Virus record (IMG/VR): IMGVR_UViG_3300029305_003259 | Coordinates: 1 to 64,000 of that record | Direction: 5' to 3' (one strand) | DNA: 64,000 nt | From: a virus | Lineage: Duplodnaviria; Caudoviricetes | Program-made: the position numbers and the translations under genes | Part shown: in pieces, positions 1 through 64,000 of the stretch | Numbering within the stretch: the stretch's first letter is position 1 | Layout of the letters: every line of letters starts with the position of its first letter | Notes under the pieces: generated by a model | The model's input: the letters and a program-made list of their open reading frames with translations, nothing else | Databases searched by the model: none | Told to the model about the DNA's origin: nothing

Positions 1-108
1 CTCCTCATCTTCGTCTACGCCAAGACCACAGAAGTTGCGACAGTCGTAGCCACCTTGGGCATCGAATGGGCAATAAGGGTCGGGGTTATCACAGGGATAA
101 GACTTCAT
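1..108 (-). CDS. small Cys-rich hypothetical protein, runs off the window edge
   Basis: ATG at 108 after AAAAGGAG; reads MKSYPCDNPDPYCPFDAQGGYDCRNFCG. Confidence 0.6.
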   Translation of the reverse strand, partial: MKSYPCDNPDPYCPFDAQGGYDCRNFCGLGVDEDEE

Positions 109-181
109 AATTTAAACTCCTTTCAAAGTTCATACTAAGGGGCACGAAGCTGTGCCTCATGCCCCTCGATACGAATTTTGC

Positions 182-733
182 TTAACGAATGTAGTTGCGA
201 TACTCGCCGATAGTCGAGGCGCAATCAGTAATCTCCTCAGTAAACCGAATTGCCTTAGCAACCAGAATAGTGTTGTTGGGATTACGATACTGGTAATCAG
301 TACGCTTCACCAGAGCCTTCACCTTAAAGAAGCGGTTGCAGAAATCGTAGGGATACTCCTTGAAGCAATGCCGCAGATTAGTGCAAACATGATATCCCTT
401 GGTGCCCAGATTGACATTACCCTCATAGGTATCCTCGACCTGCATCCGGTACTGCTTACCCTTGCAAATCATCTCGAAGTCAGTTGCCTTGAAGGCATCC
501 ACCCAAATCCAATCCTGCTCGACAGCCTCAAAAAAGCGGTCATCAACAGAGAACTTCTTGCCTACCTTGTTGGGATCCAGATGCTCCAGAATCTCAATCT
601 TGATGTTGTTGCCGTTCTCCTTACGAGGGAAGGTCTCGACAACCTTTGCTTTACGCAGAACGGAGTTGCCACAGACGGAGTACTCAGAGTCGGCAGTGGG
701 CAGAGGGCGAATGATAGTGTCGATAGCAAACAT
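182..733 (-). CDS. phage hypothetical protein
   Basis: 183 aa, AAAAGGAG RBS; C-terminal FKATD..MxCKGxQY...GYHVC pattern typical of a common phage family. Confidence 0.75.
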   Translation of the reverse strand: MFAIDTIIRPLPTADSEYSVCGNSVLRKAKVVETFPRKENGNNIKIEILEHLDPNKVGKKFSVDDRFFEAVEQDWIWVDAFKATDFEMICKGKQYRMQVEDTYEGNVNLGTKGYHVCTNLRHCFKEYPYDFCNRFFKVKALVKRTDYQYRNPNNTILVAKAIRFTEEITDCASTIGEYRNYIR

Positions 734-870
734 AATTTAATCTCCTTTTTGTTTTGAATTTTGTTGTTAGGAACTGGTTTCGCTTAAACTTAGTAGCGCA
801 AGGTAACCACATCCTTTCTGGAGCAATAGCACTCCATGAGGCCCATAAGATTTTATGGGCCCTAGCAATG

Positions 871-987
871 TTATGCGAATTTATTTACTTCTTTGACAGC
901 TTCCTGCAAAGTATCTGCGCTGCAAAAGAACTTTCCATCAATAAAGACTTCCCAATGGCCACGGACATTGATGTAGTTGACATTCAT
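871..987 (-). CDS. small hypothetical protein (38 aa, not in ORF track)
   Basis: MNVNYINVRGHWEVFIDGKFFCSADTLQEAVKEVNKFA; GGAAAGGA upstream. Confidence 0.65.
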   Translation of the reverse strand: MNVNYINVRGHWEVFIDGKFFCSADTLQEAVKEVNKFA

Positions 988-992
988 TTGCC

Positions 993-1190
993 TTATTCCT
1001 TTCCACTTTTAAGTCTGATTACAAAGAGGTCAAAGAATGGGTTTGCGCTTTCAATTTCATAGTCGGCACACTCAATGGGGATTTTGCGCAGCACTTCTCC
1101 AATGAATCCACAGGCAATTTCCTTTCCATCTACGAAGATGGAGATTCCTTTGTAAGGGATGTCGTTGAATTTGACTTCACGGAGTTTCAT
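993..1190 (-). CDS. hypothetical protein
   Basis: start moved to MKLREV after GAAAGGA; overlaps end of upstream gene. Confidence 0.65.
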   Translation of the reverse strand: MKLREVKFNDIPYKGISIFVDGKEIACGFIGEVLRKIPIECADYEIESANPFFDLFVIRLKSGKE

Positions 1191-1431
1191 CTGATTCATC
1201 CTTTCCATTAGAAAAAGCACCTGCCATGATAGCTTCAAACAATGATGCAGTTCGTGCCTGTGCTTCTTTAAAGGTATCATTGGACAACTTATAGTACTTT
1301 TCCTTAAATTCAAGGGCTTCTTCTAACTCTCGCTTGAGCTTGCGGTTTTCATAGACAATGTCTGCCATACCAAGAATGATTTCTTCAACGAAGAATTTCC
1401 TTTCTTCTTTATCATAAAAGTCAGCCCACAT
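1177..1431 (-). CDS. hypothetical coiled-coil protein
   Basis: AAAAGGAG RBS before MWADFYD. Confidence 0.7.
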   Translation of the reverse strand: MWADFYDKEERKFFVEEIILGMADIVYENRKLKRELEEALEFKEKYYKLSNDTFKEAQARTASLFEAIMAGAFSNGKDESDETP

Positions 1432-1436
1432 TTGGT

Positions 1437-1583
1437 TTACTCCTTTTCTAAGACCTGCTTGCCGCAGTAAGGACAATACGTCCAATTAATTGCTTCCATC
1501 AGTGGATGTTCTTTTTGCCCACAATAAGGGCATTGAGCAAAATCATCGAACATACCTGCGAGTTTCCAACCTCTTATTTCCAT
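1437..1583 (-). CDS. small zinc-ribbon protein (48 aa, not in ORF track)
   Basis: MEIRGW...CPYCGQ...CPYCGKQ; two CxxC; AAAGGGAG RBS. Confidence 0.75.
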   Translation of the reverse strand: MEIRGWKLAGMFDDFAQCPYCGQKEHPLMEAINWTYCPYCGKQVLEKE

Positions 1584-1982
1584 TTAACTCTCCCTTTCTA
1601 TTTCATCATAAGGTACAATGGTTTCCAGAAATTGTGCAAATTCCTCCTTTGTCATGAAGAAATTGGTATGGCTTATATAGATGCCATCTTCAACAGAGCA
1701 GTTAATTCTGTCATCCCACTCAATAAAGTGGATGTGCTGATTGTATCGGCTCTCTTGGAACAAAGTATCGAAGAAGTATTGGATTTCTGGTGTTCGCTTA
1801 AGCCAAAAGCTTTTACGAGTACCGTCCCTACCCTCATAGCAACAGAAGATTTCCGTTGCCTTATCTTGAGGTTTATTTTTGATTTGTTTTCCATTACGGA
1901 AGTGCAGGTGTTCCCTTGCAGCTCCAAGTGATTTTGCTTGTAAGAATGGGATGCTATCTGCATCCCTACCATTAATTTTCAT
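1584..1982 (-). CDS. hypothetical protein
   Basis: AAAGGAG RBS, abuts next gene. Confidence 0.7.
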   Translation of the reverse strand: MKINGRDADSIPFLQAKSLGAAREHLHFRNGKQIKNKPQDKATEIFCCYEGRDGTRKSFWLKRTPEIQYFFDTLFQESRYNQHIHFIEWDDRINCSVEDGIYISHTNFFMTKEEFAQFLETIVPYDEIERES

Positions 1983-2166
1983 ATTCAATCTCCTTTATAA
2001 TCATAGTATCAATTGCGGCAATTGGTATGAGCCACAATAAGTTGTACATTGAGCCTCCGAGTTCTGCAGAGCCTATTAATCCAAGGGCCACAAGGAATGA
2101 TAGGAGCAGAACTATTTCCCTACTCAAAGTAGCAGTTATCAAGGTAGATGCTGTGGCTTTCATCAA
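1972..2166 (-). CDS. small membrane protein, start uncertain
   Basis: two hydrophobic segments; fills gap in operon. Confidence 0.45.
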   Translation of the reverse strand: MMKATASTLITATLSREIVLLLSFLVALGLIGSAELGGSMYNLLWLIPIAAIDTMIIKEIEYEN

Positions 2167-2407
2167 ACTTGATTTCCTTATCTGTGATTAGTGTGCCACA
2201 GAAGTTTACAAGGACAAATGGCTCGATAGTTACGGGAGTAACCCAGTCGCCATCATCGTCGTGACGGCATTGATACATGAATTTGCCTTCAGGAATGGTA
2301 TTTTTGTCGATACGGAAGTCGTAGAATTCTCCCTCATAAATTTCGCTTCCTGCAAATGCAACTAAGTGCATGATATGTTTTTGGGCTGATTGATAACTTT
2401 CTCTCAT
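2120..2407 (-). CDS. LPD28-like (polyvalent-protein-associated) domain protein
   Basis: RIDKNTIPEGKFMYQCRHDDDGDWVTPVTIEPFVLVNFCGTLIT resembles the LPD28 pattern; AAAGGAG RBS. Confidence 0.65.
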   Translation of the reverse strand: MRESYQSAQKHIMHLVAFAGSEIYEGEFYDFRIDKNTIPEGKFMYQCRHDDDGDWVTPVTIEPFVLVNFCGTLITDKEIKFDESHSIYLDNCYFE

Positions 2408-2493
2408 AGTTATCTCCTTTCGCTGGGTATATTTGGGTTTGTGAAGCCCATAATGAAAGCCACAAAGTTTCCCTTGTGGCCTTGATATAGGTT

Positions 2494-2895
2494 TCAGTTG
2501 GTATCAATGATATAATCAAATCGGATCAAAATATCATCTTCATAATTGTTGTCGGGATTGTAGACCATGTAGCTGCAAATCACATCTCCATTTTGAATTC
2601 CCTCTACACTTGCATAGCTAATGTAGTAATCGGTATAGCCGACAATGTAGCCATCGCCGGTTTCTGCATCGGTGACTACGCCCACAACTTGCTCGATAAT
2701 GAGCTTTCCGTTGCGGCCTGCAAGATCTTCCATTGAAAGGTCAGGACTGTTGACAATTTCGATAAGGTCAAGGGAGTCGGCGTAGGCATAGTAATCCATT
2801 TCGTTTGCAGATGTCTTGGCCATGATAGCCAGAGATACCAGCAGGATTACAGAGGACACGATGATTGGGAACATGTTTCGCTTATTTATATTCAT
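2494..2895 (-). CDS. membrane-anchored/secreted hypothetical protein
   Basis: N-terminal hydrophobic helix; AAAAGGAG RBS. Confidence 0.75.
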   Translation of the reverse strand: MNINKRNMFPIIVSSVILLVSLAIMAKTSANEMDYYAYADSLDLIEIVNSPDLSMEDLAGRNGKLIIEQVVGVVTDAETGDGYIVGYTDYYISYASVEGIQNGDVICSYMVYNPDNNYEDDILIRFDYIIDTN

Positions 2896-2973
2896 TTGTA
2901 TTTCTCCTTTTATTTTGAATTATGAGCAAAGCCCACATCCAAACCCTCAAAGTTTGAGGGCTTGAGGCAGGTT

Positions 2974-3303
2974 TTACTTAATAATTTCAGACGGATTTGC
3001 CTTTTGGAGATTGCACAGGAAATCGAGAACCTCTTCGGGAGTAAGGTAGCCAACTACAATATCACAGCAGTCGCCACCATTGCTCAGGAACTGGTTTGCG
3101 TCAATCAGGTCTCCCTTGTAGATTGCCGCAACTTCGGCAGTATCAGACTGAGCATCCTTATTGCAGGAGAAATCCATATCCTTTGGAAAATGGTTGTCGC
3201 AGTAGTTACCTGCTCCCCACTGCACAGAAGCAGTGAGGCCATTTTCGAAGGTAATATGAAATCCCTTGCGCTGAGTGGACACGAATTTCTTGGACATAGA
3301 CAT
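2974..3303 (-). CDS. phage hypothetical protein
   Basis: GFHITFENGLTASVQWGAGNYC pattern common in phage proteins; start moved to 3303. Confidence 0.75.
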   Translation of the reverse strand: MSMSKKFVSTQRKGFHITFENGLTASVQWGAGNYCDNHFPKDMDFSCNKDAQSDTAEVAAIYKGDLIDANQFLSNGGDCCDIVVGYLTPEEVLDFLCNLQKANPSEIIK

Positions 3304-3456
3304 TTCCCTTTCTTTTAAATTTTGCTTATTCAATTGTCGGCACTTGATTGGTTCAGTCCAAAAACAATGTCGGTCATGCCGTTTTTCATTGCCCCATTTA
3401 CCTTTCTAAGTGCTCCATGGTGCCCATAAGGTTTCCCTTGTGGACACGAGCAACAC

Positions 3457-3795
3457 TTATTCGAACATACGAGGATAGAATTTCTCTTTGAAGTTCCAGC
3501 CATTTCCCTTTAGGAATTGGTCGATAGCTTTCACAGAAGGCGCTTCGAATTCTCCCTTGACTGGCAGGGGATTGACGGGACATTTGATTTTGCAGAAAAC
3601 CTTGGGAGCTTCGCCGTTGTGATTTTCAAAACGGAACAGGGCCATAAGCTGGATTTCCCTTTCCCTTGTATATGCCTGTATGAGGCGCTCAGAAGGAGCG
3701 CCTTGGCACATACCATAGCACATCTTATCGGTGTACAGGTAGGGAAGCAAGTTCCCTTGCTTGGTGTAGATGCAGATGACGGAATACTTGGACAT
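3457..3795 (-). CDS. hypothetical protein
   Basis: 112 aa, GAAAGGA RBS. Confidence 0.7.
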   Translation of the reverse strand: MSKYSVICIYTKQGNLLPYLYTDKMCYGMCQGAPSERLIQAYTREREIQLMALFRFENHNGEAPKVFCKIKCPVNPLPVKGEFEAPSVKAIDQFLKGNGWNFKEKFYPRMFE

Positions 3796-4015
3796 ATAAT
3801 CATTTCCTTTCTCTAATGAATTTGGGCTTCACTTGGTATCCCATAATAAGGTTCGATTGCGAATTATACGGGCAGGGCAATAGTCAGTATCTCCCGCCTC
3901 TAAGGCTGTAGCTTCGCTTTACTCTCAACTGACACGGTTATCGACAGACTTTCGTCTCCCTTGCTATGGGATTGGGATGGGGCTTTTACGGATAAACCCC
4001 TCAGAACCGTTTCGC

Positions 4016-4162
4016 TTACCAGTACTTGACATACTCACGGAACTTCATCTTTCCGTTGGTAGCCCGATATACCACATACATCAGGCCAACGAAGATGGAA
4101 TAAGGAACCACGAGAACGAGGCAAAACAGGCCTCCGAAGCAAATGGCAATCAAAGCGTCCAT
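4016..4162 (-). CDS. small membrane protein (48 aa, not in ORF track)
   Basis: MDALIAICFGGLFCLVLVVPYSIFVGLMYVVYRATNGKMKFREYVKYW; GAAAGGA RBS. Confidence 0.7.
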   Translation of the reverse strand: MDALIAICFGGLFCLVLVVPYSIFVGLMYVVYRATNGKMKFREYVKYW

Positions 4163-4177
4163 TTTTCATTTCCTTTC

Positions 4178-4588
4178 TTAAATAGCATACAATTTATCGC
4201 CACGGAAAGCTCCGCAGCACTCTACGAGACCACTCTTGATGAGTTCCTTTGTGCCATAGCGGCCAAGGATTTTCTTCATTTCCCTTTCATAGATGGTATC
4301 ACCACCATGCTCGGCAATGAGCTTGTCATACAGAACTTCGGCATAGTGGTCAAGGGCATACTGGATATGGGAATGGCACAGGTTGTTCAGGTAAACTTCG
4401 GCATTGCGATTTCCCTTAGCAATTGCTTCATAGAACTTGGTTTCGATTTCCTTTGGGAAAGGGATTTCCATTTCGGAGAAGAGCTTCTGCTTTTCCTTTA
4501 GAAGAGCAGCGTTGTAGCGCTTCTCAAGGGAAGGTGTCCAAGGCTTACCCTGGGACAGATATTCGGATTTCGCTTCTAAAATGTTCAT
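4178..4588 (-). CDS. hypothetical protein
   Basis: 136 aa, ATGA overlap with upstream gene. Confidence 0.75.
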   Translation of the reverse strand: MNILEAKSEYLSQGKPWTPSLEKRYNAALLKEKQKLFSEMEIPFPKEIETKFYEAIAKGNRNAEVYLNNLCHSHIQYALDHYAEVLYDKLIAEHGGDTIYEREMKKILGRYGTKELIKSGLVECCGAFRGDKLYAI

Positions 4589-4806
4589 GGCGTATCTCCC
4601 TTCGCATTAATTTTGTGCTGTTCTTCCTTGTCGGAAAAATAGGCAACGACAAGAGAATGAGTATGAGAGATAGCGCAACGGCTACAATCAATGCGCATTC
4701 CCTTATTGCAACAACAGTTGCAGGAATGGGCAAAAGCAGAATTCGCTTCTGCCTTGGAATTTGCGGCGTACTGATAGTTCACGCCAATGGTTTCAAATTT
4801 TGTCAT
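4585..4806 (-). CDS. Cys/His-rich small protein
   Basis: HSCNCCC...CSRC...HTH; GAGGT RBS. Confidence 0.7.
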   Translation of the reverse strand: MTKFETIGVNYQYAANSKAEANSAFAHSCNCCCNKGMRIDCSRCAISHTHSLVVAYFSDKEEQHKINAKGDTP

Positions 4807-4887
4807 GAGGATACCTCGCTTCCTATGGAATTAAAATCCATAATGAAGACCATAAGATTTCGCTTATGGGCTTGATATAGATTTCAA

Positions 4888-5157
4888 TTACAAACTACTA
4901 AATCTGAAGTTGCACAATGCTTCAATAAGCATATGGTCAACAAAGAACAAACTGCAAAATCTTTGCGCAATGGTTTCTGGTTTCGTTTCTGGCTCCCAGT
5001 ACTTTGCGTTCTTGATGGCGCAAAGCGCCCTTATTGCAATATCTTGCAAAGAAGGTTCATTAAATTGTCTTGCCAGATGGTAAGCACCACCGTAAATTTC
5101 GATAGTACGAGGCCCGAAGCATTCAGCTTCAAGGCGCTTCATTATGATATCTTCCAT
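4888..5157 (-). CDS. hypothetical protein
   Basis: AAAGGGGG RBS. Confidence 0.65.
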   Translation of the reverse strand: MEDIIMKRLEAECFGPRTIEIYGGAYHLARQFNEPSLQDIAIRALCAIKNAKYWEPETKPETIAQRFCSLFFVDHMLIEALCNFRFSSL

Positions 5158-5225
5158 AGGTTCCCCCTTTCCTACAAGTTAAACCCATGACAAGGTATCT
5201 GAGATTCAGGTACTTTGTCACGGAC

Positions 5226-5456
5226 TTAACCGATAGATGAATAAATGTTGCAGGATACAGTTGCACCATTGATGGAATAGCCAACAATGTTGACCCAGCC
5301 ATACTCATAGAGATAGTCTTCCTGCCAAGAGATTTTGGAGCAATAGATTACTCCGTTGACATTGTTGCAACGCAACTGATACCGACCGTTGGCATATTCG
5401 AGCGTTTCCACCAAGACGGTCACTTCGCCCAAATCGGGCAGATATACTGATAGCAT
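5226..5456 (-). CDS. hypothetical protein
   Basis: AAGGGGG RBS. Confidence 0.65.
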   Translation of the reverse strand: MLSVYLPDLGEVTVLVETLEYANGRYQLRCNNVNGVIYCSKISWQEDYLYEYGWVNIVGYSINGATVSCNIYSSIG

Positions 5457-5468
5457 ACCATTACCCCC

Positions 5469-5732
5469 TTAGATGAATTCGGCCAAAGAGTACAAAGTGC
5501 CCTTGTAGCCCAGTAGCGTTGGAATGTCATAAGCGATAGCATAGTCTCTGGTAAACTGGTCGCCAGTATAGTTGGCGAGAAGCATATCAAAGGCGCAGTT
5601 GATGTCCTCGATGATTGCGTCAAAGGGACGGTTGTCATGTCCAAGACACATATAGATAGTCGGACGACTGTCTATTGGTAGCTTGGCTGAGCAGTAGTAC
5701 TGCCCGTTCCTGAAGTAGAATTGTACTTCCAT
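5469..5732 (-). CDS. hypothetical protein
   Basis: start moved to MEVQF after AAGGGGGTG. Confidence 0.65.
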   Translation of the reverse strand: MEVQFYFRNGQYYCSAKLPIDSRPTIYMCLGHDNRPFDAIIEDINCAFDMLLANYTGDQFTRDYAIAYDIPTLLGYKGTLYSLAEFI

Positions 5733-5760
5733 AAAATCACCCCCTTGGTGGATAAAATGC

Positions 5761-6593
5761 GTGCCATCCCGTGTCATCTCTACAGGTCTAGCCTGTAGAG
5801 GGGAATAATCCCCAGTCCCGTGTTACTTCTTGTTGGTCTTGTTGGCCTGACGGGCAGCCTTACGGCGAGCCTTGGCTGCGTCCTTGCGAGCCTGCTCCTC
5901 GGCTTCCAGTTCTTCCCAAGTCTTGGCTTCCTGACCCTTGATAATCTGAGCCAGAGCGCACTCCATCTTGGTTGCAAAGGTGCCATACTTGGCACGAGTC
6001 TTGAACTTAGAGGCGCTATCGGTCTGCTTCTTAGCGAGCTTCAGCTCCTCTTCCTTGGCAGCGATACGCTTCTCCATGTCGGCAATCCACTCCTCGGAAG
6101 CGCCGTTGTTGGGCTTGTTGAACTCGGCCTTGAGGTTCTTCAACTGGGAGTTGATGAACTCAGCATTGCCAGTCAACTGCTTGCGGTCGAGGATAGAATA
6201 CTTGCTGAGATTGTTCAGAAGCTCCTCGGACTTGTGCAGAGCGTGACCGTTGACTTCACCCACGAGGTCAAGGATAGCCTGCAGAGACTTGAAAGCCTCG
6301 GACTTGGCGTCCTTAGTGGACTTGTCGGGGTCGATGGAAGCGATGATGGTAGCGCACTCGTACTTGTAGAAGTTGCGATGTGCGTTTTCCAGAGCAGTCT
6401 TCCAAGTTGCATAGGTGTCGATACCTACCTGACCACCGTTGATAGTGGCTTCCTTGTTGTTGGCGATGGTGCTATTGCGTACCAGAGCCTGTGCGATAAT
6501 ATTCATGTTGTTGTTCATAGTGTTACCTCTTTCCTACGGTTTGACCGTATCAAATTTTATGGGTAGACCCATAGAGATAACACGGGATAGCAC
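5761..6593 (-). repeat. 30-bp imperfect inverted repeat (5761-5790 / 6564-6593) bracketing the 231-aa gene
   Basis: 26/30 identical; all four differences form G-U pairs in the minus-strand RNA. Confidence 0.85.
5823..6518 (-). CDS. basic coiled-coil protein, first gene of the leftward operon
   Basis: 231 aa; strong AAG/GAG/AAC codon bias suggesting high expression; AAAGAGGT RBS; K/R-rich tail. Confidence 0.85.
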   Translation of the reverse strand: MNNNMNIIAQALVRNSTIANNKEATINGGQVGIDTYATWKTALENAHRNFYKYECATIIASIDPDKSTKDAKSEAFKSLQAILDLVGEVNGHALHKSEELLNNLSKYSILDRKQLTGNAEFINSQLKNLKAEFNKPNNGASEEWIADMEKRIAAKEEELKLAKKQTDSASKFKTRAKYGTFATKMECALAQIIKGQEAKTWEELEAEEQARKDAAKARRKAARQANKTNKK

Positions 6594-6773
6594 ATTTTAA
6601 TGGTGTGTCAATCGTGCGTAGTTACCCATGCGAGAATTTCACTCCCATGTGCCGAGTTAGGCCATCAGCCACACGCACACCTATAACAGAAGCCTTTCTC
6701 TGGATTGCTCCAAAGTTGCACGCTCCACCCTGACGGACAGTCTTTCAGCCTATTGCAAGGCAGGGATGTGTAT

Positions 6774-6785
6774 TTTTCAAAGAAC
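6774..6785 (-). promoter_or_regulatory. boxA-like antitermination element
   Basis: GTTCTTTGAAAA on the minus strand. Confidence 0.5.
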
Positions 6786-6831
6786 AAGTGTTCTCATCAA
6801 TCGAACATGACAATCACGCCTTGAAATATAA

Positions 6832-6880
6832 TGGTACATTCAAACCTAAAGACGGCGTTATGTGGTACATTCAAACCTAA
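6832..6880. repeat. 18-bp direct repeat TGGTACATTCAAACCTAA x2, 31-bp period
   Basis: exact copies at 6832-6849 and 6863-6880. Confidence 0.9.
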
Positions 6881-6980
6881 CGTTTTTCCGTCAAACCATT
6901 TCAAGTGATAGCATAGTTCCCCATGCAATCGGATTGTATCAAATACCAACATTTTTCAATGTCAATAAGTGATTTTTCGA

Positions 6981-7000
6981 TGTTCAATTTTCAAAGAGCG
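6981..7000 (-). promoter_or_regulatory. rRNA-leader-type boxA element
   Basis: CGCTCTTTGAAAATTGAACA, about 40 nt downstream of the leftward promoter. Confidence 0.6.
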
Positions 7001-7048
7001 ATAAACCTTGCGACTGGTTTTTGTGTCGTTGTCGCTTGGTATGGTCTT

Positions 7049-7076
7049 ATTATAGCACGTTGAAAGAAAAGCGCAA
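7049..7076 (-). promoter_or_regulatory. leftward sigma-A promoter
   Basis: TTGCGC-16 nt-TATAAT with extended -10 TG. Confidence 0.6.
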
Positions 7077-7566
7077 GTAAATAGTGATTTACTGGGGGGG
7101 TGCAAAAAACCTCGCAAACCATTGAAAATAAAGGCTTTTCTGGAAGGTAGTGAACACACACACTGATTAAAAAATCAAAAAAAATATAGTGAAAAAATAC
7201 ATGATAGATTGCCAAATAAATTAGGATTAGAAATAGCCCAAAATATATTCGAAAATCCAACAATTTATCTGCCAAAAATAGAACAAAAGTTCTAGCATAC
7301 AAATTAGTACAAACGTTCTATAAACCAAAATCCACAAGTCTAAAACTAACAAAATCAATAACATATCCCAAAATCCCCAAACACACTCCACTCTAACCAG
7401 ATACCTATAAAAAATAAAAGGCCCCGTCTACATATAACCAATACCCGGGGTACTTCCAACCAAAAAAAATAAGGCACCCATACCAAAATAAGGCCCCAAT
7501 ATATATCAAAGGCAAATATACAATCCACCGTACCAAAAACAAAAGGGGGCCCCAATAAGGGCCCCG

Positions 7567-7689
7567 TATATATATTATTATTAATATTATATTGTTATAT
7601 TGTTATGTGTCCCTCTGGCTGGACTTTTTTTCCAATGAGAGGGACATTTATTCCAAAAATTAGGACACCTTATTCCAATGAGAGGGACA
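7567..7689. repeat. AT-rich tract plus iteron-like repeats; candidate origin or operator
   Basis: TTCCAATGAGAGGGACA at 7630-7646 and 7673-7689, degenerate copy 7651-7667, inverted half-site 7608-7616. Confidence 0.6.
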
Positions 7690-7697
7690 AAACCCTC

Positions 7698-7726
7698 TTG
7701 ACAAAATAAAATTTCCATGTTATACT
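7698..7726 (+). promoter_or_regulatory. sigma-A promoter
   Basis: TTGACA-17 nt-TATACT with extended TG. Confidence 0.85.
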
Positions 7727-7755
7727 CACCATACAAAATTAATGGAGGTGATGAA

Positions 7756-8052
7756 ATGTCCAAAGAGGTATCTATTGACAAGACTGCCGACCAGCCATAT
7801 TACATGTGCTCAATAGAACATAACCGCATCGCTATGCGCAACCTCACCAAGTCGGCATATTACTTATACACATACTTTATGCAAAATCAGGATGGCTACA
7901 ATTTTACCCTGCGCCGATCCCATGCCATGTCAATTACGGGCCTTTCTAAATCTTCATATTACTTGGCCCTTCAAGAACTTATTGACAAGCACTATGTAAT
8001 AGATTGCGACGATGGCTATGAATTCTATGAACGTCCGCAAGAGAACTATTGA
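7756..8052 (+). CDS. winged-HTH DNA-binding protein (Rep/regulator-like)
   Basis: LTKSAYYLYTYF...TGLSKSSYYLALQELIDKHYV HTH pattern; GGAGGTG RBS. Confidence 0.65.
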   Translation: MSKEVSIDKTADQPYYMCSIEHNRIAMRNLTKSAYYLYTYFMQNQDGYNFTLRRSHAMSITGLSKSSYYLALQELIDKHYVIDCDDGYEFYERPQENY

Positions 8053-8077
8053 CAAATGATGGGAAATATGTTATAAT
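8049..8077 (+). promoter_or_regulatory. consensus sigma-A promoter
   Basis: TTGACA-17 nt-TATAAT with extended TG. Confidence 0.9.
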
Positions 8078-8115
8078 CATGTCAATGATACAACACAAAA
8101 TTAATGGAGGTACAA

Positions 8116-8424
8116 ATGGAAACCACTACTCTTAAAGAGCGTATTCTGCCAGAAGAACGTGAAACACATCTTTGGTTCGATCCCATGACCAATCTTTGGC
8201 GTATGAACAGCAACATCAGTCGCCACTTCAATAAGGCCCAGCGCGCAGGTTGGACTCCTGTGCGTCAATATGTATATGATGACGGTTATGTGGCCGCTAT
8301 GGAGCTTGAGGCTCCTGAACGTGGCATCACCATTAAGACCCCTAAGAAGCGTGAATTTAGTGATGAGCATAAGGCTAAGCTGCTTGGCCAGAATGAGGAT
8401 TTAGAAGAAGAATTTGAAGATTAA
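8116..8424 (+). CDS. phage hypothetical protein
   Basis: GGAGGT RBS; ERET motif near the N-terminus. Confidence 0.8.
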   Translation: METTTLKERILPEERETHLWFDPMTNLWRMNSNISRHFNKAQRAGWTPVRQYVYDDGYVAAMELEAPERGITIKTPKKREFSDEHKAKLLGQNEDLEEEFED

Positions 8425-8505
8425 GTTAAAGATGAGTATTTACCCTGCCGGGAGCACAGAAATATAAAATCGCATTCTAAATGCACAATCTAGGAGGAAA
8501 TAATA

Positions 8506-8868
8506 ATGTTTGATGATAAACCAATTAAGTCTTGGACTTTGGAAGAAGCAATGGATTATTGCAGAGAATATAGATTCAAATTTAAAGAAGAATTTTGCGA
8601 AGAATCCGATGGTTGCGAATTGAACAACCGAGGAATCTGTTGTGAAGCTTGGGTGCATGATTGGAAATTAGATACATACAGACATGAAGAAATTGATGAT
8701 GCATCAAAGATTCTTCATTTATTCCCTGACGCAATGTCGGTTGAAAGACATGCTAATGCCCTTATGGTCAAATATAATGATTCATATTATGCAAATATTG
8801 ATTCTAATCTATTCCCATCTATTAAAGTTGGTCAGAAGGTAATGTTAAAAAATATTTTGGAGAATTAA
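8506..8868 (+). CDS. hypothetical protein
   Basis: AGGAGG RBS. Confidence 0.75.
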   Translation: MFDDKPIKSWTLEEAMDYCREYRFKFKEEFCEESDGCELNNRGICCEAWVHDWKLDTYRHEEIDDASKILHLFPDAMSVERHANALMVKYNDSYYANIDSNLFPSIKVGQKVMLKNILEN

Positions 8869-8870
8869 TT

Positions 8871-9314
8871 ATGGTTTACAAAGAAGAAGTGCGAGATCTA
8901 TTCTCTGCGCCAGATGACTATTATCTGGCCCATTGCATCAGTGCAGACTATGCCCTTGGTGCTGGTATTGCCGTAGAATTCAACAAGCGCTTTGATATGC
9001 GCAGAAAGTTGCGTGAATATGCGCCAGACTTTGGTGTATGCATGAAGTATTTCGGCTTTGAAGGTGGATGCTTATTGGTTGATCATGTGCTAAATCTAGT
9101 CACAAAAGATAAATATTATAATAAGCCAACCTATCGTTCTATGCAGTCAGCACTAGGAGAAATGAAGATGATTTGCAACTCAAACAATATCACCAAAGTT
9201 GCAATGCCACTGATTGGTTGCGGCCTTGATAGATTGCAATGGGATAAGGTGTCGCAAATGATTAAAGACACATTTGCTGATACTGATATTGAAATTTTAA
9301 TTTGTAAGAGGTGA
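8871..9314 (+). CDS. macro-domain protein (TARG1/Poa1p-like ADP-ribose hydrolase class)
   Basis: AHCISAD..LGAGIA, LVTK..YY.KPTY, AMPLIGCGLDRLQW motifs. Confidence 0.85.
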   Translation: MVYKEEVRDLFSAPDDYYLAHCISADYALGAGIAVEFNKRFDMRRKLREYAPDFGVCMKYFGFEGGCLLVDHVLNLVTKDKYYNKPTYRSMQSALGEMKMICNSNNITKVAMPLIGCGLDRLQWDKVSQMIKDTFADTDIEILICKR

Positions 9315-9643
9315 AACAAATGATCATAATTGAAACCTGCCCAATTTGCGGCGAAGATTTATTTGAATACATTGCCGCATCAAACCCACCAATTTGTGTT
9401 AAGGAGTGTGTTTCCTGCGGATGGAAATGGACTAGTGAGCGTGAACAAGTAATTAGGGTGCCGTTTGGAGGCAATACTGGACTAATCTCAAACAATGATT
9501 ACACCTTGCTAAATGGATATAATTCCAACAGCACTACTAGCAACTTCTCTCAAAGTGCTTGCTTAACCTGTCCTTCCAATCCAAAGAATGGTGGCGACGG
9601 AATTTGTTTTTGCACCTTGGGCCAAATGAATGTAGTTTATTGA
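9311..9643 (+). CDS. zinc-ribbon protein
   Basis: CPIC, CVSC, CLTC, CFC. Confidence 0.7.
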   Translation: MKQMIIIETCPICGEDLFEYIAASNPPICVKECVSCGWKWTSEREQVIRVPFGGNTGLISNNDYTLLNGYNSNSTTSNFSQSACLTCPSNPKNGGDGICFCTLGQMNVVY

Positions 9644-9652
9644 GGTGTAAAT

Positions 9653-10048
9653 ATGACTCTATATTATAAAATCAAAGATATTCAATACAACCTAAAGCGT
9701 AAATACCAACGTGCCAAACGTGGTTATTCCTACGGCGATGTATGGGATATGGATACTTGGTTTGTTGATACAATTAAACCTATGTTAATTCACCTGCGTA
9801 AGCATGGATGTAGCTACCCTATGGAATTCAAAGACCGAGATGAATGGTGTGACGTTCTTGATGAAATGGTTTGCTGCCTCGAATTTATGAATGAGGATAA
9901 TGCGGAATGTTTTCTTGGATTTGGTGATCCAGATTCTTATGATCATATGAAGCTAGAAGACTATAAACAAATTAGAGATATTATGATGGAAAATAAGAAT
10001 AGATTCTTTGAGCTATTCAGTAAATATTTTTATGATATGTGGGACTGA
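9653..10048 (+). CDS. phage hypothetical protein
   Basis: GAGGTG RBS; QRAKRGYS.DVWDMD pattern. Confidence 0.75.
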   Translation: MTLYYKIKDIQYNLKRKYQRAKRGYSYGDVWDMDTWFVDTIKPMLIHLRKHGCSYPMEFKDRDEWCDVLDEMVCCLEFMNEDNAECFLGFGDPDSYDHMKLEDYKQIRDIMMENKNRFFELFSKYFYDMWD

Positions 10049-10058
10049 GGTGAACAAC

Positions 10059-10388
10059 ATGGATCTAAAATGGGAATTAGGCGTACTGCTCGAATACTAC
10101 TCAGACAAGGCAAGAAAGCTGGACAAATATGAATACAGAGAAATGGAGCAACTCAAGGAACTATATGCACAGGCTATTCTGCTCAACATCAAGCATGGTT
10201 ATGGCCTCTTCTTCCCTATTGATGACTTTATTGATGAAGTACGTGGCGGAAGTATTAATCACTATGATGGGTTTGGTGAATTACTAGATGCCGAAGGAAA
10301 CGAACTTGGGTACAGTAGATGCAATGTCAAATTTCTCGAAAATGCAAAATCCAATGGCGCAGTATATGTGGCCTGGTTTAATAAGTGA
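10059..10388 (+). CDS. hypothetical protein
   Basis: GAGGTG RBS before MDLKW. Confidence 0.7.
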   Translation: MDLKWELGVLLEYYSDKARKLDKYEYREMEQLKELYAQAILLNIKHGYGLFFPIDDFIDEVRGGSINHYDGFGELLDAEGNELGYSRCNVKFLENAKSNGAVYVAWFNK

Positions 10389-10395
10389 GGTAATT

Positions 10396-10620
10396 ATGCA
10401 GATTGCAAGAAAAGACTTAGTTACACTAAACATGTTTCCAGTCTGTGAATGCGGAACCGTAATCCCAGACGTAGAAGTTGAATTAGAGACTATAGAAAAT
10501 AATTATGGATATAAAAGTCTCAAGATTCACTTTTACCCCTTTCAATGCCCAAATTGTGGTGCTCATATTGATGGTTTACAAATGGATGGAAAATATGTAG
10601 ATATGTTTATGAGGAGGTAA
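10396..10620 (+). CDS. zinc-ribbon protein
   Basis: CECG...CPNCG; GAGGT RBS. Confidence 0.7.
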   Translation: MQIARKDLVTLNMFPVCECGTVIPDVEVELETIENNYGYKSLKIHFYPFQCPNCGAHIDGLQMDGKYVDMFMRR

Positions 10621-10621
10621 T

Positions 10622-10798
10622 ATGAAATATCATACTTATTTTGTTTCTTGGATCGCGTCAAATACAAACCCAATACACATTGGTAATTGTACTTTCAAAA
10701 CTAAATCAAAAGGAGACTTACTAGTTCAAGATGCAATTAATTCTGCACATTATATTCATCTAGAAGCCATTGTTTTAAATATTTGTAAGCTTGATTGA
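10622..10798 (+). CDS. small hypothetical protein (58 aa, not in ORF track)
   Basis: GAGGAGGT RBS; MKYHTYFVSW... Confidence 0.6.
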   Translation: MKYHTYFVSWIASNTNPIHIGNCTFKTKSKGDLLVQDAINSAHYIHLEAIVLNICKLD

Positions 10799-10807
10799 GG
10801 TATCGAT

Positions 10808-10993
10808 ATGACAGTACGACAGAAAAAGAACCTATCTACCCTACTCTATGAATACTACGTAGAACTTTCTCAAACCTGCAACTATGATTGCACCAACTGT
10901 GACATCGGTATCCTTGAGTCATATGGATCAGGTTACACTTGTCCATTGGAAGTAGTTATGCGCAAGCTCGATGAAGATTTATATGCGAGGTAA
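10808..10993 (+). CDS. small Cys-containing protein
   Basis: GAGGT RBS; C..DCTNC. Confidence 0.65.
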   Translation: MTVRQKKNLSTLLYEYYVELSQTCNYDCTNCDIGILESYGSGYTCPLEVVMRKLDEDLYAR

Positions 10994-10995
10994 TT

Positions 10996-11202
10996 ATGAA
11001 TATATCTAAAGAAGTATGGAAAGAACTACTTGATGTTTTAAAGAAGCATAAAATCTCATACATTACTCATTATGAAAACCGAGATATTGAAAGAGCCATG
11101 GAATATCCCGATGTAACAGTGCAAGATAAGCATATACAGATTAATCTTGTGATTCCAGACTATTTTGATGATATTAAAGAGGTATACTATGTTAAATATT
11201 GA
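10996..11202 (+). CDS. hypothetical protein
   Basis: GAGGT RBS. Confidence 0.65.
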   Translation: MNISKEVWKELLDVLKKHKISYITHYENRDIERAMEYPDVTVQDKHIQINLVIPDYFDDIKEVYYVKY

Positions 11203-11386
11203 ATTGATTGAATGTGGACTGGATGATACTTTAAAGGAAATCAAGTCAGATTTAGAATCGGTATTAGGTAGAAGCTATTCTAAAAAGCAAAAGGACGAAA
11301 TGATTTATAAGACATTGGGTGCCGTTAATACTTTGTGGTATTTAATTGGAGTAACAGAAACTGATACTGATGCAGAAGAGGTGTAA
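11189..11386 (+). CDS. hypothetical protein
   Basis: AAGAGGT RBS before MLNIE. Confidence 0.65.
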   Translation: MLNIELIECGLDDTLKEIKSDLESVLGRSYSKKQKDEMIYKTLGAVNTLWYLIGVTETDTDAEEV

Positions 11387-11388
11387 CC

Positions 11389-11757
11389 ATGAAATGTACT
11401 GATTGCGCCCACTTTGAAGTGTGCTGCTATGTAGATCCTAGTCTTCCTGTATGTGATTCATTTATACACAAAGATTGCATTGTCATGCTGCCATGCCCTA
11501 TTGGAACAAATCTATATAGAATTGATAGTCATAATATTCCATGTCATCGCAACAGAAGAGATAGAGATGAATATTATTGTCAAGAAGTGTTACATTGTTA
11601 TTGTGATGAATGTGCATGTGACTGTAACAAAGAATATTATATCTTTAATATGGAAAATGCAGATGCTATGACTATTCTTGGAAATGAGAAATATTTTGGA
11701 ACAAGAGTATTTACCTCTAAAGAAGAAGCAGAAAAGAAATTGGAGGAACTGAAATGA
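11389..11757 (+). CDS. Cys-rich phage protein
   Basis: LPCPIG...GTRVFTSKEEAE pattern common in phage proteins. Confidence 0.7.
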   Translation: MKCTDCAHFEVCCYVDPSLPVCDSFIHKDCIVMLPCPIGTNLYRIDSHNIPCHRNRRDRDEYYCQEVLHCYCDECACDCNKEYYIFNMENADAMTILGNEKYFGTRVFTSKEEAEKKLEELK

Positions 11758-12065
11758 AAAAGAGCGAACCGAAGATGATTCTAAACGTAGCTATTGAAAA
11801 TAGTGAGATTGAAGAAAAGGTCAAGATTGCCATGGACAAGTATATGGAACAACTAATTAGAAAAGACCTTGATGCGGCAATTGCAAAATATGTTGAAAAA
11901 AGAATCGATGCGCTTTTAACTGGCCGTGGTTGGGATAGTGAGCGTAAGATTGATGGAGTTTATTTTGATACATTCGTTAGACAGAAGACTGAAAAGGCCC
12001 TAATTGATGCCATTGAAAAGAATGCCAAGGAGATTCTGGCAAAGAAGTTGGCGCAGCTTATTTAA
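11754..12065 (+). CDS. hypothetical protein
   Basis: GGAGG RBS, ATGA overlap. Confidence 0.7.
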   Translation: MKKSEPKMILNVAIENSEIEEKVKIAMDKYMEQLIRKDLDAAIAKYVEKRIDALLTGRGWDSERKIDGVYFDTFVRQKTEKALIDAIEKNAKEILAKKLAQLI

Positions 12066-12077
12066 GGAGTGATATTT

Positions 12078-12350
12078 ATGGATAATAAGCGCACTCGCCC
12101 AAAAATTTATCGCATGCTTCCAGAAGAACTAACTAATTTCGTTCACAATATAGCAATTCCTGGTGACATTGCATATTCACATGATGCTGAAACAAAAAGA
12201 TACTATGTATACTTTTGTACCACAGAGAATGTCGGGGAAGATGTTAATCCATGTTGGATGATGACTGATGAAAGGGCTATATTAAGAGAAAGACTAAACA
12301 CCATGTCTTTAGAAGAAAAAATTGATTTTCTAATTGAGAGACTTATTTGA
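12078..12350 (+). CDS. hypothetical protein
   Basis: AAGGAGTG RBS. Confidence 0.65.
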   Translation: MDNKRTRPKIYRMLPEELTNFVHNIAIPGDIAYSHDAETKRYYVYFCTTENVGEDVNPCWMMTDERAILRERLNTMSLEEKIDFLIERLI

Positions 12351-12361
12351 GGTGAAATATT

Positions 12362-12628
12362 ATGAACAAAACAATTGTAGTAATTGATATGCCTAATAGC
12401 TGCGATGAATGCCTTTTATTTGGTTCTTTTTATAGTGACCTATGTTGCAAGGTATTGAATAAAAGAGGAATTAATTATCCATACCCTAAAGATTTTCGGC
12501 AAAATTGGTGTCCATTAGAATCTGTTCCGTCTGAACGCTTGCATTCTGGCAACCCATATGATGACTATGGAGACGGATATGCTGATGGTTATAATGCATG
12601 TCTAGATGAAATTTTAGGAGGACTATAA
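12362..12628 (+). CDS. phage Cys-motif protein
   Basis: DMPNSCDEC...WCPL...GYNACLDEI pattern. Confidence 0.7.
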   Translation: MNKTIVVIDMPNSCDECLLFGSFYSDLCCKVLNKRGINYPYPKDFRQNWCPLESVPSERLHSGNPYDDYGDGYADGYNACLDEILGGL

Positions 12629-13071
12629 TGAATATAAATAAGTTAAATAGACTTCTTGACGAAGGAGTTCTTACTCAGGAAGAATATGATTCATTCTTCA
12701 AGACAATGCGTGTAAATGAAAATGGCCAATTAGTTGGCATTGTACAGACTAAAAATCCAGCAACCCATAAGTATAATTTAGAGGGTGACATGCTCAATGG
12801 AGATCTAGTAGAGTTTGTAAAAACAAAAATCACTCCGCCATATGGGGCCGAAGATATGGATAATGTTTTTAAAACATATGGCTTAATGGTAACCGGTATT
12901 GCTGATTACTGGCACTGGTTTACCAAAGATAATATTACGGAGAATGCTTTGAAGCATGGGTATAGGCCAATTGAAGAAGCTACTGAATTGGAGCTATGGA
13001 AAATGATTGCTATTTGTGAGCGATATTGGGAAATATTTTATAGTGATTGCTATCATGATAGGAGTAATTAA
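12628..13071 (+). CDS. hypothetical protein, possible N-terminal SHOCT-like segment
   Basis: LNRLLDEGVLTQEEYD; AGGAGG RBS. Confidence 0.65.
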   Translation: MNINKLNRLLDEGVLTQEEYDSFFKTMRVNENGQLVGIVQTKNPATHKYNLEGDMLNGDLVEFVKTKITPPYGAEDMDNVFKTYGLMVTGIADYWHWFTKDNITENALKHGYRPIEEATELELWKMIAICERYWEIFYSDCYHDRSN

Positions 13072-13073
13072 TT

Positions 13074-13325
13074 ATGACAAGAAGATTTGAAGCAGATAAG
13101 ATTAACCTAGATCCGTACGAGGTTGAGCCTTTTGTAAATGAAAAGTATAGAGGTTTCGTAATTAAGTGGGACTCAGACATTGGTTTTGGAGAATATACAA
13201 TTTACCAGAAGATTGGTTCTGATGAATGGCATGCTGATTCTGAGCATATGGACAGCAATGCGGATAAGGCTTTTATTAAAGAACTTATGAAACAGTTTAT
13301 TGATAAACTAAATATCAAAGATTGA
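13074..13325 (+). CDS. hypothetical protein
   Basis: AGGAG RBS. Confidence 0.7.
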   Translation: MTRRFEADKINLDPYEVEPFVNEKYRGFVIKWDSDIGFGEYTIYQKIGSDEWHADSEHMDSNADKAFIKELMKQFIDKLNIKD

Positions 13326-13338
13326 GGAGGGTTAAACT

Positions 13339-13566
13339 ATGGTTAAACTACATTGTGATAGATGCGGTAAAGAAATTGAAGCCTTATATTATACTATTAA
13401 TTTTTGGCCCTATTACACTAATCCAAAATATAGTGATTATGATTGTGCTGCTGCTAATTGCGCATCTTCTTATACAAGAGAAAGTGCTCTGCAGGTATTG
13501 AATTCTCAGAAGATGTATTGTTGTGATTGTAAGAAAGAAATTGAAAAGTTTATGGGCATCAATTAA
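13339..13566 (+). CDS. zinc-ribbon protein
   Basis: CDRCGKEI...CCDC. Confidence 0.7.
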   Translation: MVKLHCDRCGKEIEALYYTINFWPYYTNPKYSDYDCAAANCASSYTRESALQVLNSQKMYCCDCKKEIEKFMGIN

Positions 13567-13590
13567 AGATGGGGTTTAAGAGGTGAAAAT

Positions 13591-13998
13591 ATGAACCATA
13601 TGCCTGAAGTAGCAAAGATGCTCGGAGTTGAACTTCTTGAGGAGTTTGAAATTATTTTTCCTAACTCAAATTGTCATGCCACAGCAATACTAAATAATGA
13701 GAGGTTATATATTAAGGATCATAATCTTGCAAATCAGGACATGTGGCAACTTAGTGCTTTAACCAATATTCTCAATGGTACCTACACCATCAAGCGCAAA
13801 CCTTGGAAACCAAAGCGTGATGAATATTATTGGCATGTAGATGTAGATGGTAAACATTATATTAATATATGGCAAGGAGTTTCCTATGATAGAAATTTTT
13901 ATAAAATCGGAAATTGTTACAAGACGGCAGAAGAAGCCGAAGCCAACATCGACAAGTGGATCGTCTTCTATGCATCAGACGAAGTCTTGGAGGTATAA
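13591..13998 (+). CDS. phage hypothetical protein
   Basis: VAKMLGVEL.EEF...PWKPK...GNCYKT pattern. Confidence 0.75.
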   Translation: MNHMPEVAKMLGVELLEEFEIIFPNSNCHATAILNNERLYIKDHNLANQDMWQLSALTNILNGTYTIKRKPWKPKRDEYYWHVDVDGKHYINIWQGVSYDRNFYKIGNCYKTAEEAEANIDKWIVFYASDEVLEV

Positions 13999-14000
13999 TT

Positions 14001-14273
14001 ATGAAACCAGTATTTAAATGTGACTACTGCTCTTTTATGGGCGATGAAGAGCAGGTAAAGGCTCATGAGCCGACCTGTATGGACAACTATGACAGAAAGA
14101 ATTGTTATACCTGCGCCCATAAACAGTTTAAAAATTTAAAGGGATTTAAGTGCGATTGCGGCATCGAAATCCCAGAAGGCAAAATTTATGAGTTTTGCGG
14201 AAGTTATGAACGTAAAGAGAAACTCCAAAATGATTTAAGCGATATTTTTGGAGGTTTATTCGGAGGTATTTAA
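14001..14273 (+). CDS. Cys-rich protein
   Basis: GGAGGT RBS; CDYC, CYTC. Confidence 0.7.
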   Translation: MKPVFKCDYCSFMGDEEQVKAHEPTCMDNYDRKNCYTCAHKQFKNLKGFKCDCGIEIPEGKIYEFCGSYERKEKLQNDLSDIFGGLFGGI

Positions 14274-14518
14274 TGTATATATGTTTAGATTGCGGAGCAT
14301 TTTTTAGTGCTACTCGCAAATATATAGAAAAACATGGTCTTGATTGTCCACCATACGAAGAGACAATTGGATGCCCATCATGTGGGGGTGCATATGTGGA
14401 TGCAACAAAATGTGATATATGTGGTAATTATATAACTAGTGATTATGTCGAAACAACAAATGGAGATCTATATTGCGAGAATTGCTATAATATTAAGAGT
14501 ATTGAGGATTTGATTTAA
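14273..14518 (+). CDS. double zinc-ribbon protein
   Basis: four CxxC motifs. Confidence 0.75.
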   Translation: MYICLDCGAFFSATRKYIEKHGLDCPPYEETIGCPSCGGAYVDATKCDICGNYITSDYVETTNGDLYCENCYNIKSIEDLI

Positions 14519-15807
14519 TGGAACTTGATAAAGTACAAAAAGAAATAGTAGTAAGCGAAGAAAAGAACATTATAGTTTCCGCTGGCGCAGGATCTGGTAA
14601 AACCAGAGTCTTAACCGAGCGGGTTAAATATTTGATAGAATCTGGTATCAATCCCGCTAATATTGTTTGCATCACATTTACTAATAAAGCTGCAGACGAA
14701 ATGCGTGAAAGATTAATCGATGTGGATGGAATTGGGGATGCATTTATTGGCACCATTCATTCTTTTGCGAATAGAATTTTGAAGGCTTCCGGTAAAAGAT
14801 ATGATTTGTTGACAGAAGATAAAGAAATTGAAATTATAAAAACTCTTATTTCCAAGTATGCGAAATATGTGGATGCAGAATCATATATGAAATATCTAGA
14901 TTTTCGCCGTCAAATTAAACTTGGTCTTAAAACAGAGAGAGATTTGCACAAAGCATTAAAATCTTCTATGTTGGCCGAAATTGATGTGTTATATGGTAAA
15001 GGAAGCGTATTAGATAGGTTTCGTTACCCAGAAAATCTTGTTACAATTTGTGAAAAGCAACATATTATTACTTTTGACCAATTGCTTATTGAATGTACGG
15101 AATATTTCAGTAAGATAAATGGTAAGGTCGAATATTTGTTGGTTGATGAAGTTCAAGATATTGGCGTGAATGAATATGAATTTATCTCCGCACTTAATGC
15201 AGATAATAATTTTTACGTCGGTGATGATTTCCAGTCTATTTATAGTTTTAAGGGAGCCGATGTGCGTATTTTCTTAAAGCTAATGAATAGCTCTGATTGG
15301 AAATCTTACCATATGGCAGCTAATTATAGAAATGCAACAAAGATTTTAAGTGCGGCAAAAGATGTTATTCATCAAGCAGAGGATATAATTGATAAAGAAA
15401 TTTATGCTGTTAGAAAGTCTACCGGAGAGTTTAGGGTGGACTCTAAAGACTGTGTAGCAAAATATTTGAAGCAGATTAAAAAAGAAGGTAATTATAAAGA
15501 TTGGTTTATCCTAGTAAGGACAAACAAGGATGTTTATGAACTGTCGCAAAAATGTCAAAACATAAAATTGCCATACAACACATTTAAGCAAGGCGGCACT
15601 TCCAATAAAGAGATGGAAGATATGATGAGCGCTGACACCGTTAAAATTTTGACTGTGCATACAGCTAAAGGTCTTGAAAATAAAAATGTGATTGTTTATG
15701 GAAACTTTCCACTTGTGCAACCTGTATATAAGCGGAATTCGGAAGAGCGTAAAATTATGTATGTCGCAATGACGAGGGCTATGGATAAATTAATTATTTT
15801 AAATTAA
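14518..15807 (+). CDS. compact UvrD/Rep-family SF1 helicase
   Basis: AGAGSGKT, FTNKAADEM, TIHS, DEVQD, GDDFQSIYSFKGA, NYR, TVHTAKGLE, YVAMTRA. Confidence 0.95.
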   Translation: MELDKVQKEIVVSEEKNIIVSAGAGSGKTRVLTERVKYLIESGINPANIVCITFTNKAADEMRERLIDVDGIGDAFIGTIHSFANRILKASGKRYDLLTEDKEIEIIKTLISKYAKYVDAESYMKYLDFRRQIKLGLKTERDLHKALKSSMLAEIDVLYGKGSVLDRFRYPENLVTICEKQHIITFDQLLIECTEYFSKINGKVEYLLVDEVQDIGVNEYEFISALNADNNFYVGDDFQSIYSFKGADVRIFLKLMNSSDWKSYHMAANYRNATKILSAAKDVIHQAEDIIDKEIYAVRKSTGEFRVDSKDCVAKYLKQIKKEGNYKDWFILVRTNKDVYELSQKCQNIKLPYNTFKQGGTSNKEMEDMMSADTVKILTVHTAKGLENKNVIVYGNFPLVQPVYKRNSEERKIMYVAMTRAMDKLIILN

Positions 15808-15821
15808 GGCGGTGAAGACTA

Positions 15822-18617
15822 TTGGCAAAACAAAACAAACTGCCACAATATATATATAAAATTAATTCAACATTATTAGAAATGAATAATTGGAATCTTA
15901 ATCTTCCTCTGAATAGAGCTAGAAAGATTCCTGGTTTAGTTGTTTCTTTGGCCGATTCTCAGATTTTATCATGGATTAATGAATTGAATGGAACCGAGGA
16001 TTATGATATACAAGCAAAGGCCATAAAGAGACAATTAAAGGATATAAAGAAGCAGCCTAGTAGCAGAGAAAATAAGTTAAAGATCGGTAATTTATATGAA
16101 CAACTTTATAGGCTGCAATTCAAAAAAGACTATGTAACTGTAGTTATGGATAAGAAATCTCATTATGATAGGGCCAATAAAGGGTTTTATATTAATGGAG
16201 TTTATTATAAAAGACTTATTTGTACCACAAACGGAGTAAAAACATCGAGCGTAGTTTATATTAGTGATAATTTGCATGATGAATTAAAGAAACGTATTGA
16301 GAATGGTAAAAATAACGAGGTAAAATTGGTTCCAGCTAAATTAGGGGCTTATGAGGCACTTGCTGCAAGCGCCTCTCTGCCTGTTAGTTGGCCAAAGGAT
16401 AAATACGCAAAGATTCCTGGTGGAATTATCGTTGTTAAGGATTGTTTTACTAAGTTCAAGACAAATTTAATTAATATTGATACGAGTGACAAGACAAAGG
16501 AACCGGTTGTGTCGTTCGCACCGGACGAAGAAGTTGTTAATGATTGCTCTGATGGATGTTCAATGATGCTCCCATCTTTATCTAGAAGATGGAACGGGGA
16601 ACTTAATAAGGATTATAATCAAACAATGAGTGGCTGCAATCTAAGATGTGCTTGGACTAAAGGCATGACTTTTACTTTTGATTTTATCAAATTTGCAGAA
16701 GAAATTGTTGGTGCATCAGAAGATGATCAGGAAAAGTATTTGATTACAGATGTATGGGGGCACAAAAGAGATATTAGAGATGCTGAATTGATTTTAACTG
16801 AAAGTCAGCTAAAGTTATGGGCATGCTATAGTTCATGGGAAGATTATTATAATAAATGTCTTGAAAATAAGTATACTATACGCGTCGCCAAGACCGCTCC
16901 GCATGAAAATGATGATATTAGACAGTTGAATTATCAGTTTATTCAGTCTCTTGAGTTGAATGATGATGATGTAAATGAGCTAATTGCTCCTACTGTTAAT
17001 GAAATTAAGGATATTATGGGCCTTGATTATAACAAGAGTATTGTTTATCTTTGTGGTAAGGGGCTCGATGATGTTACGGTAAAATATGCAGATCCTTGTG
17101 CCAAGGCATTAATGATAAATCAAGATGCAATTAAAGACCCATATATTAGAGCAAAAATTAGAAAAATGATTAATAAGCGTATCAGGGATGCTAAAATTGG
17201 AGTCTTGGACGTTAGAGGCAATTTTCAGATTCTGTCTGGAGACCTTTATGCGCTTTGTGAAAATATGTTTGGAATGGAGCCAAAGGGGTTACTTAAAGCT
17301 GGTGAAATTTATAGCAAATATTGGTCTGACAATGGTGTAAAAAGAGTACTGTGCTTTAGAGCTCCTATGAGCAATGCGCATTCTATTGTGGCCCAAGATA
17401 TTAGTTATAATGATAAGGCAAGCGAATGGTTTAAATACATTGATACTTGCGTAGTAGTGAATGCATGGGATAGCATGCCAATGGCATTAAATGGATTTGA
17501 TTTTGATGGAGATTTATTGTTTACCACTGATAATGAACCTCTTATGAGAAGGCAAACAAATTTACCGGCATTAAATTGTATTCAGCATAATGCACAAAAG
17601 AAGATTGCATTAGAAGAAGATGTGGTTTTAGCCAATAAGCAAGGATTTGGCTCGAAGATTGGTCAAATTACGAACAGAATTACTTGTATTACTTCATTGA
17701 TGGCAAATTATGAGCCAGGTAGTCTTGAGTATGAGACTTTGAGATATAGAACTCAATGTGGCCAAGCACTTCAACAAGAAGAAATTGATAAGGCAAAGGG
17801 AATTATCCCTACTCCAATGCCTCTTCATTGGTATATTGATAAAGAAAATATGATTCATGACGAAGATGATGATGAAATTCGTGCAAAAAAGGAGTTAAAT
17901 CACCTTTTATGTGCCTCAAAAAAACCATATTTCTTTGCATATAACTATCAATCTTTAAAGACAGAATATGATGAATTGATGGCTGGTATTAATTCAAAAT
18001 TGATTAATATGTTCCAAAAAACCTTTAAAGAGATGAAAAACAGCACAAATTTAACGGAAACTGAGCAAAAAATGCTTGATTTATGCTCAAAAAAGATTAA
18101 TTTAGATCTCTCCCCTTCTACTATGAACAAAATTTGTTGGGCGGTCGAAGATAACTTTGATGGCGTAGATCTTTTTAAAGATGTCGAGTTTGATTATTCT
18201 ATTTATAAAAGTGATATCACATACGAGGATATCACATACGTGCAAATTAAAGATTTATGTAAAGATTATTTAAAAAAATCAAGACAAATTAATAAGAAAC
18301 GCGCTGTAGATAATCAAGATGATTCTGAGTACTGCGCAGATAAGGAACAGATACTATCTGTTTTATTAGAAGAGTGCGAAAAAATTTGTACCAATGAAAA
18401 AGAACTTTGTAATATTTTACTTGATTTATGTTATTCAGATGGCTTAAATAAAAATATTGTATGGAACATTTGTTCTAGTGTTATAATTGATAATCTTTTA
18501 GAAAAAAATAATCATCAATTAACATATCCTGCTAAAAGCGCAGATGGAGATTTTGAATGTTGTGGTTGCTCTTTCAGCAATAAAACTACACAGATTGGAG
18601 TTGACGGAGATGATTAA
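15822..18617 (+). CDS. yonO: YonO-like single-subunit DNA-dependent RNA polymerase
   Basis: 931 aa; SDGC, FRAP and catalytic NGFDFDGD motifs; position upstream of an SPbeta-like late cluster. Confidence 0.85.
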   Translation: MAKQNKLPQYIYKINSTLLEMNNWNLNLPLNRARKIPGLVVSLADSQILSWINELNGTEDYDIQAKAIKRQLKDIKKQPSSRENKLKIGNLYEQLYRLQFKKDYVTVVMDKKSHYDRANKGFYINGVYYKRLICTTNGVKTSSVVYISDNLHDELKKRIENGKNNEVKLVPAKLGAYEALAASASLPVSWPKDKYAKIPGGIIVVKDCFTKFKTNLINIDTSDKTKEPVVSFAPDEEVVNDCSDGCSMMLPSLSRRWNGELNKDYNQTMSGCNLRCAWTKGMTFTFDFIKFAEEIVGASEDDQEKYLITDVWGHKRDIRDAELILTESQLKLWACYSSWEDYYNKCLENKYTIRVAKTAPHENDDIRQLNYQFIQSLELNDDDVNELIAPTVNEIKDIMGLDYNKSIVYLCGKGLDDVTVKYADPCAKALMINQDAIKDPYIRAKIRKMINKRIRDAKIGVLDVRGNFQILSGDLYALCENMFGMEPKGLLKAGEIYSKYWSDNGVKRVLCFRAPMSNAHSIVAQDISYNDKASEWFKYIDTCVVVNAWDSMPMALNGFDFDGDLLFTTDNEPLMRRQTNLPALNCIQHNAQKKIALEEDVVLANKQGFGSKIGQITNRITCITSLMANYEPGSLEYETLRYRTQCGQALQQEEIDKAKGIIPTPMPLHWYIDKENMIHDEDDDEIRAKKELNHLLCASKKPYFFAYNYQSLKTEYDELMAGINSKLINMFQKTFKEMKNSTNLTETEQKMLDLCSKKINLDLSPSTMNKICWAVEDNFDGVDLFKDVEFDYSIYKSDITYEDITYVQIKDLCKDYLKKSRQINKKRAVDNQDDSEYCADKEQILSVLLEECEKICTNEKELCNILLDLCYSDGLNKNIVWNICSSVIIDNLLEKNNHQLTYPAKSADGDFECCGCSFSNKTTQIGVDGDD

Positions 18618-19506
18618 GTTTAAATTTAATGAAGAAAGAAATATAGTAAATATGGTCGAGTCCAATCTGATGGATTTTTCAAATCCCAGAAGTGTTATTT
18701 GGACTTTGTCCTTGTATTATGTGAAAATTAAGCAAGTTGATGAGAAAGATGTGTTTAATTTAATTGTTGAATATATGTCGGAACATGATTCTAGTTTTTA
18801 TTATGAGCAGTATCTAACAGATATCAAAAAATGCATTAATAAAGCAAAGAAATATGATATTAAAAATATAGAGCAGATTGTTATTACTAAATCCGAGATG
18901 ACAAAAATTAAATCATTTAATGATATTAAAAAAGAAAAAATTGTATTCGTCTTGGTTGCGTTGGCAAAATATTTTAATGCTTTATATGGACATAATAAAG
19001 ATTATTTGTTTGCTAAAACAAGTGAAATTTTCAAGCATGCAAGAGTTGTAATACCTGCTTCTGAGAGAGATTATTATCTTCATTTCGCATATGAGAGCGG
19101 CGTATTGTTGCCAAACTTTAATATTGGAGCAAATATGCAACTTGTTGGGATAATTTCTCATGATGAAAGTGATGAAGCAGAGCTAGTCTTAAACGAGTAC
19201 GATTATAAAGAACTTGCTTATACGTACTTAAATTATAAAGATGGTGGATATAAAAGATGCGCTTCTTGCGGCGGTTGGTTTAAAATTAAACCTTCTGAGC
19301 CTGCTGCTAAATACTGCCATTTGCATAAGCAAAAAAATGTTGCTCCAGTTGAATATAAAGTGAAAACCTGTATTGATTGTGGACATGAATTTTATGTATC
19401 GAGTAAAAATAATCAAAGTGTTCGATGTGAAGATTGCCAAGTAATATATAGAAAGAAAATTATTAATGAAAATGCAAAAAAATATTATTTTGAGCATAAG
19501 AAATAA
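18610..19506 (+). CDS. protein with C-terminal zinc fingers, overlapping the RNAP stop
   Basis: CASC, CHLH, CIDC, CEDC; ATG at 18610 after GGAG. Confidence 0.75.
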   Translation: MIKFKFNEERNIVNMVESNLMDFSNPRSVIWTLSLYYVKIKQVDEKDVFNLIVEYMSEHDSSFYYEQYLTDIKKCINKAKKYDIKNIEQIVITKSEMTKIKSFNDIKKEKIVFVLVALAKYFNALYGHNKDYLFAKTSEIFKHARVVIPASERDYYLHFAYESGVLLPNFNIGANMQLVGIISHDESDEAELVLNEYDYKELAYTYLNYKDGGYKRCASCGGWFKIKPSEPAAKYCHLHKQKNVAPVEYKVKTCIDCGHEFYVSSKNNQSVRCEDCQVIYRKKIINENAKKYYFEHKK

Positions 19507-19645
19507 TTTTATACAGAACAAATTTTATTTACAATACAAAATTAATTAGGTATATCCTTACATTTTTAGCATAGGGGCTTATTTTTCTATAATGATAAGA
19601 GATATATAAGCCCTTATCTATAAAAAACAATGGAGGTACAAATTT

Positions 19646-20275
19646 ATGAGTGATATTTTTGGAGATCTATTAATTGGCGTTCCTGATTCTGTGGCAAATC
19701 TACAGTTGCCAGATCCTGTTTTGCGTCAATTTTATAAGGATGAGCAAGATAGAATTTTTTGGGTAGATTCTCAAATTGGTGAAAGCACTCTAGATCTCGT
19801 TAAAATGATTATGCAATACAACAAGGAAGATAAGGGGAAGCCGGTTGAAGAGCGTAAACCAATTACAATTATGATTGATAGTCCCGGCGGATCTGTAGAA
19901 GTTCTTTTAGCTGTTATTAAGGCAATCGACATTAGTAAGACTCCTGTTAGAACTGTTTGTTATTGTAATGCATATTCTGCCGCTGCAGATTTATTGGCTA
20001 GCGGTCATAAGGGGCATAGATATTGCATGCCCGGGACAAATGTTATGATGCATGCAGGAAGTTGTGCATATCAAGGCACGGCAAGTCAGGTTGATGCAGC
20101 AAAGAAGTTTTATGATGCAATGGGTAAGCGTGTAACTGATCACGTTTATTCTAGAACTAATATTGATACGAAAACTCAACGTAAGATGAAAGATGATTAT
20201 TATATGACCGACGAAGATGCATTAAAACTTGGAATCATAGATAAAATTATTGAAGATTTAGATGAATTGTTCTAA
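19646..20275 (+). CDS. clpP: ClpP-family protease subunit
   Basis: IDSPGGSV, AYSAA (Ser), MMH (His), DYYMT..AL..GIIDKI. Confidence 0.9.
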   Translation: MSDIFGDLLIGVPDSVANLQLPDPVLRQFYKDEQDRIFWVDSQIGESTLDLVKMIMQYNKEDKGKPVEERKPITIMIDSPGGSVEVLLAVIKAIDISKTPVRTVCYCNAYSAAADLLASGHKGHRYCMPGTNVMMHAGSCAYQGTASQVDAAKKFYDAMGKRVTDHVYSRTNIDTKTQRKMKDDYYMTDEDALKLGIIDKIIEDLDELF

Positions 20276-20287
20276 GGAGGTCATTTT

Positions 20288-20998
20288 ATGGCTAATAAGA
20301 AGAAGCCAATATTTGAAGATTTTGGGGAGGCCCCAAAGATTATTGATGATAGACCATTTTATGGTTTAAATTTAGATCCAGATCAAAAAAAGTTTGTAAA
20401 TGCAATTTTGAATCCAGATAATACCATTGTGTTTTGTAATGCTAAGGCTGGAACCGGTAAGACTACTCTTGCAATCGGTACTGCAGACATCTTAGTAAAA
20501 CATAAACAGTATGAAGGCATTGTATATATATGTTCAGCATATGGTGAAAAGGCGCAAGGCTACTTGCCTGGTTCAATTACTGAGAAATCAGAAGTTTATT
20601 TCGAACCAGCATATCAGGCTATGATTGAGTGTAATATGAATCCGAATATTTGTGTTAATTCAGATTCTTTAGTGAATCAAAAGTATGGAGAAGCTTATGT
20701 GACCTTATTAACCCACACATTTTTACGTGGAACAAATTTGAAAAATAAAATAATAATTCTAGATGAATCTCAGAATTATACAGTTGCTGATTTAAAGAAA
20801 ACATTAACTAGATGCTCTGATGATTGTAAGATTATCGTTATCGGACATGACCAGCAATGCGATCTGGAAAATAAAGATGCTAGCGGATTTGTAAAATATA
20901 TTGAGCATTTTAGAGGACATGAACATTGTGAAATTTGCGAATTAACAATTAATCATCGTGGTTGGGTCAGTCAGTTCGCAGATGAATTAAAAGAATAA
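20288..20998 (+). CDS. phoH: PhoH-family ATPase
   Basis: AGTGKT, GYLPG, LRGT, LDESQN, LTR, GHDQQCD. Confidence 0.9.
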   Translation: MANKKKPIFEDFGEAPKIIDDRPFYGLNLDPDQKKFVNAILNPDNTIVFCNAKAGTGKTTLAIGTADILVKHKQYEGIVYICSAYGEKAQGYLPGSITEKSEVYFEPAYQAMIECNMNPNICVNSDSLVNQKYGEAYVTLLTHTFLRGTNLKNKIIILDESQNYTVADLKKTLTRCSDDCKIIVIGHDQQCDLENKDASGFVKYIEHFRGHEHCEICELTINHRGWVSQFADELKE

Positions 20999-21021
20999 AA
21001 TAAATTAGGAGGAACAAAAAA

Positions 21022-21216
21022 ATGGCAAAGGCTGCAATTAATTTTAATTATAAGATTTCTGCAAAGGGTATTTTACATATCGATGATGATATGGTTGCTA
21101 TTGAAAATCCTGACACTGGTGAACTAATTCCATTATCTACTCTGTTTGAGGATTTTGCGGACAAATCTGTTGCGCTTTCAATTAGCTATGATGAGGAATA
21201 TGAAAGTGCTGAGTAA
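21022..21216 (+). CDS. YonK-like small protein
   Basis: 64 aa, KGIL...F..K.V.LSI pattern; SPbeta-like neighbours. Confidence 0.6.
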   Translation: MAKAAINFNYKISAKGILHIDDDMVAIENPDTGELIPLSTLFEDFADKSVALSISYDEEYESAE

Positions 21217-21233
21217 GTACAAGGAGGACATAA

Positions 21234-21530
21234 ATGAAGCTACAAAGAAAAGAAGTTATTAATGAGCTTGCTAAAAGATCTGGTTTCTTTAAGAAACATA
21301 CAGAGACATTTATTGACGCTCTTGAGGATATGCTTTTAGATATACTTAGTGAAGCATCTATTGATGAAGAGGTAGAAATTCAGCTTACTAAAGGATTTAC
21401 AGTTGGGGCAGTTAAGAATGCTTCCTATAAAGCAAAAGACCCAAGAAATCAAAGCGATGTCGTTGTGCCAGAAAGAATTACACCTTATGCAAAGTTCACA
21501 TATACTTTCAAACAAAAAATTAATGAATGA
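21234..21530 (+). CDS. HU/IHF-like DNA-binding protein
   Basis: EVINELAKRSG...GF...KDPRNQSDVVVP...F. Confidence 0.8.
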   Translation: MKLQRKEVINELAKRSGFFKKHTETFIDALEDMLLDILSEASIDEEVEIQLTKGFTVGAVKNASYKAKDPRNQSDVVVPERITPYAKFTYTFKQKINE

Positions 21531-21538
21531 GGTGCAAC

Positions 21539-22741
21539 ATGGAATATAAAAAGATGGTTGATGAAAACGAGAATCAATATATACTTCGCATTTGTTCAAT
21601 GAAGGATCAAAATTCTTGGACATGGAAGGATATTGCAAAGATTCTCAATGACTCTTTAGGGAATAATTTTGATGAAAGCGCTTATCGTAAGCGTTATCAG
21701 CATTTTCAAACTATGATGGCGGATAATGAGGCCAATATTTTTAAAGAAGAGAAATATTTGCAGAGAGTTAGAGATGAAAAAATTGAACTTGAAAAGGAAC
21801 GCCAAAAGTTATATACAACTAAGGTCGAAATGCAAAGATTAATTCGTCAAGAGGCAAGATTCGAGATGTTCTATGAGAATGTTAAGAATGCCATTGAGAC
21901 GTTGCCTATGCCCAAAGTGCAGGCGGAATTTGAAACACTTGATAATGAAAAGGCATATTTATTATGTATCGCAGATATCCATGCTGGGGCTAAATTTGAT
22001 TTACCAGTAAATAATTATTCTATGGATGAATGCGAACGGAGATTTAATGTATTGTTAAATCAGACTGTTCAATATGTGAAGAAAAATAATATTGGTCTTT
22101 TGCATGTCGCATCTTTAGGTGATGATATCCAGGGGATCTTAAGAGTTAGCGATCTGCAGCTAAATGAAACATCTGTTGTCGAGGCAACTGTATTTGTAGC
22201 TAGAATGATTGCGAATTTCTTAAATCAGCTTTCTGCATATTGCTATGTTGATTATTATCATGTCCCTACCTCAAATCATAGCCAGTCAAGACCTATTGGC
22301 ACCAAGGCAAGTGAGCTTGCCACTGAAGATATTGAATATGTGATTGCAAATTATATTGCTGACATGTTGGTATTTAATTCAAGAGTCGATGTCAATGCTA
22401 ATTTTGGACATGATTATATTGAGATTCCAATTTTTGATTATAATATTATTGCTATGCATGGACATACAGTCAATAATATCGAGAATGTTTTGAAGGATAT
22501 GAGCACATTGCATGGCAGACTTGTTGACTTTGTTATTTTAGGACATTTACATACAGGAAAGAGCATTCAGGGGAATGAACGTGGTAATTATGATACTGAA
22601 GTCCTTGTATGTCCTTCTTTCCAAGGAACGGATCCTTTTGCTTATAATAAGCTTGGAAAAAGTTCAAAGGCATCATGTAAGATGTTTATTTTTGATGAAA
22701 CATATGGTTGTACGGGAACCGAAAAATTTATTTTAAATTAA
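21539..22741 (+). CDS. calcineurin-like metallophosphoesterase (YonJ-like)
   Basis: DIH, GDD, NH, HGH, GHLH motifs; N-terminal HTH and coiled coil. Confidence 0.85.
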   Translation: MEYKKMVDENENQYILRICSMKDQNSWTWKDIAKILNDSLGNNFDESAYRKRYQHFQTMMADNEANIFKEEKYLQRVRDEKIELEKERQKLYTTKVEMQRLIRQEARFEMFYENVKNAIETLPMPKVQAEFETLDNEKAYLLCIADIHAGAKFDLPVNNYSMDECERRFNVLLNQTVQYVKKNNIGLLHVASLGDDIQGILRVSDLQLNETSVVEATVFVARMIANFLNQLSAYCYVDYYHVPTSNHSQSRPIGTKASELATEDIEYVIANYIADMLVFNSRVDVNANFGHDYIEIPIFDYNIIAMHGHTVNNIENVLKDMSTLHGRLVDFVILGHLHTGKSIQGNERGNYDTEVLVCPSFQGTDPFAYNKLGKSSKASCKMFIFDETYGCTGTEKFILN

Positions 22742-22766
22742 GCGAGGGCAACTACCCTCGCTTTTT
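22741..22766 (+). terminator. intrinsic terminator
   Basis: AGCGAGGG/CCCTCGCT stem then T-tract. Confidence 0.8.
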
Positions 22767-22786
22767 ATATTAAAAGGAGAATAAAA

Positions 22787-23002
22787 ATGGAACATATTGA
22801 GAAGGAATATAAATTACTATTTAACCCCGGTTGTGTCAGAAAGCTTTTAAGCATGGGGATTCATATCCATGATATCAAAGCGGACAAATTTAATCCAGAT
22901 AAGACGGTTTTTGTTTTTAAAAGAACTCCTGAATTTGAGCAAGCATTCGCTCAAATAAATAAGGAAATTTCTGAGCTCAAAATGAATAAAGCTGCAGAAT
23001 AA
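22787..23002 (+). CDS. DUF5659-like small protein
   Basis: LL.MG......K.D..NPDKTVFVFK pattern. Confidence 0.65.
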   Translation: MEHIEKEYKLLFNPGCVRKLLSMGIHIHDIKADKFNPDKTVFVFKRTPEFEQAFAQINKEISELKMNKAAE

Positions 23003-23026
23003 AATAAATTAAAGGAGGGATAGAGG

Positions 23027-24250
23027 TTGGTAACAAGAAACCCTGGTAAGAAAACAAAAAAAGAAATCAAAGAATATCTCTGTCCTTATTGTAATAATGT
23101 AAAAAAAGAAAAAGACTTTTATATTAGCTCTGATCCACTAGTAATGACAGGCAAAACATCTATGTGCAAAGATTGCGCCGAAAAATTAGCTAGAAATTGG
23201 GATGAACGCAAACAGATCTATGGTGAATGCACAAAGGCATCCGTTCAAGAGGCTCTTGAAAGATTAGACAAACCATTCCTTGATAGAATTTGGGATGCAA
23301 GTTATTTTGAATATGTTAATGGTGAAAATAATAAGCGTAAAAATATTTGGGATGCTTATATAAAAAATATAAGTATGCCGCAATATAGAGGAATGAGATG
23401 GCGGGATGGAGATTTATTTTCTAACTATAAAGAAGTTGCAATAAAACAAGCCAGACAGGAAGTACAAGAAGGAGAAGTTCAAAAATATTCTGAAGTAAAT
23501 GAAGAATATGAAAAAAATAAATTAGATGTTATACGTCTTTTGGGCTATGACCCGTTTGAAAAAGAACTAGAAGAAGACAAACCATTATTATATTCTCAAT
23601 TGATTGGGTACCTTGATTCAAGCGGAGAAAATGAGGATATGATGAGAACTTCTTCTGCAATTACTATAGTCAGAGGATTCTTACAGCAGGCAAAATTAGA
23701 TGATATGATTGCTAAAGCTATGAGTTCCCCCAATGTGTCAAATAAGACTGGGGAAATTAAAGCATGTTTAGATGCAAAACAAAAGGTAGCGTCTACAGTG
23801 TCTCAGCTAGCCGAGCAATCTTGCTTAAGTTTAAAGCATAACAAAAATGCCAGTAAAGGCGAAAATACGTGGACTGGCAAAATTAAAAAGTTAAAAGATT
23901 TAGATTTAAGAGATGCCGAAGTTAATGGATTTGATATTGGTACATGCAGAGGTATGCAGCAAGTACTTGAAATTAGCGATACATCCATTATGAAACAACT
24001 TAGATTAGATGAATCTGAATGGTCTGATATGGTAGCGGATCAACGTCAGATGATAGTTGAACTCCAAAATGAGAGAGATGTTTATAAGGAAGTTAATAGA
24101 ATTCTTTTAAGAGAAAATATCGACCTTAGAGACACTTTGGAGGAACATAATTTATTAAATCCAGAAGAATTGAATAATTTAAAAGAATTGTTCTCACCTC
24201 TTGGAGAATCTGCTCCCGTAGAAGATGAGGAGGATGATTCCGATGAATGA
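23027..24250 (+). CDS. Zn-finger protein before terminase; candidate small terminase subunit
   Basis: CPYC...CKDC; position directly upstream of the large terminase. Confidence 0.6.
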   Translation: MVTRNPGKKTKKEIKEYLCPYCNNVKKEKDFYISSDPLVMTGKTSMCKDCAEKLARNWDERKQIYGECTKASVQEALERLDKPFLDRIWDASYFEYVNGENNKRKNIWDAYIKNISMPQYRGMRWRDGDLFSNYKEVAIKQARQEVQEGEVQKYSEVNEEYEKNKLDVIRLLGYDPFEKELEEDKPLLYSQLIGYLDSSGENEDMMRTSSAITIVRGFLQQAKLDDMIAKAMSSPNVSNKTGEIKACLDAKQKVASTVSQLAEQSCLSLKHNKNASKGENTWTGKIKKLKDLDLRDAEVNGFDIGTCRGMQQVLEISDTSIMKQLRLDESEWSDMVADQRQMIVELQNERDVYKEVNRILLRENIDLRDTLEEHNLLNPEELNNLKELFSPLGESAPVEDEEDDSDE

Positions 24251-27200
24251 TATTAAGTTTAAAATTGTTGATAAAATTAATGATGAAGACTTGATGGAAA
24301 TTTTTTCTGATAATACCTCTGTATATATTAAGCCTTGTGCTTTTGCAATGTCTGATAGAAAATTGAAATCTCTAATTAATATTGCAAAGATTCAAAAATA
24401 TTATCAATGTAACCCTGTGAGATTTATAGAAGATTTTTTTAATATTACGCTTCTTGACGCACAGGCTTTTATTGTTGCAAGAACTTGGAATTGCCCAAAT
24501 GTTATGGTTTTAGCCAGTCGTGCATTTGGTAAGAGTACTGTAATTGACTTGATGCTTATGGCAAAAGATATGTTGTTCTGCAATGTATGGTCATATATTG
24601 CATCTGGTTCTGGTAGTCAGGCGGAGCAAACCTTTATTACTCTTGAACGTATAGCAAATGATGGAATTGATGAAATGAGAAATTCTACTGGTTATATATT
24701 TAAGAATGAAGTTGAAATTAATAATGCCGCTGGTGATGGATTTAGTCACGGCAATAACGGTTTTAAGTATAGTCTATACAATGGATCTTTTACTCAGACA
24801 TTGAACAGCAACATTGATAAAAAGCGTGGCATGAGAGGTAATGTTATTTTTGATGAATGCGGTTTCTTGTCTGAAGAAATGCTAGAAGTTTATGGTGCAT
24901 TCGCAGCAGTAAACAAAGGTTTCGCATCGGGTAAGGACAGAAATGGTAAATTAATTGACCCAATTAGACTACGCACATTTGCCACTAATATTCCTAACCA
25001 AAAATTTTATATTAGTTCTGCATCTAGTACAGATACTAAATTCTATAAACTATATCGTGAGTTTGCCAAACGTCAGCTTATGGGTGATAGAGATTATTGT
25101 GTCATACAAGTTCCGTGTGATGTTGTGCTGAAGCCAACAATTCGTGGTGAGGTTGTAAACGCTCTTTTAAAGAAGAGCGACATTGAAACTGCCGTTAGAA
25201 CCAATCCTGAAAAGGCAAGACGAGAGTATTATTGTGAATTTACATCTGATGCTGGAAACGAGGCGATAATTCGTCGTGGTGTCATTACGAGAAATAGTGA
25301 AACCAGAGTTCCACTTTTATATAATGATACCAATAATAGAAATATAGTTATTGCGTTCGACCCTGCTCGTTCTCGAGATAATAGTATTATTACCGTAATG
25401 GAGCTATATGAGAGCGAAGATGAAGAATGGCGTGGCAGAATTTTAAATTGCGTCAACATGATTGACATCAGCAATAAACGTCGTGCTCCTATGCAGACTC
25501 CAGATCAAGTAGATTATTTAAGACAATTGATTCTCGATTATAATGGAGATGCGTCTGGATATAGTAATATTGAAGCAATATTAATAGATGCTGGTTCTGG
25601 TGGTGCTGGTAAAGTTATAGCGGATATGTTGATGCAGGATTGGGTTGATTCAAAAGGCAAGCTGCATCATGGATTTATAGATAAGGAATTAGATAGACAG
25701 CTTGGTACTGGTTATGTAAAAAAATATCCAAATGCAGTTGACAAAGTCCGTTTGATTGAACCTAGTAAATATAAAGCAATTATGTATGAATCTGCAATTG
25801 AAATGACTAATAGCGACTTGATTAGCTTCACTTCTGATTATGATAATAAAGGATACCTTACCTTATTCCAAACAGATGACGCTGAAACTGCTAAAGTAAA
25901 AAAGACAATTGAAGATAGATTGCGCAAAGAAAAGGTATCGGACGAAGAATTTGCTTTGAGATTAAAAGAAGAATTAAAAAAATCTTCTGTTGTAAAAACA
26001 AAAATTGTTAAATTAGATCCGTATCAAGAAATTGCTCTTGCAAATATTGATGCGTTAAAAGAAGAGCTTGATTTACAGGTTCGGTTTGGGGCAACCCATT
26101 CAAAAATTAACCCATTTAATTGCTTGAAAATCCTTAGAGCTATATAAACTACAGCATGATATGAAAATATGGGTGCGAATGTTTTAAAAATTATATAGAT
26201 TGGACAACAAGCAGCCAAGTTTTAATATAGATTAATTCACAATACAAAATTAATTTATGTATCTATATTGATAAAGGTTCAACGACTATCCCGTGAGGGA
26301 GTACATATGCAAGCGATTGGTGTATGGAAATGGTGGGCATCCATATTTAAATGTGGATGAAGATATAGTCTACTCTCTATAGAAATATAGAGGTGATTTG
26401 GTCACAACAAGGAGTAGCGTCCTTAATTATTTTTCTACAATGTGTTTTTAAAAGAGGTGATATAAAATGTGTGGTATTTATTGTATTGAAAATATAGTTA
26501 ATAATAAAAGATACATTGGCCAAAGTGTTGATATAGAGCAAAGATGGGACAGACACAAACGTAGTTTAAATGGAGGGTATCACCATAATAGTCACCTTCA
26601 GAGAGCGTGGGATTTCTATGGAGAAGATAATTTTAAATTTTATGTCTTAGATGAATGTGAGCATGATAAATTAAATGAATTAGAGTCATATTATATTACA
26701 TTGTATGATTCTATGAATGAAGCTTTTGGGTACAACTTAGAATCAGGAGGATCTGCTAAAAAATATGTTTCAGATATAACAAGAAAAAGAATGAGCGAAT
26801 CGGCAAAAGGTAAAAGATTATCTCAAGAAACAAGACTTAAAATTAGTAAATCTGTAACTGGGCATAAACCGGGAACATTTACTCAAGAGTCATTAAAAAG
26901 AATATCGGATTTTAACAAAGGTAAAATTATTCCAGAAAAAACTAGACATAAAATTAGCGAGACATTAAAAGGAATTAAGCGCTCTGAAGAAACATTAAAA
27001 AAAAGAAAAGAAAACAACCCAATGAATGTAGCAGTATATTGCATAGAGCTTGATATTGTGTTTAATACTATTTCAGATGCTGCAAAACATACCAATACAC
27101 AGCGTAGTAATATACAAAAATGTCTAAAAGGCGAAAGAAAAACTGCTGGTAGACACCCTGAAACAGATGAAAGATTACATTGGGAAAAAGTAGAAAAATA

Positions 27201-27448
27201 AATGTTAAATATTTGGAGTAAATATGAGACGTATTAAGCGTGAATCTGGAAAAGATTCATTTGAGCTGATACCGGAAAAAGTAGGCAAATTACATGATGA
27301 CCGTGCTTATACTTATGTAATGTTGGCACACTGGCTTCATGAAAAAAGAATGTCCAATATTAGAATTCGTAAGAAGCCAAATAATGAAAATCTGGTTGGT
27401 ATGTTTACAATGACGAAGGCAAAACAGCCTAATAAAATGTTCGGATAG
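24243..27448 (+). CDS. terL: large terminase subunit, spliced join(24243..26068,27217..27448), 685 aa
   Basis: SRAFGKS Walker A, IFDE Walker B, DPARSRDNS, DAGSGG; HDDR in exon 2; junction reads KEEL-VNMRR in frame. Confidence 0.85.
26069..27216 (+). mobile_element. group I intron in terminase
   Basis: P1 with U26068-G26078; ATTTAC pairs with exon-2 GTAAAT (P10); core GTTCAACGACTA and AAGATATAGTCT (P7); terminal G. Confidence 0.88.
26467..27201 (+). CDS. intron-encoded GIY-YIG homing endonuclease with NUMOD3-like repeats
   Basis: GIYCI...YIGQS...RW..H; repeated SxETRxKIS. Confidence 0.92.
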   Translation: MCGIYCIENIVNNKRYIGQSVDIEQRWDRHKRSLNGGYHHNSHLQRAWDFYGEDNFKFYVLDECEHDKLNELESYYITLYDSMNEAFGYNLESGGSAKKYVSDITRKRMSESAKGKRLSQETRLKISKSVTGHKPGTFTQESLKRISDFNKGKIIPEKTRHKISETLKGIKRSEETLKKRKENNPMNVAVYCIELDIVFNTISDAAKHTNTQRSNIQKCLKGERKTAGRHPETDERLHWEKVEK

Positions 27449-27467
27449 AAAGGATGGTGAAATACTG

Positions 27468-28976
27468 ATGCCTAATGAAAAAACAACTCAAGAAAGAATT
27501 GAATATTTAGAAAAGCAAGAAAATTCACGTGCTGTTTACGCACAGCTCAAGGATATTTTGCAATTAATTAATCTTGAAACCACAAAGAGCGTTACTTCCA
27601 CTACTTATAACAAGGAAAATTTGAGGCAGTATTTACAAGCTCCTTCTACTGAATCAAACCAGAAGAGTTTGCGCAAGTTATCAGATTTTCTATATAGTAT
27701 TTCTCAAACATATAGAAGAATGATTAATTATAAAGCAGAACAGATAACATGCCAGTCTTGGATTGCGTATCCTCTCATTAATTTGGTTGAAGACGTTGAT
27801 GTTGAATCTGCGAAGGAAGAGTATGAAAGAGTAACAAAGATTACGCATAATATGCATCTTGATTCTCAAATTTTAAAAGTAATGTTGCAAGCGTGGAAGC
27901 ATGATGTATTTTACGGTTTTGTTTATGGTGATCCAGAGACAGACGGAACATTCTATATACATCCATTAAACCCGGATTATTGCAGAATTTATAGTGCTTC
28001 ATATAATCAAGGATGTCTAGGTATTGCGTTTGACATGTCTTATTTTAGATCCTTTGCAGATGATTTAGAGTATTTTGATCCAATATTCCAAAAATTATAT
28101 AATCAATATTTAACAGATAATATAAGGTGGAAAGAACTTCCGATTGAGCGCACTTTGTGTATCAAGATTAATATTGATAATTTAGATTACCCAATTGTTC
28201 CATTCAGTGGCATTCTTGAAGATATTATTAATCTTGAGGATTTACAAGCCGTGCAGAGTGTTACTGATGAATTAAGTGCTTATAAAATGATTTGGGCAAA
28301 GATTCCTACCATATCTGGTTCTAAAGAGGTTGACGATTTTGCAATTGACTTAAATTTGGCCAATGATTTTTATAGAAAATTAATGGAATTGATTCCAGAT
28401 GGTGTTAATCTGGGATTGTCTCCAATGGATTTAAATACATTGGAATTTAAAGGAAATTCTGCTGCCGAGGATACCAATACTTTAAATAAGGCATACAGCC
28501 AGCTTATTGAGACTAACGGTTCTATTGTTCTTAACTCAAACAAGATTACAAATAGTGAAAGCTTTAAAAAGGCTATGCAGGTCGAATGCATAGATGCTAT
28601 GAAGCCCATTGTCCAAATTAATGCTTGGGTTAATTTGTATTTGAAAATGAATTATAATGTTGAGAATTGGGTAGTGGAATATAGCGATGTATCTCCTTAT
28701 TTTGTCGAAGAAAAAATTAAGACATTAAAGGAAGCTGGCCAATATGGCTTGCCAGTGAAGCTTACATATGCCTCTTTATTAAATATTAACCCTGTTAAGG
28801 AAAGAGGCATGTCGTTTGTTGAAAATATGCTCGGCCTTGGTTCTACGGATTGGATTCATCCTTTGGTTAGTTCTAATACACAAAGTAGTTTGGCTGAAGA
28901 ATCTACAGGCGGTGCTCCTACGAAGGACGGAGATGAACTGTCTGACGAGGGCGTAGCAACTAGAGATAAGCAGTAA
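27468..28976 (+). CDS. portal protein
   Basis: 502 aa directly after terminase; HPL.SS.TQS...GAP tail. Confidence 0.8.
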   Translation: MPNEKTTQERIEYLEKQENSRAVYAQLKDILQLINLETTKSVTSTTYNKENLRQYLQAPSTESNQKSLRKLSDFLYSISQTYRRMINYKAEQITCQSWIAYPLINLVEDVDVESAKEEYERVTKITHNMHLDSQILKVMLQAWKHDVFYGFVYGDPETDGTFYIHPLNPDYCRIYSASYNQGCLGIAFDMSYFRSFADDLEYFDPIFQKLYNQYLTDNIRWKELPIERTLCIKINIDNLDYPIVPFSGILEDIINLEDLQAVQSVTDELSAYKMIWAKIPTISGSKEVDDFAIDLNLANDFYRKLMELIPDGVNLGLSPMDLNTLEFKGNSAAEDTNTLNKAYSQLIETNGSIVLNSNKITNSESFKKAMQVECIDAMKPIVQINAWVNLYLKMNYNVENWVVEYSDVSPYFVEEKIKTLKEAGQYGLPVKLTYASLLNINPVKERGMSFVENMLGLGSTDWIHPLVSSNTQSSLAEESTGGAPTKDGDELSDEGVATRDKQ

Positions 28977-28987
28977 GGTGATTTTAT

Positions 28988-29161
28988 ATGAATAAAAAAT
29001 TTATTGTTGTATATGATAAGTCTGCCGCCAATAAGCTTATTGCCGCAGGCTTTGTTTTAGTGTCTCAAATTGGAGACTCTTATACCTTTATGAATAATCA
29101 GAAGAATTTTAATTTTGCTGATATTAGTAAGGTACATTATACAAATATTTTAAGCCTATAA
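28988..29161 (+). CDS. small protein (57 aa, not in ORF track)
   Basis: AAGGTG RBS; MNKKFIVVYDKSAANKLIAAGF. Confidence 0.7.
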   Translation: MNKKFIVVYDKSAANKLIAAGFVLVSQIGDSYTFMNNQKNFNFADISKVHYTNILSL

Positions 29162-29205
29162 TCTCCGCCAGGAGTTTATAAATTCTAATGAAAGGAGGAA
29201 GATGT

Positions 29206-30819
29206 ATGGGTAAAATGTTAACTCTTGATAATCTATATGAGTTTTTTGTACAGCAAGGAAAGAACTTTGACTTTCATGATAACAAAAGTCCAATTGTTGT
29301 TTCAGTTCCTGGAGTATTTGCTGCCAGTGAAGAAGAAATGCCAGGAATGTTGAAGTTAAAATTAAAAGTTTGCCATACTTTGTTGAATAGAAATGGTAGT
29401 TTTATTTCTCAGGAGAATATGGAAAAGGCCATGCCTACTTTAAAATATAGACCAATTTTAGCGTATATCCATGAATTGGAAGATGGTACTAAAGACTTCT
29501 ATGCTCATAATGTAGAAATTATTGAAAATGAAGATGGCGAAGAAGAAGTTATCTATCTTGAGAAGCAAGTTGGTTGTTTTACTGCAGACCAACCTTGGTT
29601 AGAGTATGATGAAGAAATGGATAAAACATATGTAAATGCATATGCGGTTATTCCAGAAGAATATACTGAAGCTGCCGATATTATTCGTAGAAAGAATGGA
29701 ACAAAAGTTTCATGTGAACTTGTTATTGATGAATTGTCTTATAATGCCAAAGAGAAATATTTGGATCTTACCGATTTCTATTTTGGTGCAACAACATTGC
29801 TTGGATCTGATGAACATGGAAATGAGATTGGCGAGGGCATGCTTGGCTCTAGAGCCGATATTACTGATTTCTTCCATAAAGAACCTGTATTTACTTATCA
29901 GGATAAATTGATTGAAGTTTTAGATAAGTTAAATATTACCTTATCTAACTTTAATATAAATCAATCTGAAGAGGAAGGAGGAAATGAAGAGATGAACAAG
30001 TTTGAGGAGCTTCTATCTCAATATGGCAAGACTGCAGAAGATATTACATTTGAAGTCGAAGGTCTTACCGATGAAGAGTTGGAAGCAAAATTCAAGGAAG
30101 CTTTCGAGGAAACAGAAGAGGTTGAAACTGAAGAAGTTGAGACCGAAGAAGTTGAAGTCGTTGCCGAGGAAGAGGAAACTGTAATTGAAAATTCTTCTGA
30201 TTCTGATGATGGTGACGAAGATCCTGTCGAAGATAAAAAGTTCGAGTTAAAGTATGAGTTAAGTCATGATGATATTAGAATGGCTTTATATGAATTGCTA
30301 AGTGCTCGTTCTGAGGATGGTTATTATTCTTGCTGGATTGTCTCTGTATATGACAATAAGTTTATCTATGAAGATTATAGCGAATATAAATTCTATAGAC
30401 AGGGTTATTCAAAAGATGGCGACGAGATTGCTTTTTCTGGCGAACCAGTAGAAGTATTTAACGAGTGGCTATCTAAGGACGAAAAGGATGCTCTTGACAC
30501 CTTAAAGGCCGATTATGTTGCTTTAAAGGAATTTAAGGAGAACTTTGAGTCTGATCAATTGAAGGCTCAGAAAGATGAGGTACTTGCTCGTGAGGAATAT
30601 GCCGAGCTATCCGAAACTGATGAGTTTAAAGAACTAGTATCTAATATGGATAAATACTCCGTAGAGGAGCTAGAAGTAAAGTGTGATCTATTATTTGCCG
30701 CACGTGCCAAGGCCAATTTTGCTGTAAATAATAAATCAAGCAAACCTGTCGCTATGAAGTTTAGCGTACAAACCGTAGATAAGATTTCTGAAAAGCCTTA
30801 CGGAAATCTTTTCGATTAA
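29206..30819 (+). CDS. prohead protease/scaffold (YonD-like)
   Basis: CH..LNRNGS, VSCEL, acidic coiled C-terminus; between portal and capsid genes. Confidence 0.7.
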   Translation: MGKMLTLDNLYEFFVQQGKNFDFHDNKSPIVVSVPGVFAASEEEMPGMLKLKLKVCHTLLNRNGSFISQENMEKAMPTLKYRPILAYIHELEDGTKDFYAHNVEIIENEDGEEEVIYLEKQVGCFTADQPWLEYDEEMDKTYVNAYAVIPEEYTEAADIIRRKNGTKVSCELVIDELSYNAKEKYLDLTDFYFGATTLLGSDEHGNEIGEGMLGSRADITDFFHKEPVFTYQDKLIEVLDKLNITLSNFNINQSEEEGGNEEMNKFEELLSQYGKTAEDITFEVEGLTDEELEAKFKEAFEETEEVETEEVETEEVEVVAEEEETVIENSSDSDDGDEDPVEDKKFELKYELSHDDIRMALYELLSARSEDGYYSCWIVSVYDNKFIYEDYSEYKFYRQGYSKDGDEIAFSGEPVEVFNEWLSKDEKDALDTLKADYVALKEFKENFESDQLKAQKDEVLAREEYAELSETDEFKELVSNMDKYSVEELEVKCDLLFAARAKANFAVNNKSSKPVAMKFSVQTVDKISEKPYGNLFD

Positions 30820-30860
30820 TATTAAAAAAAATAAATTAAAAATTATAGGAGGATTATATT

Positions 30861-31337
30861 ATGGCTCAGGATTTAATGAATAAGCACTGGGTTGCTGAGA
30901 TCTCTCGTGTCTCCGCAGTCTATGGCGATGGTCACATTCTATCTGGTGAGATGGACAAGGATCGTGACAATGGTGAACTAGTTGCTGTTGTTGATTACAA
31001 GGAAGGCGAGTATTACACTGTCGCTCCTTTCTCTGGTGATTTCAGCGCTAAGGTAATTGAGATTGTTCCTAAGAGCAATCAGACTATGGTACGTTTCGAG
31101 CTACAGGCCGATTGTGACGCTTACTTTGTACACAATCCCGAAACTATGCCCAACGATTTCCTAAAGATCTATCAGGAAGTATTTAACTATTACAACAAGG
31201 GTGGCGAGCGTGCTCGTATGTATCCTATGAAGAAGCACGATGTCTTCACTGTTTCTGTTGATGCTTTTGGCGGCGTTGAGCCCACTGTTGGTCAGACTGT
31301 TGCTTGGGCTGATGCAACTGGTTACTCTGCTACCTAA
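30861..31337 (+). CDS. capsid decoration/minor head protein
   Basis: upstream of the major capsid gene, same strong codon bias. Confidence 0.65.
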   Translation: MAQDLMNKHWVAEISRVSAVYGDGHILSGEMDKDRDNGELVAVVDYKEGEYYTVAPFSGDFSAKVIEIVPKSNQTMVRFELQADCDAYFVHNPETMPNDFLKIYQEVFNYYNKGGERARMYPMKKHDVFTVSVDAFGGVEPTVGQTVAWADATGYSAT

Positions 31338-31366
31338 TTGAGATTTTGAAAGGAGGAAATTGAATT

Positions 31367-32473
31367 ATGGCTAATTTTATGAGATTTAATAGCACCGTTC
31401 AGGCTGCTTTTGATAACAATTCCGAAAACTTTGCTAACTTCCAGAAGCTACTAGTTGATGCTGCTAACAAGGAAGTTAAAGAGTATTCTGCTAAGGACGC
31501 TAACGCTAAGATCGTTGAGAAGTTCCGTGCTGCTCTAGGTATCACTGCCGAGGATAAGCCCCAGCATGTTAAGCGTGCTATCCGCGCTAACCGTGAGTTA
31601 GTATTTACCATTATTGAAGAGACTATCGAGGAGGTTCTAATCTCCGGTTGGATGGAGAATCCTTTCTTCATGCAGTTCGTCGATAGCCGCAACCTCGCTC
31701 TAAATGATGAAAATGACTTCTATGTTGAGGACGATTCTATTCTAAGCGTTTCTAAGGTAAGCGGAAATCACCATAATCTCATCAGACAGCGTTTGGGAGC
31801 AGGTAGACACTTCTCCGTTGCTGGTGAGTGGTTTGGTATTAAAATTTATGCAGACTTCGAAAGAGTTCTACTAGGCGCTGAGGATTGGGCTGCTTTCGTA
31901 ACCAAGGTTACTGATGCTATTAACCGTTATCTATATGATGCTCTATATGCTGCTCTAAGAGGTGCTAAGGATAATCTAGGTTCTAACTGGGTTAAGAATG
32001 GTGCTCTAGAGACTGCTAACAAGGCCACTCTAGTAAAACTATGCCAGGATATCTCCATGGCTACTGGTTCTGAGGTTACCATCTTTGGTGCCCGTACCGC
32101 TCTATCTTCTCTAACTGCTATGGCTGATGTTAACTGGGCTCCTAACTCTGCTAAGGAAGAGTACTATGCCAACGGCGGCATCCTTGGCAACTTCGAGGGC
32201 TTCCAGATTGCTGAGATTGGTCAGGGTCTAAAGCGTGGAGCTTCTATCAACAGCGCTTCCGTAGAGTATCAGCTAGACACTGATAGACTATACATTATTC
32301 CTACCTCTATGGCCAACAAGTTCATCAAACTTGTCAACTATGGTGAGACTCAGGTTTCTCAGGTTACCGATAAGGAGACCAACAGAGATATGAGCCAAGA
32401 ATACGAAGTTCTATATAAGCTCGGCATTAATGTTATCCTAAACAGCGTATTTGGTGTCTGGGAAATCATCTAA
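31367..32473 (+). CDS. major capsid protein
   Basis: 368 aa, very strong codon bias, AAAGGAGG RBS, position in head cluster. Confidence 0.85.
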   Translation: MANFMRFNSTVQAAFDNNSENFANFQKLLVDAANKEVKEYSAKDANAKIVEKFRAALGITAEDKPQHVKRAIRANRELVFTIIEETIEEVLISGWMENPFFMQFVDSRNLALNDENDFYVEDDSILSVSKVSGNHHNLIRQRLGAGRHFSVAGEWFGIKIYADFERVLLGAEDWAAFVTKVTDAINRYLYDALYAALRGAKDNLGSNWVKNGALETANKATLVKLCQDISMATGSEVTIFGARTALSSLTAMADVNWAPNSAKEEYYANGGILGNFEGFQIAEIGQGLKRGASINSASVEYQLDTDRLYIIPTSMANKFIKLVNYGETQVSQVTDKETNRDMSQEYEVLYKLGINVILNSVFGVWEII

Positions 32474-32526
32474 TTCGAGTTTATATTTCGTATTTAATAT
32501 TTTAATTTAAAAAGGAGGTGTTTGCA

Positions 32527-33261
32527 GTGGATAAAGTTTGCGGAGTATATTGTATCGAAAATATGATTAATAATAAAAGATATATTGGTCAATCTGTAGA
32601 TATATATAAAAGGTGGAAACATCATAAAAATGAATTAAATAATGGAAAACATCATAATTATCATTTGCAATCGTCTTGGAATAGTTATGGTGAATCGTGT
32701 TTTAAATTTTATATTTTAGAGAATTGTGATATATCATTGTTAGATAATCGTGAAATATATTATATAAATTTTTATAATACGAAAAATTGTGATTATGGTT
32801 ATAATTTAAATGATGGAGGAAGCGGAAATCAAGCGCCATCTTATGAAATTCGGCGCAGAATGAGTGAAAATCATGCCGATGTTTCTGGAGAGAATAATCC
32901 TAATTATGGAAAACATATGTCAGAAGAAACTAAACGTAAAATGATTGCCAATCGAAATACATGCAAAGGCAAAGATCATCCTAATTATGGTAAGCCGCTT
33001 TCTAATGAAACCAAAGAAAAACTTAGTAAAATTAGAAAAGGCATGCATGCTGGTTCTAAGCATCCAAGATGCCGTTCCATATATTGCCCAGAACTTAATC
33101 GAATATTCTGGGGAGCTGCTGAAGTCGAAGAAATATATGGAATTGATAGGACATATATTTCAGCATGTCTATCTGGTAGACAGAAATCCGCTGGCAAACA
33201 CCCTGTAACTGGAGAAAAACTTCATTGGTTTGATGCTAATGAAATTAATCTAAATATTTAA
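32527..33261 (+). CDS. free-standing GIY-YIG homing endonuclease (NUMOD3)
   Basis: GVYCI...YIGQS; GENNPNYGKHMSEETK repeats; AT-rich. Confidence 0.9.
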   Translation: MDKVCGVYCIENMINNKRYIGQSVDIYKRWKHHKNELNNGKHHNYHLQSSWNSYGESCFKFYILENCDISLLDNREIYYINFYNTKNCDYGYNLNDGGSGNQAPSYEIRRRMSENHADVSGENNPNYGKHMSEETKRKMIANRNTCKGKDHPNYGKPLSNETKEKLSKIRKGMHAGSKHPRCRSIYCPELNRIFWGAAEVEEIYGIDRTYISACLSGRQKSAGKHPVTGEKLHWFDANEINLNI

Positions 33262-33296
33262 CAATACAAAATTAAAGGATAAAAGGAGAAAATAAA

Positions 33297-33833
33297 ATGG
33301 CTACAAAAAAGAATGTCCAAGAAGATATTATCGAAGAGATTGTTGAAGAAGTTGTCGAAAAACCTAAGAAGGTCAACAAGCCTAAGCACGATCCTAGCGA
33401 GCTAATTCTTTGTAGAAGTGTTCGTTTTGGTGAGCTAATTCTAATTGGCCCTAAGACTCGTATGCCTTATACTTGGGCCAATGAAGGAGATGTTAGAGAG
33501 GTTGAATACCAAGATCTGATGTCTTGGAGAGCACTACGTTCTAGATACCTATTTGAGCCAATGATTATCATTGAGGATGAAGATCTAGTAGAAGAGTGGA
33601 AGGCAGACCTTGGCAAGCTATATGATGAAGTTCAGTCCATTGACATTAAGGAAATGTTCAGACTACCTCATAGACAGTTTGTTGCACAGCTTAAGAAGTT
33701 GCCAACTGGAATGAAGACTACTGTTCAGAACATGGCATATACCATGATTCAGGATGGTACTTTGTACGACCTAAGAACGATTAAGGCAATCGATGAAATT
33801 CTTGGTACAGAGCTAATCATGATGATTGGATAA
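33297..33833 (+). CDS. head-associated hypothetical protein (YonA-like position)
   Basis: synteny, RBS. Confidence 0.55.
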   Translation: MATKKNVQEDIIEEIVEEVVEKPKKVNKPKHDPSELILCRSVRFGELILIGPKTRMPYTWANEGDVREVEYQDLMSWRALRSRYLFEPMIIIEDEDLVEEWKADLGKLYDEVQSIDIKEMFRLPHRQFVAQLKKLPTGMKTTVQNMAYTMIQDGTLYDLRTIKAIDEILGTELIMMIG

Positions 33834-33847
33834 GGAGGCTGACATAT

Positions 33848-34273
33848 ATGGCCACCTCTTATGAAACCATTTATGATAGAGCCACACGTAAATTAACTGA
33901 TTTTGATTTAGCGGCAATGTCAGATGTTGACTTGGAAGATACATTACATGGTTATCTTCTAAGCGCTATTGCGCAATTTAGAAGATGCAAGAATGACCTG
34001 TCGGATCGAGACGATGAACTAAGACAGTTTAATACAGATTTGTTAGATGTCGAGCAGGAAATTCTTTCCATTCTCGTGGCCAGAGCCTGGTTGCAACCGC
34101 AACTACAGTCGGTTCTACTTACACAACAAGTATTTTCTGATAAGGAACAGAAATTCTATGCTCAATCGAATCATTTATCTACATTAATAGAACTTGATGA
34201 GAAATTAAAGTTAGAGGCTCAAAAATTGAGTCGTGATTATACTTTCTCAAGCGGATCTTACTGGGAGGCATGA
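33848..34273 (+). CDS. head-tail adaptor
   Basis: MATSYETIYD...F..DL...E.EIL pattern; synteny. Confidence 0.65.
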   Translation: MATSYETIYDRATRKLTDFDLAAMSDVDLEDTLHGYLLSAIAQFRRCKNDLSDRDDELRQFNTDLLDVEQEILSILVARAWLQPQLQSVLLTQQVFSDKEQKFYAQSNHLSTLIELDEKLKLEAQKLSRDYTFSSGSYWEA

Positions 34274-34572
34274 TTATGAACCCATATAATGCCCCCAGTT
34301 CTTTAATTTCTGCACAAAAGCGTTATCTATATGGGGCCATTATTAGCTGTCTGTATCAGAAAGAGAATAATGACCCTTTTTTAGATGCGCATTTGCAGTC
34401 TATTATTAATCAAGTTAGTGGTTCTATTAAATTATTTAATTACCAGCCTGAAACTTTAACAATTATTGCTTGTTTAGAAAAAGCACGGGATAATGATGCA
34501 CAATTTCGTAAATCTATTCTTGATGCTGCAAATCTTGTAAATGTGTTAAAGGATGGTGATACTGATGCTTGA
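34270..34572 (+). CDS. hypothetical protein
   Basis: overlaps both neighbours. Confidence 0.6.
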   Translation: MIMNPYNAPSSLISAQKRYLYGAIISCLYQKENNDPFLDAHLQSIINQVSGSIKLFNYQPETLTIIACLEKARDNDAQFRKSILDAANLVNVLKDGDTDA

Positions 34573-35755
34573 TTTATTTAAAACTCGTATGTCGAATCAA
34601 GGTCAGATTCAGGCGAATGCATATTTGCAAAATGCAGATATTGCGATAGATAAAACATTTACTCGTGATCCTGCTTATAGAGAAGTTTATTTAACACATA
34701 TGCCAAGTGGTATTGAGTTGCAGAAGATGGATGCTAAATTCATTATTGATACTAGACGTTCATTGGCTAGTGACGAAGAGGTTTATAAACTTATGTTTAG
34801 GCCTCATGTTAAAGTGCCTCTTGGTTCTTATGTTGATATACCAGATGATGAAGGTAATTTGCAGAGATGGCTTATTATTCTTAATGACCATCAGCCGCAA
34901 TTCCATATGTATTATATCTTGAAGTGCAATTGGATATTGAAGTGGATTCATGAAGGAAAAGTGTATAAGTGTGAATGTGTACAAAGAACACAGTCATCGT
35001 ACAATAGCGGATTGTGGACTGACTACAACTTTACCAGTGTTGAGAACCAAACTATTATGTGGTTACCAACAACACCTTATACACAAACACTTAGTTATAA
35101 TCAACGTGTTCTTATCAATGATGAGGGCCGACATATTCCAATTGCATGGGAACTTTCCAAAGTTCTCGATACCATCCCAATTGGTATTACAAGACTTACT
35201 TTTAAGCAGGTTCAAGCCGACTTGCATACAGACTGCGGCAAATATGGCATAGCGAATTTCTGTAATAGCGGAGATTGTGCTAACTGCGCAATTGCCGAAC
35301 CTGTTTACATTGATGCAGGTCTCCAAATGCCGACTCCAGAACCACGCAAAGGACGCATTACATATAATGGCAAAGATTTAACTCTGCGTGTTGGCGGTAG
35401 CGCTAAAACTTTTACCGCAGAATATTGGGATGAGGAATTTATTCCATATAATGCATTTTGGACAATTTCTCTAGTAGATGGAGAAAATACATTATGTTCT
35501 ATCAATGCTCATTATGATGGCGTTTGGAATGTCGAGGCTGCTTCAAGTGGTTTTGACATGGATACAATAAATGGCGATGTTAGATGTTTTATTGAAAACA
35601 AAGATATTTTTAAGATTAAATTAATTGCATCTGGTGATTCAATGAAATTAAGCTGTGGCCAGTTGTATAGTATGGTAGGTAAGAATATTATTCTTGCTGC
35701 CAAAGATGAAAATGGGGAAAATGAAGCCGAAATTTCTGCGGAGGTGATTAGCTAA
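34565..35755 (+). CDS. head closure/neck protein
   Basis: WLI...ILKCNW.LKW pattern; synteny. Confidence 0.6.
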   Translation: MLDLFKTRMSNQGQIQANAYLQNADIAIDKTFTRDPAYREVYLTHMPSGIELQKMDAKFIIDTRRSLASDEEVYKLMFRPHVKVPLGSYVDIPDDEGNLQRWLIILNDHQPQFHMYYILKCNWILKWIHEGKVYKCECVQRTQSSYNSGLWTDYNFTSVENQTIMWLPTTPYTQTLSYNQRVLINDEGRHIPIAWELSKVLDTIPIGITRLTFKQVQADLHTDCGKYGIANFCNSGDCANCAIAEPVYIDAGLQMPTPEPRKGRITYNGKDLTLRVGGSAKTFTAEYWDEEFIPYNAFWTISLVDGENTLCSINAHYDGVWNVEAASSGFDMDTINGDVRCFIENKDIFKIKLIASGDSMKLSCGQLYSMVGKNIILAAKDENGENEAEISAEVIS

Positions 35756-36270
35756 TGGTTAGAGATATACAAACAATAGATGATGATATTTGTTCAATGA
35801 AGCGTCTGATTCGTCAGAAGCTAACATCTGATCCTGATATTATTGAAGTATTAAATAATCAACAGCTAGATCCTTCAAGTCCAGATGATTATTTAAATCA
35901 AAATATTTTTGCTTATATTCGTATTCCACAAGTCCAAGATATTGCAAGCAATTTTATTTGTTTCAGTGTGGATGATATGGAAGCAGACAGATATAATTCT
36001 GTAATGAAAACTCAATATGTGCAATTTGTCGTGTTTTGCCATGGTGACGATATTAAGACTCCATATGGCATTGAAAGACACGACTTGCTTGGGTACCTCA
36101 TAAGAGATATCTTTGGTCATTCAAACATGTTTGGCATGACCGCAAAACTTGTATATAATCGTGAAAGCACTACAGATACTAATTATTCATGCCGCACTCT
36201 CAAATTTGAACTTATTAGAACTAACTCTTTGACTAATAATGTAATTAAGAATAAGTATGAAAAATACTGA
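35755..36270 (+). CDS. tail terminator/completion protein
   Basis: synteny; RHDLL...I..IF. Confidence 0.55.
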   Translation: MVRDIQTIDDDICSMKRLIRQKLTSDPDIIEVLNNQQLDPSSPDDYLNQNIFAYIRIPQVQDIASNFICFSVDDMEADRYNSVMKTQYVQFVVFCHGDDIKTPYGIERHDLLGYLIRDIFGHSNMFGMTAKLVYNRESTTDTNYSCRTLKFELIRTNSLTNNVIKNKYEKY

Positions 36271-36997
36271 TTTAATGCATATTGAGCCCTTAGAATTATA
36301 TGTTGGGAATCCATATAGAATTAATGACCAGGTTATTTGCCTACAGCCAAAAATTGGGGACATTGTAGATTATGGAGAGTCTGCATATTTTTCAGTGGTT
36401 CATACGGTTTGCGCAACTCCTGCCGATATGAAGGTACGCCTTTTTGATGCTGGTATTAACTGGATGGAGATTGGAGCTTTTGAGCTATTCTGCATGATTG
36501 CCCCATCTTTACCAGTGGAGCAAACAAGCATACTTCTCGGAGACTTAGATTTGTCTGCTTTAAAGACATATCGAAACAAAGAGAATGGCGAAATTGTGTT
36601 GGCGAATCCAGAGCAAAAAGTTAAGATAGATAAGTTAATTTATGAGAGAATGGTAAATTGTTTTCGCAAGATGCATGGCCTTAAGGCCAATAATGAAAAG
36701 GCCCACAATAAAGCTACCATGCGTGCAATGATAGAAAATGATCGGCAAACCATGGAAGTCAATTCTAAGAAGGAGCCAAGCTCCTATTTATTGCCCTTGA
36801 TTTCTTCTGTTCGTTGCAAGATGGGATGGACGAAAGATTATATACTTCAGGAAGGCATTTATTCATTTTTTGATACCGTAAATAGGTTAAACGTTATTGA
36901 TAATGCCGACCATTTGGTGTCAGGTATATATGCTGGCACTATTGATTCCAAAAAGATTTCGAAGGAAAATCTGAATTGGATGCGTGAATTAAAATAA
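36257..36997 (+). CDS. tail-associated protein
   Basis: QPKIGDI...GIYAG.ID.KKI..LNW; upstream of tail tube gene. Confidence 0.55.
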   Translation: MKNTDLMHIEPLELYVGNPYRINDQVICLQPKIGDIVDYGESAYFSVVHTVCATPADMKVRLFDAGINWMEIGAFELFCMIAPSLPVEQTSILLGDLDLSALKTYRNKENGEIVLANPEQKVKIDKLIYERMVNCFRKMHGLKANNEKAHNKATMRAMIENDRQTMEVNSKKEPSSYLLPLISSVRCKMGWTKDYILQEGIYSFFDTVNRLNVIDNADHLVSGIYAGTIDSKKISKENLNWMRELK

Positions 36998-37028
36998 TTA
37001 TAATAAATTTATTAGGAGGAAAATATTT

Positions 37029-37796
37029 ATGGCTGCTATTAATGTAAATAACCTAGTTTTTGACAAGGTTCTTCGTGTCGTTGCTTTTAGCAAGTCTGAC
37101 GACGCTTATCTATACAGCATGACCCAGGTTCAGGATGCTGCTATCAATGGCGCTGCTGAGGCTACTGAGGTTCTAGACAACGTCGGTGCTCGTATCATGA
37201 CCCTATATCGTGCTAAGACTGCTGAGTTCTCTGGCGCTAACGCTCTATTTGATCTAGGCCTACTTAGCGCTCAGGTTGGCTCTAAGAAGGTTGTAGGCGC
37301 TGCTACTGTTCCCGCTTTTGAGACCCTAGAGGTTGGTGGCGAGATGAAGCTAGCTCATACTCCTGCTGGCGAGATCACTGAGATCTTTGCTCTAAATGGT
37401 GATAGCTCTCTAGGCACCAAGTATGTTGCTGGTACTGCTGCTTCTGAGACTGAATTCGTAATTACTGGTGATGCTATTACTGCTCCTACTGGTCTAGAGG
37501 CTGGCACCAAGCTATTCGTTATGTATGATTACGAGGCCACTGATGCTGTTACTGTTGTCAATGAGTCCAATGCTTTCCCCAAGGCTGTTAAGCTAGTAAT
37601 CGAGGCTCTATGCTATGATCCTTGTGACCAGGATAACAAGATTCTCTGCTACATCACTGCTAAGAATGCCATCATGTCTTCTGACTTCGATGTAACTCTA
37701 GCTGCTGGCGAGACTCATCCTTTCACCTATCAGCTACAGCAGGATTACTGCGACAGCGAGAAGAGACTATACGAGGTAGTTGTCGTAGAGGACTAA
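37029..37796 (+). CDS. major tail tube protein
   Basis: 255 aa, capsid-like codon bias, followed by a terminator. Confidence 0.75.
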   Translation: MAAINVNNLVFDKVLRVVAFSKSDDAYLYSMTQVQDAAINGAAEATEVLDNVGARIMTLYRAKTAEFSGANALFDLGLLSAQVGSKKVVGAATVPAFETLEVGGEMKLAHTPAGEITEIFALNGDSSLGTKYVAGTAASETEFVITGDAITAPTGLEAGTKLFVMYDYEATDAVTVVNESNAFPKAVKLVIEALCYDPCDQDNKILCYITAKNAIMSSDFDVTLAAGETHPFTYQLQQDYCDSEKRLYEVVVVED

Positions 37797-37811
37797 TCTC
37801 TACTATTATCT

Positions 37812-37839
37812 GGGCAGGTGCAATAGTGCCTGCCCTTTT
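37812..37839 (+). terminator. intrinsic terminator
   Basis: GGGCAGG/CCTGCCC stem + TTTT. Confidence 0.75.
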
Positions 37840-37864
37840 AAATAATTAGAAAAGGAGGGTGATT

Positions 37865-38284
37865 ATGGCAAAGTCTAAACGTGCGTGCTACTTATGTGGC
37901 TCCAAATATGAGTACTGTGACTGCAATCGCCAACCTGCCTATATGGCTACATTCTGCTCAGAAAATTGCAGAGATATCTTTAGATCTTTATCTTCTTACG
38001 GCGCTGGTCTTATTTCGGCTGAAGATTGTAAAGAATTACTAGATTGCTGTGATTTGAGCAGTAAAGATTCCTATAAAGAGTCAATTCGCAACACCATTAA
38101 TAATTTCTATGCTACTCCTGTAGTAACAATCGAGGAACCCGAAGTAGTAGTTGCGGAACCCATTGTTGAGGAACAAATTGAAGAGACTGTAATAGAACCA
38201 GTTGTGATCGAGGAAATTGTTCCTGAGTATTTTGAGCGTAAAAGCAAGAAACGCAATCATGAAGTAGTTTTAGAAGATATCTAA
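37865..38284 (+). CDS. Zn-binding protein with acidic tail
   Basis: CYLC..CDC..CSENC. Confidence 0.65.
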   Translation: MAKSKRACYLCGSKYEYCDCNRQPAYMATFCSENCRDIFRSLSSYGAGLISAEDCKELLDCCDLSSKDSYKESIRNTINNFYATPVVTIEEPEVVVAEPIVEEQIEETVIEPVVIEEIVPEYFERKSKKRNHEVVLEDI

Positions 38285-38318
38285 TAAGGTACTACTTTAT
38301 GTGGTGCCTTATTTTTTT
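38283..38318 (+). terminator. intrinsic terminator
   Basis: AATAAGGTACTAC/GTGGTGCCTTATT + T-tract. Confidence 0.7.
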
Positions 38319-38339
38319 AGGCCAAAAGGAGAAGATACT

Positions 38340-38558
38340 ATGACTAAAAGTGGATTAATTCCGGGTGTTGAATATAGTCCAACAAATGTTGCTTATATTA
38401 CTAATTTGCGCCAAGCATATTTATATTTGCGCAATGGTGCCAAATTGGTCGATATTCTATATTTTGATACCAAAAATGATTCCTTAGTATTTTTGTTTGA
38501 AAAGTCTCAACACCTCAAACTATTATATGAACTTTGGAATAAACATGAATTAGTATAA
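38340..38558 (+). CDS. DUF5659-like small protein
   Basis: QAYLYLRNGA...LVFLFEK...LYELW. Confidence 0.6.
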   Translation: MTKSGLIPGVEYSPTNVAYITNLRQAYLYLRNGAKLVDILYFDTKNDSLVFLFEKSQHLKLLYELWNKHELV

Positions 38559-38583
38559 AACTCCAACAGAAAGGAGTGAGAAA

Positions 38584-39444
38584 ATGTATACTATTTTAAT
38601 CAATGAAAACAATGAACTTATTACTACTGTGCGTGAGCGCATTATGCAGCGTAGCAAACTTGTAGATAATCTACACTTTCTAATGGCTCCAACCTACAAA
38701 GGTCTTGATATGACTAAGTTTACTGCCGTTATGGAATTTGTCACTCCTGCCAGTAGAGAATTAAAGACTGAAATTTTGAACAGATCAGAGTCATTGTATA
38801 AAGATATGATTGAATATAAAATGGCAATCGATACTGTCATTACCAAAGAAGCTGGCCCTGTTGAAATTACATTGACTTTTACATATGCTGAAATGGATGC
38901 AGACGGAAATGTAATTCAACATGTTCGCAAGACTGGCGTAACTACTTTGAATATTATTGCCGTCCCAACTTGGTGCAATGTTATTCCTGACAGTGCCCTT
39001 AATGCATTTGATCAACGACTTATTGCAATGGATGCTCGTATCAATGCTCTTGATGAATTGAGCGCTGAGCTTGATGCTGTTAAGGCAGATGACATTACTT
39101 ATAATAAGGATGATAATTCTCTACAATTAATGTCTAATGATAAGTTGATTGGTCAAAAGGTTTATTTAAATAGCTATGGATCTGGAATTACCAAAATTCG
39201 TATTGATGACGATGGTAATCTTATCGTGGTTTATAGCAGCGGAGAAGAGGAAGTTATTGGCAAGGTTTCTGGAGATTGTGGTGGCATTTACGTGCCTACA
39301 ATTACCCCTGATGGAATCTTGACTTTTACACTCCAAGATTCTCCCGGCGAAGAAACTATTAGCTATGATATCAATCCTGATAACGAGTGGTCTGATGACC
39401 CAGCTAAACCTGCTGGTTCAGATTATGTCTGGGACACTTTGTGA
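38584..39444 (+). CDS. BppU-like structural adaptor
   Basis: N-terminal beta domain (ITKEAGPVEITLTF), coiled coil, fibre-like repeats. Confidence 0.55.
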   Translation: MYTILINENNELITTVRERIMQRSKLVDNLHFLMAPTYKGLDMTKFTAVMEFVTPASRELKTEILNRSESLYKDMIEYKMAIDTVITKEAGPVEITLTFTYAEMDADGNVIQHVRKTGVTTLNIIAVPTWCNVIPDSALNAFDQRLIAMDARINALDELSAELDAVKADDITYNKDDNSLQLMSNDKLIGQKVYLNSYGSGITKIRIDDDGNLIVVYSSGEEEVIGKVSGDCGGIYVPTITPDGILTFTLQDSPGEETISYDINPDNEWSDDPAKPAGSDYVWDTL

Positions 39445-39496
39445 TAAGAACATGAAGATCATGTTTTTATAAATATTTTAATGAAAGGAGATAAAA

Positions 39497-41077
39497 ATGG
39501 CTAATCAGAATGTAAGATTTTATTCTGTCGATTTGAAATCCAAATTCGACGCATTACAACCAAAAGACGCATATGCACTGTATTGGATCGAAGAAACTAA
39601 AGAGCTATTTAAAGGAGCAACACTCTTTGGTACTGGTGCAGAAGCAAGCGAAAAGGCCGCAGGTCTATTATCCGCAACTGATTATGCAGAACTTAAAAAG
39701 CTTATTGCCTCTGGCCCTGCTAAAACTCTGACACCTGTTGATGGAACTATTTCTATCGAAAACGATAAGATTGGTGTCAAGGTTTCTAAGACCGAAGGCA
39801 ACCTAATCGCAGTTAATGATGATGGTCTATTCGCAGCCGTCAAATCTGTATCCATAGATCAGGTCACTGGCCTTAAAGATGAACTTGATTCCATCAAGAA
39901 TGCTGCTGTTGGCGGAATTCACTACAAAGGCAATGTTCCAACCGTGGATGATCTACCTGACGATGCCGATCAGGGCGATATGTATGAAGTCGTTGCTGAT
40001 GGCTCCGAGTGGGCCTTCAATGGCGAGAAGTGGTTTGAGTATGGCACCGCACATTTTGTTCCAGTATCTGGCGCTGGAATTGATATTAGTGGCAGCACCA
40101 TTTCTGCAAAAATAAGTGCCGCTGCAGATAACTCTCTTGTTGTTGCGGAAGACGGTGGACTATTTGTACCAGAGTGTGATTTCACAGATAAAGACCGTGT
40201 TACCATTGATACCCTACCAATGCTTTATGTGACTAATGACAAAATGAACAATGCGATTGCCCGTGCTATTGCAGACAATTGTATGGTATGGGAAGAGCTT
40301 GGAGCTACTGTTGGAGTTGCAAAAATCGGAAATACATATTATCCAACAATTAATGCGGCTATTGCTGCAGCAAACGCCGGTGATACAATTAAGGTTGTAG
40401 CTGGTACTTATAGCGGTATTGAGTTTACAGATAGCACAAAAGCTAATATCACTCTGCTTGGCGAAGATGGTGTTTATGTTGGCAAGGTTCGTTTAGTAGA
40501 TACTGCCAACTATGGTGCGCCTGATGGCTTGACATTAAAGAACATCACATTCAATGGTGAGGGCATCACCGCACATGATGATACAATTAACAACATGTCT
40601 ATTGTCGGTTGTGACTTTGTTGACGGCGCAGTTATTCATATTGGAGACTGCGTAACCGATGGCCTTATCATTGAAAATTGCGAATTTGAGGCAACTAATA
40701 GTGCTGTAAATAGTCCTGAGAAGACCGCTATCCTGGTTCAGGGCACTTCTAAGAATGTTATTATTCGTGGAAATAATATCAAGGATTCTGAACACAATGC
40801 AATCCAGGTTGTTGGAGTAAGCGGATCTATGCTCGTTGATAGCAATACTATTTCTAATACTGGTAGCCGCGCAATGCGTATTACTACCAAAGATGGCGCA
40901 GTTCTAGCTATTATGAACAATACTATTACTAACGTTAATATCAATCCTTCCGAAGCAGAAGAAAACGATGGCCAAATCATAAAGATTACAGGTTCTGTTG
41001 TCGATGGCGCTATCGCTAATAACACCTATGATAATAACGAAATCGTCTTTAATGACGGTATTGGAAAAATTATTTAA
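39497..41077 (+). CDS. fibre/spike protein with C-terminal parallel beta-helix
   Basis: YPTINAAIAAA..GDTIKV.AGTY then I.NN.I repeats. Confidence 0.75.
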   Translation: MANQNVRFYSVDLKSKFDALQPKDAYALYWIEETKELFKGATLFGTGAEASEKAAGLLSATDYAELKKLIASGPAKTLTPVDGTISIENDKIGVKVSKTEGNLIAVNDDGLFAAVKSVSIDQVTGLKDELDSIKNAAVGGIHYKGNVPTVDDLPDDADQGDMYEVVADGSEWAFNGEKWFEYGTAHFVPVSGAGIDISGSTISAKISAAADNSLVVAEDGGLFVPECDFTDKDRVTIDTLPMLYVTNDKMNNAIARAIADNCMVWEELGATVGVAKIGNTYYPTINAAIAAANAGDTIKVVAGTYSGIEFTDSTKANITLLGEDGVYVGKVRLVDTANYGAPDGLTLKNITFNGEGITAHDDTINNMSIVGCDFVDGAVIHIGDCVTDGLIIENCEFEATNSAVNSPEKTAILVQGTSKNVIIRGNNIKDSEHNAIQVVGVSGSMLVDSNTISNTGSRAMRITTKDGAVLAIMNNTITNVNINPSEAEENDGQIIKITGSVVDGAIANNTYDNNEIVFNDGIGKII

Positions 41078-41101
41078 TAAATATTTAGGAGGAAATAAAT
41101 T

Positions 41102-43234
41102 ATGGCTGATATGATTAAGTTTTATAAAGGTCTAGTAGGATCCCTACCCGCAACTGGCACTAATGGTGCTCTATACATTACTACTGACGAGGGTGGCATT
41201 TATCTAGGCACCGGCACCGGCATGAAGCGCCTAGGCGACTTTGTACAGGTCGACAACGTTGCCTCTCTACCTGAAAAGGCTCATGAGAACTGCCTATATT
41301 ACTGCGTTGCTGAGAACATTCTCGCTAAGTGGAACGGCACTGAGTGGAAGCAGGTAAATAAGCAGCCCACTACTGAGGAGCTAAAGACTCTACTAGGTCT
41401 AGGCACTCTAGCTTATAAGTCTGAGGTTGCCGAGGGTGACCTAAATGCCGATCTAAAGGCTAAGGTTAATGCCGCTGCCGAGGGCAACCATAGCCACGAT
41501 AACAAGGCCCTACTAGACACTTACACTCAGACTGAGGCCAATCTTGCTGACGCTGTTGCTAAGAAGCATGCTCACGCCAATGCTGATGAACTAGCTAAGA
41601 TCGCTGATGGTGACAAGGCTAAGTGGGATGCCGTTGCTGCTGACCATCTAACTTCTGCCGATAAGACCACTCTTGAGAATTCCATTAAGGAAGCCAAGAA
41701 GGCTGGCACTGATGCCAACACCGCTCTTGAGACTTACAAGGTAAGTAATGATGCTCGTGTCCTAGCCGTTGAGGAAGATATCGCTGAAATCACCAATGCT
41801 GATAATGGCATTCTAGCTCAGGCTAAGACCTATGCCGATGGCAAGGATACTGCTATTGCCGAGGCTAAGGCTGCTGGTACTACTGCTCAGTCTAATCTTG
41901 AGGCTTATCAGACTTCCAACAACGAGGCTCTTGCTGGCGTAAAGGCTACTGCCGATGCCGCTGCTGTCAAGACTGAGGTTGAGACTGCTCTAGCTGGCAA
42001 GGTTGATAAGGTCGAGGGCAAGTCCCTAGTATCTGATACTGAAATTGCTAGACTTGGTGCTATGTCTGATGGCGCTAATAAGGTAGAGGCTTCTACTGTT
42101 AACGGCAAGATCAAGATTGATGGTGTTGAGACTACTGTTTATACACATCCTGCTGAGCATGCTATCTCTGAAATCACTGGTCTACAGGATGCCCTAGACG
42201 GCAAGCAGGCTGCTGGCGACTATGCTACTAAGGCCGAGGCCCAGGGTTATGCCAATGCTAAGGATGAAGCTATTGCCGCTGCTAAGAAGGCTGGCGAAGA
42301 TGCTCAGGCTGATGTAGACAATCTTGAGGCTTATGTTGGCACCTTCACTGCTTCTGAAGGCGTAGACACCGTTGTTAAGTACATCGATGCTAAGACTGCC
42401 AACATCGCTTCTGATGAAACTGTTGGCGCCCTAGCTGATCGTGTTGAGCAGGCCGAGAAGGATATTGATGCCATTGAGGCTGATTATCTAAAGGCCGCTG
42501 ACAAGACCGAGCTATCTGATGCTATTTCTGCCGAGAAGACTCGTGCTGAAGGTATTGAGGGTGGTCTACGTACCGATGTCGATGCTATTAAGGCCGACTA
42601 TCTAAAGGCTGCTGACAAGACTGCCCTACAGGAGCAGATCACCACTAATGCGAATGCTATCGAGAGACTAACCAATGGTGTTAGCGCTGATGAAATCGAT
42701 GGTGTTAATGATCTAATTGAATATGTAAACGAGCATGGTACCGAAGTTACCGGCATGAAGGAAGACATCAAGGAAAACGCTGATGCTATTGCCGCCATCA
42801 ATAACGAGACTACCGGTATTCTTGCTAAGGCTAAGGAGCATGCTGATGGTCTAAATACTGCTATGGATGCTCGTGTTGCCGAACTAGAGGCCATTGACCA
42901 TGATGCTTATGTTGCCGCCGATACTGCTCTAAAGGGTGAGATCGTTGGCACTGCTGACGATGCTTCTTCTGCCAACACCATCAATGGTGCTAAGAAGTAC
43001 GCTGAAGAGAAGGCTGCCGCTGCTCAGTCTGCTGCTGAGTCTACTGCTTCTGGTGCTCTTGCTTCTGCTAAGACCGAACTAGAAGGTAAGATTACTGATG
43101 GCGACGCTGCTACCCTAGCTTCCGCTAAGGAAGATGCCGCTGCCAAGGTTAAGGAGCTAGCAGATGGTGCTGTTGCTGACAATGCTGCTGCTATTGAAGA
43201 TATTAACTCTCAGCTCGAGTGGGGCACTTTTTAA
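41102..43234 (+). CDS. long Ala-rich coiled-coil fibre protein
   Basis: 710 aa; AKxYAD and IxADYLKAADKTxL repeats; strong codon bias. Confidence 0.75.
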   Translation: MADMIKFYKGLVGSLPATGTNGALYITTDEGGIYLGTGTGMKRLGDFVQVDNVASLPEKAHENCLYYCVAENILAKWNGTEWKQVNKQPTTEELKTLLGLGTLAYKSEVAEGDLNADLKAKVNAAAEGNHSHDNKALLDTYTQTEANLADAVAKKHAHANADELAKIADGDKAKWDAVAADHLTSADKTTLENSIKEAKKAGTDANTALETYKVSNDARVLAVEEDIAEITNADNGILAQAKTYADGKDTAIAEAKAAGTTAQSNLEAYQTSNNEALAGVKATADAAAVKTEVETALAGKVDKVEGKSLVSDTEIARLGAMSDGANKVEASTVNGKIKIDGVETTVYTHPAEHAISEITGLQDALDGKQAAGDYATKAEAQGYANAKDEAIAAAKKAGEDAQADVDNLEAYVGTFTASEGVDTVVKYIDAKTANIASDETVGALADRVEQAEKDIDAIEADYLKAADKTELSDAISAEKTRAEGIEGGLRTDVDAIKADYLKAADKTALQEQITTNANAIERLTNGVSADEIDGVNDLIEYVNEHGTEVTGMKEDIKENADAIAAINNETTGILAKAKEHADGLNTAMDARVAELEAIDHDAYVAADTALKGEIVGTADDASSANTINGAKKYAEEKAAAAQSAAESTASGALASAKTELEGKITDGDAATLASAKEDAAAKVKELADGAVADNAAAIEDINSQLEWGTF

Positions 43235-43251
43235 TTGATTAACTAAATTAT

Positions 43252-43283
43252 GGGCTAGTGGGGAAACTCACTAGCCCTCTTTT
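43252..43283 (+). terminator. intrinsic terminator
   Basis: GGGCTAGTGGG-GAAA-CTCACTAGCCC + T-rich tract. Confidence 0.8.
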
Positions 43284-43402
43284 AAAATTTGATACCTAGC
43301 ACTTTAACTTCGAAAATAATAGTTGGCTTTGGACGGTAAGATACGCAAAGCTGCTTTAACATAAAGCCAACTAAACATATTCTTTAGAAAGGAAATGATT
43401 TA

Positions 43403-44278
43403 ATGGCACTTTTTAAAGTAAATCGTGGAAATAGCTCAAACCTACCTGCTACTATGACAGACGGCTGGGCATATTTTTGCACTGATACCGCAGAGTTTTT
43501 TATTGACTATGCTGATGAAAATGGCGATTTGCATCGTAAGAAAATTAATGCTAAAGATGCCGAAACCATTGGCGGAGTAAGTCTTGATGAGGCTATGGAG
43601 CCTTTAGATCCATATCTGGAATATTGGTGGATAGTCCCAGAAGGATATCAGGTGTATGCTCAACAAGTAGAAGAGAATTATAGTTACACCTACGGTTCTT
43701 CGTCCGCGTGGTTCTCAGATAGTTTCAATCCATCTACTGGTGATTATAATGTTACCGTTTATTATGGCGATTCGTTCACATTTAATCCGGTGACAGGTAA
43801 GTATACCATTGAAAACCCTGTGGAATATACAGATAAGTATACCACTTTTGTTAGCGAAGCACCATCTTTGATGCTTAACAAATTTGTGGCGGCGAACAGT
43901 CCAGAGGCGAATATTATTATGTACTTCGTTTCTGGTACTACTATCGAGGATTATGTATATCAAAATATGTATAATGATATGAGGGTTCGATTCCAACCAC
44001 AGAATGTTACACGCTATTATCGTACACAAGTTGATACTAATTTCGTATCCGCTGAGACACAAAATGCTTATTCTGAAGATGATGGCTTCATCGCTCTAGG
44101 CACCATTAAGGACAAAGTTCTAGACCTAGCGCTAGAAGCAGAATCAACACCAAAATATGATGTGGTAACAGCCTTAAATAATAGCGAAACTGAAATTCCA
44201 ACTTCAAGCGCTGTATATAAGGCGATAGAAACTCAGACAGGTATGGCAAACGTATTTGCCACAGCGACAATTTTATAA
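43403..44278 (+). CDS. fibre-associated protein
   Basis: N-terminus related to that of 41102 (RG..LP...G..Y..TD). Confidence 0.65.
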   Translation: MALFKVNRGNSSNLPATMTDGWAYFCTDTAEFFIDYADENGDLHRKKINAKDAETIGGVSLDEAMEPLDPYLEYWWIVPEGYQVYAQQVEENYSYTYGSSSAWFSDSFNPSTGDYNVTVYYGDSFTFNPVTGKYTIENPVEYTDKYTTFVSEAPSLMLNKFVAANSPEANIIMYFVSGTTIEDYVYQNMYNDMRVRFQPQNVTRYYRTQVDTNFVSAETQNAYSEDDGFIALGTIKDKVLDLALEAESTPKYDVVTALNNSETEIPTSSAVYKAIETQTGMANVFATATIL

Positions 44279-44290
44279 AGGAGTGATAAT

Positions 44291-45532
44291 ATGGCAATTT
44301 TAAATATAACCTTACCGGAAGGCGCAGTTGTATGTAATGGTAAACAAGTAACATTCCGTGCCCCATGTGATTGCGTCGGAGTAACCGGTATTGCCATTGA
44401 AGGCGTAACATATGCCCTTTTGGATACAACTGATGCACCAGTTAATTCTATTAGTGCATTCGTAACAGGCGCATTGGTTACCGTAGTTTTGGATACTGAA
44501 AACAATAAAGCTTACATTCAGAATGGTAGCGCCGCAGCTGCTGGTGTTCCTAGAAGAGTTGCCGTAAAGCTACTTGCTTCTGGATGGGATTCCGAAAATT
44601 CTCAGATTGTTGATGTTTTAGGTTTGTCCATTGATGAAACCGAGCAACTTGTTCATATATTCCCAGCGAATAATGTTGTATATGCCGAGTCTGGCATTGT
44701 TGCAGAAACTTATGAGGCTGGTAAGCTAAAATTCACAGCGGAAACAATTCCAACAGTCGATCTTGATATCTCCATTATTATTGAAGAATTAGGCACTCAA
44801 AATCCTGATGCTCCTAGTAATGTAGAATTCGTAGCAGTTGATCTGCCCATTTCTTCTACTGTTCCTACTAGCCATGATGTTTGGGTAGATCCAGAAGATG
44901 ATGGAACCGTAGAGGTTGCATCTAATGCTGTAATAAAGTATAAGGATCCTGTTACTGGAGATATTAAAAAAATTGGCGGCGGTGGATCAGGTATTCTTAT
45001 CAGCGAAGAAATCCCTGATAACGTTGAAGTCTGGATCGATCCTGATGAAGAGGATCAGACCGATAATTTCTACACCATGGCACAGAGTGATGCGAGATTT
45101 GCAGGCATTGATTTGTCCAACGTGTCCAATGAAGACATGTTGGCGAAGATGCAGGCATCCGGGTATAGTCTGCCTGGAAACATTGGTGAGTATTACTCCG
45201 CAACTGGAACAGTTGCTTCTGTTTACAAAGAATACACTGAGATTGCTTCTTTGACAGTGCCAGCTGGTACTTATTTGTTTATAGCTTACACAGAAATAAG
45301 CATTGATGCTGCGGATACTGTTATCAATGCGTCATTTAATTTTGGCAACACCTCGCCCAGCGGTTGGACTTGCGGCGCTGTTAGAACCACTGGTGCTGGA
45401 GGTGGCGGTGCTGTTAGTGTGGGTCTTGGAGTGAATGAAATCGACAATATAACCGCCACGCTCACAGGTTATGGAGGCAAAAATGCAACCTATAATTATA
45501 TTGGCAAAATTTTGGCTGTGCGTTTGGCATAA
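44291..45532 (+). CDS. fibre protein
   Basis: L.ASGW domain, VW.DP repeats, C-terminal beta-rich knob. Confidence 0.6.
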   Translation: MAILNITLPEGAVVCNGKQVTFRAPCDCVGVTGIAIEGVTYALLDTTDAPVNSISAFVTGALVTVVLDTENNKAYIQNGSAAAAGVPRRVAVKLLASGWDSENSQIVDVLGLSIDETEQLVHIFPANNVVYAESGIVAETYEAGKLKFTAETIPTVDLDISIIIEELGTQNPDAPSNVEFVAVDLPISSTVPTSHDVWVDPEDDGTVEVASNAVIKYKDPVTGDIKKIGGGGSGILISEEIPDNVEVWIDPDEEDQTDNFYTMAQSDARFAGIDLSNVSNEDMLAKMQASGYSLPGNIGEYYSATGTVASVYKEYTEIASLTVPAGTYLFIAYTEISIDAADTVINASFNFGNTSPSGWTCGAVRTTGAGGGGAVSVGLGVNEIDNITATLTGYGGKNATYNYIGKILAVRLA

Positions 45533-45538
45533 GAAGGG

Positions 45539-45931
45539 GTGAAAGAATTGTTTATTATTGAGATTACGTCTAATGAAAACGGTTTTCACCGGATGGAAAG
45601 CCAGAGTCATAAAACAGAGAATTGGAAGGACGGTTATGCCGTAGTTCCCGAAGAAATGGTTCCCGCCATTGATGCCACTTTTGGTTTCTGTGATATTGAA
45701 GTGGTGGACGGTGTTGTGGTTTCTTTTACCGCAATGGAACATCCTGCGCCCCCTCTTTCTATTGAAGGCCAGATCGCGGAATTGAAGGCACAGTTGGCGG
45801 CAACAGATTACATGGTTATCAAGTGTTCTGAGGCTCAGCTAGTAGGTGAAGAATTTCCCTACGACGTTGTTGCTTTGCACGCTGAGAGACAAGAAATAAG
45901 AAATAAAATTAATGCATTGGAGGTACAATAA
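45539..45931 (+). CDS. fibre assembly chaperone-like protein
   Basis: IAELKAQLAATDY..IK..E...RQ..R.KIN.LE pattern. Confidence 0.65.
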   Translation: MKELFIIEITSNENGFHRMESQSHKTENWKDGYAVVPEEMVPAIDATFGFCDIEVVDGVVVSFTAMEHPAPPLSIEGQIAELKAQLAATDYMVIKCSEAQLVGEEFPYDVVALHAERQEIRNKINALEVQ

Positions 45932-46248
45932 TGGCTGTATTAAAATATAAAGACCCAACTACTGGCGAAGTTTGCACAGTAGGAGCACCTAAGATAAAAG
46001 CTCCAACTTATGTATCTTCAACTATGTTAGCCACCTCTTGGGTAGACAACACTTATAGCTTCGAAGCTGACTACCCACATGTAGATTTTGATATTTCAAT
46101 TGAGGTAGCTCCTACTGCTACCGTAGAACAATTCGAGGCATTTGGAGAAGCAATGATTTGTGGCTCAGCCGATACTAATATTGCCACTGCGATTAATGGA
46201 GCACCTTCTATTGACATTCCAATTGTCATAAAGGTGGTGGGTAAATGA
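45931..46248 (+). CDS. small fibre adaptor
   Basis: shares KYKDP.TG and L..SW motifs with 44291. Confidence 0.6.
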   Translation: MAVLKYKDPTTGEVCTVGAPKIKAPTYVSSTMLATSWVDNTYSFEADYPHVDFDISIEVAPTATVEQFEAFGEAMICGSADTNIATAINGAPSIDIPIVIKVVGK

Positions 46249-49200
46249 GCTTACAAGTATTAACTCAAGGTGGTGCTGGCGGAGCTTCTGCTAGTATCCA
46301 AGTTAATGGTCTAAGTGAAACTGATAGTGTTAAAGCTGTTCAGAAGATTAAGAATGTTATTGAGAATCCTGATTATAAGGAATATAGAGTATTAAAAGGT
46401 CAATTGGCTCTTGGAGATGTAGCAGTTGGCGAGACTGTCAGACTGAATGTCAGTGGAGTAGCAACGGAATTCATAGTAGTTAATCAAGGTAAACCTTCTG
46501 ATCTATATGATGATAGTTGTGATGGTACATGGTTGTTGATGAAGGGTATTGAACAAGGTAGTACCTGGAACAACTCTAACTATAGTGGCAATAGCTATGG
46601 TTCATCTGCAGTCCACAGATACCTTAATAGCACCTTTTTAGGTACGTTGGATGCTGGCATACAGTCTGTTGTCATCCAAGCAAAGATTCCATACGTCAAT
46701 GGGACAGGTTCTGGTGGCTCTGTAGCATCTGGTTCTAATGGTTTGTCTGCAAAAGTTTTCTTACTTTCTGGTTACGAGGTGGGTTTCACTACAAGTGATG
46801 ACTCTCGTTTTCCAATTGATGGTTCAAAGTTGAGTTACTTCTTGTCAGGCTCAGGCACTTCCGCTAATAATAAGCGTATAGCTTATCTGAACGGAAATGA
46901 CGATTATAGTTGGTGGTTACGTTCTCCATATACCGCAGGAACAGAAATGGTTTTCTTGGTAAACGATCAAGGTATGAAAGGTCAATCACTACCAAGTCCA
47001 AAAAGAAATCGTCCAGCAATGATTCTCCCGACCAATCTTTCCGTCAAAGACGGATTCATTGACGGTACTGAGGTACAACAAGGAAAATTACTTAGCTCTG
47101 CATCCGTTGGAGACATTGTTAAGATGAATGTTGGCGGTACTCCTACGGAATTTATTGTGGTGCAACAAGGTAACCCTGATTCGTCTTTGTATGATGAAAG
47201 CTGCGATGGAGCTTGGCTGTTGATGAAAGATATTCACAATACTGCTATGTACACCACAATTGGTAACGCATCTTATAATTTTGCAATGATACAAAATTCG
47301 TTGAGTATATTCTTAGGAAAATTAGATGAGAATGTATTGAATGCAGTAAAGACAGTAAAAATACCATATTTAGAGATAGAGGGAGCCAAGAATGATATTA
47401 AGAGAACCCTATTCTCTGGAACGGAAGGTCTATCAACTAAAGCGTTCCTATTATCTGTCTATGAGGTAGATCCTAGTAGGACAGGTTCTCCTAAAGATGG
47501 TACATGCTTAGACTATTTTAAGTCTGCTAGCACGAGTGATCGTATCGCTTCTTTCGAAGGTACAACGACTGCCTGGTGGACTCGTACAGGATGGGGGACT
47601 TACGCTGATACTCAATCATATCTAGTTGGCGATAATGGCAGCACATCGACAACAAGCGTTAAGACATATTGCGGTGTTCGTCCCGCTATAATTCTTCCTG
47701 GTGATACAATAATAACCGACGATTTCATTGGTGGTTCAATATCAGAGCCTAGCAGTGTAGAAACTTATACTCCTCTAGAGTATATCGAGAGTACCGGTAC
47801 ACAGTATATTGATACAGGATATCTCCCTCAGCAGCATGACGAAGTCTCAGCAAAATTCGAAATGACCGAGATATTAGAATATAACAGATTAATTGGAGCT
47901 GCTACTGGTAGTAGCGGTGCAGCCTACTACGGATGCAATCCAATTACTCAATTAAATGGGTACTTCGATATAGGTTATTATAACTGGTATAGACCTAACT
48001 CCATTCCATGTGAAAAAGATACTATTTACGATTATTACGCATCTCTTAGCGATGGAAGTCAGGAATATACTATCAATGATGCAAATATGAGTGGAGACTT
48101 GACTGGGTTCGTAGAGATACCTTGTTCTTACTTTGTGTTCTCGGTGAACCATGATGGTAGTCCTGAATGGGGTAGCTCTGAATCTAGTTGTTGTCCTGCA
48201 AAATTGTATGGTTTGTCAATCAGCAATAATTCGGTATTGATTCGAAACTTTGTCCCAGCTAAGCGTAATTCAGATGGAGTTCTAGGCCTATTTGATACTG
48301 TAAATTCTGTCTTTTATACCAACGCAGGTACTGGTGACTTTGTTGCTGGCCCCGAGGTTTCTCAGTATATTGAGGCGGTTGTCGATGGTAGAACTGTGAA
48401 TGGTAGATGGGTCGATATGATTAATCCTGAGTATGTTGAGCTACCTGTTACTGAGAATGAGGCAATTGATGGATATACCAGACTTGAGTACATCGAAAGC
48501 AGTGGCACGCAGTACATTGATACCGGGTTCACCCCTTCCAGCGCAAGAAGTTTTAAGTTCTCTTTTGATGCGGCGTTCTTGAGTGAGACTAATGCTATTT
48601 ACGGAACGGGTCGCTCTTATGCGGGATTCTATAGTAGCCCCTCAATAGCACAATTTGCTCTATATCAGACTATAGTACAAATATCATCCGTATCATATGA
48701 TACTAATAAACATCACTTTGTTCTCGATGGTGTAAATTTAACTGCTACAATTGATGATAATTCTGCGTCTATACCTTATTCGTCTGGTTCACCTTCAGAT
48801 TATACATGGGTACTTTTTGGATACTCTCACGCAAGTTTTAATGCAAGTAGGCTGTGGGGCGCACAGATTGAAGAAAACGGAGTGCTGGTACGCAACTTTA
48901 TCCCCGCAAGGCGGGATTCCGATTCCGTGGTTGGCCTGTATGACCTTGTGAACGGCGTGTTCTACACCAATGCCGGAAGCGGCGAATTTGTAGCAGGAGA
49001 AGAATTGTCTCAATTTACTAAGGAATATATTCAGTTAGAGTACATTGAGAGTACTGGCACACAGTATATTGATACTGGTTATAAGCCCAACACAAATACA
49101 AAGCTTGAAATTGGAGCATCTACTACCGATACTACAAACGATAAGCCTCTATTTGGTGTACGTAAATCAAATGGCGTAGATGGATTCTTGTGTTGGTTTA

Positions 49201-50357
49201 ACCCACAGGTTGCAGAACAACCCGGTTTTGCAGTAGGTTCTATGTCTAATACTTATACTAGTTATGGTATAGCTACTGGAGTTCGTTATGATGTAACGCT
49301 ATCCAATTCATTATTTACAATGAATGAATTGTCTTATCCTTTTGATGCACAGACTTTCACTTCTAGTTATAATCTTTATCTACTTGCACTTAATAAAGCA
49401 GATGTTCTAGATAATAGATTGTTCTATGGTAGATTGTATTATACTCGTATTTATGAATCTGATGTTTTAGTTCGTGATTATGTTCCAGTTAAGAGGGTAT
49501 CTGATGGCGCAATTGGTCTATACGATAAAGTCAATCAAACATTCTACTCTAACGCAGGCACCGGGAACTTCACAGCTGGTGCAGAGGTTCCTGAATCATT
49601 TAGTTATTTCTTGATTTCCCCAATTAAAGCTTATGGTACTTGGGAAGTAGGGACTACCAGCAGTGTAAGTATTAACAATCAGAATGTTGATATCGATGAG
49701 GCTACCATCTTTAATCTAGACTTTGTAAAACTAGTTAGATTCACTACTGACTTTACAGCAAAAGGTGATGATTGGATTGAGGAGGGTGGCACATTCACTT
49801 TCAATCCGGCAACCGCAGCCTATCCCGGATTGTATCAAGCGGAAGGCAGTACACAATTCGGCACACTTACAACCTATGATAGTACGGAATGGAAAGCAAA
49901 ACGGTTAATAATTCCGTTAGGCGGTTCTCTTGAAACTTTCCACGCAGAAACGGAATGTTTCTGGGTATCATCCGATGCAAACAGAATGGGTCGCTTGATG
50001 CTATGTTTCCAAGACGAGGATGGAAACTTTTTGTTCCACATCATTATTAATGATGGTTGGGGTCGTTCCAATAGCATAAGCATCGCCTATTTCAACGCAT
50101 TGAACTCTAATCTGTTGAAATTCGTAGATGCCGTATCTGTCAGCCCGTATAACAATGTTCCGTTGCGCTTTACGCTGGATTATGACGGCAACAAGATGAA
50201 CATTGGATTTTCTTATAACGGCGGGGGATTTTCCTATAAATCGGAAACCTATGCTTTCCCTGCGATTGCAAATGCGGTGGTATATTTCGCCTACTATCCG
50301 ACATCTAACCCGACCCCGCTGATGAATATTCGTTCACTAACAGTAGAACAAGCATAA
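46245..50357 (+). CDS. large adhesin/receptor-binding protein: two DUF6273-like domains and three lectin-like repeats
   Basis: K.FLLS.YE...WW.R...RPA x2; LEYIES[TS]GTQYIDTG...FY.NAG.G.F.AG x3. Confidence 0.8.
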   Translation: MSLQVLTQGGAGGASASIQVNGLSETDSVKAVQKIKNVIENPDYKEYRVLKGQLALGDVAVGETVRLNVSGVATEFIVVNQGKPSDLYDDSCDGTWLLMKGIEQGSTWNNSNYSGNSYGSSAVHRYLNSTFLGTLDAGIQSVVIQAKIPYVNGTGSGGSVASGSNGLSAKVFLLSGYEVGFTTSDDSRFPIDGSKLSYFLSGSGTSANNKRIAYLNGNDDYSWWLRSPYTAGTEMVFLVNDQGMKGQSLPSPKRNRPAMILPTNLSVKDGFIDGTEVQQGKLLSSASVGDIVKMNVGGTPTEFIVVQQGNPDSSLYDESCDGAWLLMKDIHNTAMYTTIGNASYNFAMIQNSLSIFLGKLDENVLNAVKTVKIPYLEIEGAKNDIKRTLFSGTEGLSTKAFLLSVYEVDPSRTGSPKDGTCLDYFKSASTSDRIASFEGTTTAWWTRTGWGTYADTQSYLVGDNGSTSTTSVKTYCGVRPAIILPGDTIITDDFIGGSISEPSSVETYTPLEYIESTGTQYIDTGYLPQQHDEVSAKFEMTEILEYNRLIGAATGSSGAAYYGCNPITQLNGYFDIGYYNWYRPNSIPCEKDTIYDYYASLSDGSQEYTINDANMSGDLTGFVEIPCSYFVFSVNHDGSPEWGSSESSCCPAKLYGLSISNNSVLIRNFVPAKRNSDGVLGLFDTVNSVFYTNAGTGDFVAGPEVSQYIEAVVDGRTVNGRWVDMINPEYVELPVTENEAIDGYTRLEYIESSGTQYIDTGFTPSSARSFKFSFDAAFLSETNAIYGTGRSYAGFYSSPSIAQFALYQTIVQISSVSYDTNKHHFVLDGVNLTATIDDNSASIPYSSGSPSDYTWVLFGYSHASFNASRLWGAQIEENGVLVRNFIPARRDSDSVVGLYDLVNGVFYTNAGSGEFVAGEELSQFTKEYIQLEYIESTGTQYIDTGYKPNTNTKLEIGASTTDTTNDKPLFGVRKSNGVDGFLCWFNPQVAEQPGFAVGSMSNTYTSYGIATGVRYDVTLSNSLFTMNELSYPFDAQTFTSSYNLYLLALNKADVLDNRLFYGRLYYTRIYESDVLVRDYVPVKRVSDGAIGLYDKVNQTFYSNAGTGNFTAGAEVPESFSYFLISPIKAYGTWEVGTTSSVSINNQNVDIDEATIFNLDFVKLVRFTTDFTAKGDDWIEEGGTFTFNPATAAYPGLYQAEGSTQFGTLTTYDSTEWKAKRLIIPLGGSLETFHAETECFWVSSDANRMGRLMLCFQDEDGNFLFHIIINDGWGRSNSISIAYFNALNSNLLKFVDAVSVSPYNNVPLRFTLDYDGNKMNIGFSYNGGGFSYKSETYAFPAIANAVVYFAYYPTSNPTPLMNIRSLTVEQA

Positions 50358-50370
50358 AGGAGGTCATCAA

Positions 50371-51354
50371 ATGTCTATTTCAATTTTAAACAGAGGCGCA
50401 TCTGGTGGCCTTAAACCAGAATTAATTATTACCGCTCCTGCAGGAAGCACTATTGACCTCCTGCAGGGTGGCATTATTATTGACACTTATACGTTAGGAT
50501 TAAGCGAGACTACTCATGTGTTTGTGGTAAAAATGGGTAGTTATACAGTAACTGGTACCCTTGGTGCGAATGTAGTAGATTATGATATTATTGTCGATTC
50601 TGTAAAACAGTATGAAATGGAAGTAGTGCCTTCTGCAAATTATATCATGCTCTATGACCATGGAGATGAATGTACTGATGTAACAGGTGGTTGGGTTGCA
50701 GAGGGTAAAACTTCCGCAGATAACTATAATCAGCAAGCAGGATTCTTAACAGCAAACAGTTTTAATATGGGAGAGTATAGTAGAGTTGGACTATTAGGGC
50801 TATTAAGCGCCTCGAATACTTCATATACAGGATATTTTGGGTTAGCCGAAAGCCAAACTCTTAAGACAGGTGTAACTTCTTTTAGACTTAAATTTGGGAG
50901 TTCTAAGACATTTTGTTCTGCAGCATTAGCTGTCGATGGAGATAAATATGCAACAGTTCATATTGCGTGGTCAAGCGATTCTTCCTTTACTTTCGTTAAT
51001 ACAAAAAATAGTGATCATCTGTATGTAAACAGTTATCGTAGCACGAGCCGTTATAGTCGCGCTTCTTACTATGCCGTTGCGCTTTTTAAGCCAGATGACT
51101 GGCAGACGCTTTGTGCAAAAGCAGGTGTTTCTGCACCGTCTACCTTGGATGAATTGACGGCTGATACAACTGCACTGACAACTATTCTGTCCAATAAATC
51201 TGCGGTTGATTTCATGGCGAAACGATGCACTGGTGACTTCATGTGTGCGGCAGTCAGTACAGAAGCATTTTTGACAGCTCTTGAGGCATCAGTATATAAA
51301 GAATTTGTTTATGCTAATGAACATTGGGCAAAATTCTTGGCTATGGTGGGATAA
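50371..51354 (+). CDS. fibre-associated protein
   Basis: N-terminus like that of 46245; LY..GDECTDVTGGW. Confidence 0.6.
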   Translation: MSISILNRGASGGLKPELIITAPAGSTIDLLQGGIIIDTYTLGLSETTHVFVVKMGSYTVTGTLGANVVDYDIIVDSVKQYEMEVVPSANYIMLYDHGDECTDVTGGWVAEGKTSADNYNQQAGFLTANSFNMGEYSRVGLLGLLSASNTSYTGYFGLAESQTLKTGVTSFRLKFGSSKTFCSAALAVDGDKYATVHIAWSSDSSFTFVNTKNSDHLYVNSYRSTSRYSRASYYAVALFKPDDWQTLCAKAGVSAPSTLDELTADTTALTTILSNKSAVDFMAKRCTGDFMCAAVSTEAFLTALEASVYKEFVYANEHWAKFLAMVG

Positions 51355-51484
51355 GCTAACATATTAATGCTACATGTAGTGTAGAATTGCCTGTACAAAA
51401 GTATATAACATTAAAGTCAAATTTATTTATTATATAAATAGATTATCTCAAGTAGCTTAACATTAACGCCACTATAACAATCAA

Positions 51485-51511
51485 AGGAGCGGCTTAGTCC
51501 GCTCCTATTTT
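51485..51511 (+). terminator. intrinsic terminator
   Basis: AGGAGCGG/CCGCTCCT + ATTTT. Confidence 0.7.
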
Positions 51512-51537
51512 AAAATTTTAATAAGGAGGTAAGTAAC

Positions 51538-51822
51538 ATGATTATAAATCCTTCCTATGGCAATGGCAACGGAGACTCTTATGAAAAAGAAGAAGTTTTA
51601 TCAAATGATACAAAGGCACTGTTTGGACTAAGCGAAGAAGCTACGCCAGACGATGTTTTTAAAGCGATAGCCTCTGAAGAAAATTTTTCATGTGGATTTA
51701 TTGCTCAGGAAAGTGAACCGAGTAATACCAACTTGTTATGGATCGATACTACTGCCGAAACAGGTGGCTTAAAATATTACAATGGAAGTGCCTGGGTTCA
51801 TGTCCCTGTTGCTTATACTTAA
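51538..51822 (+). CDS. small fibre-type adaptor
   Basis: EPSNTNLLWIDT...LKYYNGSAW. Confidence 0.65.
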   Translation: MIINPSYGNGNGDSYEKEEVLSNDTKALFGLSEEATPDDVFKAIASEENFSCGFIAQESEPSNTNLLWIDTTAETGGLKYYNGSAWVHVPVAYT

Positions 51823-51847
51823 TTTTTTGGGAAAAAGGTGAAAATAA

Positions 51848-53482
51848 ATGGATAAAAGGATTAAAATAACCGAAGGATTACGAGATTATGTTGAAAGACT
51901 AAATTTCGAGGCAATCAGATATAGAGATTTACTTCACTCTGTTAGAAGAGATTCTTCTCCTATGACAGATGATGAATGGCAAAGTTCGCTCGATTATTAT
52001 AGGGAACTGAATGCTGAGGCGCAGTATTGCCTTAAAGTTGCCATGGATGAAATTTATGATATGTATAAAGATGAAATAAAAGATTCCCCTTGGCATATTA
52101 ATTTCTCTGATTGTGATCTCGTAATTGGGAGCACCTCGAGTGAGCCAATAATGATTAAAGAAGAAACTTATAACGACAAATTAAGAAGACTTTATCCGCC
52201 TGAAAAAAATGTGCCGCTTGCTATTAATGGTACATATACCAAGGACATCACATTGCAGGTTACAGACGCATGTAATATGGCTTGTACATACTGCTACCAA
52301 CATAATAAGGGAACGCACTCTATGACTTTTGATGTTGCAAAGAAGTTTATCGATATGATTTTGGATGCCGATGAACGAACAAACACATATATCACTTCTA
52401 CGAAGTGCGATGGTGCAATTATTAATTTCATAGGCGGTGAACCTTGGCTGGAAATTGATTTAATCTCCAAGGTCAGTGATTATTTTATTGGCGAAGTATT
52501 TAGACGCAAGCATCCTTGGGCTATAAAGTTTGTATTTAGTGTATGCTCAAATGGCCTCCTACATTTTGATTCAAAAGTTCAAGAGTATATGAAAAAGCAT
52601 ATTGATCATTTTGGATATAACATTTCTATCGATGGCAACAAGGCTTTACATGATTCGTGCAGAATTGATTTGACTGGCAATGGCACATATGATAGAGCCA
52701 TTGCTGGTGTTAAGGACTTTAAAGAAAATTTTGGCGGAAATATGGGCAGCAAAATGACCATTGCACCTGGTAATATTGATAAAGTATTTGATGCGGTATC
52801 TTTTATGATAGGAGATAGCGGATATAGAAATATTAATCTAAACTGTGTTTATGAGGAAGGTTGGACACTAGAGCATGCCAATACTCTTTATTGGCAATTG
52901 CATAAATTGACTGACTGGTTATATGATAATAATCTTTTACATACGACCAGATTATCCATGTTCACAGAAATGTGTGGCAAGCCTATTCCAGAAGACAATG
53001 ACAGTAATTGGTGTGGAGGAGTAGGCCTCATGTTAGCTGTTGATTATAAGGGAGATATTTTCCCATGTCTTCGTTATATGGAATCTTCTGTTGATAATAA
53101 AGTTCCTGCTTATGTTATAGGGAATATTCATTCAGGTATTAATATTGAGAAAGAACATTGTGATCGTGTAAATTGCCTCGGATGTATCACAAGAAAGTCT
53201 CAGTCAACAGATGAATGTATTAATTGTCCGATTGCAATGGGTTGTGGTTGGTGTAGTGCATATAATTACGAAGTATTTGGCACGCCAAATAAAAGAGCGA
53301 CCTATATTTGTTGCATGCATAAAGCAAGAGTTCTTGCGAATGTTTATTATTGGAGACTTAGAGGCATAGATTATCCTATGAATTGCCCAAAAGAATGGGC
53401 AATTGAAATAATAGGAGAAGAAGAATATGAAAAATTGAATTCTATGAAAGTGGGTGAAAGAAATGGGGTTAGTATCTGCTGA
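51848..53482 (+). CDS. radical SAM/SPASM peptide maturase, CXXX-repeat target type
   Basis: [22 protein letters not shown]; SPASM Cys CGGVG..PC..C..CINC..GCGWC..C; adjacent CXXX-repeat ORF. Confidence 0.9.
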
Positions 53483-54062
53483 TAGATTTAATGAACTTAA
53501 AGCTAGAGTTAAGGCTGAATGTGCTAGAAGAGCTTATGCAGATAGCGTTGCTTCTTATGGTGGCACAGATTATGACTATACTACTACACCTGCGTCTGGC
53601 ACATTAATTAAGCAAGAACATAGAGACAAAATAGCTATTCCCCTTAATGCCATAAGTGAGGATATGATTCCAATTGCTTCAGGACTTCCTGTTGTATTAG
53701 ATGAGGATTTATTATCAATGGAAGCCTTTATTACGGTGTTAGAACAAAGAAGTCCAACAGATAGCGAAGGAACAGACTGTTCAGGCGGATGTGCAGGAAT
53801 GTGTTATGGATGCCAGGGGACTTGTTATAATAATTGTTCTGGTTGTGGTAATAGTTGTAGTAATAATTGCTCTGGTGGTTGTAAAGGCGGCTGCACTAGT
53901 GATTGCGGTGGTTGCGGAGGAAGTTGCGATGCCTCTTGTGAAGGAGGATGTTTATATAGTTGTTATGACATTTGTTCCGGTTGTGGAGGCGCTTGCTCCA
54001 ACGATTGTAAGGGAAGCTGCGCTGGATGCGGCGCTACGTGTGCCTCTAGCTCAACACAATAA
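53463..54062 (+). CDS. Cys-rich CXXX-repeat protein, probable rSAM substrate
   Basis: 24 Cys at CX3/CX2 spacing in the C-terminal half; overlaps rSAM stop. Confidence 0.85.
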
Positions 54063-54084
54063 TATGTAGATATTGGAGGCATAT

Positions 54085-54636
54085 ATGAACGAGTTATATC
54101 ATGCAAAATATTTTTTATGTTTAGCAGATGCAAAGGTAAATGAATCCGTAAGGCTTAACTTTTCTTCATGTATTGATTATTCGAATTTGGTTGCATGTAA
54201 TAATATTTTTTCATTAATAATATCGACTGTTGTTGATGGTATTAAAATCGGTATTTACACTGAAAATTCAGCCAAACTAGCCATAGAGGAAGAATTTTCA
54301 AAATTAGGTTTAGAAATAATATGCGGCAATTATTCGCAATTTAAACATTTTATTAATTTAGTCGTAAATTCGTGTGCTATATCTAATTTTAATGTTCAAG
54401 ATTTTATCGGAATGTATAAATCATTTATTGAAATTGCTGACAATATGGACATGTGTTATAAGATTGACATTTATTATGCAATTTTAAATTCTATTGTTAA
54501 TTTTTCTCATATACTTGTTGATATTGAATTAACTGAAAAACTAGTAAATTATATTGAATCATTGGATGATGTTAAAATTGGCTCTTTTTCAAAAATAGTA
54601 TTATCATCATTAGATTATATAAGAAAAAATAGTTAA
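54085..54636 (+). CDS. AT-rich hypothetical protein
   Basis: GGAGG RBS; follows the CXXX gene. Confidence 0.65.
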   Translation: MNELYHAKYFLCLADAKVNESVRLNFSSCIDYSNLVACNNIFSLIISTVVDGIKIGIYTENSAKLAIEEEFSKLGLEIICGNYSQFKHFINLVVNSCAISNFNVQDFIGMYKSFIEIADNMDMCYKIDIYYAILNSIVNFSHILVDIELTEKLVNYIESLDDVKIGSFSKIVLSSLDYIRKNS

Positions 54637-54692
54637 CTTATGAAATTTTAATTTAAGACAATGCATTTAATAAATTAAGTTCGGTGATAAAA

Positions 54693-55010
54693 ATGAAAAA
54701 GAAGAAAATTAATAAAAAAAATGTAAATCCTTTTAATTTTATAAAAACTTTTTCAAAAGTCATAACTGCTGTATGGGTTGTAATATGGGTTGAAGTGATT
54801 ATCTTCTCACAGATTGCCACAATTTTTTCTCTAGGAGATGCTACTTCAATTCAGGTCATTAATGATAATGCCAAGGAAATTGGTCTAGTTATAACTGGCG
54901 CATATTTCGGTACTAAATGTTTTGAAAATTTGGCCAAAGGCTATGAAGAGCATCAATTGCGCATCCTTGGTATTGATAGAGCAGATTATGAGGAAATGGA
55001 AGAAGAATAA
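54693..55010 (+). CDS. holin-like membrane protein
   Basis: two hydrophobic helices directly before the endolysin. Confidence 0.6.
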   Translation: MKKKKINKKNVNPFNFIKTFSKVITAVWVVIWVEVIIFSQIATIFSLGDATSIQVINDNAKEIGLVITGAYFGTKCFENLAKGYEEHQLRILGIDRADYEEMEEE

Positions 55011-55021
55011 GGAGGTTCAAT

Positions 55022-55771
55022 ATGAATGAGAAGCAATTAAGAGACAAGCTGGTAAAGAAGGCGGTTTCTTACTTGGGCACTAAGGCAGGCAGTGCTAGAC
55101 ATAAGAATATTGTTGATACTTATAATAAAATTGTCCCACTGCCAGCTGGCTATAAGGTAAAATATACAGATCCTTGGTGCGCCACATTCGTATCATTTTG
55201 TGCTTCTGTTTGTGATATGTTAGATATCATTCCAGCAGAATGTGGATGCTCCAGACAAATTGAGCTATGGCAAAAATTGGGCAGATGGCAAGAAAGGGAT
55301 TCCTATGTGCCTCAAACTGGCGACATTATATATTTCGACTGGGACGATTCTGGTAAGGGCGACAACACTGGTTGGTCTGACCATGTAGGAATTGTTGTAT
55401 CTGTATCTGGTGGAAAAATTAAGACTATTGAGGGAAACAAAAGTAATGCAGTAGGATATAGAACTATTGCGGTTGATGGCAAATATATTCGAGGATATGG
55501 TTTGCCAGACTTTGCCTCAAAGTCAACAGAAGACACTAAGATGGACACATGCAATGTTGAATTAAATGTTCTCGCAAAAGGATGTAAGGGCGACAGCGTA
55601 AAGGCCTTGCAGATTTTGCTCAAAGGCTATGGATATTCTATTGGTAGTAGCGGCGTAGATGGAAGTTTTGGGCCTTCTACTTTGTCTGCTGTAAAGAAAT
55701 ATCAAAAAGATAAGGGATTATCTGTTGATGGGTCTGTTGGCCCAGCCACATGGAAATCATTACTTGGATAA
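55022..55771 (+). CDS. endolysin: CHAP + peptidoglycan-binding domain
   Basis: WCATFVS, HVGIV, IEGN; VK.LQ..L...DG.FG..T. Confidence 0.9.
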   Translation: MNEKQLRDKLVKKAVSYLGTKAGSARHKNIVDTYNKIVPLPAGYKVKYTDPWCATFVSFCASVCDMLDIIPAECGCSRQIELWQKLGRWQERDSYVPQTGDIIYFDWDDSGKGDNTGWSDHVGIVVSVSGGKIKTIEGNKSNAVGYRTIAVDGKYIRGYGLPDFASKSTEDTKMDTCNVELNVLAKGCKGDSVKALQILLKGYGYSIGSSGVDGSFGPSTLSAVKKYQKDKGLSVDGSVGPATWKSLLG

Positions 55772-55814
55772 TATTGAATGGCGCTAAAATATTTTAAAGA
55801 AAGGGGTGTGGCCA

Positions 55815-56507
55815 ATGGTATATAAAGTTACGGAAGAAACGATTACTGGGATTGCTAATGCGATTCGTGCAAAAACAAATTCAACCGAAGAAATCAAAGT
55901 CCAAGATTTTGCGGAAGAAATTTTAAACATAGAAACTGGCGAAAATACTATTTCTGCGGCACAAAGCGCCAGAGACGCAGAAGCTAGTGCCATTAGTGCC
56001 GCGTCTAGCGCACAGGCTGCTAAAGAAAGTGCTGCCATGATTGTGACAGAGGTTGATATCGCTAAATCATGGGCTACTGGCGACGGCACATTAGAGGGTG
56101 ACGATGCTTATCAAAATAATGCCAAATATTATTCAGAAGTAGCTAAACAACATGCCGATGACGCAGATAGCTATCGTGCTGAAGTTACCGCAAATGCTGA
56201 CGCAGCTAGAATTGCCGCAGAAAATGCAGCTGCAAGTGAATCTGCTGCTGAGCAGTTAAGGGATGAGACCAATCAGAATCTGGATCATGCTATTGAGATG
56301 GTTCAGAATCTTGAAGGTTTTAATTCTGAGGCTTGGGCTGTTGGAACTAGAAATGGCATAGAAGTAACTGATGGCGATCCTACATACCAGAATAATTCAA
56401 AATATTGGGCTGATGTTACACGTGCGACAGCTACAGATTTTCAGGCCAATGTTGGAGCTTTTAATATTTTAGCCACAGCTACCGTAGTAGAAGAGGTGAC
56501 AACATGA
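55815..56507 (+). CDS. Ala-rich fibre/neck-type protein
   Basis: IANAIRAKT, WA.G...YQNN.KY repeats. Confidence 0.65.
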   Translation: MVYKVTEETITGIANAIRAKTNSTEEIKVQDFAEEILNIETGENTISAAQSARDAEASAISAASSAQAAKESAAMIVTEVDIAKSWATGDGTLEGDDAYQNNAKYYSEVAKQHADDADSYRAEVTANADAARIAAENAAASESAAEQLRDETNQNLDHAIEMVQNLEGFNSEAWAVGTRNGIEVTDGDPTYQNNSKYWADVTRATATDFQANVGAFNILATATVVEEVTT

Positions 56508-57037
56508 TTTATGGGAACAAGATAGGTGGATCTCGAGATACAAAGACATATATTATTTCTGTTGTCGACGAAGATCAAAATGAGATTATGCAAGCTACAG
56601 GAGTAGTTGTGGATAAGGAAGAAGTATTTGATGCAAGCTCCGTAGATGTAATGTATGGGCGCAAATTTGCAAGCGAAGAAGGCGTAATGGTTGGAGTTAA
56701 CGACTCCCCTTGTTGCCGTATTGTTAATGGCATTCATGAAGTTGTACCTGGTGTTGAATTCTTGCTCAAAATGGAAGAAAGAGATCAGTGGGATTATACC
56801 ACTTTTACCGCAATGATGTGGCCAAAATTGGATGAAGATAATCCCACTCCTCGTGTAGATAAGGTCGTTGTTGATGATGCGGTCTATGATCCAGATGGCA
56901 ACAAGGTTGCTGACGTGGTTAAAGATCCATCGACAAAAACTATTAGATTTCTTTTGAGTAACGGTGATAGGTTGATGAACAATACACAATTTCCATATTT
57001 ACTCTACTTCTGTGTTTGTAAGGAGGAGTTTGTATGA
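56504..57037 (+). CDS. hypothetical structural protein
   Basis: MIYGNKIGG start; overlaps neighbours. Confidence 0.6.
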   Translation: MIYGNKIGGSRDTKTYIISVVDEDQNEIMQATGVVVDKEEVFDASSVDVMYGRKFASEEGVMVGVNDSPCCRIVNGIHEVVPGVEFLLKMEERDQWDYTTFTAMMWPKLDEDNPTPRVDKVVVDDAVYDPDGNKVADVVKDPSTKTIRFLLSNGDRLMNNTQFPYLLYFCVCKEEFV

Positions 57038-57258
57038 GATATATGTATGCCGTTATAGATAACGTTGGCAAATGTTATCAGGTACATAGAAGTACGAATT
57101 ATGTTTGCAATAAATATTATGTGCCTATTAGAGAAGTTTCAGTCAAATATTTATCGAAATATTATTATCCTATGCCAAATGTAGTAGATAATGACGCAGA
57201 TTTTCTTGGCAAATGGTATAAGGATATTAATCATACAATTGAGGAGGTGGCATTATAA
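57034..57258 (+). CDS. hypothetical protein
   Basis: AGGAG RBS. Confidence 0.6.
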   Translation: MRYMYAVIDNVGKCYQVHRSTNYVCNKYYVPIREVSVKYLSKYYYPMPNVVDNDADFLGKWYKDINHTIEEVAL

Positions 57259-57602
57259 TGTCAACTAAAAAGCTACAAATTATAGAAGGAAAAGTGCTGC
57301 AATCAGGTACAATGGCTCATGCTTCTTTGAATGCCGCCAACTGGGTAGGTTCTGGAACATATGCGCAATCAGTGGCGCTCCATGTAGATTCTAATAACAA
57401 GATAGATATTCAAGTGGATGTGGCTACTATGGATGCGATAATTAGCAATGGCTATTGTTTGTGTGCAAAGAACGATAATGGTGTAGTTACAATTTACGCC
57501 ATTGGAAAGAAACCAACTACTGATTTAAATGTGCAGCTAACTATTACTTCTGTTAAGAAACCAAGTGTAAATGATGTTATTTGGGGAAATGTATTGAGGT
57601 GA
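57258..57602 (+). CDS. fibre-type adaptor
   Basis: L.AANW...Y.Q.V...KPT.DL.VQ domain shared with 44291 and 45931. Confidence 0.6.
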   Translation: MSTKKLQIIEGKVLQSGTMAHASLNAANWVGSGTYAQSVALHVDSNNKIDIQVDVATMDAIISNGYCLCAKNDNGVVTIYAIGKKPTTDLNVQLTITSVKKPSVNDVIWGNVLR

Positions 57603-57606
57603 TTTT

Positions 57607-57999
57607 ATGAATGAATTGCTGAATGTTGTTTTGACTAATTTAACCGATGTTGGTATTGGAGTATTGTTATTTGTAATGGCTTATGTGTCCAATATGGCTC
57701 TTAGCTTGTATTACAACATTAAGATTTTAAAGCAGCCTTTTGACAAGAATAAATTGATTGATTCTGGATTGAAGGTTGTGGCATTTGGCGTTGGCACGGC
57801 GCTGTTGTGTGTGTGTATTACTACTATTCCCGCTTTTGCGAATCATGTTGGATTTGTAATTCCAGAGGAATATAGCACCGTGTTTCAGGATCTTGCCATT
57901 CTGTCTGTATTCATTATCAGCAGCTGCAAATATTTATTGGAAGCGTACACGAAGTTTTCTGCAATTCTAAAAACTTCCTCTACGGACAAAGTAGTTTAA
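57607..57999 (+). CDS. holin-like membrane protein
   Basis: three hydrophobic helices before the amidase. Confidence 0.7.
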   Translation: MNELLNVVLTNLTDVGIGVLLFVMAYVSNMALSLYYNIKILKQPFDKNKLIDSGLKVVAFGVGTALLCVCITTIPAFANHVGFVIPEEYSTVFQDLAILSVFIISSCKYLLEAYTKFSAILKTSSTDKVV

Positions 58000-58000
58000 T

Positions 58001-58031
58001 AGGAGGAGGGGTTTACCCTCCTCCTTTTTTT
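58001..58031 (+). terminator. intrinsic terminator
   Basis: AGGAGGAGGG/CCCTCCTCCT + T-tract. Confidence 0.8.
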
Positions 58032-58050
58032 ATAAAGGAGATGATTGATT

Positions 58051-58701
58051 ATGACAAAAATTTATCTTTCACCAAGTTCACAGCCTGAGAATAAATATGC
58101 TTATGGGAACACAGATGAACAAACGCAATGCAGAAAAATTGCAAATGCATGTGAAAAGGCGTTGAAAAGATGTGGATTTGAAGTTAGGAACGGGCAAACT
58201 GGTGATCATATAAGTAGAACTAAGGAATCTAATGCTTGGAAGGCTGATTTACATGTTGCAATTCATACGAATGCTTTTAATGGTTTGGTTAGAGGAACAA
58301 GGATGTTCTATTTTAATGAAACCGGAAATAGCTATAAAGCGTGTAAAGCAATTTATGATATTTTATCTAAAAATAGTCCAGGAACAAGTGATAATATGAC
58401 AAGGAATCAGAATTTGTACGAGGTTTATTATACTAATTGTTCTCCAGTTTATATAGAGGTAGCGTTCCATGATAATGAATATGATGCTAAATGGATTGTA
58501 CAAAATACAGTTCAAATCGGAGAGTGGATTGCTCATGGAATTTGTAATTACTATGGAGTTAAATATATTACATCTGGTACAAATTCTGTTTCTAAAACAT
58601 ATCAAGTTGTTTGTGGTTCATTTGGAGTAAAAACGAATGCGGAAAAGAGAAAACAAGATCTTGCTAAAGCAGGTTTTGATTCATTTATACAAGTTAAATA
58701 G
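58051..58701 (+). CDS. Amidase_3-family N-acetylmuramoyl-L-alanine amidase + SPOR domain
   Basis: IHTNA, YIEVAFHDN; YQV.CGSF..K.NAE. Confidence 0.88.
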   Translation: MTKIYLSPSSQPENKYAYGNTDEQTQCRKIANACEKALKRCGFEVRNGQTGDHISRTKESNAWKADLHVAIHTNAFNGLVRGTRMFYFNETGNSYKACKAIYDILSKNSPGTSDNMTRNQNLYEVYYTNCSPVYIEVAFHDNEYDAKWIVQNTVQIGEWIAHGICNYYGVKYITSGTNSVSKTYQVVCGSFGVKTNAEKRKQDLAKAGFDSFIQVK

Positions 58702-58702
58702 C

Positions 58703-58725
58703 GGAGGCCAATGGCCTCCTTTTTT
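58703..58725 (+). terminator. intrinsic terminator
   Basis: GGAGGCC/GGCCTCC + T-tract. Confidence 0.75.
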
Positions 58726-58742
58726 GATTGGAGGGATTTAAA

Positions 58743-59228
58743 TTGAAGATATTATCATTTGATCAAAGCACCACTAGATCAGGATATGCCATATTCATAA
58801 ACGGTAAATATGACCATAGTGGCGTTATAGATAAACATACAATAAAAGATTCAGAAGCTAGATTCAAGGAAATGTATGAAGGCATACATGATTTGATAGT
58901 TACAGAAAAACCAAATATTGTAGTTTTGGAAAATACCCAAGCACAGGGAAATAATATGGCAGTGTTTAGATTGTTGTGTCAATTACAAGGTGCAATCATG
59001 GGCATGTGTTATGCAAGAGGAATTAGATTTTGCGTGCTGGCTCCAACAATGTGGAGGCGAATTTTGCAATTTTCACAAGGGCCAAAGATAAAAAGAGAAG
59101 AACTTAAGCGGCAGAGTATGGAATATGCTAAGAGATTTAATATTGAGGACTCAGAAGATAGAGCCGAGGCAGCATGTATTGGGGCTGCTTACATTATAAA
59201 TAATGCCGAAGGCATAGATATAGAATAA
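58743..59228 (+). CDS. RuvC-like Holliday junction resolvase
   Basis: LSFDQS...GYA, VVLE, P..W, D.AEA. Confidence 0.85.
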   Translation: MKILSFDQSTTRSGYAIFINGKYDHSGVIDKHTIKDSEARFKEMYEGIHDLIVTEKPNIVVLENTQAQGNNMAVFRLLCQLQGAIMGMCYARGIRFCVLAPTMWRRILQFSQGPKIKREELKRQSMEYAKRFNIEDSEDRAEAACIGAAYIINNAEGIDIE

Positions 59229-59250
59229 TTATTTTAGGAGGAGTTTAAAA

Positions 59251-59775
59251 ATGACAATTAAGGAATTTGTGGAACTAACTAAAACTAAGGGCTGGATGCC
59301 CATGACTGTTGCAGACCAGAATGAGAAGATTAAGGCCACATTAAATGTTAAGTCTTATCTTAGCATTAAGGATAAGAAAAAACTGGTAAATGATATTGTT
59401 GATGAGACCGTTATTTATGAAAACGGACTTATTAAATTCAATGGCATAGATCAGTTCCTCTGTTACACGATGAGATGTATCGAAGCTTATACTGATTTAG
59501 AAATTGATGATATGGAAGACAACTATGACCTACTGTGTTCCACTGGTCTATTAAATAAAATCTTACGCACTTTTGAAGAGGAATACAATTCTATTCTGTC
59601 TCTACTTCAGATGCAATGTGATTATGTATTAATGGATAATAGTGTTACTGCCAATATCAATGTATTATTGACTGCGGCTACAAATGCTATTAATAAGTTA
59701 GGCGACTCTGCTGGCGACATGTTCAAAAATGTTAATCCAGCAGATTTTGCTGCAATTCTATCTAAATTAAAGTAA
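59251..59775 (+). CDS. hypothetical protein, possible tail assembly chaperone
   Basis: AGGAG RBS; two genes upstream of the tape-measure ORF. Confidence 0.55.
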   Translation: MTIKEFVELTKTKGWMPMTVADQNEKIKATLNVKSYLSIKDKKKLVNDIVDETVIYENGLIKFNGIDQFLCYTMRCIEAYTDLEIDDMEDNYDLLCSTGLLNKILRTFEEEYNSILSLLQMQCDYVLMDNSVTANINVLLTAATNAINKLGDSAGDMFKNVNPADFAAILSKLK

Positions 59776-59789
59776 GGTAGGTGGGTTTT

Positions 59790-60371
59790 GTGGCAAAAAG
59801 ATATGATGATTTTAATAAAGTTTACAAAGCAGTAAAGCAAAACGCTAAAAGGGCCGCAATATCTGCCGCAAAACAGACAACAAAAAGAATAGCAAATGAT
59901 ATGCATAAAGAGGCCCTTAAAGGATTGGAATATTATTATAAAAATTACGACCCTGATGTATATGAAAGAACTTATAATTTAAAAAACGCAATTAGACCAT
60001 ATTTTAAAGATACCTCTACAGATAAAAAAATTAATGTTGAAATAGGCATAGTATATGATGAGTCTTATTTAGAGACATATAAAAGTAAATCTTGGAGGCA
60101 TCAAAGTGGAAATGATTGGATTTCCAGAGAAGATGATGGGTTTGATTGGGATTCAGGCAATAATGGCGTTCCCGAACCTGATTGGATTTTAGAAAACTTT
60201 TTACGTGGTATTCACCCAAGAACTACAGTTGGATATGCTTATGCACCGGTGCAAGACCCTAAGAGCCAAATCCAAATTATGAATGATTTTATTAATGATA
60301 AAGTTCAAATATTAATGGATGAATACATGAATACCGCTCTTTTACGAGAATTTACAAAACGTATGCGTTAA
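59790..60371 (+). CDS. tail-associated protein
   Basis: YY..YDP..YERT..L pattern; position. Confidence 0.55.
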   Translation: MAKRYDDFNKVYKAVKQNAKRAAISAAKQTTKRIANDMHKEALKGLEYYYKNYDPDVYERTYNLKNAIRPYFKDTSTDKKINVEIGIVYDESYLETYKSKSWRHQSGNDWISREDDGFDWDSGNNGVPEPDWILENFLRGIHPRTTVGYAYAPVQDPKSQIQIMNDFINDKVQILMDEYMNTALLREFTKRMR

Positions 60372-60386
60372 GGAAGGTGAAGTAAG

Positions 60387-63300
60387 TTGAGAGAGTTTAA
60401 ATTTAGAATAACCACAGATATATCCGACCTTGAAGCACAATTTAAGGGCGGTGCAGATGCTCTGGCTAAAATGGCCAAAGCAGCTGGTCAGGCGGAAAAT
60501 AAATTAGATTTTTTAAAAGAAACAGGAACATATTTAGATCAAATTGATGCCGCACTTAGCGAATTAAAGACAAAATACCCAGATTTGTTTAATAAAATAT
60601 TTAATAATGTTGATAAACAGATAAAAGATGCTATCGCTCCAATTAAACAAATGACAAAAGAAATGGACACATTGTTTGCGCATGTTGGTGCGCAGCTACA
60701 AGGAATGTCAAGTGGTAAATTAGATGGTAGTAGAAAAGAAATTAATCAAATAATTGTTGGCATGAAGGCTCTTGCCAATGCATTAAATGTAAAGATTGAT
60801 TTTAAAGTTTTTGAAGATATGGTTAACAACGGAGATGAAGCAAAGGTCATAGCAAATTCTATGATTGGCAGCCTTGAAAAGATTGCTAGTGCATATACTG
60901 ACATTGGCAAAACATCTTTAGAAGCTTCAAAATCTATAGATAGTATTGGTAAAAATAAAACTATAAAGGACGCTGCCGAAGATGCCAAAACTCTTAATGC
61001 GGAGTTAAAAAATACCAAAAAGGCTGCTAAAGAAGCAAAAAAAGAAGTAGAGACTCCTGTAAAGCAAAAAGATAGTGGTTCTAAGCCACAGAACGCAATG
61101 AGTTATGACGATTTGCTGAAAGCTGTAAATAAAGCCAAAGATTTATCAAAAAAAATAGATGATGGCGATGATAGTGCGTTTGATAAAATGGACTCGCTTT
61201 TAGGCTCTTTGCAGAAAAAATTCAAGCTTAATGAAGATGGCGTTGCTAGATTTGAAGAGGCAATGCAAGATTTAGATATAACCACAGAAGAAACAATGCG
61301 AAAATTGCAGACTATACTTGGTGATAAATTTCCATCTGCAATCCAAGAAAGCAAAGAGGAAGTCAAAGAATTAACCAACGCTATAAATTCTGCGGATAAA
61401 GATTTAAACAATGTAAGCGTTGCTGAGGCTAATGCAAAAGCAACAGAAGAAGCGGCGGACGCTGCGCGAAGAATTGCCGATGAAACAGAAAGGGCTAAAA
61501 ATGCTGCCTTAAAATTAGACGAAGCATTAAAAGGAGCTGGAAAAAGAACAGAGGGCGCAATTCTTTACGATTCACAGACAGGAGCATATGGTGATGCTAT
61601 AAAAGGTGAAGACCATCAGGTAAAAATACCAACTTCTGATGGTAAAAAATATGATACAGAAATGCATACTCACCCTTGGGATTTTGCCGCTCCATCTGTC
61701 GAAGATTTTGATGTATGGATTAACAATTTCGATGAATTTAAAAAGTTTGCAATTCGTGCAAATAAAGAAATATTATCTATTGATTTTTCATCCATTGATG
61801 CTGATGGTTTAAAAAACATTAGAGACCAATATGCTGTAGCAGTTCAAAAGATAGAAGAAGAATTTGGTCAATATGCAACGGATATTAACGCGATGAATGG
61901 AAAATTTGGATCATATGATGGATGGCAAAATGCAGCACAACAAGCTATGCAAAATGCTCTGAAGAATATGCTTGATCCAAAAATGTTTTCAACTATCGAT
62001 TTCCAAAAAGTTGTCGAACAATCAGGGTCTACAAAGGCAACAGTGCCTCTATCTGAACAATATGCTGGAGCAAGTGAAGAGGTTAAAAGATTAGTTAATG
62101 AACTTGCAAAGCTTGACGATCTTGATGAAACAGACGAGATTGCTGCAAAGTGGAACCATTTAGCAGAAATTGCCCCAAATATTTATAAATCAATGCGCGG
62201 AGATGCATGGGAGAATTTAAAACAAGACATTCTTTCTAATACTTCTGCTGTTGAAAATTTAGGAGAAGAAATAGATGAGGCATTAACGCTAGAAACTGGT
62301 AATCTTGAGTCAAAATTGGAGAGACTAAAGGATCTTGCCGATGAATATGGCATGCAGATTACTCAGCGAGATCGTAATACTTTAGAATTTTTAATCGACC
62401 AGGATAATGAGAAAGAATTGACTGGCGCAAAAGCAGACAGACTTTCTGAATTGCAAGACAAAATTGATGCGGCAGATGATGCGTTAATTGCATTTGAAGA
62501 ACAATACGATAAAATAATTCTAAAACTTGAAAATGGCAAAAAGGTAGAAATTCTACCTAATGATAAAGGCCTTCGTGATTTATATAAATTCATGGATGAA
62601 GGCGACGGAAGAACTTTTAATGGTATTGATGTTGCCGATGTTGAATACGTCCGAGCAGAACAGTTTGTAAGAACACAAATTGAGTCATATGAAGAATTAT
62701 GTAAAGTTGTCGAAAGATATAATGAATTGCGTCATAAAAAGGACAGAACTTCAAAAGAAAACATTGAATTTCAATCACTTCTTGACCGTATTAGAGCAAC
62801 TGAGCCAGAAAACGGCATAACAAGTCCAGATTACGATAAACGATTAATAGAATTTACTAGAATATTTAAAGAGTGGCTTTTAAATACGGATTCTCTTGCA
62901 AAATATCTTGGCATTGAAATTCCGCAAGCAGCAGTGATTGCTGAATCTGCGGTTGAAAATCTTGGACAAGAAATTAAGGAATCTTTATCTCCAGAAGCCG
63001 TAGACTCTAAGTCTGTTATGAAACAATTCCAAGATATTTGGAAACTGAAAAACGACTTAAAATATGACCTTAATTATAATGCAAAATATATTGGCGATGA
63101 TGCTGCAGTAAGCGAAGCAAAACAACAAGTTGCCGAATATGATGAAAGACTAAAACAACTTGCCGTATCTTATGTTAGCCTTGGTGGCGCAGTTGATGAT
63201 TTTAAATCTAAGGAAAAACGTGAGTTTGCAGCGGATGTTGTTAACAATTTAAACGAGCAAAATCAGCAGGCAGAAAGTCAACTCGAAGAAACAAATCAAA

Positions 63301-64000
63301 AGTTAAGAGAGCAAGAAGATCTTTATCAACAGGTTCGCACTGCAATTAAAGGCACTTTAGAAGAAGTTGTAGGTATGGATTATACCGCAGTTGCTCTTGA
63401 AGACATCGAAAGAGAAATCAAAGATGGTCTAATTACTACTCTTGAAGAAGCCATTATTCGTTTTAAAGAAATGAATAATATAGCCGACGATGTTCGTATT
63501 GCCGCTGTAGGTGAATATCAACGTGTAGCTGATAGCTGGGATTATTATCAAGGAAATAGATATGTTGATGAAGATAATGAAACCGTTGTTAATAAAAACG
63601 AATATGACTCTTTAAAGCAAAAATCATCAGGTGAAGATATTGGACAAGAGTATAAAGATTTAGAAGCTTTACGTAAAAAGGTTGAAGAAGTAGAAGCTGC
63701 TATTATAAATAAAACATTAGCGTTTCATCAAGAGGCGGACGCTGTAGAGGTTAATGTAAGAGATGAAATTGATAGGCTCGAGTTGCTGCGTATTGCAATT
63801 ACTCAAGTGGAACAAGCAATCAAAGATAAAACTGCAGCATTCTATAAAGAACGTGATGCGGTTGAGTTCAATGTTGAAGACGAAATATATCAACTTGAAA
63901 AGCTACGCAAGAAGCTTGAAGAGGTTGCTGGACAGGTACAATTAGTTGGCAAAATTAATTTGGGCGCCGATGGTTCAGGAGAAATAAATTCTCATATGCT
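60387..64000 (+). CDS. tape-measure-like protein, over 1200 aa, truncated by window end (not in ORF track)
   Basis: TTG after GGAAGGTG; helical A/E/K-rich; tandem 39-aa repeats near 63660-63930; no in-frame stop seen in the segments read. Confidence 0.75.
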   Translation, partial: MREFKFRITTDISDLEAQFKGGADALAKMAKAAGQAENKLDFLKETGTYLDQIDAALSELKTKYPDLFNKIFNNVDKQIKDAIAPIKQMTKEMDTLFAHVGAQLQGMSSGKLDGSRKEINQIIVGMKALANALNVKIDFKVFEDMVNNGDEAKVIANSMIGSLEKIASAYTDIGKTSLEASKSIDSIGKNKTIKDAAEDAKTLNAELKNTKKAAKEAKKEVETPVKQKDSGSKPQNAMSYDDLLKAVNKAKDLSKKIDDGDDSAFDKMDSLLGSLQKKFKLNEDGVARFEEAMQDLDITTEETMRKLQTILGDKFPSAIQESKEEVKELTNAINSADKDLNNVSVAEANAKATEEAADAARRIADETERAKNAALKLDEALKGAGKRTEGAILYDSQTGAYGDAIKGEDHQVKIPTSDGKKYDTEMHTHPWDFAAPSVEDFDVWINNFDEFKKFAIRANKEILSIDFSSIDADGLKNIRDQYAVAVQKIEEEFGQYATDINAMNGKFGSYDGWQNAAQQAMQNALKNMLDPKMFSTIDFQKVVEQSGSTKATVPLSEQYAGASEEVKRLVNELAKLDDLDETDEIAAKWNHLAEIAPNIYKSMRGDAWENLKQDILSNTSAVENLGEEIDEALTLETGNLESKLERLKDLADEYGMQITQRDRNTLEFLIDQDNEKELTGAKADRLSELQDKIDAADDALIAFEEQYDKIILKLENGKKVEILPNDKGLRDLYKFMDEGDGRTFNGIDVADVEYVRAEQFVRTQIESYEELCKVVERYNELRHKKDRTSKENIEFQSLLDRIRATEPENGITSPDYDKRLIEFTRIFKEWLLNTDSLAKYLGIEIPQAAVIAESAVENLGQEIKESLSPEAVDSKSVMKQFQDIWKLKNDLKYDLNYNAKYIGDDAAVSEAKQQVAEYDERLKQLAVSYVSLGGAVDDFKSKEKREFAADVVNNLNEQNQQAESQLEETNQKLREQEDLYQQVRTAIKGTLEEVVGMDYTAVALEDIEREIKDGLITTLEEAIIRFKEMNNIADDVRIAAVGEYQRVADSWDYYQGNRYVDEDNETVVNKNEYDSLKQKSSGEDIGQEYKDLEALRKKVEEVEAAIINKTLAFHQEADAVEVNVRDEIDRLELLRIAITQVEQAIKDKTAAFYKERDAVEFNVEDEIYQLEKLRKKLEEVAGQVQLVGKINLGADGSGEINSHM

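Follow-up and report, generated by a model that had tools for sequence, protein, structure and literature searches.

A conserved long-range RNA helix, laid out like an rRNA leader-trailer stem, around the first early gene of a Caudoviricetes phage

Leader-trailer helices and boxA elements belong to the textbook description of rRNA synthesis, and RNase III sites to that of T7-type early RNAs. The early RNAs of T7 are processed by RNase III at stems that are followed by ribosome sites, and the RNase III sites of both T7 and SP82 are local hairpins. In Firmicutes, RNA polymerase is reported to outrun the ribosomes, and licensing of translation at the end of transcription is relevant there.

Several described systems bring distant RNA segments together or process early messages. 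The E. coli 16S leader-trailer helix matters independently of RNase III, and in rRNA (rrn) operons the antitermination complex has been proposed to retain the leader strand up to the emergence of the trailer (PMC8632103, PMC10250234). In B. subtilis, the targets of RNase III include intramolecular mRNA duplexes of 10-36 bp formed over long range, with strands at most 505 nt apart and an enrichment in U-G wobbles (Taggart et al. 2025, PMC11780869). SP82 early RNAs are likewise RNase III-processed (Panganiban & Whiteley 1983; Hue et al. 1995, as cited in PMC4838370 and PMC7509114). No paper on phage mRNAs enclosed in helices of the leader-trailer type turned up in a literature search. The parts of the arrangement described below (leader-trailer helices, boxA, RNase III sites, and anti-Shine-Dalgarno switches) are known, and their combination around a phage protein gene is a new variation on them.

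The locus was analysed in the first 64,000 nt of IMG/VR virus record IMGVR_UViG_3300029305_003259 (Duplodnaviria; Caudoviricetes), hereafter the window; the whole record is 128,431 bp long and 78% complete.

A 30-bp helix around the first early cistron

On the minus strand of the window, which is the mRNA-sense strand of a 231-aa open reading frame (ORF), 30 consecutive base pairs join nucleotides 6593-6564 to nucleotides 5790-5761. This pairing had been claimed in a preliminary description of the DNA, and it is confirmed by reading the strand, by a repeat finder (arms of 33 nt at 5761-5793 and 6561-6593, 85% complementary at the DNA level) and by minimum-free-energy (MFE) folding. The same description had held that all four departures from a perfect inverted repeat are G-U pairs in this strand only. 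Position by position this is correct: helix positions 5, 15, 23, and 24 are U-G, U-G, U-G, and G-U in the sense strand and A-C mismatches on the plus strand. It had further named a competing local hairpin in each arm, found at 6573-6558 (TATGGG/CCCATA) and at 5800-5778 (CTCTACAGG/CCTGTAGAG), and a second partial partner over the stop codon, which the repeat finder places at 5830-5816. The features of the locus are collected in Table 1.

In an 881-nt RNA the helix is part of the MFE fold (z = -3.9). Its score is 72 in the sense and 51 in the antisense strand, against maxima of 37-46 in ten composition-matched shuffles. When both strands were scanned for helices with strands 60-5000 nt apart, G-U pairs allowed, no second helix scoring at least 45 was found in the window or in the whole record. 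The helix encloses exactly one cistron, with its arms 768 nt apart and the whole element about 870 nt long, and in this genome only, nucleotides 6599-6594 can extend it by six pairs across a 2-nt bulge. A search of positions 1-9000 against Rfam gave no family match.

Table 1. Features of the locus in the order of transcription (all on the minus strand; positions are those of the window)
Feature	Coordinates	Strand	Basis
Leftward promoter: -35 TTGCGC (7076-7071), 16-nt spacer, extended -10 TGcTATAAT (7057-7049)	7049..7076	-	sequence and conservation
boxA-like element 1, GCTCTTTGAAAATTGAACA, about 45 nt past the predicted start	6981..6999	-	motif match, conserved in relatives
Pair of identical 18-nt direct repeats, TTAGGTTTGAATGTACCA, spaced 31 nt apart, lying between the boxA elements	6832..6880	-	repeat search
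boxA-like element 2, TTGTTCTTTGAAAAATA, about 177 nt before the 5' arm	6771..6787	-	motif match, conservation
5' arm of the long-range helix	6564..6593	-	sequence, repeat finder, MFE fold, covariation
5' arm core, GUGUUAUCUC, alternative pairing with the SD/AUG region 6529-6520 (predicted anti-SD)	6574..6583	-	local MFE, truncated-transcript folds
Local hairpin H3, UAUGGG-ucua-CCCAUA, competing for the inner 5' arm	6558..6573	-	local fold
Small hairpin UACGGU-caa-ACCGUA directly before the ribosome site	6535..6549	-	RNAalifold columns 81-95, compensatory changes
Shine-Dalgarno (SD) AGAGG (6530-6526), 7-nt spacer, AUG (6518-6516)	6516..6530	-	sequence
ORF of 231 aa, first gene of the early operon	5823..6518	-	ORF call
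Element B, AGAAGUAACACGGGA, over the stop codon; 15-nt alternative partner of the 5' arm	5816..5830	-	repeat finder; duplex -20.6 kcal/mol
Hairpin H1, GGGG-auuauu-CCCC, past the stop codon	5800..5813	-	RNAalifold columns 822-835, folding
Local hairpin H2, CUCUACAGG-cuaga-CCUGUAGAG, competing for the inner 3' arm	5778..5800	-	local fold
3' arm of the long-range helix	5761..5790	-	sequence, repeat finder, MFE fold, covariation
Ribosome site AAGGGGGUG (strong) and AUG (5732-5730) of the next gene (5469-5732)	5730..5746	-	sequence

Gut and rumen metagenome assemblies contain 30 homologues of the 231-aa protein, and the DNA around thirteen of these and around 23 distant IMG/VR relatives was inspected. 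The helix is present in every member of one sub-clade (63-72% protein identity) that has both flanks on its contig, namely L002/L003, L004/L043, L040, L042, and L046, and the truncated contigs L001, L038, and L039 each show one arm. RNAalifold, applied unguided to the whole 898-column alignment of seven sequences, returned the identical 30 pairs with no broken cell; nine of the 30 are changed on both sides (compensatory) and six switch between G-U and Watson-Crick, whereas the pairs predicted within the ORF are far more often broken. Our own count over six distinct sequences found all 180 cells paired, 27 of them as G-U and none as A-C, compared with 153 of 180 for the same columns on the antisense strand. 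Observed pairing, covariation, and the number of compensatory pairs were reached by none of 500 column shuffles. Column identity is 0.92 in the arms, 0.99 in the arm core, and 0.81 in the ORF.

Covariation and the strict restriction of non-Watson-Crick pairs to G-U in the sense strand establish that the helix is under selection, and that this selection acts on an RNA structure rather than on a DNA repeat. The preliminary description had argued for selection on RNA from the window and had proposed covariation in related phages as a check; the arms prove both conserved and compensatory, in six distinct sequences of one sub-clade.

Beyond this sub-clade the long-range helix is absent. In the sister lineages L005, L041, and L044 (60-62% identity) and in relatives at 26-38% identity from phages of roughly 150 kb, the best flank-to-flank score was no better than that of shuffles, as scored by local helix alignment (whole-flank RNAduplex gave uninformative end-to-end duplexes). 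Since sister clades at 60-62% identity lack it, the helix is not essential to the gene. At the same positions the stem-less clades carry a long local leader hairpin, its base often CTATGGG...CCCATAG, and two hairpins after the stop codon. H3 of the window (TATGGG-tcta-CCCATA) and H2 look like remains of these hairpins, and the long-range helix may have arisen in one sub-clade by merger of the 5' and 3' local hairpins. With the single protein as query, neither the phage collection nor IMG/VR gave a hit at the nucleotide or the protein level, and scanning JGI metagenomes with the alignment likewise returned nothing. Nine IMG/VR contigs share an exact 16-mer with the arm core, a number that by rough estimate is within the chance range for a collection of that size.

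Leader, enclosed gene and the rest of the operon

Transcription of the locus is predicted to start near 7042. The -35 element and TGnTATAMT of the leftward promoter are kept in all five relatives with enough upstream DNA, and no terminator-like sites were found between the promoter and the 5' arm. Because this conserved promoter lies about 450 nt upstream, the location of the 5' arm within the transcript is supported; a start downstream of the arm, which the preliminary description had listed as a possible objection, is not what the predicted promoter indicates. Another candidate promoter (TTGACA at 6612-6607, with TGcTATCCC), whose start would fall inside the arm, was rejected as the main start, its -35 element being absent in all relatives.

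Two boxA-like elements occupy the leader. The 14-mer GYTCYTTGAWAAHT has two matches in 128 kb, both in this leader on the transcribed strand, where 0.02 would be expected. A bacterial genome scan for TGTTCTTTGAAAAMT returned at least 120 stretches with 122 matches in them; among the 122 matches listed, 24 lie 31-205 nt upstream of a 16S start and nine upstream of a 23S start, and the extended rrn leader/spacer motif of those genomes, TGTTCTTTGAAAACTGAAYA, equals the phage boxes. Most members of the family, and most of the clades lacking the helix among them, have boxes of this kind in their leaders. The 18-nt repeat between the two elements has three matches at up to 3 mismatches, against 0.11 expected, and 18-nt direct repeats are also found in L002, L004, and L040 (with GGT..ACC changed to GGC..GCC in L004). 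The order along the predicted transcript is promoter, boxA, boxA, structured leader, 5' strand, product, and 3' strand, and as read from the sequence this is the layout of an rRNA operon, in which a promoter and boxA precede a leader-trailer helix around the product. The likeness to the processing stems of 16S and 23S rRNA that had been suggested for this locus is thereby strengthened, given two rrn-type boxA motifs in the leader.

The enclosed gene encodes a mostly helical protein with a basic C-terminal tail, for which comparison with Pfam and PHROG gave no family. Its AlphaFold model is confident, soluble, and helical (pLDDT 90.8), and no convincing fold matches were obtained with it (Foldseek E-values of at least 0.13; VIA-align Z of at most 7.5, on a single helical hairpin). 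At its ribosome site, GAGGTAACA is invariant in the relatives. An rRNA product within the helix was rejected, the insert being a 231-aa ORF with SD and AUG and without an Rfam match, and so was a type I toxin mRNA, for which the product would be a small toxic peptide rather than a protein of 231 aa.

The next gene of the operon starts 14 nt past the 3' arm in the window, with no terminator between, and within 6-20 nt of it in L040, L042, L046, and L001. A U4 run follows the 3' arm in the window and L042 only and is absent in L002, L004, L040, and L046. An intrinsic terminator is excluded by this lack of a conserved U-tract and by the closeness of the next gene (6-20 nt). The operon has other long hairpins without U-tracts (5236-5172, 3472-3407, 2988-2917, 2496-2442, and 189-117), and directly behind each comes a strong purine-rich ribosome site. 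A host among the Firmicutes is indicated by strong Shine-Dalgarno sites, TGn-extended promoters, and distant matches of the terminase to phages of Clostridioides, Bacillus, and Staphylococcus.

Predicted masking, release and processing of the message

The core of the 5' arm, invariant in all six distinct sequences, can also pair with the SD/AUG region of the gene (-16.0 kcal/mol), and the local fold of 6583-6520 masks the Shine-Dalgarno sequence. When transcripts ending ahead of the 3' arm were folded, AGAGG had an unpaired probability of 0.07 for the window and 0.02-0.14 for five relatives; inclusion of the 3' arm switched the 5' arm to the long helix and gave values of 0.42 and 0.26-0.70, respectively. 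Folding of stem-less relatives gave no consistent change in AGAGG accessibility with transcript length. Folding therefore predicts that all six homologues keep the ribosome site masked up to the synthesis of the 3' arm. As arm core and SD region are both invariant, this alternative pairing is beyond the reach of covariation, and its basis is the thermodynamic folding of long RNAs. The preliminary description had offered a conformational switch of the arms as an alternative; that idea now takes a concrete form on the strength of folding, with the 5' arm core as a predicted anti-SD that pairing with the 3' arm would free.

For the partners of the 5' arm, the order of synthesis is the order of stability: SD region (-16.0 kcal/mol), element B (-20.6 kcal/mol), and 3' arm (-53.4 kcal/mol). 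Both the 3' arm core and element B resemble the ribosome site and start region in sequence. In element B, CGGGA becomes CAAGA in step with the arms in L004, L038, L040, and L001, and the element is lost in three helix-bearing relatives (L002, L042, and L046). The local hairpins have their own record of conservation: H3 is kept with a compensatory change in L042 (TGAGC..GCTCA), H2 has one in L002 (CTCTACGG..CCGTAGAG), and all clades have an equivalent of the small hairpin before the ribosome site and a G-rich hairpin at the position of H1.

The reading that we consider probable is that of a leader-trailer-type RNA helix, as in 16S and 23S rRNA precursors, wrapped around a protein-coding cistron, with masking, release, and a cut by RNase III. 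Host RNA polymerase would start at the conserved promoter near 7049-7076, and the two transcribed rrn-type boxA elements would probably recruit NusB/S10, giving a termination-resistant, ribosome-independent complex. The 5' arm would be made next and its core (6583-6574) parked on the gene's own SD/AUG region (6529-6520), so that the message is closed to ribosomes. Partners of rising stability would then emerge (-16 kcal/mol for the SD region, -21 for element B, and -53 for the 3' arm), and the 30-bp helix would take over once the whole ORF has been transcribed, freeing the ribosome site. A near-perfect 30-bp duplex would be the kind of substrate that host RNase III cuts; a staggered cut at its centre would separate the message from the boxA leader and from the cistrons downstream, leave the mRNA ends held in a duplex of roughly 15 bp, and destroy the anti-SD for good.

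The steps of this pathway differ in standing. The helix, its uniqueness, its selection as RNA, the promoter, and the boxA motifs (as sequence matches) are established. Masking and release of the SD are predictions of folding, whereas Nus recruitment, cutting of the helix by host RNase III, and stabilisation of the mRNA after cutting are steps that we infer. The cut is likely; the helix has the duplex length of long-range RNase III mRNA substrates (30 bp against about 10-36 bp). No RNase III gene was found in the phage record (78% complete), so the host enzyme would be needed. A more ambitious version, possible but doubtful, has the boxA-NusB/S10 machinery co-opted for an mRNA: the leader would be carried with the polymerase and the 5' arm handed to the emerging 3' arm, translation would be licensed only on a complete message, and the RNase III cut through the anti-SD would make the licensing irreversible. 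The second boxA lies about 177 nt from the 5' arm, compared with 18-19 nt between boxA and boxC in Enterobacteriaceae, so the delivery step may not apply.

Two readings are real alternatives to this combined model. A near-perfect 30-bp duplex is hard to hide from RNase III, an enzyme common in bacteria, which counts against the view that the helix serves only as a translational timer or a folding device, working by masking and release, or as a cistron insulator, with any nuclease cut playing no functional part. Displacing a 10-bp anti-SD would also need far less than 30 bp, and the operon's other long hairpins point to processing. This view can nevertheless draw on the SD masking and release predicted in all six homologues and on the E. 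coli 16S leader-trailer helix being essential independently of RNase III. Type I toxin mRNAs also combine metastable SD-masking structures with 5'-3' pairing (PMC6733600, PMC5416894). Overall we regard it as unlikely.

Less probable still is a negative element, in which the RNase III cut would start decay of the cistron and so limit the early protein, as in rnc and pnp leaders. The duplex fits the RNase III substrate class, and leader cuts by this enzyme destabilise the rnc and pnp mRNAs (PMC4838370). However, after a hypothetical central cut both half-helices remain stable duplexes (-20.8 and -26.5 kcal/mol) that would shield the new ends, and the gene retains a strong ribosome site immediately preceded by a hairpin.

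Invertible elements are typically bounded by inverted repeats such as these, of about 30 bp with some 0.8 kb between them. The arms, 85% complementary as DNA, might on that ground bound either a stretch that a recombinase flips as an on/off switch or a mobile cassette, but this is very improbable. Every one of the 27 non-Watson-Crick cells is a sense-strand G-U, and the arms drift in sequence with covariation at nine pairs, which a protein-binding site would not allow. Only a single orientation is seen in all eight contigs with both flanks (assemblies), the ten neighbouring ORFs include no recombinase or any Pfam match, and the gene occupies the same place in relatives without the repeat. Ligation of the excised mRNA into a circle, raised in the preliminary description, is unsupported and scarcely credible, since the one ligase-like ORF (466 aa, 100 kb away) matches RNA-ligase families below their curated cut-offs, the record has no RtcB (weak evidence either way at 78% completeness), and RNase III ends would lie on opposite duplex strands with overhangs rather than at a nick.

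Comparison with rRNA operons and other paired messages

One helix around one protein-coding cistron behind boxA elements joins the rRNA and T7-type themes. It suggests that phages can borrow the whole expression logic of rRNA for a protein message, namely antitermination, co-transcriptional delivery of distant strands, and excision, and the predicted anti-SD feature would be a simple means of holding translation back until transcription is finished. The element is compact, has strong covariation support, and is portable to a model host, which makes each step directly testable.

Several known messages share parts of this arrangement, as observed or as predicted by folding. The hok/aapA1-type toxin mRNAs show successive metastable masking of the ribosome site and a final 5'-3' interaction (PMC6733600, PMC5416894). 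In these, the last pairing keeps the message shut off until its 3' end is trimmed. Their products are tiny toxins and antisense RNAs accompany them, neither of which applies to the phage gene. The icaR mRNA of S. aureus (PMC3868564) is likewise a single Firmicutes mRNA whose two ends pair, with control at the ribosome site and with the duplex an RNase III substrate. However, the icaR 3' UTR masks the ribosome site and represses (PMC3868564), whereas the phage 3' arm is predicted to unmask it.

Among early phage operons the likeness is to those of T7 and SP82, which are transcribed by host polymerase and have long intercistronic stems without U-tracts, each then followed by a strong purine-rich ribosome site. 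By analogy, the purine-rich ribosome sites behind the stems of the present operon could stabilise the downstream product. The first cistron departs from this scheme, given that a single helix with strands on either side of the gene takes the place of the local hairpins of T7 and SP82. The long-range RNase III targets of B. subtilis share with the phage helix a duplex of 10-36 bp, mRNA segments hundreds of nucleotides apart, and U-G wobbles. Separation of the phage arms, at 768 nt, exceeds the 505-nt maximum given in that study (PMC11780869), and the phage helix encloses exactly one ORF, a feature that its section on the B. subtilis targets does not describe.

The closest counterpart is the rrn leader-trailer helix (PMC10250234, PMC8632103). 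In both, long-range complementarity lies just before and just after one discrete RNA product, covariation keeps the pairing, boxA stands in the leader past a strong promoter, and the duplex is long enough for RNase III. Apart from the wider boxA-to-arm spacing of the phage (about 177 nt, against 18-19 nt from boxA to boxC in Enterobacteriaceae rrn operons), the phage arm sequences bear no resemblance to the rrn leader sequences next to boxA in the sampled genomes, and the phage 5' strand, unlike the rrn leader strand, doubles as a predicted anti-Shine-Dalgarno. Furthermore, where the rrn helices enclose rRNA, the phage helix encloses a 231-aa protein-coding cistron with its own ribosome site.

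Leader hairpins in relatives and the origin of the bracket

A long local leader hairpin, without the long-range helix, is found about 50-110 nt upstream of the gene homologous to the 231-aa gene in L036, L035, L041 and L018. The base of this hairpin is often CTATGGG...CCCATAG, the same words that build H3, the short local hairpin in the 5' arm of the long-range helix. Given these common words, the local hairpin of the relatives suggests how the long-range bracket arose.

Enclosed protein and downstream features

The 231-aa protein enclosed by the helix gave a confident AlphaFold model (pLDDT 90.8), mainly helical with a basic C-terminal helix and two short strands (109-115 and 169-175). It matched no Pfam or PHROG family, and structural comparison of the model gave no convincing match. 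Further along the early operon, five long intercistronic hairpins (-27 to -36 kcal/mol) lack U-tracts, and a strong ribosome site directly follows each of them. They may serve as local sites for RNase III or as stabilisers along the operon. Elsewhere in the genome, an ORF of 466 aa may encode a phage ligase acting on RNA or DNA; its matches to two families, RNA_ligase (PF09414) and PHA02142 OB-fold, stay below threshold.

Features discussed in this section
Feature	Position	Strand	Remark
Near-perfect TTGACA-17-TATAAT/TATACT promoters (two), TG extension	7698-7726; 8049-8077	+	
Promoter-like site	7613-7586	-	start of 7400-7613 region
GC-rich terminator hairpin	7565-7546	-	after promoter-like site
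rrn-type boxA motifs (two)	6981-6999; 6771-6787	-	leader of leftward operon
Exact 18-nt direct repeats (two copies)	6832-6880	-	between boxA elements
GC-richer stretch without ORF	6600-6770	-	between second boxA and 5' arm
231-aa protein	5823-6518	-	AlphaFold model
Long intercistronic RNA hairpins	5236-5172; 3472-3407; 2988-2917; 2496-2442; 189-117	-	predicted fold
466-aa ORF	L048:1375-2775 (genome about 105.3-106.7 kb, outside window)	-	family matches

Divergent region and operon leader

The two predicted plus-strand promoters drive the genes that run rightward, divergently from the leftward operon. Upstream of the leftward promoter, region 7400-7613 (-) may correspond to a short transcript or to a tandem terminator set; an overlapping Rfam L20-leader match was weak and non-significant. 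Several GGGGCC..TTATTTT repeats follow its terminator hairpin.

Within the leader, the ends of both 18-nt repeat copies change from GGT..ACC to GGC..GCC in the helix-bearing relative L004, which hints at either small hairpins of the boxB type or a site for a protein. Several hairpins are predicted in the GC-richer stretch, with -24.8 kcal/mol for 6721-6649, and the stretch is partially conserved in relatives. Both copies of the rrn-type boxA motif in the 128-kb genome fall within this leader, and boxA-like boxes occur in leaders across most of the phage family. The same motif also lies directly upstream of the 16S/23S genes in many bacteria.

Follow-up and report, generated by a model that had tools for sequence, protein, structure and literature searches.

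The window analysed here, a stretch of 64,000 nucleotides, belongs to a 128-kb phage record that is ~78% complete. Amid its tail-fibre genes lies a small cassette of four open reading frames, all on the plus strand, see Table 1. It encodes a 94-aa adaptor, a radical-SAM (rSAM)/SPASM enzyme, a cysteine-rich protein of 199 residues, referred to as the target, and a helical-repeat protein. All four were already present in the initial annotation, with coordinates that agree with ours, and its observation that the rSAM/SPASM gene overlaps a gene with 24 cysteines at strict CX3/CX2 spacing is confirmed. The overlap is 20 nt when the target is read from ATG 53463 and 29 nt when it is read from GTG 53454; the ATG is backed by homologues and by a 199-aa database entry (P0001).

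Table 1. Features of the cassette, with positions in the window.
Feature	Position	Strand	Basis
94-aa adaptor ORF	51538..51822	+	fibre C-terminal motif in last 43 residues (51691-51819)
rSAM/SPASM gene, 544 aa	51848-53482	+	TIGR04115 match
Accessory (helper) domain, ~95 residues, fused to rSAM enzyme	51848..52132	+	remote TIGR04116 homology
rSAM/SPASM catalytic core	52238..53482	+	TIGR04115 score and Cys motifs
Target N-domain, residues 1-105	53463..53777	+	homologue alignment, AlphaFold
Cys ladder (residues 106-193), short tail and stop codon	53778..54062	+	Cys spacing
All-alpha helical-repeat (TPR/14-3-3-like) protein, 183 aa	54085..54636	+	AlphaFold, clusters

Upstream of the cassette are a 1370-aa DUF6273/Dit-like receptor-binding-type protein and a beta-helix protein. 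Immediately downstream come a small membrane protein, a CHAP/PG-binding endolysin and then a protein with weak fibre matches (E ~4e-4). Fibre genes had been proposed on both sides; they are found upstream, while the direct downstream neighbours are lysis-type genes. A promoter and terminator scan gave counts close to the shuffled expectation.

The enzyme matches TIGR04115 (NCBIfam) with 399.7 bits against a cut-off of 350 bits (E 1.4e-119), with residues 131-501 covering model positions 1-359, i.e., the family named for the enzyme in the initial annotation is the correct one. The radical-SAM motif CX3CX2C is read from the sequence as C142/146/149, and the set of SPASM cysteines is full (389, 407, 457, 460, 466, 469 and 488), with CX12GX4C at 389-407, CX2CX5CX2C at 457-469 and C488 in addition. 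The runner-up family models are PapB (172.7 bits, under its cut-off of 340), QhpD (110.3), CcpM (103.5) and the SCIFF maturase (89.9). All these families target Cys-rich substrates, and their members with a characterised reaction make thioethers. The nearest solved structure is that of the thioether synthase CteB (5WGG/5WHY, E 1e-15).

The enzyme carries a fused N-terminal helper domain. Profile comparison relates its first ~95 residues, remotely, to the "CXXX repeat peptide modification system protein" of bacteria (TIGR04116). The TIGR04116 HMM (cut-off 50 bits) finds nothing in the window or in the whole record. However, an hhalign comparison with a profile of four bacterial TIGR04116 proteins gives 92.8% (E 4e-7, 80 of 90 columns), and in reverse, an HMM of the phage helper matches a true bacterial TIGR04116 protein at 1.7e-6, so the domain appears to be a remote homologue below the curated threshold. 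The four-sequence profile replaces a single-sequence hhalign run against one TIGR04116 protein, which reached 50% only. The helper is a separate gene of 94-109 aa in seven of 11 lineages and is fused to the enzyme in the other four. A substrate-recognition module is its probable role.

The target consists of an N-terminal domain and a cysteine ladder, the latter presumably the substrate of the rSAM enzyme. The 24 ladder cysteines lie at residues 106-193 and are separated by 18 CX3 and five CX2 gaps and no others; the N-domain has one extra cysteine. Over 120 relatives, 97.5% of the gaps in the ladder (2,786 of 2,858) are CX3 or CX2, which marks the spacing as a trait of the family; chance does not explain it. 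Relatives share the first ~5 units (TDC..SCTGLCYGCTGTC) but differ in the remainder (alignment A1), with up to ~36 cysteines per ladder in the family. Ladder length differs by clean in-frame indels, for example one of 30 residues between proteins that are identical elsewhere. Polymorphism by whole units suits a spacer or rod; a protein with a defined fold, or a defined peptide product, would not be expected to show it.

The N-domain is a four-helix domain without a signal peptide, has at least 381 homologous clusters and shows conserved motifs including EH..K...PLNAINS. AlphaFold gives a pLDDT of ~70-86 across residues 1-100. This conserved helical domain (alignment A1, AlphaFold) supports the earlier description of a structured N-terminus of ~105 aa in place of a short leader. 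Every ladder ORF in the examined family loci carries it. Among solved folds, including known fibre domains, Foldseek and VIA found no convincing relative of the N-domain: the best hit is the Lon N-domain (Z 7.0), and the TssK baseplate rows (Z ~4.8-4.9) are within noise. No longer protein bearing the N-domain or the ladder, e.g., a larger fibre protein, was found in a search that is weak evidence, and a tblastn search of the phage isolates in INPHARED with the N-domain gave no match. The N-domain belongs to no family of Pfam, NCBIfam or PHROG. The target protein has no NCBIfam hit at E <= 0.01 and so reaches none of the target models TIGR04114 (the one suggested in the initial annotation), TIGR04117 and TIGR04118; a relative in locus L003 scores 14.9 bits only, on TIGR04117. 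Part of the target family carries a precomputed annotation as PF27846 (tSAM_targ_Cxxx_rpt).

The spacers of the ladder are made mainly of G, S, T, N, D and A, and position +3 is G in 31%, S in 25% and T in 15% of cases. A conserved Asp/Glu acceptor, as known from PapB-type motifs, is absent from them. It can be speculated from this absence, and from the one-third of glycine at +3, that the ladder chiefly binds metal or iron-sulfur, or that the enzyme performs a non-thioether chemistry, giving a redox- or metal-dependent product inside or outside the virion. AlphaFold gives no confident structure for the ladder, and the searched literature yielded no characterised TIGR04115 member, both of which would fit such a reading. 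We nevertheless regard it as rather improbable, since the nearest characterised relatives, PapB, QhpD, CteB and CrpC, all form Cys thioethers and no known cluster-binding geometry takes the form of a regular CX3 ladder that varies in length. A thioether-linked ladder is the chemistry we favour.

The 94-aa adaptor ends in a motif of 43-44 aa (...NLLWIDT..TGGLKYYNGSAWVHVPVAYT-end). In the window the motif is carried by this stand-alone ORF, while in most lineages it forms the C-terminus of a tail-fibre protein of 230-628 aa. The motif-bearing proteins match the tail-fibre PHROGs 7037, 25620 and 2163. Of 50 loci searched with an iterated HMM, 46 contain the motif, without exception at the extreme C-terminus, and in a reciprocal search seeded with the motif the cassette is adjacent in 24 of 25 loci. 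The motif and the enzyme are equally conserved (mean identity 52% and 50%).

The four core parts, i.e., fibre motif, helper, rSAM enzyme and target, occur together in 51 loci from 11 lineages, delimited at <70% rSAM identity. Two gene orders exist, and in one locus (L043) the parts are on opposite strands. This recurrence in 11 lineages, in two orders and on opposite strands, argues that the linkage is functional and not just inherited synteny. The tail contexts fall into three types: in P2-like phages, baseplate J/I and then the fibre gene; in siphophages, the Dit/minor-tail region; and the present 128-kb phage. The cassette sits in the tail-fibre module across lineages, and the survey of homologous neighbourhoods extends the fibre link proposed for this locus to 11 divergent lineages and three tail architectures. 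The cassette-bearing genomes are those of strictly anaerobic gut Clostridia, which is consistent with an oxygen-sensitive enzyme and with cross-links that withstand the reducing gut.

This distribution also bears on whether the cassette could make a phage-carried, RiPP-like product directed against competitors or the host and freed at lysis or by the lysogen, with the N-domain as an oversized leader and the whole as a moron-type insertion. The enzyme family belongs among RiPP-type maturases, the cassette in the window adjoins lysis genes, and in bacterial relatives the target is exported by Tat, as seen in the one target examined (locus L002). However, no immunity-like gene was found with the cassette, and searches of the 128-kb record (~78% complete) found no Peptidase_C39 and no ABC_tran match above cut-off, in line with the initial annotation, which saw no transporter or leader peptidase nearby. 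Moreover, the N-domain is conserved from end to end, beyond a short recognition stretch, and the obligatory partnership with the fibre motif in 11 lineages cannot be accommodated. We therefore consider such a released product very unlikely and prefer a role in the fibre itself.

The ORF at 54073-54636, previously described as an orphan, is not one: the helical-repeat protein forms ~41 representative clusters, all 175-190 aa long, and its start is probably at 54085. AlphaFold predicts it with high scores (pLDDT 96.1, pTM 0.90), and structure searches with Foldseek and VIA returned no specific relative, only generic TPR/14-3-3/PPR repeats. It is found in six of the 11 lineages and is duplicated in some. 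A universal five-gene module was considered and rejected in favour of the four core parts, because the ORF that separates target and helper in the alternative gene order shows no detectable kinship with the helical-repeat (187-aa) family. The protein is possibly a lineage-specific fifth component that serves the ladder, or the assembly of the fibre, as a chaperone.

A helical-repeat partner alongside the target would also fit a model in which the modified ladder protein itself helps, inside the infected cell, to assemble or scaffold the fibre whose terminal motif it recognises, much as a tail-fibre chaperone would, and is left out of the virion. The target is placed right after the fibre gene, the slot of the fibre chaperone in P2-like phages, and chaperones typically recognise a site of the kind present on the fibre, a conserved extreme C-terminus. 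Still, a costly dedicated rSAM maturation of all these cysteines is hard to justify for a transient chaperone, and the length polymorphism of the ladder suggests a spacer role. This model is in our judgement unlikely.

We suggest instead that the cassette produces an enzyme-stapled, probably thioether-linked fibre appendage, a reading to which we assign a probability of roughly 50%. As many unrelated phages have the cassette next to a conserved end of a fibre, the present phage probably cross-links a part of its own host-recognition apparatus. We infer that the enzyme acts on the ladder and that the product docks onto the fibre and is incorporated into the virion; it may be rigid, resistant to proteases and located at the fibre tip. 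Against this reading speak the spacers with no conserved acidic acceptor, an N-domain that is not detectably related to known fibre domains and for which INPHARED isolates gave no match, the failure to find N-domain or ladder fused to larger fibre proteins, and the lysis genes directly downstream in the window.

In the proposed mechanism, the TIGR04116-like domain fused to the rSAM enzyme would bind the conserved N-domain of the target, and the TIGR04115 rSAM/SPASM core would move along the ladder, turning its 24 cysteines into non-reducible cross-links. The most likely bond would be a thioether from each cysteine to a residue in the next spacer. The product would be a stiff, redox-insensitive rod, whose length would depend on how many CXXX units the ladder contains. 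A probable task of the helical-repeat protein would be to hold the unmodified ladder or aid assembly. The finished target could then dock by its N-domain onto the terminal 44-aa motif of the adjacent fibre protein (here of the 94-aa adaptor) and in this way join the host-recognition apparatus.

A bolder and more tentative version of this proposal concerns the phages of gut Clostridia, strict anaerobes, in general. Part of their host-recognition fibre would be a ribosomally made protein that a phage-encoded radical-SAM enzyme has turned into a chain of small thioether rings. The resulting rod would be non-reducible and protease-resistant, CXXX units gained or lost would tune its length, and it would plug onto a universal socket of 44 aa at the end of the fibre. 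If true, this would be the first covalent cross-linking of a virion protein installed by RiPP-type enzyme machinery, with thioethers standing in for disulfides in a reducing habitat. To our knowledge, radical-SAM/SPASM maturases have been studied nearly exclusively as producers of small secreted peptides; the same chemistry appears here to have been recruited by viruses for the finishing of a structural or host-recognition protein. The logic would be modular, with a socket motif on the fibre, a recognition domain, an enzyme and a ladder. Confirmation would establish a new principle of virion stabilisation for anoxic, reducing and protease-rich habitats, give the uncharacterised TIGR04115 family its first function, and provide a compact enzyme-substrate pair with which many cross-links could be put into a designed protein rod. 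The fibre motif could also mark the fibre genes of uncultured gut phages.

In the literature we found no publication describing a phage fibre-linked CXXX system; the phage papers found mention rSAM genes only in passing, and no proteomic report of the protein in virions was found. New here are the helper fusion, the link to the fibre motif, the non-orphan helical protein, the variation in ladder length, the association with Clostridia and the absence from the phage record of a TIGR04119 second maturase, a leader peptidase and an exporter.

The phage system shares with the bacterial CXXX-repeat system a TIGR04115 enzyme, a target with a cysteine at every fourth residue and apparently, by remote homology, a helper of ~90 aa with the same class of fold. 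Judged by gene content, its membership of the bacterial TIGR04114-04119 set is incomplete: of the models that the initial annotation proposed to search, TIGR04115 matches, while TIGR04119, the target models and the TIGR04116 HMM do not. The second maturase, TIGR04119, is present in the bacterial example locus L002 and has no match in the 128-kb record (~78% complete); an rSAM-core HMM able to detect the TIGR04119 protein of L002 finds a single gene in the phage genome. The phage helper differs from the bacterial TIGR04116 partner in having diverged beyond the reach of that model and, in the window, in being part of the enzyme's own chain. The L002 target, the sole bacterial target examined, has a Tat signal, whereas the phage target has a conserved 105-aa N-domain of cytoplasmic type. 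Further, the phage kit is tied to the fibre C-terminal motif, and half of the lineages add the helical-repeat protein.

The closest characterised enzymes by sequence, both forming Cys thioethers, are the SCIFF maturase CteB and PapB of the freyrasin ranthipeptide system. PapB substrates are short peptides with a leader and CX3D/E units, unlike the two-domain phage target and its ladder without a conserved acidic acceptor, and no leader peptidase or exporter of PapB-type RiPP clusters accompanies the phage genes in the record. In quinohemoprotein amine dehydrogenase, the rSAM/SPASM enzyme QhpD installs intraprotein Cys thioethers in QhpC, a subunit that is retained in the assembly. The phage enzyme is below the QhpD cut-off of 453 (TIGR03906, the third-best family match), and QhpC has three specific cross-links in a periplasmic enzyme subunit, while the phage has a ladder in a proposed virion module. 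In Methanococcus voltae, CrpC forms thioethers on the folded Cys-rich protein CrpA, from Cys to the residue at +3 in motifs such as CAGM and CAVD, with recognition via the N-terminal domains of substrate and enzyme (PMC13692751). This is a precedent for the present proposal: the phage pair likewise joins a SPASM rSAM enzyme to a Cys-rich repeat protein with a predicted folded domain and not to a short peptide, and recognition through N-terminal domains is proposed for it as well. Its enzyme is of another rSAM family than CrpC (TIGR04463, 72 bits against a cut-off of 525), and CrpA is a cellular protein with 17-residue repeats and no structural partner, while the phage ladder is viral with 4-residue repeats. 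The CrpA link motif CAGM is present literally in the ladder of the window.

The window encodes, as judged from its sequence, a TIGR04115 radical SAM enzyme with a fused helper domain. The accompanying target is a dedicated two-domain Cys-ladder protein, and in unrelated phages of anaerobes the cassette is tightly partnered in evolution with a motif conserved at the C-terminus of tail fibres.

Features of the cassette, its surroundings and related loci (window positions unless a locus is named)
Feature	Position	Strand	Remark
GC-rich palindromic hairpin	51485-51506		8 bp
94-aa ORF	51538-51822	+	fibre motif
rSAM enzyme	51848-53482	+	544 aa
Target	53463-54062	+	ATG 53463, 199 aa
Target N-domain	53463-53777	+
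Valine-rich ORF	53791-54069	+	92 aa, other frame
Helical protein	54073-54636	+	start 54085 probable
Small membrane protein			downstream of cassette
CHAP + PG_binding_1 endolysin	55022-55771		downstream of cassette
Weakly fibre-like protein			233 aa, between endolysin and Amidase_3 gene
Amidase_3 protein	58045-58701		second peptidoglycan hydrolase
RuvC-like ORF	58728-59228
Very long 3'-open ORF	60387+		>1,200 aa
Radical-SAM-like match	G000:C1:89158-89343	-	whole record, outside window
Targets compared	L003:8001-8630; L021:8001-8720
RVT_1 reverse transcriptase	L003:12616-13713		also L004, L005
Split rSAM gene	L004:6669-7998		297 aa and 149 aa
Broken rSAM genes	L047:6329-7973; L030:9700-10850; L035:9280-10830; L053; L054
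Asesino ladder ORFs	L080:4094-4893

The HMM check against TIGR04114-04119 proposed in the initial annotation places the enzyme in TIGR04115 ('radical SAM peptide maturase, CXXX-repeat target family'), with 399.7 bits over residues 131-501 against a cut-off of 350 bits. The runner-up families, PapB (172.7 bits), QhpD (110.3), CcpM (103.5) and the SCIFF maturase (89.9), each score under their own cut-off; the substrates of all four are Cys-rich, and wherever the reaction of such a family has been characterised, it yields Cys thioethers. A CX3CX2C motif (C142/146/149) and the full SPASM cysteine set are present, and the nearest solved structure is the thioether synthase CteB (5WGG/5WHY, E 1e-15).

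Enzyme residues 1-95 fall outside the TIGR04115 model. This helper is a gene of its own (94-109 aa) directly upstream of the enzyme in seven of 11 phage lineages and is fused to it in four, including the window. It stays below the TIGR04116 model in an HMM search of the window and the whole record. A profile of 25 phage helpers aligns with four true TIGR04116 proteins (92.8% probability, E 4e-7, 80 columns), the phage helper HMM matches a bacterial TIGR04116 protein at 1.7e-6, and a terminal W-x-I/L-N/D-F...C...I/V strand is common to both groups. Because of the profile alignment and the HMM match, the helper of the bacterial system is, at the level of profiles, present in the phage in a diverged and fused form. 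RiPP recognition elements and the Methanococcus voltae pair CrpC/CrpA, where the enzyme recognises its substrate by domain-domain contact (PMC13692751), make it, by analogy, the likely substrate-binding module.

The start of the target is set by homologues and a database copy. Its two-part architecture is as first described. The N-domain (residues 1-105) is conserved and modelled as helical, with a pLDDT of about 70-86, and residues 106-193 hold 24 Cys with every gap CX3 or CX2. The N-domain carries no signal peptide and matches no Pfam, NCBIfam or PHROG family. In the atlas structure rows a similar fold (TM by query 0.66-0.69) lies at the N-terminus of 650-770-aa Flg_new (Listeria-Bacteroides) repeat proteins, which hints, as a lead only, at a reusable anchoring module. 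PF27846 ('tSAM_targ_Cxxx_rpt'), precomputed on some target relatives, appears to be a repeat model that leaves the N-domain uncovered. The valine-rich ORF was rejected as a gene, as it arises from the ladder codons read in another frame.

Clustered at 90% identity, the target family comprises at least 381 clusters. CX3 or CX2 spacing accounts for 97.5% of the ladder gaps in 120 members, whose ladders have a median of 26 Cys; the spacers are chiefly S, T and G, with no conserved Asp/Glu. About the first five units are kept and the remainder is free. Searches for larger fibre proteins with a ladder at their far end gave none. Two targets, from loci L003 and L021, are 100% identical save for one clean in-frame 30-residue indel that spans eight Cys units; the length of the ladder varies between near-identical phages. 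Such unit-wise variation would fit a rod or spacer.

The 94-aa ORF itself has no family match. Its final 43 residues correspond to a motif that, in 46/50 loci, forms the extreme end of the protein encoded immediately upstream of the cassette. Carriers of the motif range from 88 to 628 aa; in the longer ones the N-terminal part matches PHROGs for tail fibres, tail-collar fibres and virion structural proteins. The motif equals the enzyme core in conservation among representatives of 11 lineages (mean pairwise identity 52% vs 50%), and the target N-domain (41%), the helper (29%) and the helical protein (25%) follow. A search in the reverse direction, over viral contigs and seeded with the motif only, reaches close motif relatives only; it gave 25 loci, and cassette genes lie immediately downstream in 24 of them, as far as the contig extends.

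Motif, helper, rSAM and target occur together in 51 of the loci collected, arranged in one of two orders: fibre(motif) - helper - rSAM - target, and motif protein - target - ORF - helper - rSAM; in L043 they are divided between two strands. The survey of phage neighbourhoods shows that the cassettes adjoin tail genes of three types: a P2-like baseplate (gpW, J, I) and then a fibre gene, with a reverse transcriptase downstream; a Dit/minor-tail siphophage type; and the present large phage. In L003, L004 and L005 the cassette and the distal tail proteins are followed, a few genes on, by the RVT_1 gene, which may be a diversity-generating retroelement acting on a fibre gene. The bacterial genomes with a target (Oscillospiraceae, Christensenella, Clostridium, Eubacteriales, Firmicutes CAG:170) are all anaerobic gut Clostridia.

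Some copies are interrupted. The rSAM gene of the P2-like phage copy L004 consists of two overlapping ORFs between intact neighbours, possibly through a frameshift, pseudogene formation or an assembly error. It is broken into several ORFs in L047, L030, L035, L053 and L054, and the target gene also in L035, L047 and L053. In-frame stops, where listed (L047, L030, L035), are almost only TAG (8/9 in L047); these five are probably TAG-recoded gut phages with the same cassette.

The ORF after the target, initially called an orphan, has a family of its own, with ~41 representative clusters whose members all measure 175-190 aa. It is modelled with very high confidence as an all-alpha helical repeat (pLDDT 96.1), and structure searches gave generic TPR/14-3-3/PPR-like similarity and no specific relative. 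The gene follows the target in 6/11 lineages and is duplicated in some; in the alternative order unrelated ORFs occupy its place.

The record is linear, 128,431 bp, with an estimated completeness of 78% (CheckV), and the window is its first half. From ~8 kb on, nearly all long ORFs (>=90 aa) of the window are on the + strand. Among the products of this block are a portal, virion structural proteins, a beta-helix protein and a protein of 1370 aa that combines two DUF6273 domains with a Dit-like C-terminus; the four cassette ORFs come after it. Fibre genes had been placed on both sides; this holds only in part: directly downstream lie the membrane protein and the endolysin, and only then the weakly fibre-like protein. 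The reported lack of a transporter or leader peptidase extends to the whole record, where profile searches found no C39 peptidase, ABC exporter or TIGR04119.

Because the enzyme and target genes overlap and co-occur, and by the logic of the family, we infer that the enzyme modifies the ladder Cys. The bonds would be thioethers, given the nearest characterised relatives and CrpC, which makes Cys-to-+3 links on a folded protein (PMC13692751), or, as the ladder lacks an acidic acceptor, may be of another kind. Its position, the co-conservation and the lack of genes for export or cleavage lead us to suggest that the modified product docks on the fibre motif and becomes part of the virion.

The one bacterial-type locus examined in full (L002) encodes a target with a Tat signal, TIGR04115, the second maturase TIGR04119, TIGR04116 and TatA/TatC, whereas the phage target has no signal peptide and TIGR04119 is not found in the phage record. 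Of 300 genomes sampled from the bacterial class to which one carrier genome (an Oscillospiraceae MAG) belongs, only 3 were found to have true TIGR04116, which marks the bacterial form. NCBIfam and Pfam already include curated models of the enzyme and repeat families; our literature search found no paper on them or on the phage fibre-linked form. The jumbo phage Asesino, an isolate that infects Erwinia, offers a cultivable ladder/rSAM system. Two of its small ORFs encode Cys ladders: gp185, and an ORF without annotation that overlaps gp186 on the opposite strand. Both are located upstream of a pair of rSAM genes and next to a gene for a 'virion structural protein'. The Asesino rSAM shares only ~24% identity with that of the window.

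The hairpin lies inside the 184-nt gap separating a 327-aa gene from the 94-aa ORF and is possibly a transcription boundary where the cassette begins. The fibre genes are set apart from the very long ORF, which has no Pfam match, by two distinct peptidoglycan hydrolase genes and the RuvC-like ORF, an order unusual for a structural block. Elsewhere in the record, beyond the window, an ORF of 182 aa gives another radical-SAM-like match, below threshold at 24.8 bits, and is possibly an activase-type enzyme. Positions 1-8000 have a G+C of 0.41-0.46 against ~0.34 after, with ORFs on both strands unlike the one-strand block downstream, and could be a different module or flanking DNA.

Follow-up and report, generated by a model that had tools for sequence, protein, structure and literature searches.

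Cap3 of type II CBASS (PDB 9ild), the archaeal JAMM1/AfJAMM and the Prok-JAB family (PF14464) share an MPN fold and the catalytic site E ... HxH-x7-S-x2-D. Cap3 stands alone as a protein of about 150 amino acids (aa), and its gene lies beside an E1/E2 fusion and the CD-NTase substrate. Type II CBASS and Bil immunity both encode JAB enzymes of their own that reverse ubiquitin-like conjugation; our literature search found no report of a phage-encoded JAB enzyme of this type. JAB domains of other clades are associated with delivered proteins. The RadC-type JAB domain of polyvalent proteins (PF04002; PDB 2qlc) is part of a large multi-domain protein that is thought to be delivered by the phage with its DNA (PMC5512222), and polyvalent proteins are described as passing with the DNA through the phage tail in a paper whose text does not contain the term 'tape measure' (Iyer et al. 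2017, PMC5512222). Tox-JAB-2/DUF4329 (PF14220), which occurs in polymorphic toxins, giant viruses and Xanthomonas phage OP1, is a divergent JAB that retains E, H[ST]H, S and D and serves as a delivered effector (PMC3482391). Divergent JAB clades were predicted by Aravind and co-workers to act on nucleic acids or nucleotides; those of conflict systems are argued to have no groove for a ubiquitin-like (Ubl) tail and are perhaps not peptidases (Zhang et al. 2012, PMC3482391; Iyer et al. 2017, PMC5512222).

The tails of siphophages offer two further points of comparison. In phage lambda, gpK has a JAB domain fused to NlpC/P60, with the motif H-S-H-x7-S-x2-D; it too belongs to a siphophage tail module, as a separate small protein whose gene is downstream of that for the tape measure protein (TMP) and whose partners are tail-tip proteins. 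The TMP of Sundance, a large Firmicutes siphophage, is annotated as a lytic transglycosylase and likewise has a catalytic domain inside the tail ruler, as do the TMPs with other embedded enzyme domains, namely YomI/CwlP of SPbeta and the Rpf motif of mycobacteriophage TM4. In contrast to lambda, the JAB domain that we describe here is inside the TMP itself and no K- or I-type genes adjoin the TMP gene; in contrast to Sundance, YomI/CwlP and TM4, where the embedded domains are peptidoglycan hydrolases, it is of the JAB type and lies in an extension that, like the JAB domain itself, is absent from the cultured relatives, Sundance and PMBT24.

The window, a stretch of 64,000 nucleotides from the genome of an uncultured tailed gut phage, closes inside a very long reading frame. 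The 5' part of this gene (60387..64000, + strand, TTG start) supplies the first 1,204 codons; the frame extends past the window end, and the full gene (G000:C1:60387-73022) has a product of 4,211 aa. Its run beyond the window is probably the reason for its absence from the gene list used in the preliminary description. The preliminary description had called this product tape-measure-like, and it can be recognised as a genuine phage tail TMP from its core domain (PF10145, aa 1970-2174, score 2e-20), from the match of PHROG 4211 'tail length tape measure protein' to aa 1446-4178 at 3e-88, from its length and helical character, and from the position of the gene between genes in the chaperone position and Dit/Tal genes. 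Directly 5' of it are two genes of 174 and 196 aa (59251..60371, + strand; phrog_7299 'virion structural protein'). The same pair precedes every related TMP (loci L003, L005, L011 and L013-L016), a position that suggests tail assembly chaperones. On the 3' side are DUF6558 'phage tail protein' domains, a minor tail protein of PHROG 6211 and Dit/Tal-type genes. The TMP core is homologous to those of Sundance, PMBT24 and SPbeta-like phages at 27-31% identity. About a third of the protein, some 1,600 aa, is an N-terminal extension, while a LysM domain lies near the C-terminus (aa 4035-4083) and is accompanied by no recognised hydrolase domain among the family matches of the 4,211-aa protein. The phages that carry this kind of TMP are a clade of gut siphophages of about 165 kb that probably infect Clostridia.

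Translation of window positions 60387-63998 gives a TMP reading frame that holds KRTEGAILYD ... EMHTHPWDFAAPSVEDFD. The motif within it is E389 ... H427-T-H429-x7-S437-x2-D440 (window 61551-61706), that is, E-x37-H-x-H-x7-S-x2-D. The codon of E389, the predicted general-base glutamate, is at 61551..61553 (+ strand), and a predicted Zn-binding segment, H427-T-H429-P-W-D-F-A-A-P-S437-V-E-D440 (HxH-x7-S-x2-D), assigned from conservation and a structural model, runs from the start of the H427 codon to the end of the D440 codon at 61665..61706 (+ strand), exactly where the preliminary description had placed an in-frame JAMM motif. The bare motif by itself is weak evidence: a six-frame scan of the window gave a single match to H.H.{7}S..D, against a mean of 0.33 in mononucleotide shuffles. 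It rises above chance because the catalytic residues are conserved in homologues, and a confident MPN-like model adds support. Domain-only alignments were assembled from DNA loci, and four misaligned rows were removed from the later version. All 51 homologous domains, whose identities range over 16-73%, have E389, H427 and H429; D440 is present in 50 of them and S437 in 47. About half of the members place 4-6 residues rather than 2 between the serine and the aspartate, which departs from the canonical motif. Neither megablast nor tblastn detected the domain in 50,697 GenBank phages, and a scan of viral_contigs with the motif pattern gave no match. As judged from sequence, this is a compact JAB family, undetected by Pfam, that occupies a fixed location in the giant TMPs of large gut phages.

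The JAB/MPN+-like metallohydrolase domain itself (aa 386-548; 61542..62030, + strand) is supported by an AlphaFold2 model and structure matches and belongs to a family of 47 cluster representatives. The model (m7ff1ef809ad0) has a pLDDT of 85.3 and a pTM of 0.77, is ordered at model residues 9-159, and has the layout of a JAMM enzyme: E389 is on the first strand (E9-15), HxH closes the third strand (E45-49), and the serine and aspartate open the helix that follows (H59-67), with a long helical insert after the core. Its top matches among solved structures are all JAB/MPN, whereas the neighbouring module, used as a control, gave, at similar Z, only a mixture of helical hairpins. Thus the expectation raised in the preliminary description, that the region would adopt an MPN fold and that its motif residues would be conserved, is borne out on both counts: the model shows an alpha/beta fold of the MPN (deaminase-like) type, in which the motif occupies the canonical strand and helix. 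In BFVD, the same fold is found in free-standing phage proteins (E 1.6e-7) and within 'minor capsid proteins' of 520-630 aa from uncultured phages, which from their name and length we take to be MuF-type; the matches also include iridovirus, phycodnavirus and pithovirus proteins.

Relationships to known JAB families are distant. Searched directly against Pfam, PHROGs and PDB sequences, the domain gave nothing usable, and the window's own copy had no hit with any curated JAB-clan Pfam model; PF14464, PF14220 and PF04002 gave no match to the phage genome even at E 1-10. A family profile was more informative. Among PDB sequences, its match to Cap3 had E 0.009 and covered the H-x-H-P ... P-S-x2-D ... 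W segment, while that to AfJAMM had E about 1; around the site, the local sequence H-T-H-P-x-D-F-x2-P-S-x2-D-x3-W is strikingly similar to that of the Cap3, JAMM1/AfJAMM and Prok-JAB group. Two other PDB matches were discarded as spurious, one to eIF3h (E 0.05), which falls outside the MPN core, and one to a RecA-linker construct, made up of several weak repeats of the artificial linker. When 11 family members were compared with Pfam, Prok-JAB matched five, Toxin-JAB1 one and RadC one (E 0.084). Prok-JAB was the only family to recur among these 11, always under its threshold: the best member reached 1.9e-4, and the two hits with listed scores had 18 bits or fewer against a cut-off of 25 bits. 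As a yardstick, genuine E. coli RadC proteins reach just 19-21 bits on the Prok-JAB model. With hhalign, the family aligned to three E. coli RadC proteins over about 80 columns (P 3e-4, probability 39%) with E, HxH, PS and D in register, and to YicR alone at P 0.0027. A language-model search placed unnamed giant-virus (Nucleocytoviricota) clusters on top (0.92-0.94), and the nearest of the named families was DUF4329 (0.87), which we take as a lead only. Giant-virus proteins and DUF4329 are the nearest neighbours suggested both by this search and by BFVD. There was no sequence-level support for Tox-JAB-2: PF14220 did not match, and an assignment through ORF24, the DUF4329 protein of Xanthomonas phage OP1, was set aside as a lead only (hhalign P 0.25).

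The domain is one of several elements in the extension. At the start of the protein is a conserved N-terminal region (aa 1-180; 60387..60926, + strand) that a BLAST module map shows to be common to all related giant TMPs. A search with aa 1-330 retrieved six TMPs, including the query itself, and all six have the JAB-like domain. The same map shows three parts that homologues keep throughout, namely the N-terminus, the JAB-like domain and the TMP core; aa 650-1630 vary, and the JAB-like domain is always upstream of the variable modules. In this TMP the variable stretch includes ART-PolyVal (PF18760; E 4e-7, 31.3 bits against a cut-off of 31.2 bits), which only four homologues carry, and in homologue P0005 there is a PBECR5 nuclease domain (PF18814, 1e-24). 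A constant domain among varying neighbours is what one usually sees with a housekeeping or processing part, not with an exchangeable effector. A second conserved module (aa 629-767; 62271..62687, + strand), found by jackhmmer in 12 related TMPs, was modelled at pLDDT 88.3 as helical hairpins followed by a beta-beta-alpha-beta unit. Foldseek gave only non-significant matches for it (E 0.6-1; S. aureus EAP, superantigen-like), and VIA gave generic helical hairpins. The idea that it is a built-in ubiquitin-like partner found no support, since it has no Gly-Gly end and no convincing Ubl fold match. The domain content of the extension indicates that it makes this TMP a 'polyvalent' virion protein, in which the predicted JAB domain is the third effector-type element after ART-PolyVal and, in a homologue, PBECR5.

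We tentatively favour a reading of aa ~386-548 as a very divergent JAB/MPN+ (JAMM) metallohydrolase, with its catalytic site intact, that is delivered in the virion and works enzymatically once within the host. If the site operates as it does in JAMM enzymes of solved structure, Zn2+ would be held by H427, H429 and D440, water would be activated by E389, and the intermediate would be stabilised by S437. The extension would be carried in the virion together with the TMP and would leave it as the genome is ejected, after which the JAB domain would be free to work in the host; delivery of this kind is suggested by general knowledge of TMPs. Such delivery would require that a folded 160-residue domain can be accommodated in or near the tail lumen and that the mature TMP keeps the extension. 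The favoured reading draws support from the effector context (ART-PolyVal here, PBECR5 in a homologue) and from the occurrence of the fold in free-standing and presumed MuF-type phage proteins; weighing against it are the sub-threshold curated models, the variable Ser-to-Asp spacing, the constancy of the domain, the missing Ubl, E1 and E2 neighbours and the view that divergent JAB clades of conflict systems may not be peptidases. We favour a chemistry like that of Cap3 or JAMM1, in which a peptide or isopeptide bond at a protein C-terminus would be hydrolysed, and a host conjugate is a possible target. The more specific proposal, close to one in the preliminary description, is that the TMP is a vehicle for a Cap3-like deconjugase that would strip ubiquitin-like conjugates, for example primed CD-NTase of type II CBASS or Bil-type Ubl marks, as the genome enters; we regard this as unlikely. 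Unlike Cap3, the domain is part of a 4,211-aa virion protein and has a long helical insert after its core, and no E1, E2 or Ubl genes are present beside the TMP gene, which is flanked instead by tail genes of the chaperone-like, Dit and Tal types.

The alternative that survives best, which we consider somewhat less probable than delivery of an enzyme to the host, is that the JAB domain is a maturation protease that cuts the giant TMP in cis or between tail copies, either during tail assembly or after ejection, when cargo modules such as ART would be freed. Trimming of a TMP has a precedent in lambda, where gpH is converted to H* in tail assembly. This alternative gains from the retrieval of JAB-bearing TMPs in every case by the N-terminal region alone, from the constancy of the domain beside a stretch in which even ART is sporadic, and from its placement ahead of all variable modules; since the domain is constant and its neighbours variable, a housekeeping or processing role fits at least as well as specialised counter-defence. 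JAB enzymes also serve to process proteins at the C-terminus (Zhang et al. 2012, PMC3482391), and built-in peptidases are inferred to separate the parts of polyvalent proteins, but the peptidases known to be present there are MPTases, which are outside the JAB superfamily (Iyer et al. 2017, PMC5512222). Against cutting in cis, the small free-standing phage proteins with the same fold have nothing to process in that way, and we found neither a conserved cleavage site nor a Ubl-like domain with a Gly-Gly end in the TMP.

It is doubtful that the domain is instead a non-peptidase effector of the RadC or Tox-JAB kind, brought into the cell to attack or process DNA or RNA of the host or the phage. 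The in-register hhalign alignment with RadC argues for this, as do the precedent of RadC-type JAB domains in polyvalent proteins (PMC5512222), the giant-virus clusters and DUF4329 that lead the language-model search, and the iridovirus, phycodnavirus and pithovirus matches in BFVD, these being groups to which Tox-JAB-2 was assigned by Zhang et al. 2012. Yet neither RadC nor DUF4329 models match anything in the phage genome, PF04002 included, the OP1 protein aligns no better than stated above, and a nuclease function is no more than a prediction for RadC and Tox-JAB themselves.

That the domain is a non-enzymatic MPN scaffold with residues kept for structural reasons, or that its resemblance to JAMM enzymes is accidental, is quite improbable. 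The chance expectation for the motif in a window of this size, the failure of every curated model to reach threshold and the variable Ser-to-Asp spacing would all fit such a reading, but it is precisely the five catalytic positions that show little or no variation where overall identity falls to 16%, and the list of structure matches is homogeneous. Inactive MPN- domains typically do not have the catalytic residues.

Least probable of all is an isopeptidase that cuts cross-links in Gram-positive peptidoglycan during penetration: wall hydrolases are frequent in the TMPs of Firmicutes phages, the Sundance annotation is of this kind and the LysM wall-binding domain here has no recognised hydrolase partner, but the JAB domain is about 3,600 residues from LysM, at what is presumably the end of the TMP that exits the siphophage tail last, the same extension holds an ART domain, which depends on cytoplasmic NAD+, and peptidoglycan is not a known substrate of JAB enzymes.

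Our findings indicate that some tape measure proteins are far more than rulers, the TMP described here having an extension that bears predicted enzymes. If it were to remove ubiquitin-like marks on entry, the JAB domain would counter the ubiquitin-like immunity of bacteria with an enzyme that comes ready-made in the virion. The family is a concrete candidate for a virion-delivered deconjugase and, failing that, a candidate maturation protease of 'polyvalent' tail proteins; either outcome would inform our understanding of how siphophage tails carry enzymatic cargo.

The motif-bearing reading frame belongs to a tape measure protein (TMP), as the preliminary description had supposed. It starts with TTG at 60387, stays open past the window end and terminates at G000:C1:73022, further along the same record, giving a product of 4,211 residues. 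The IMG/VR viral contig measures 128,431 bp (estimated completeness 78% by CheckV), and the window covers its first half; the contigs of relatives are 165-167 kb long. The evidence for a TMP agrees: Pfam places PhageMin_Tail (PF10145) at residues 1970-2174 (2e-20), residues 1446 to 4178 match PHROG 4211, 'tail length tape measure protein' (3e-88), two chaperone-sized genes lie upstream, and a tail protein (DUF6558) and a minor tail protein (PHROG 6211) are encoded downstream. Over its core, the product shares 27-31% identity with TMPs annotated in Brevibacillus phage Sundance (2,528 aa), Enterocloster phage PMBT24 (1,508 aa) and SPbeta-like Bacillus phages. Pfam also finds a LysM domain at residues 4035-4083. 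The product is a genuine TMP bearing an add-on. The homology to these cultured relatives is limited to the core, and the N-terminal extension and the motif are absent from them, so the first ~1,600 residues are an extension particular to an uncultured clade.

Directly upstream of the chaperone-TMP block (58045-59228) lie genes for an endolysin (PHROG 435) and a RuvC-like Holliday junction resolvase, an unusual location for such genes. The RuvC gene occupies the same position in most of the related phage loci examined (L003-L005, L011, L013 and L016), with an amidase gene upstream of it in L003, L004 and L011. In a separate 1,370-aa ORF (46245-50357), a region resembling Hoc head-decoration proteins (PHROG 10993, 4e-73) is joined to a Dit-like region at the C-terminus (PHROG 202).

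The extension contains a JAB/MPN+ (JAMM)-like domain at residues 386-548 (61542-62030). The JAMM string described earlier is indeed in frame in the TMP ORF, with the E389 codon at 61551-61553 and H427-T-H429-x7-S437-x2-D440 at 61665-61706. The bare motif is little proof by itself, because its pattern occurs once in the six frames of the window and 0.33 times on average in shuffled sequence. The expectation that the motif residues are conserved in homologues was borne out by 51 domains of 16-73% identity to the query: E389, H427 and H429 are each kept in 51/51, D440 in 50/51 and S437 in 47/51, the other four having Thr or Gly. When 11 diverse members were aligned, the invariant columns were E, G407, both H, P436, S437, D440, I456, D466, S468 and P531, the last being the single invariant Pro within the helical part that follows the JAB core. 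The Ser-to-Asp spacing is two residues in 24 of the 51 members, six in 17 and different again in a few; this variable spacing, with its two main classes, is a departure from the textbook JAMM motif. The extra residues of the six-residue class amount to about one helical turn.

An AlphaFold2 model of the domain, built on a 42-row alignment (pLDDT 85.3, pTM 0.77), runs from a strand carrying E389 through a second strand, a strand ending in HxH, a helix opening with S437/D440, two strands and a helical insert to a last strand, an order that in the model is the JAMM layout. Foldseek matched no PDB structure at E<=1e-3; the weaker matches are dominated by AF2198/AfJAMM, Cap3 (the JAB isopeptidase of type II CBASS), CSN5, BRCC36, Rpn11, AMSH, RadC and cytidine deaminases, which have the same fold as JAB proteins. 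In BFVD there were 23 structural matches at E<=1e-3, comprising phage proteins that stand alone (best 1.6e-7), 'minor capsid proteins' of 520-630 aa from uncultured phages, and irido-, phycodna- and pithovirus proteins. Among PDB sequences, an 11-domain profile reached Cap3 at E 0.009, aligned over H-x-H-P-E-D ... P-S-x2-D ... W, and AfJAMM at E about 1. Prok-JAB was the sole recurrent Pfam family (5 of 11 members, best 1.9e-4), with one match each to Toxin-JAB1 and RadC, all below threshold; genuine E. coli RadC proteins score just 19-21 bits on Prok-JAB. By hhalign, 49 domains aligned with three E. coli RadC proteins at P 3e-4 over 80 columns, with every motif in register. In our view the domain represents a family of its own within the JAB superfamily, placed at superfamily level and not in one clade. 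A language-model search pointed to DUF4329/Tox-JAB-2, a membership left without sequence support by a PF14220 search (no match) and by hhalign against the phage OP1 member (P 0.25).

Word-based searches yielded eight relatives, and a HMMER profile search run exhaustively over 1.84 billion cluster representatives returned 47 matches at E<=1e-3; fragments excluded, these proteins are 1,160-4,115 aa long and carry the domain 300-1,050 residues in from the N-terminus. The shorter among them represent N-terminal parts of TMP genes, truncated by contig ends in some cases and by interrupting small genes in others. A small gene divides the TMP gene of many relatives just upstream of or within the PF10145 core, after which the TMP resumes (L004:15268-16159, L013:9789-10893, L014:7941-8760, L015:7263-8497, L016:8739-9618). 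Homing-endonuclease-type Pfam matches occur in L014 (LAGLIDADG_2) and L013 (DUF723/CapR), the others having none, and the pattern suggests a hotspot where introns or mobile elements insert repeatedly. In the window phage the TMP gene is uninterrupted.

Mapped by BLAST against 19 long homologues, the TMP shows three constant blocks, namely the N-terminus (residues 1-180), the JAB domain plus the helical tail that follows it (371-650) and the TMP core (1633 to the end); residues 650-1630 are variable and, in the window phage, house the module and the ART domain described below. Residues 1-330 alone retrieved six TMPs, the query's own included, all with the JAB domain, four of them distant and with the classic H-N-H-P-x5-P-S-x2-D form. 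A 139-aa module at residues 629-767 (62271-62687), found in 12 related TMPs, has the core motif Y-D-K-I-I-L-K-L-x-N-G-K-x-V-E-I-L-P-x-D-K-G-L-R and is better conserved than the JAB domain; its model (pLDDT 88) shows helical hairpins and a beta-beta-alpha-beta unit, for which we found no convincing fold match. Just past the window end but still within the extension, at G000:C1:64080-64580 (residues about 1232-1398), Pfam detects ART-PolyVal, an ADP-ribosyltransferase domain (PF18760; E 4e-7, 31.3 bits, the cut-off being 31.2 bits). Only four TMPs have this domain (P0004, P0008, P0030 and the window phage's own), so its behaviour is that of an exchangeable cassette. The closest homologue, P0005 (locus L003; 4,762 aa, 62-73% identity), instead has a PBECR5 nuclease domain (PF18814, 1e-24) at residues 3242-3341, inserted in the C-terminal half, further downstream than ART here; the LysM domain of the window phage TMP was not found in P0005 by Pfam.

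The JAB domain has an MPN-like fold, keeps its JAMM site intact under strong purifying selection and sits at a constant position within a polyvalent TMP. By analogy with solved JAMM enzymes it would bind zinc and share their chemistry, and general TMP biology and the polyvalent-protein concept (PMC5512222) suggest that the extension would exit with the TMP at infection. Our tentatively preferred reading is an enzyme that would be delivered into the cell and there cut a peptide or isopeptide bond, because of its affinity to Cap3/JAMM1, its ART neighbour and the occurrence of its fold in other virion proteins. Self-processing of the polyvalent TMP by the domain, with which its constancy within the extension is consistent, is the main rival and somewhat less probable. 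A non-peptidase activity of RadC/Tox-JAB type is unlikely; an inactive scaffold is very doubtful, and a cell-wall isopeptidase is the least credible of all.

The components are already known separately: JAB domains, TMPs that carry enzyme domains, and polyvalent proteins. In our literature searches, neither a JAB domain within a tape measure protein nor a phage-encoded Cap3-like counter-defence turned up, and 'tape measure' is absent from the text of the polyvalent-protein paper (PMC5512222). As a delivered peptide- or isopeptide-cutting enzyme, the JAB domain may be a candidate antagonist of CBASS or of Bil, another bacterial Ubl-conjugation defence, an attractive reading of rather low probability.
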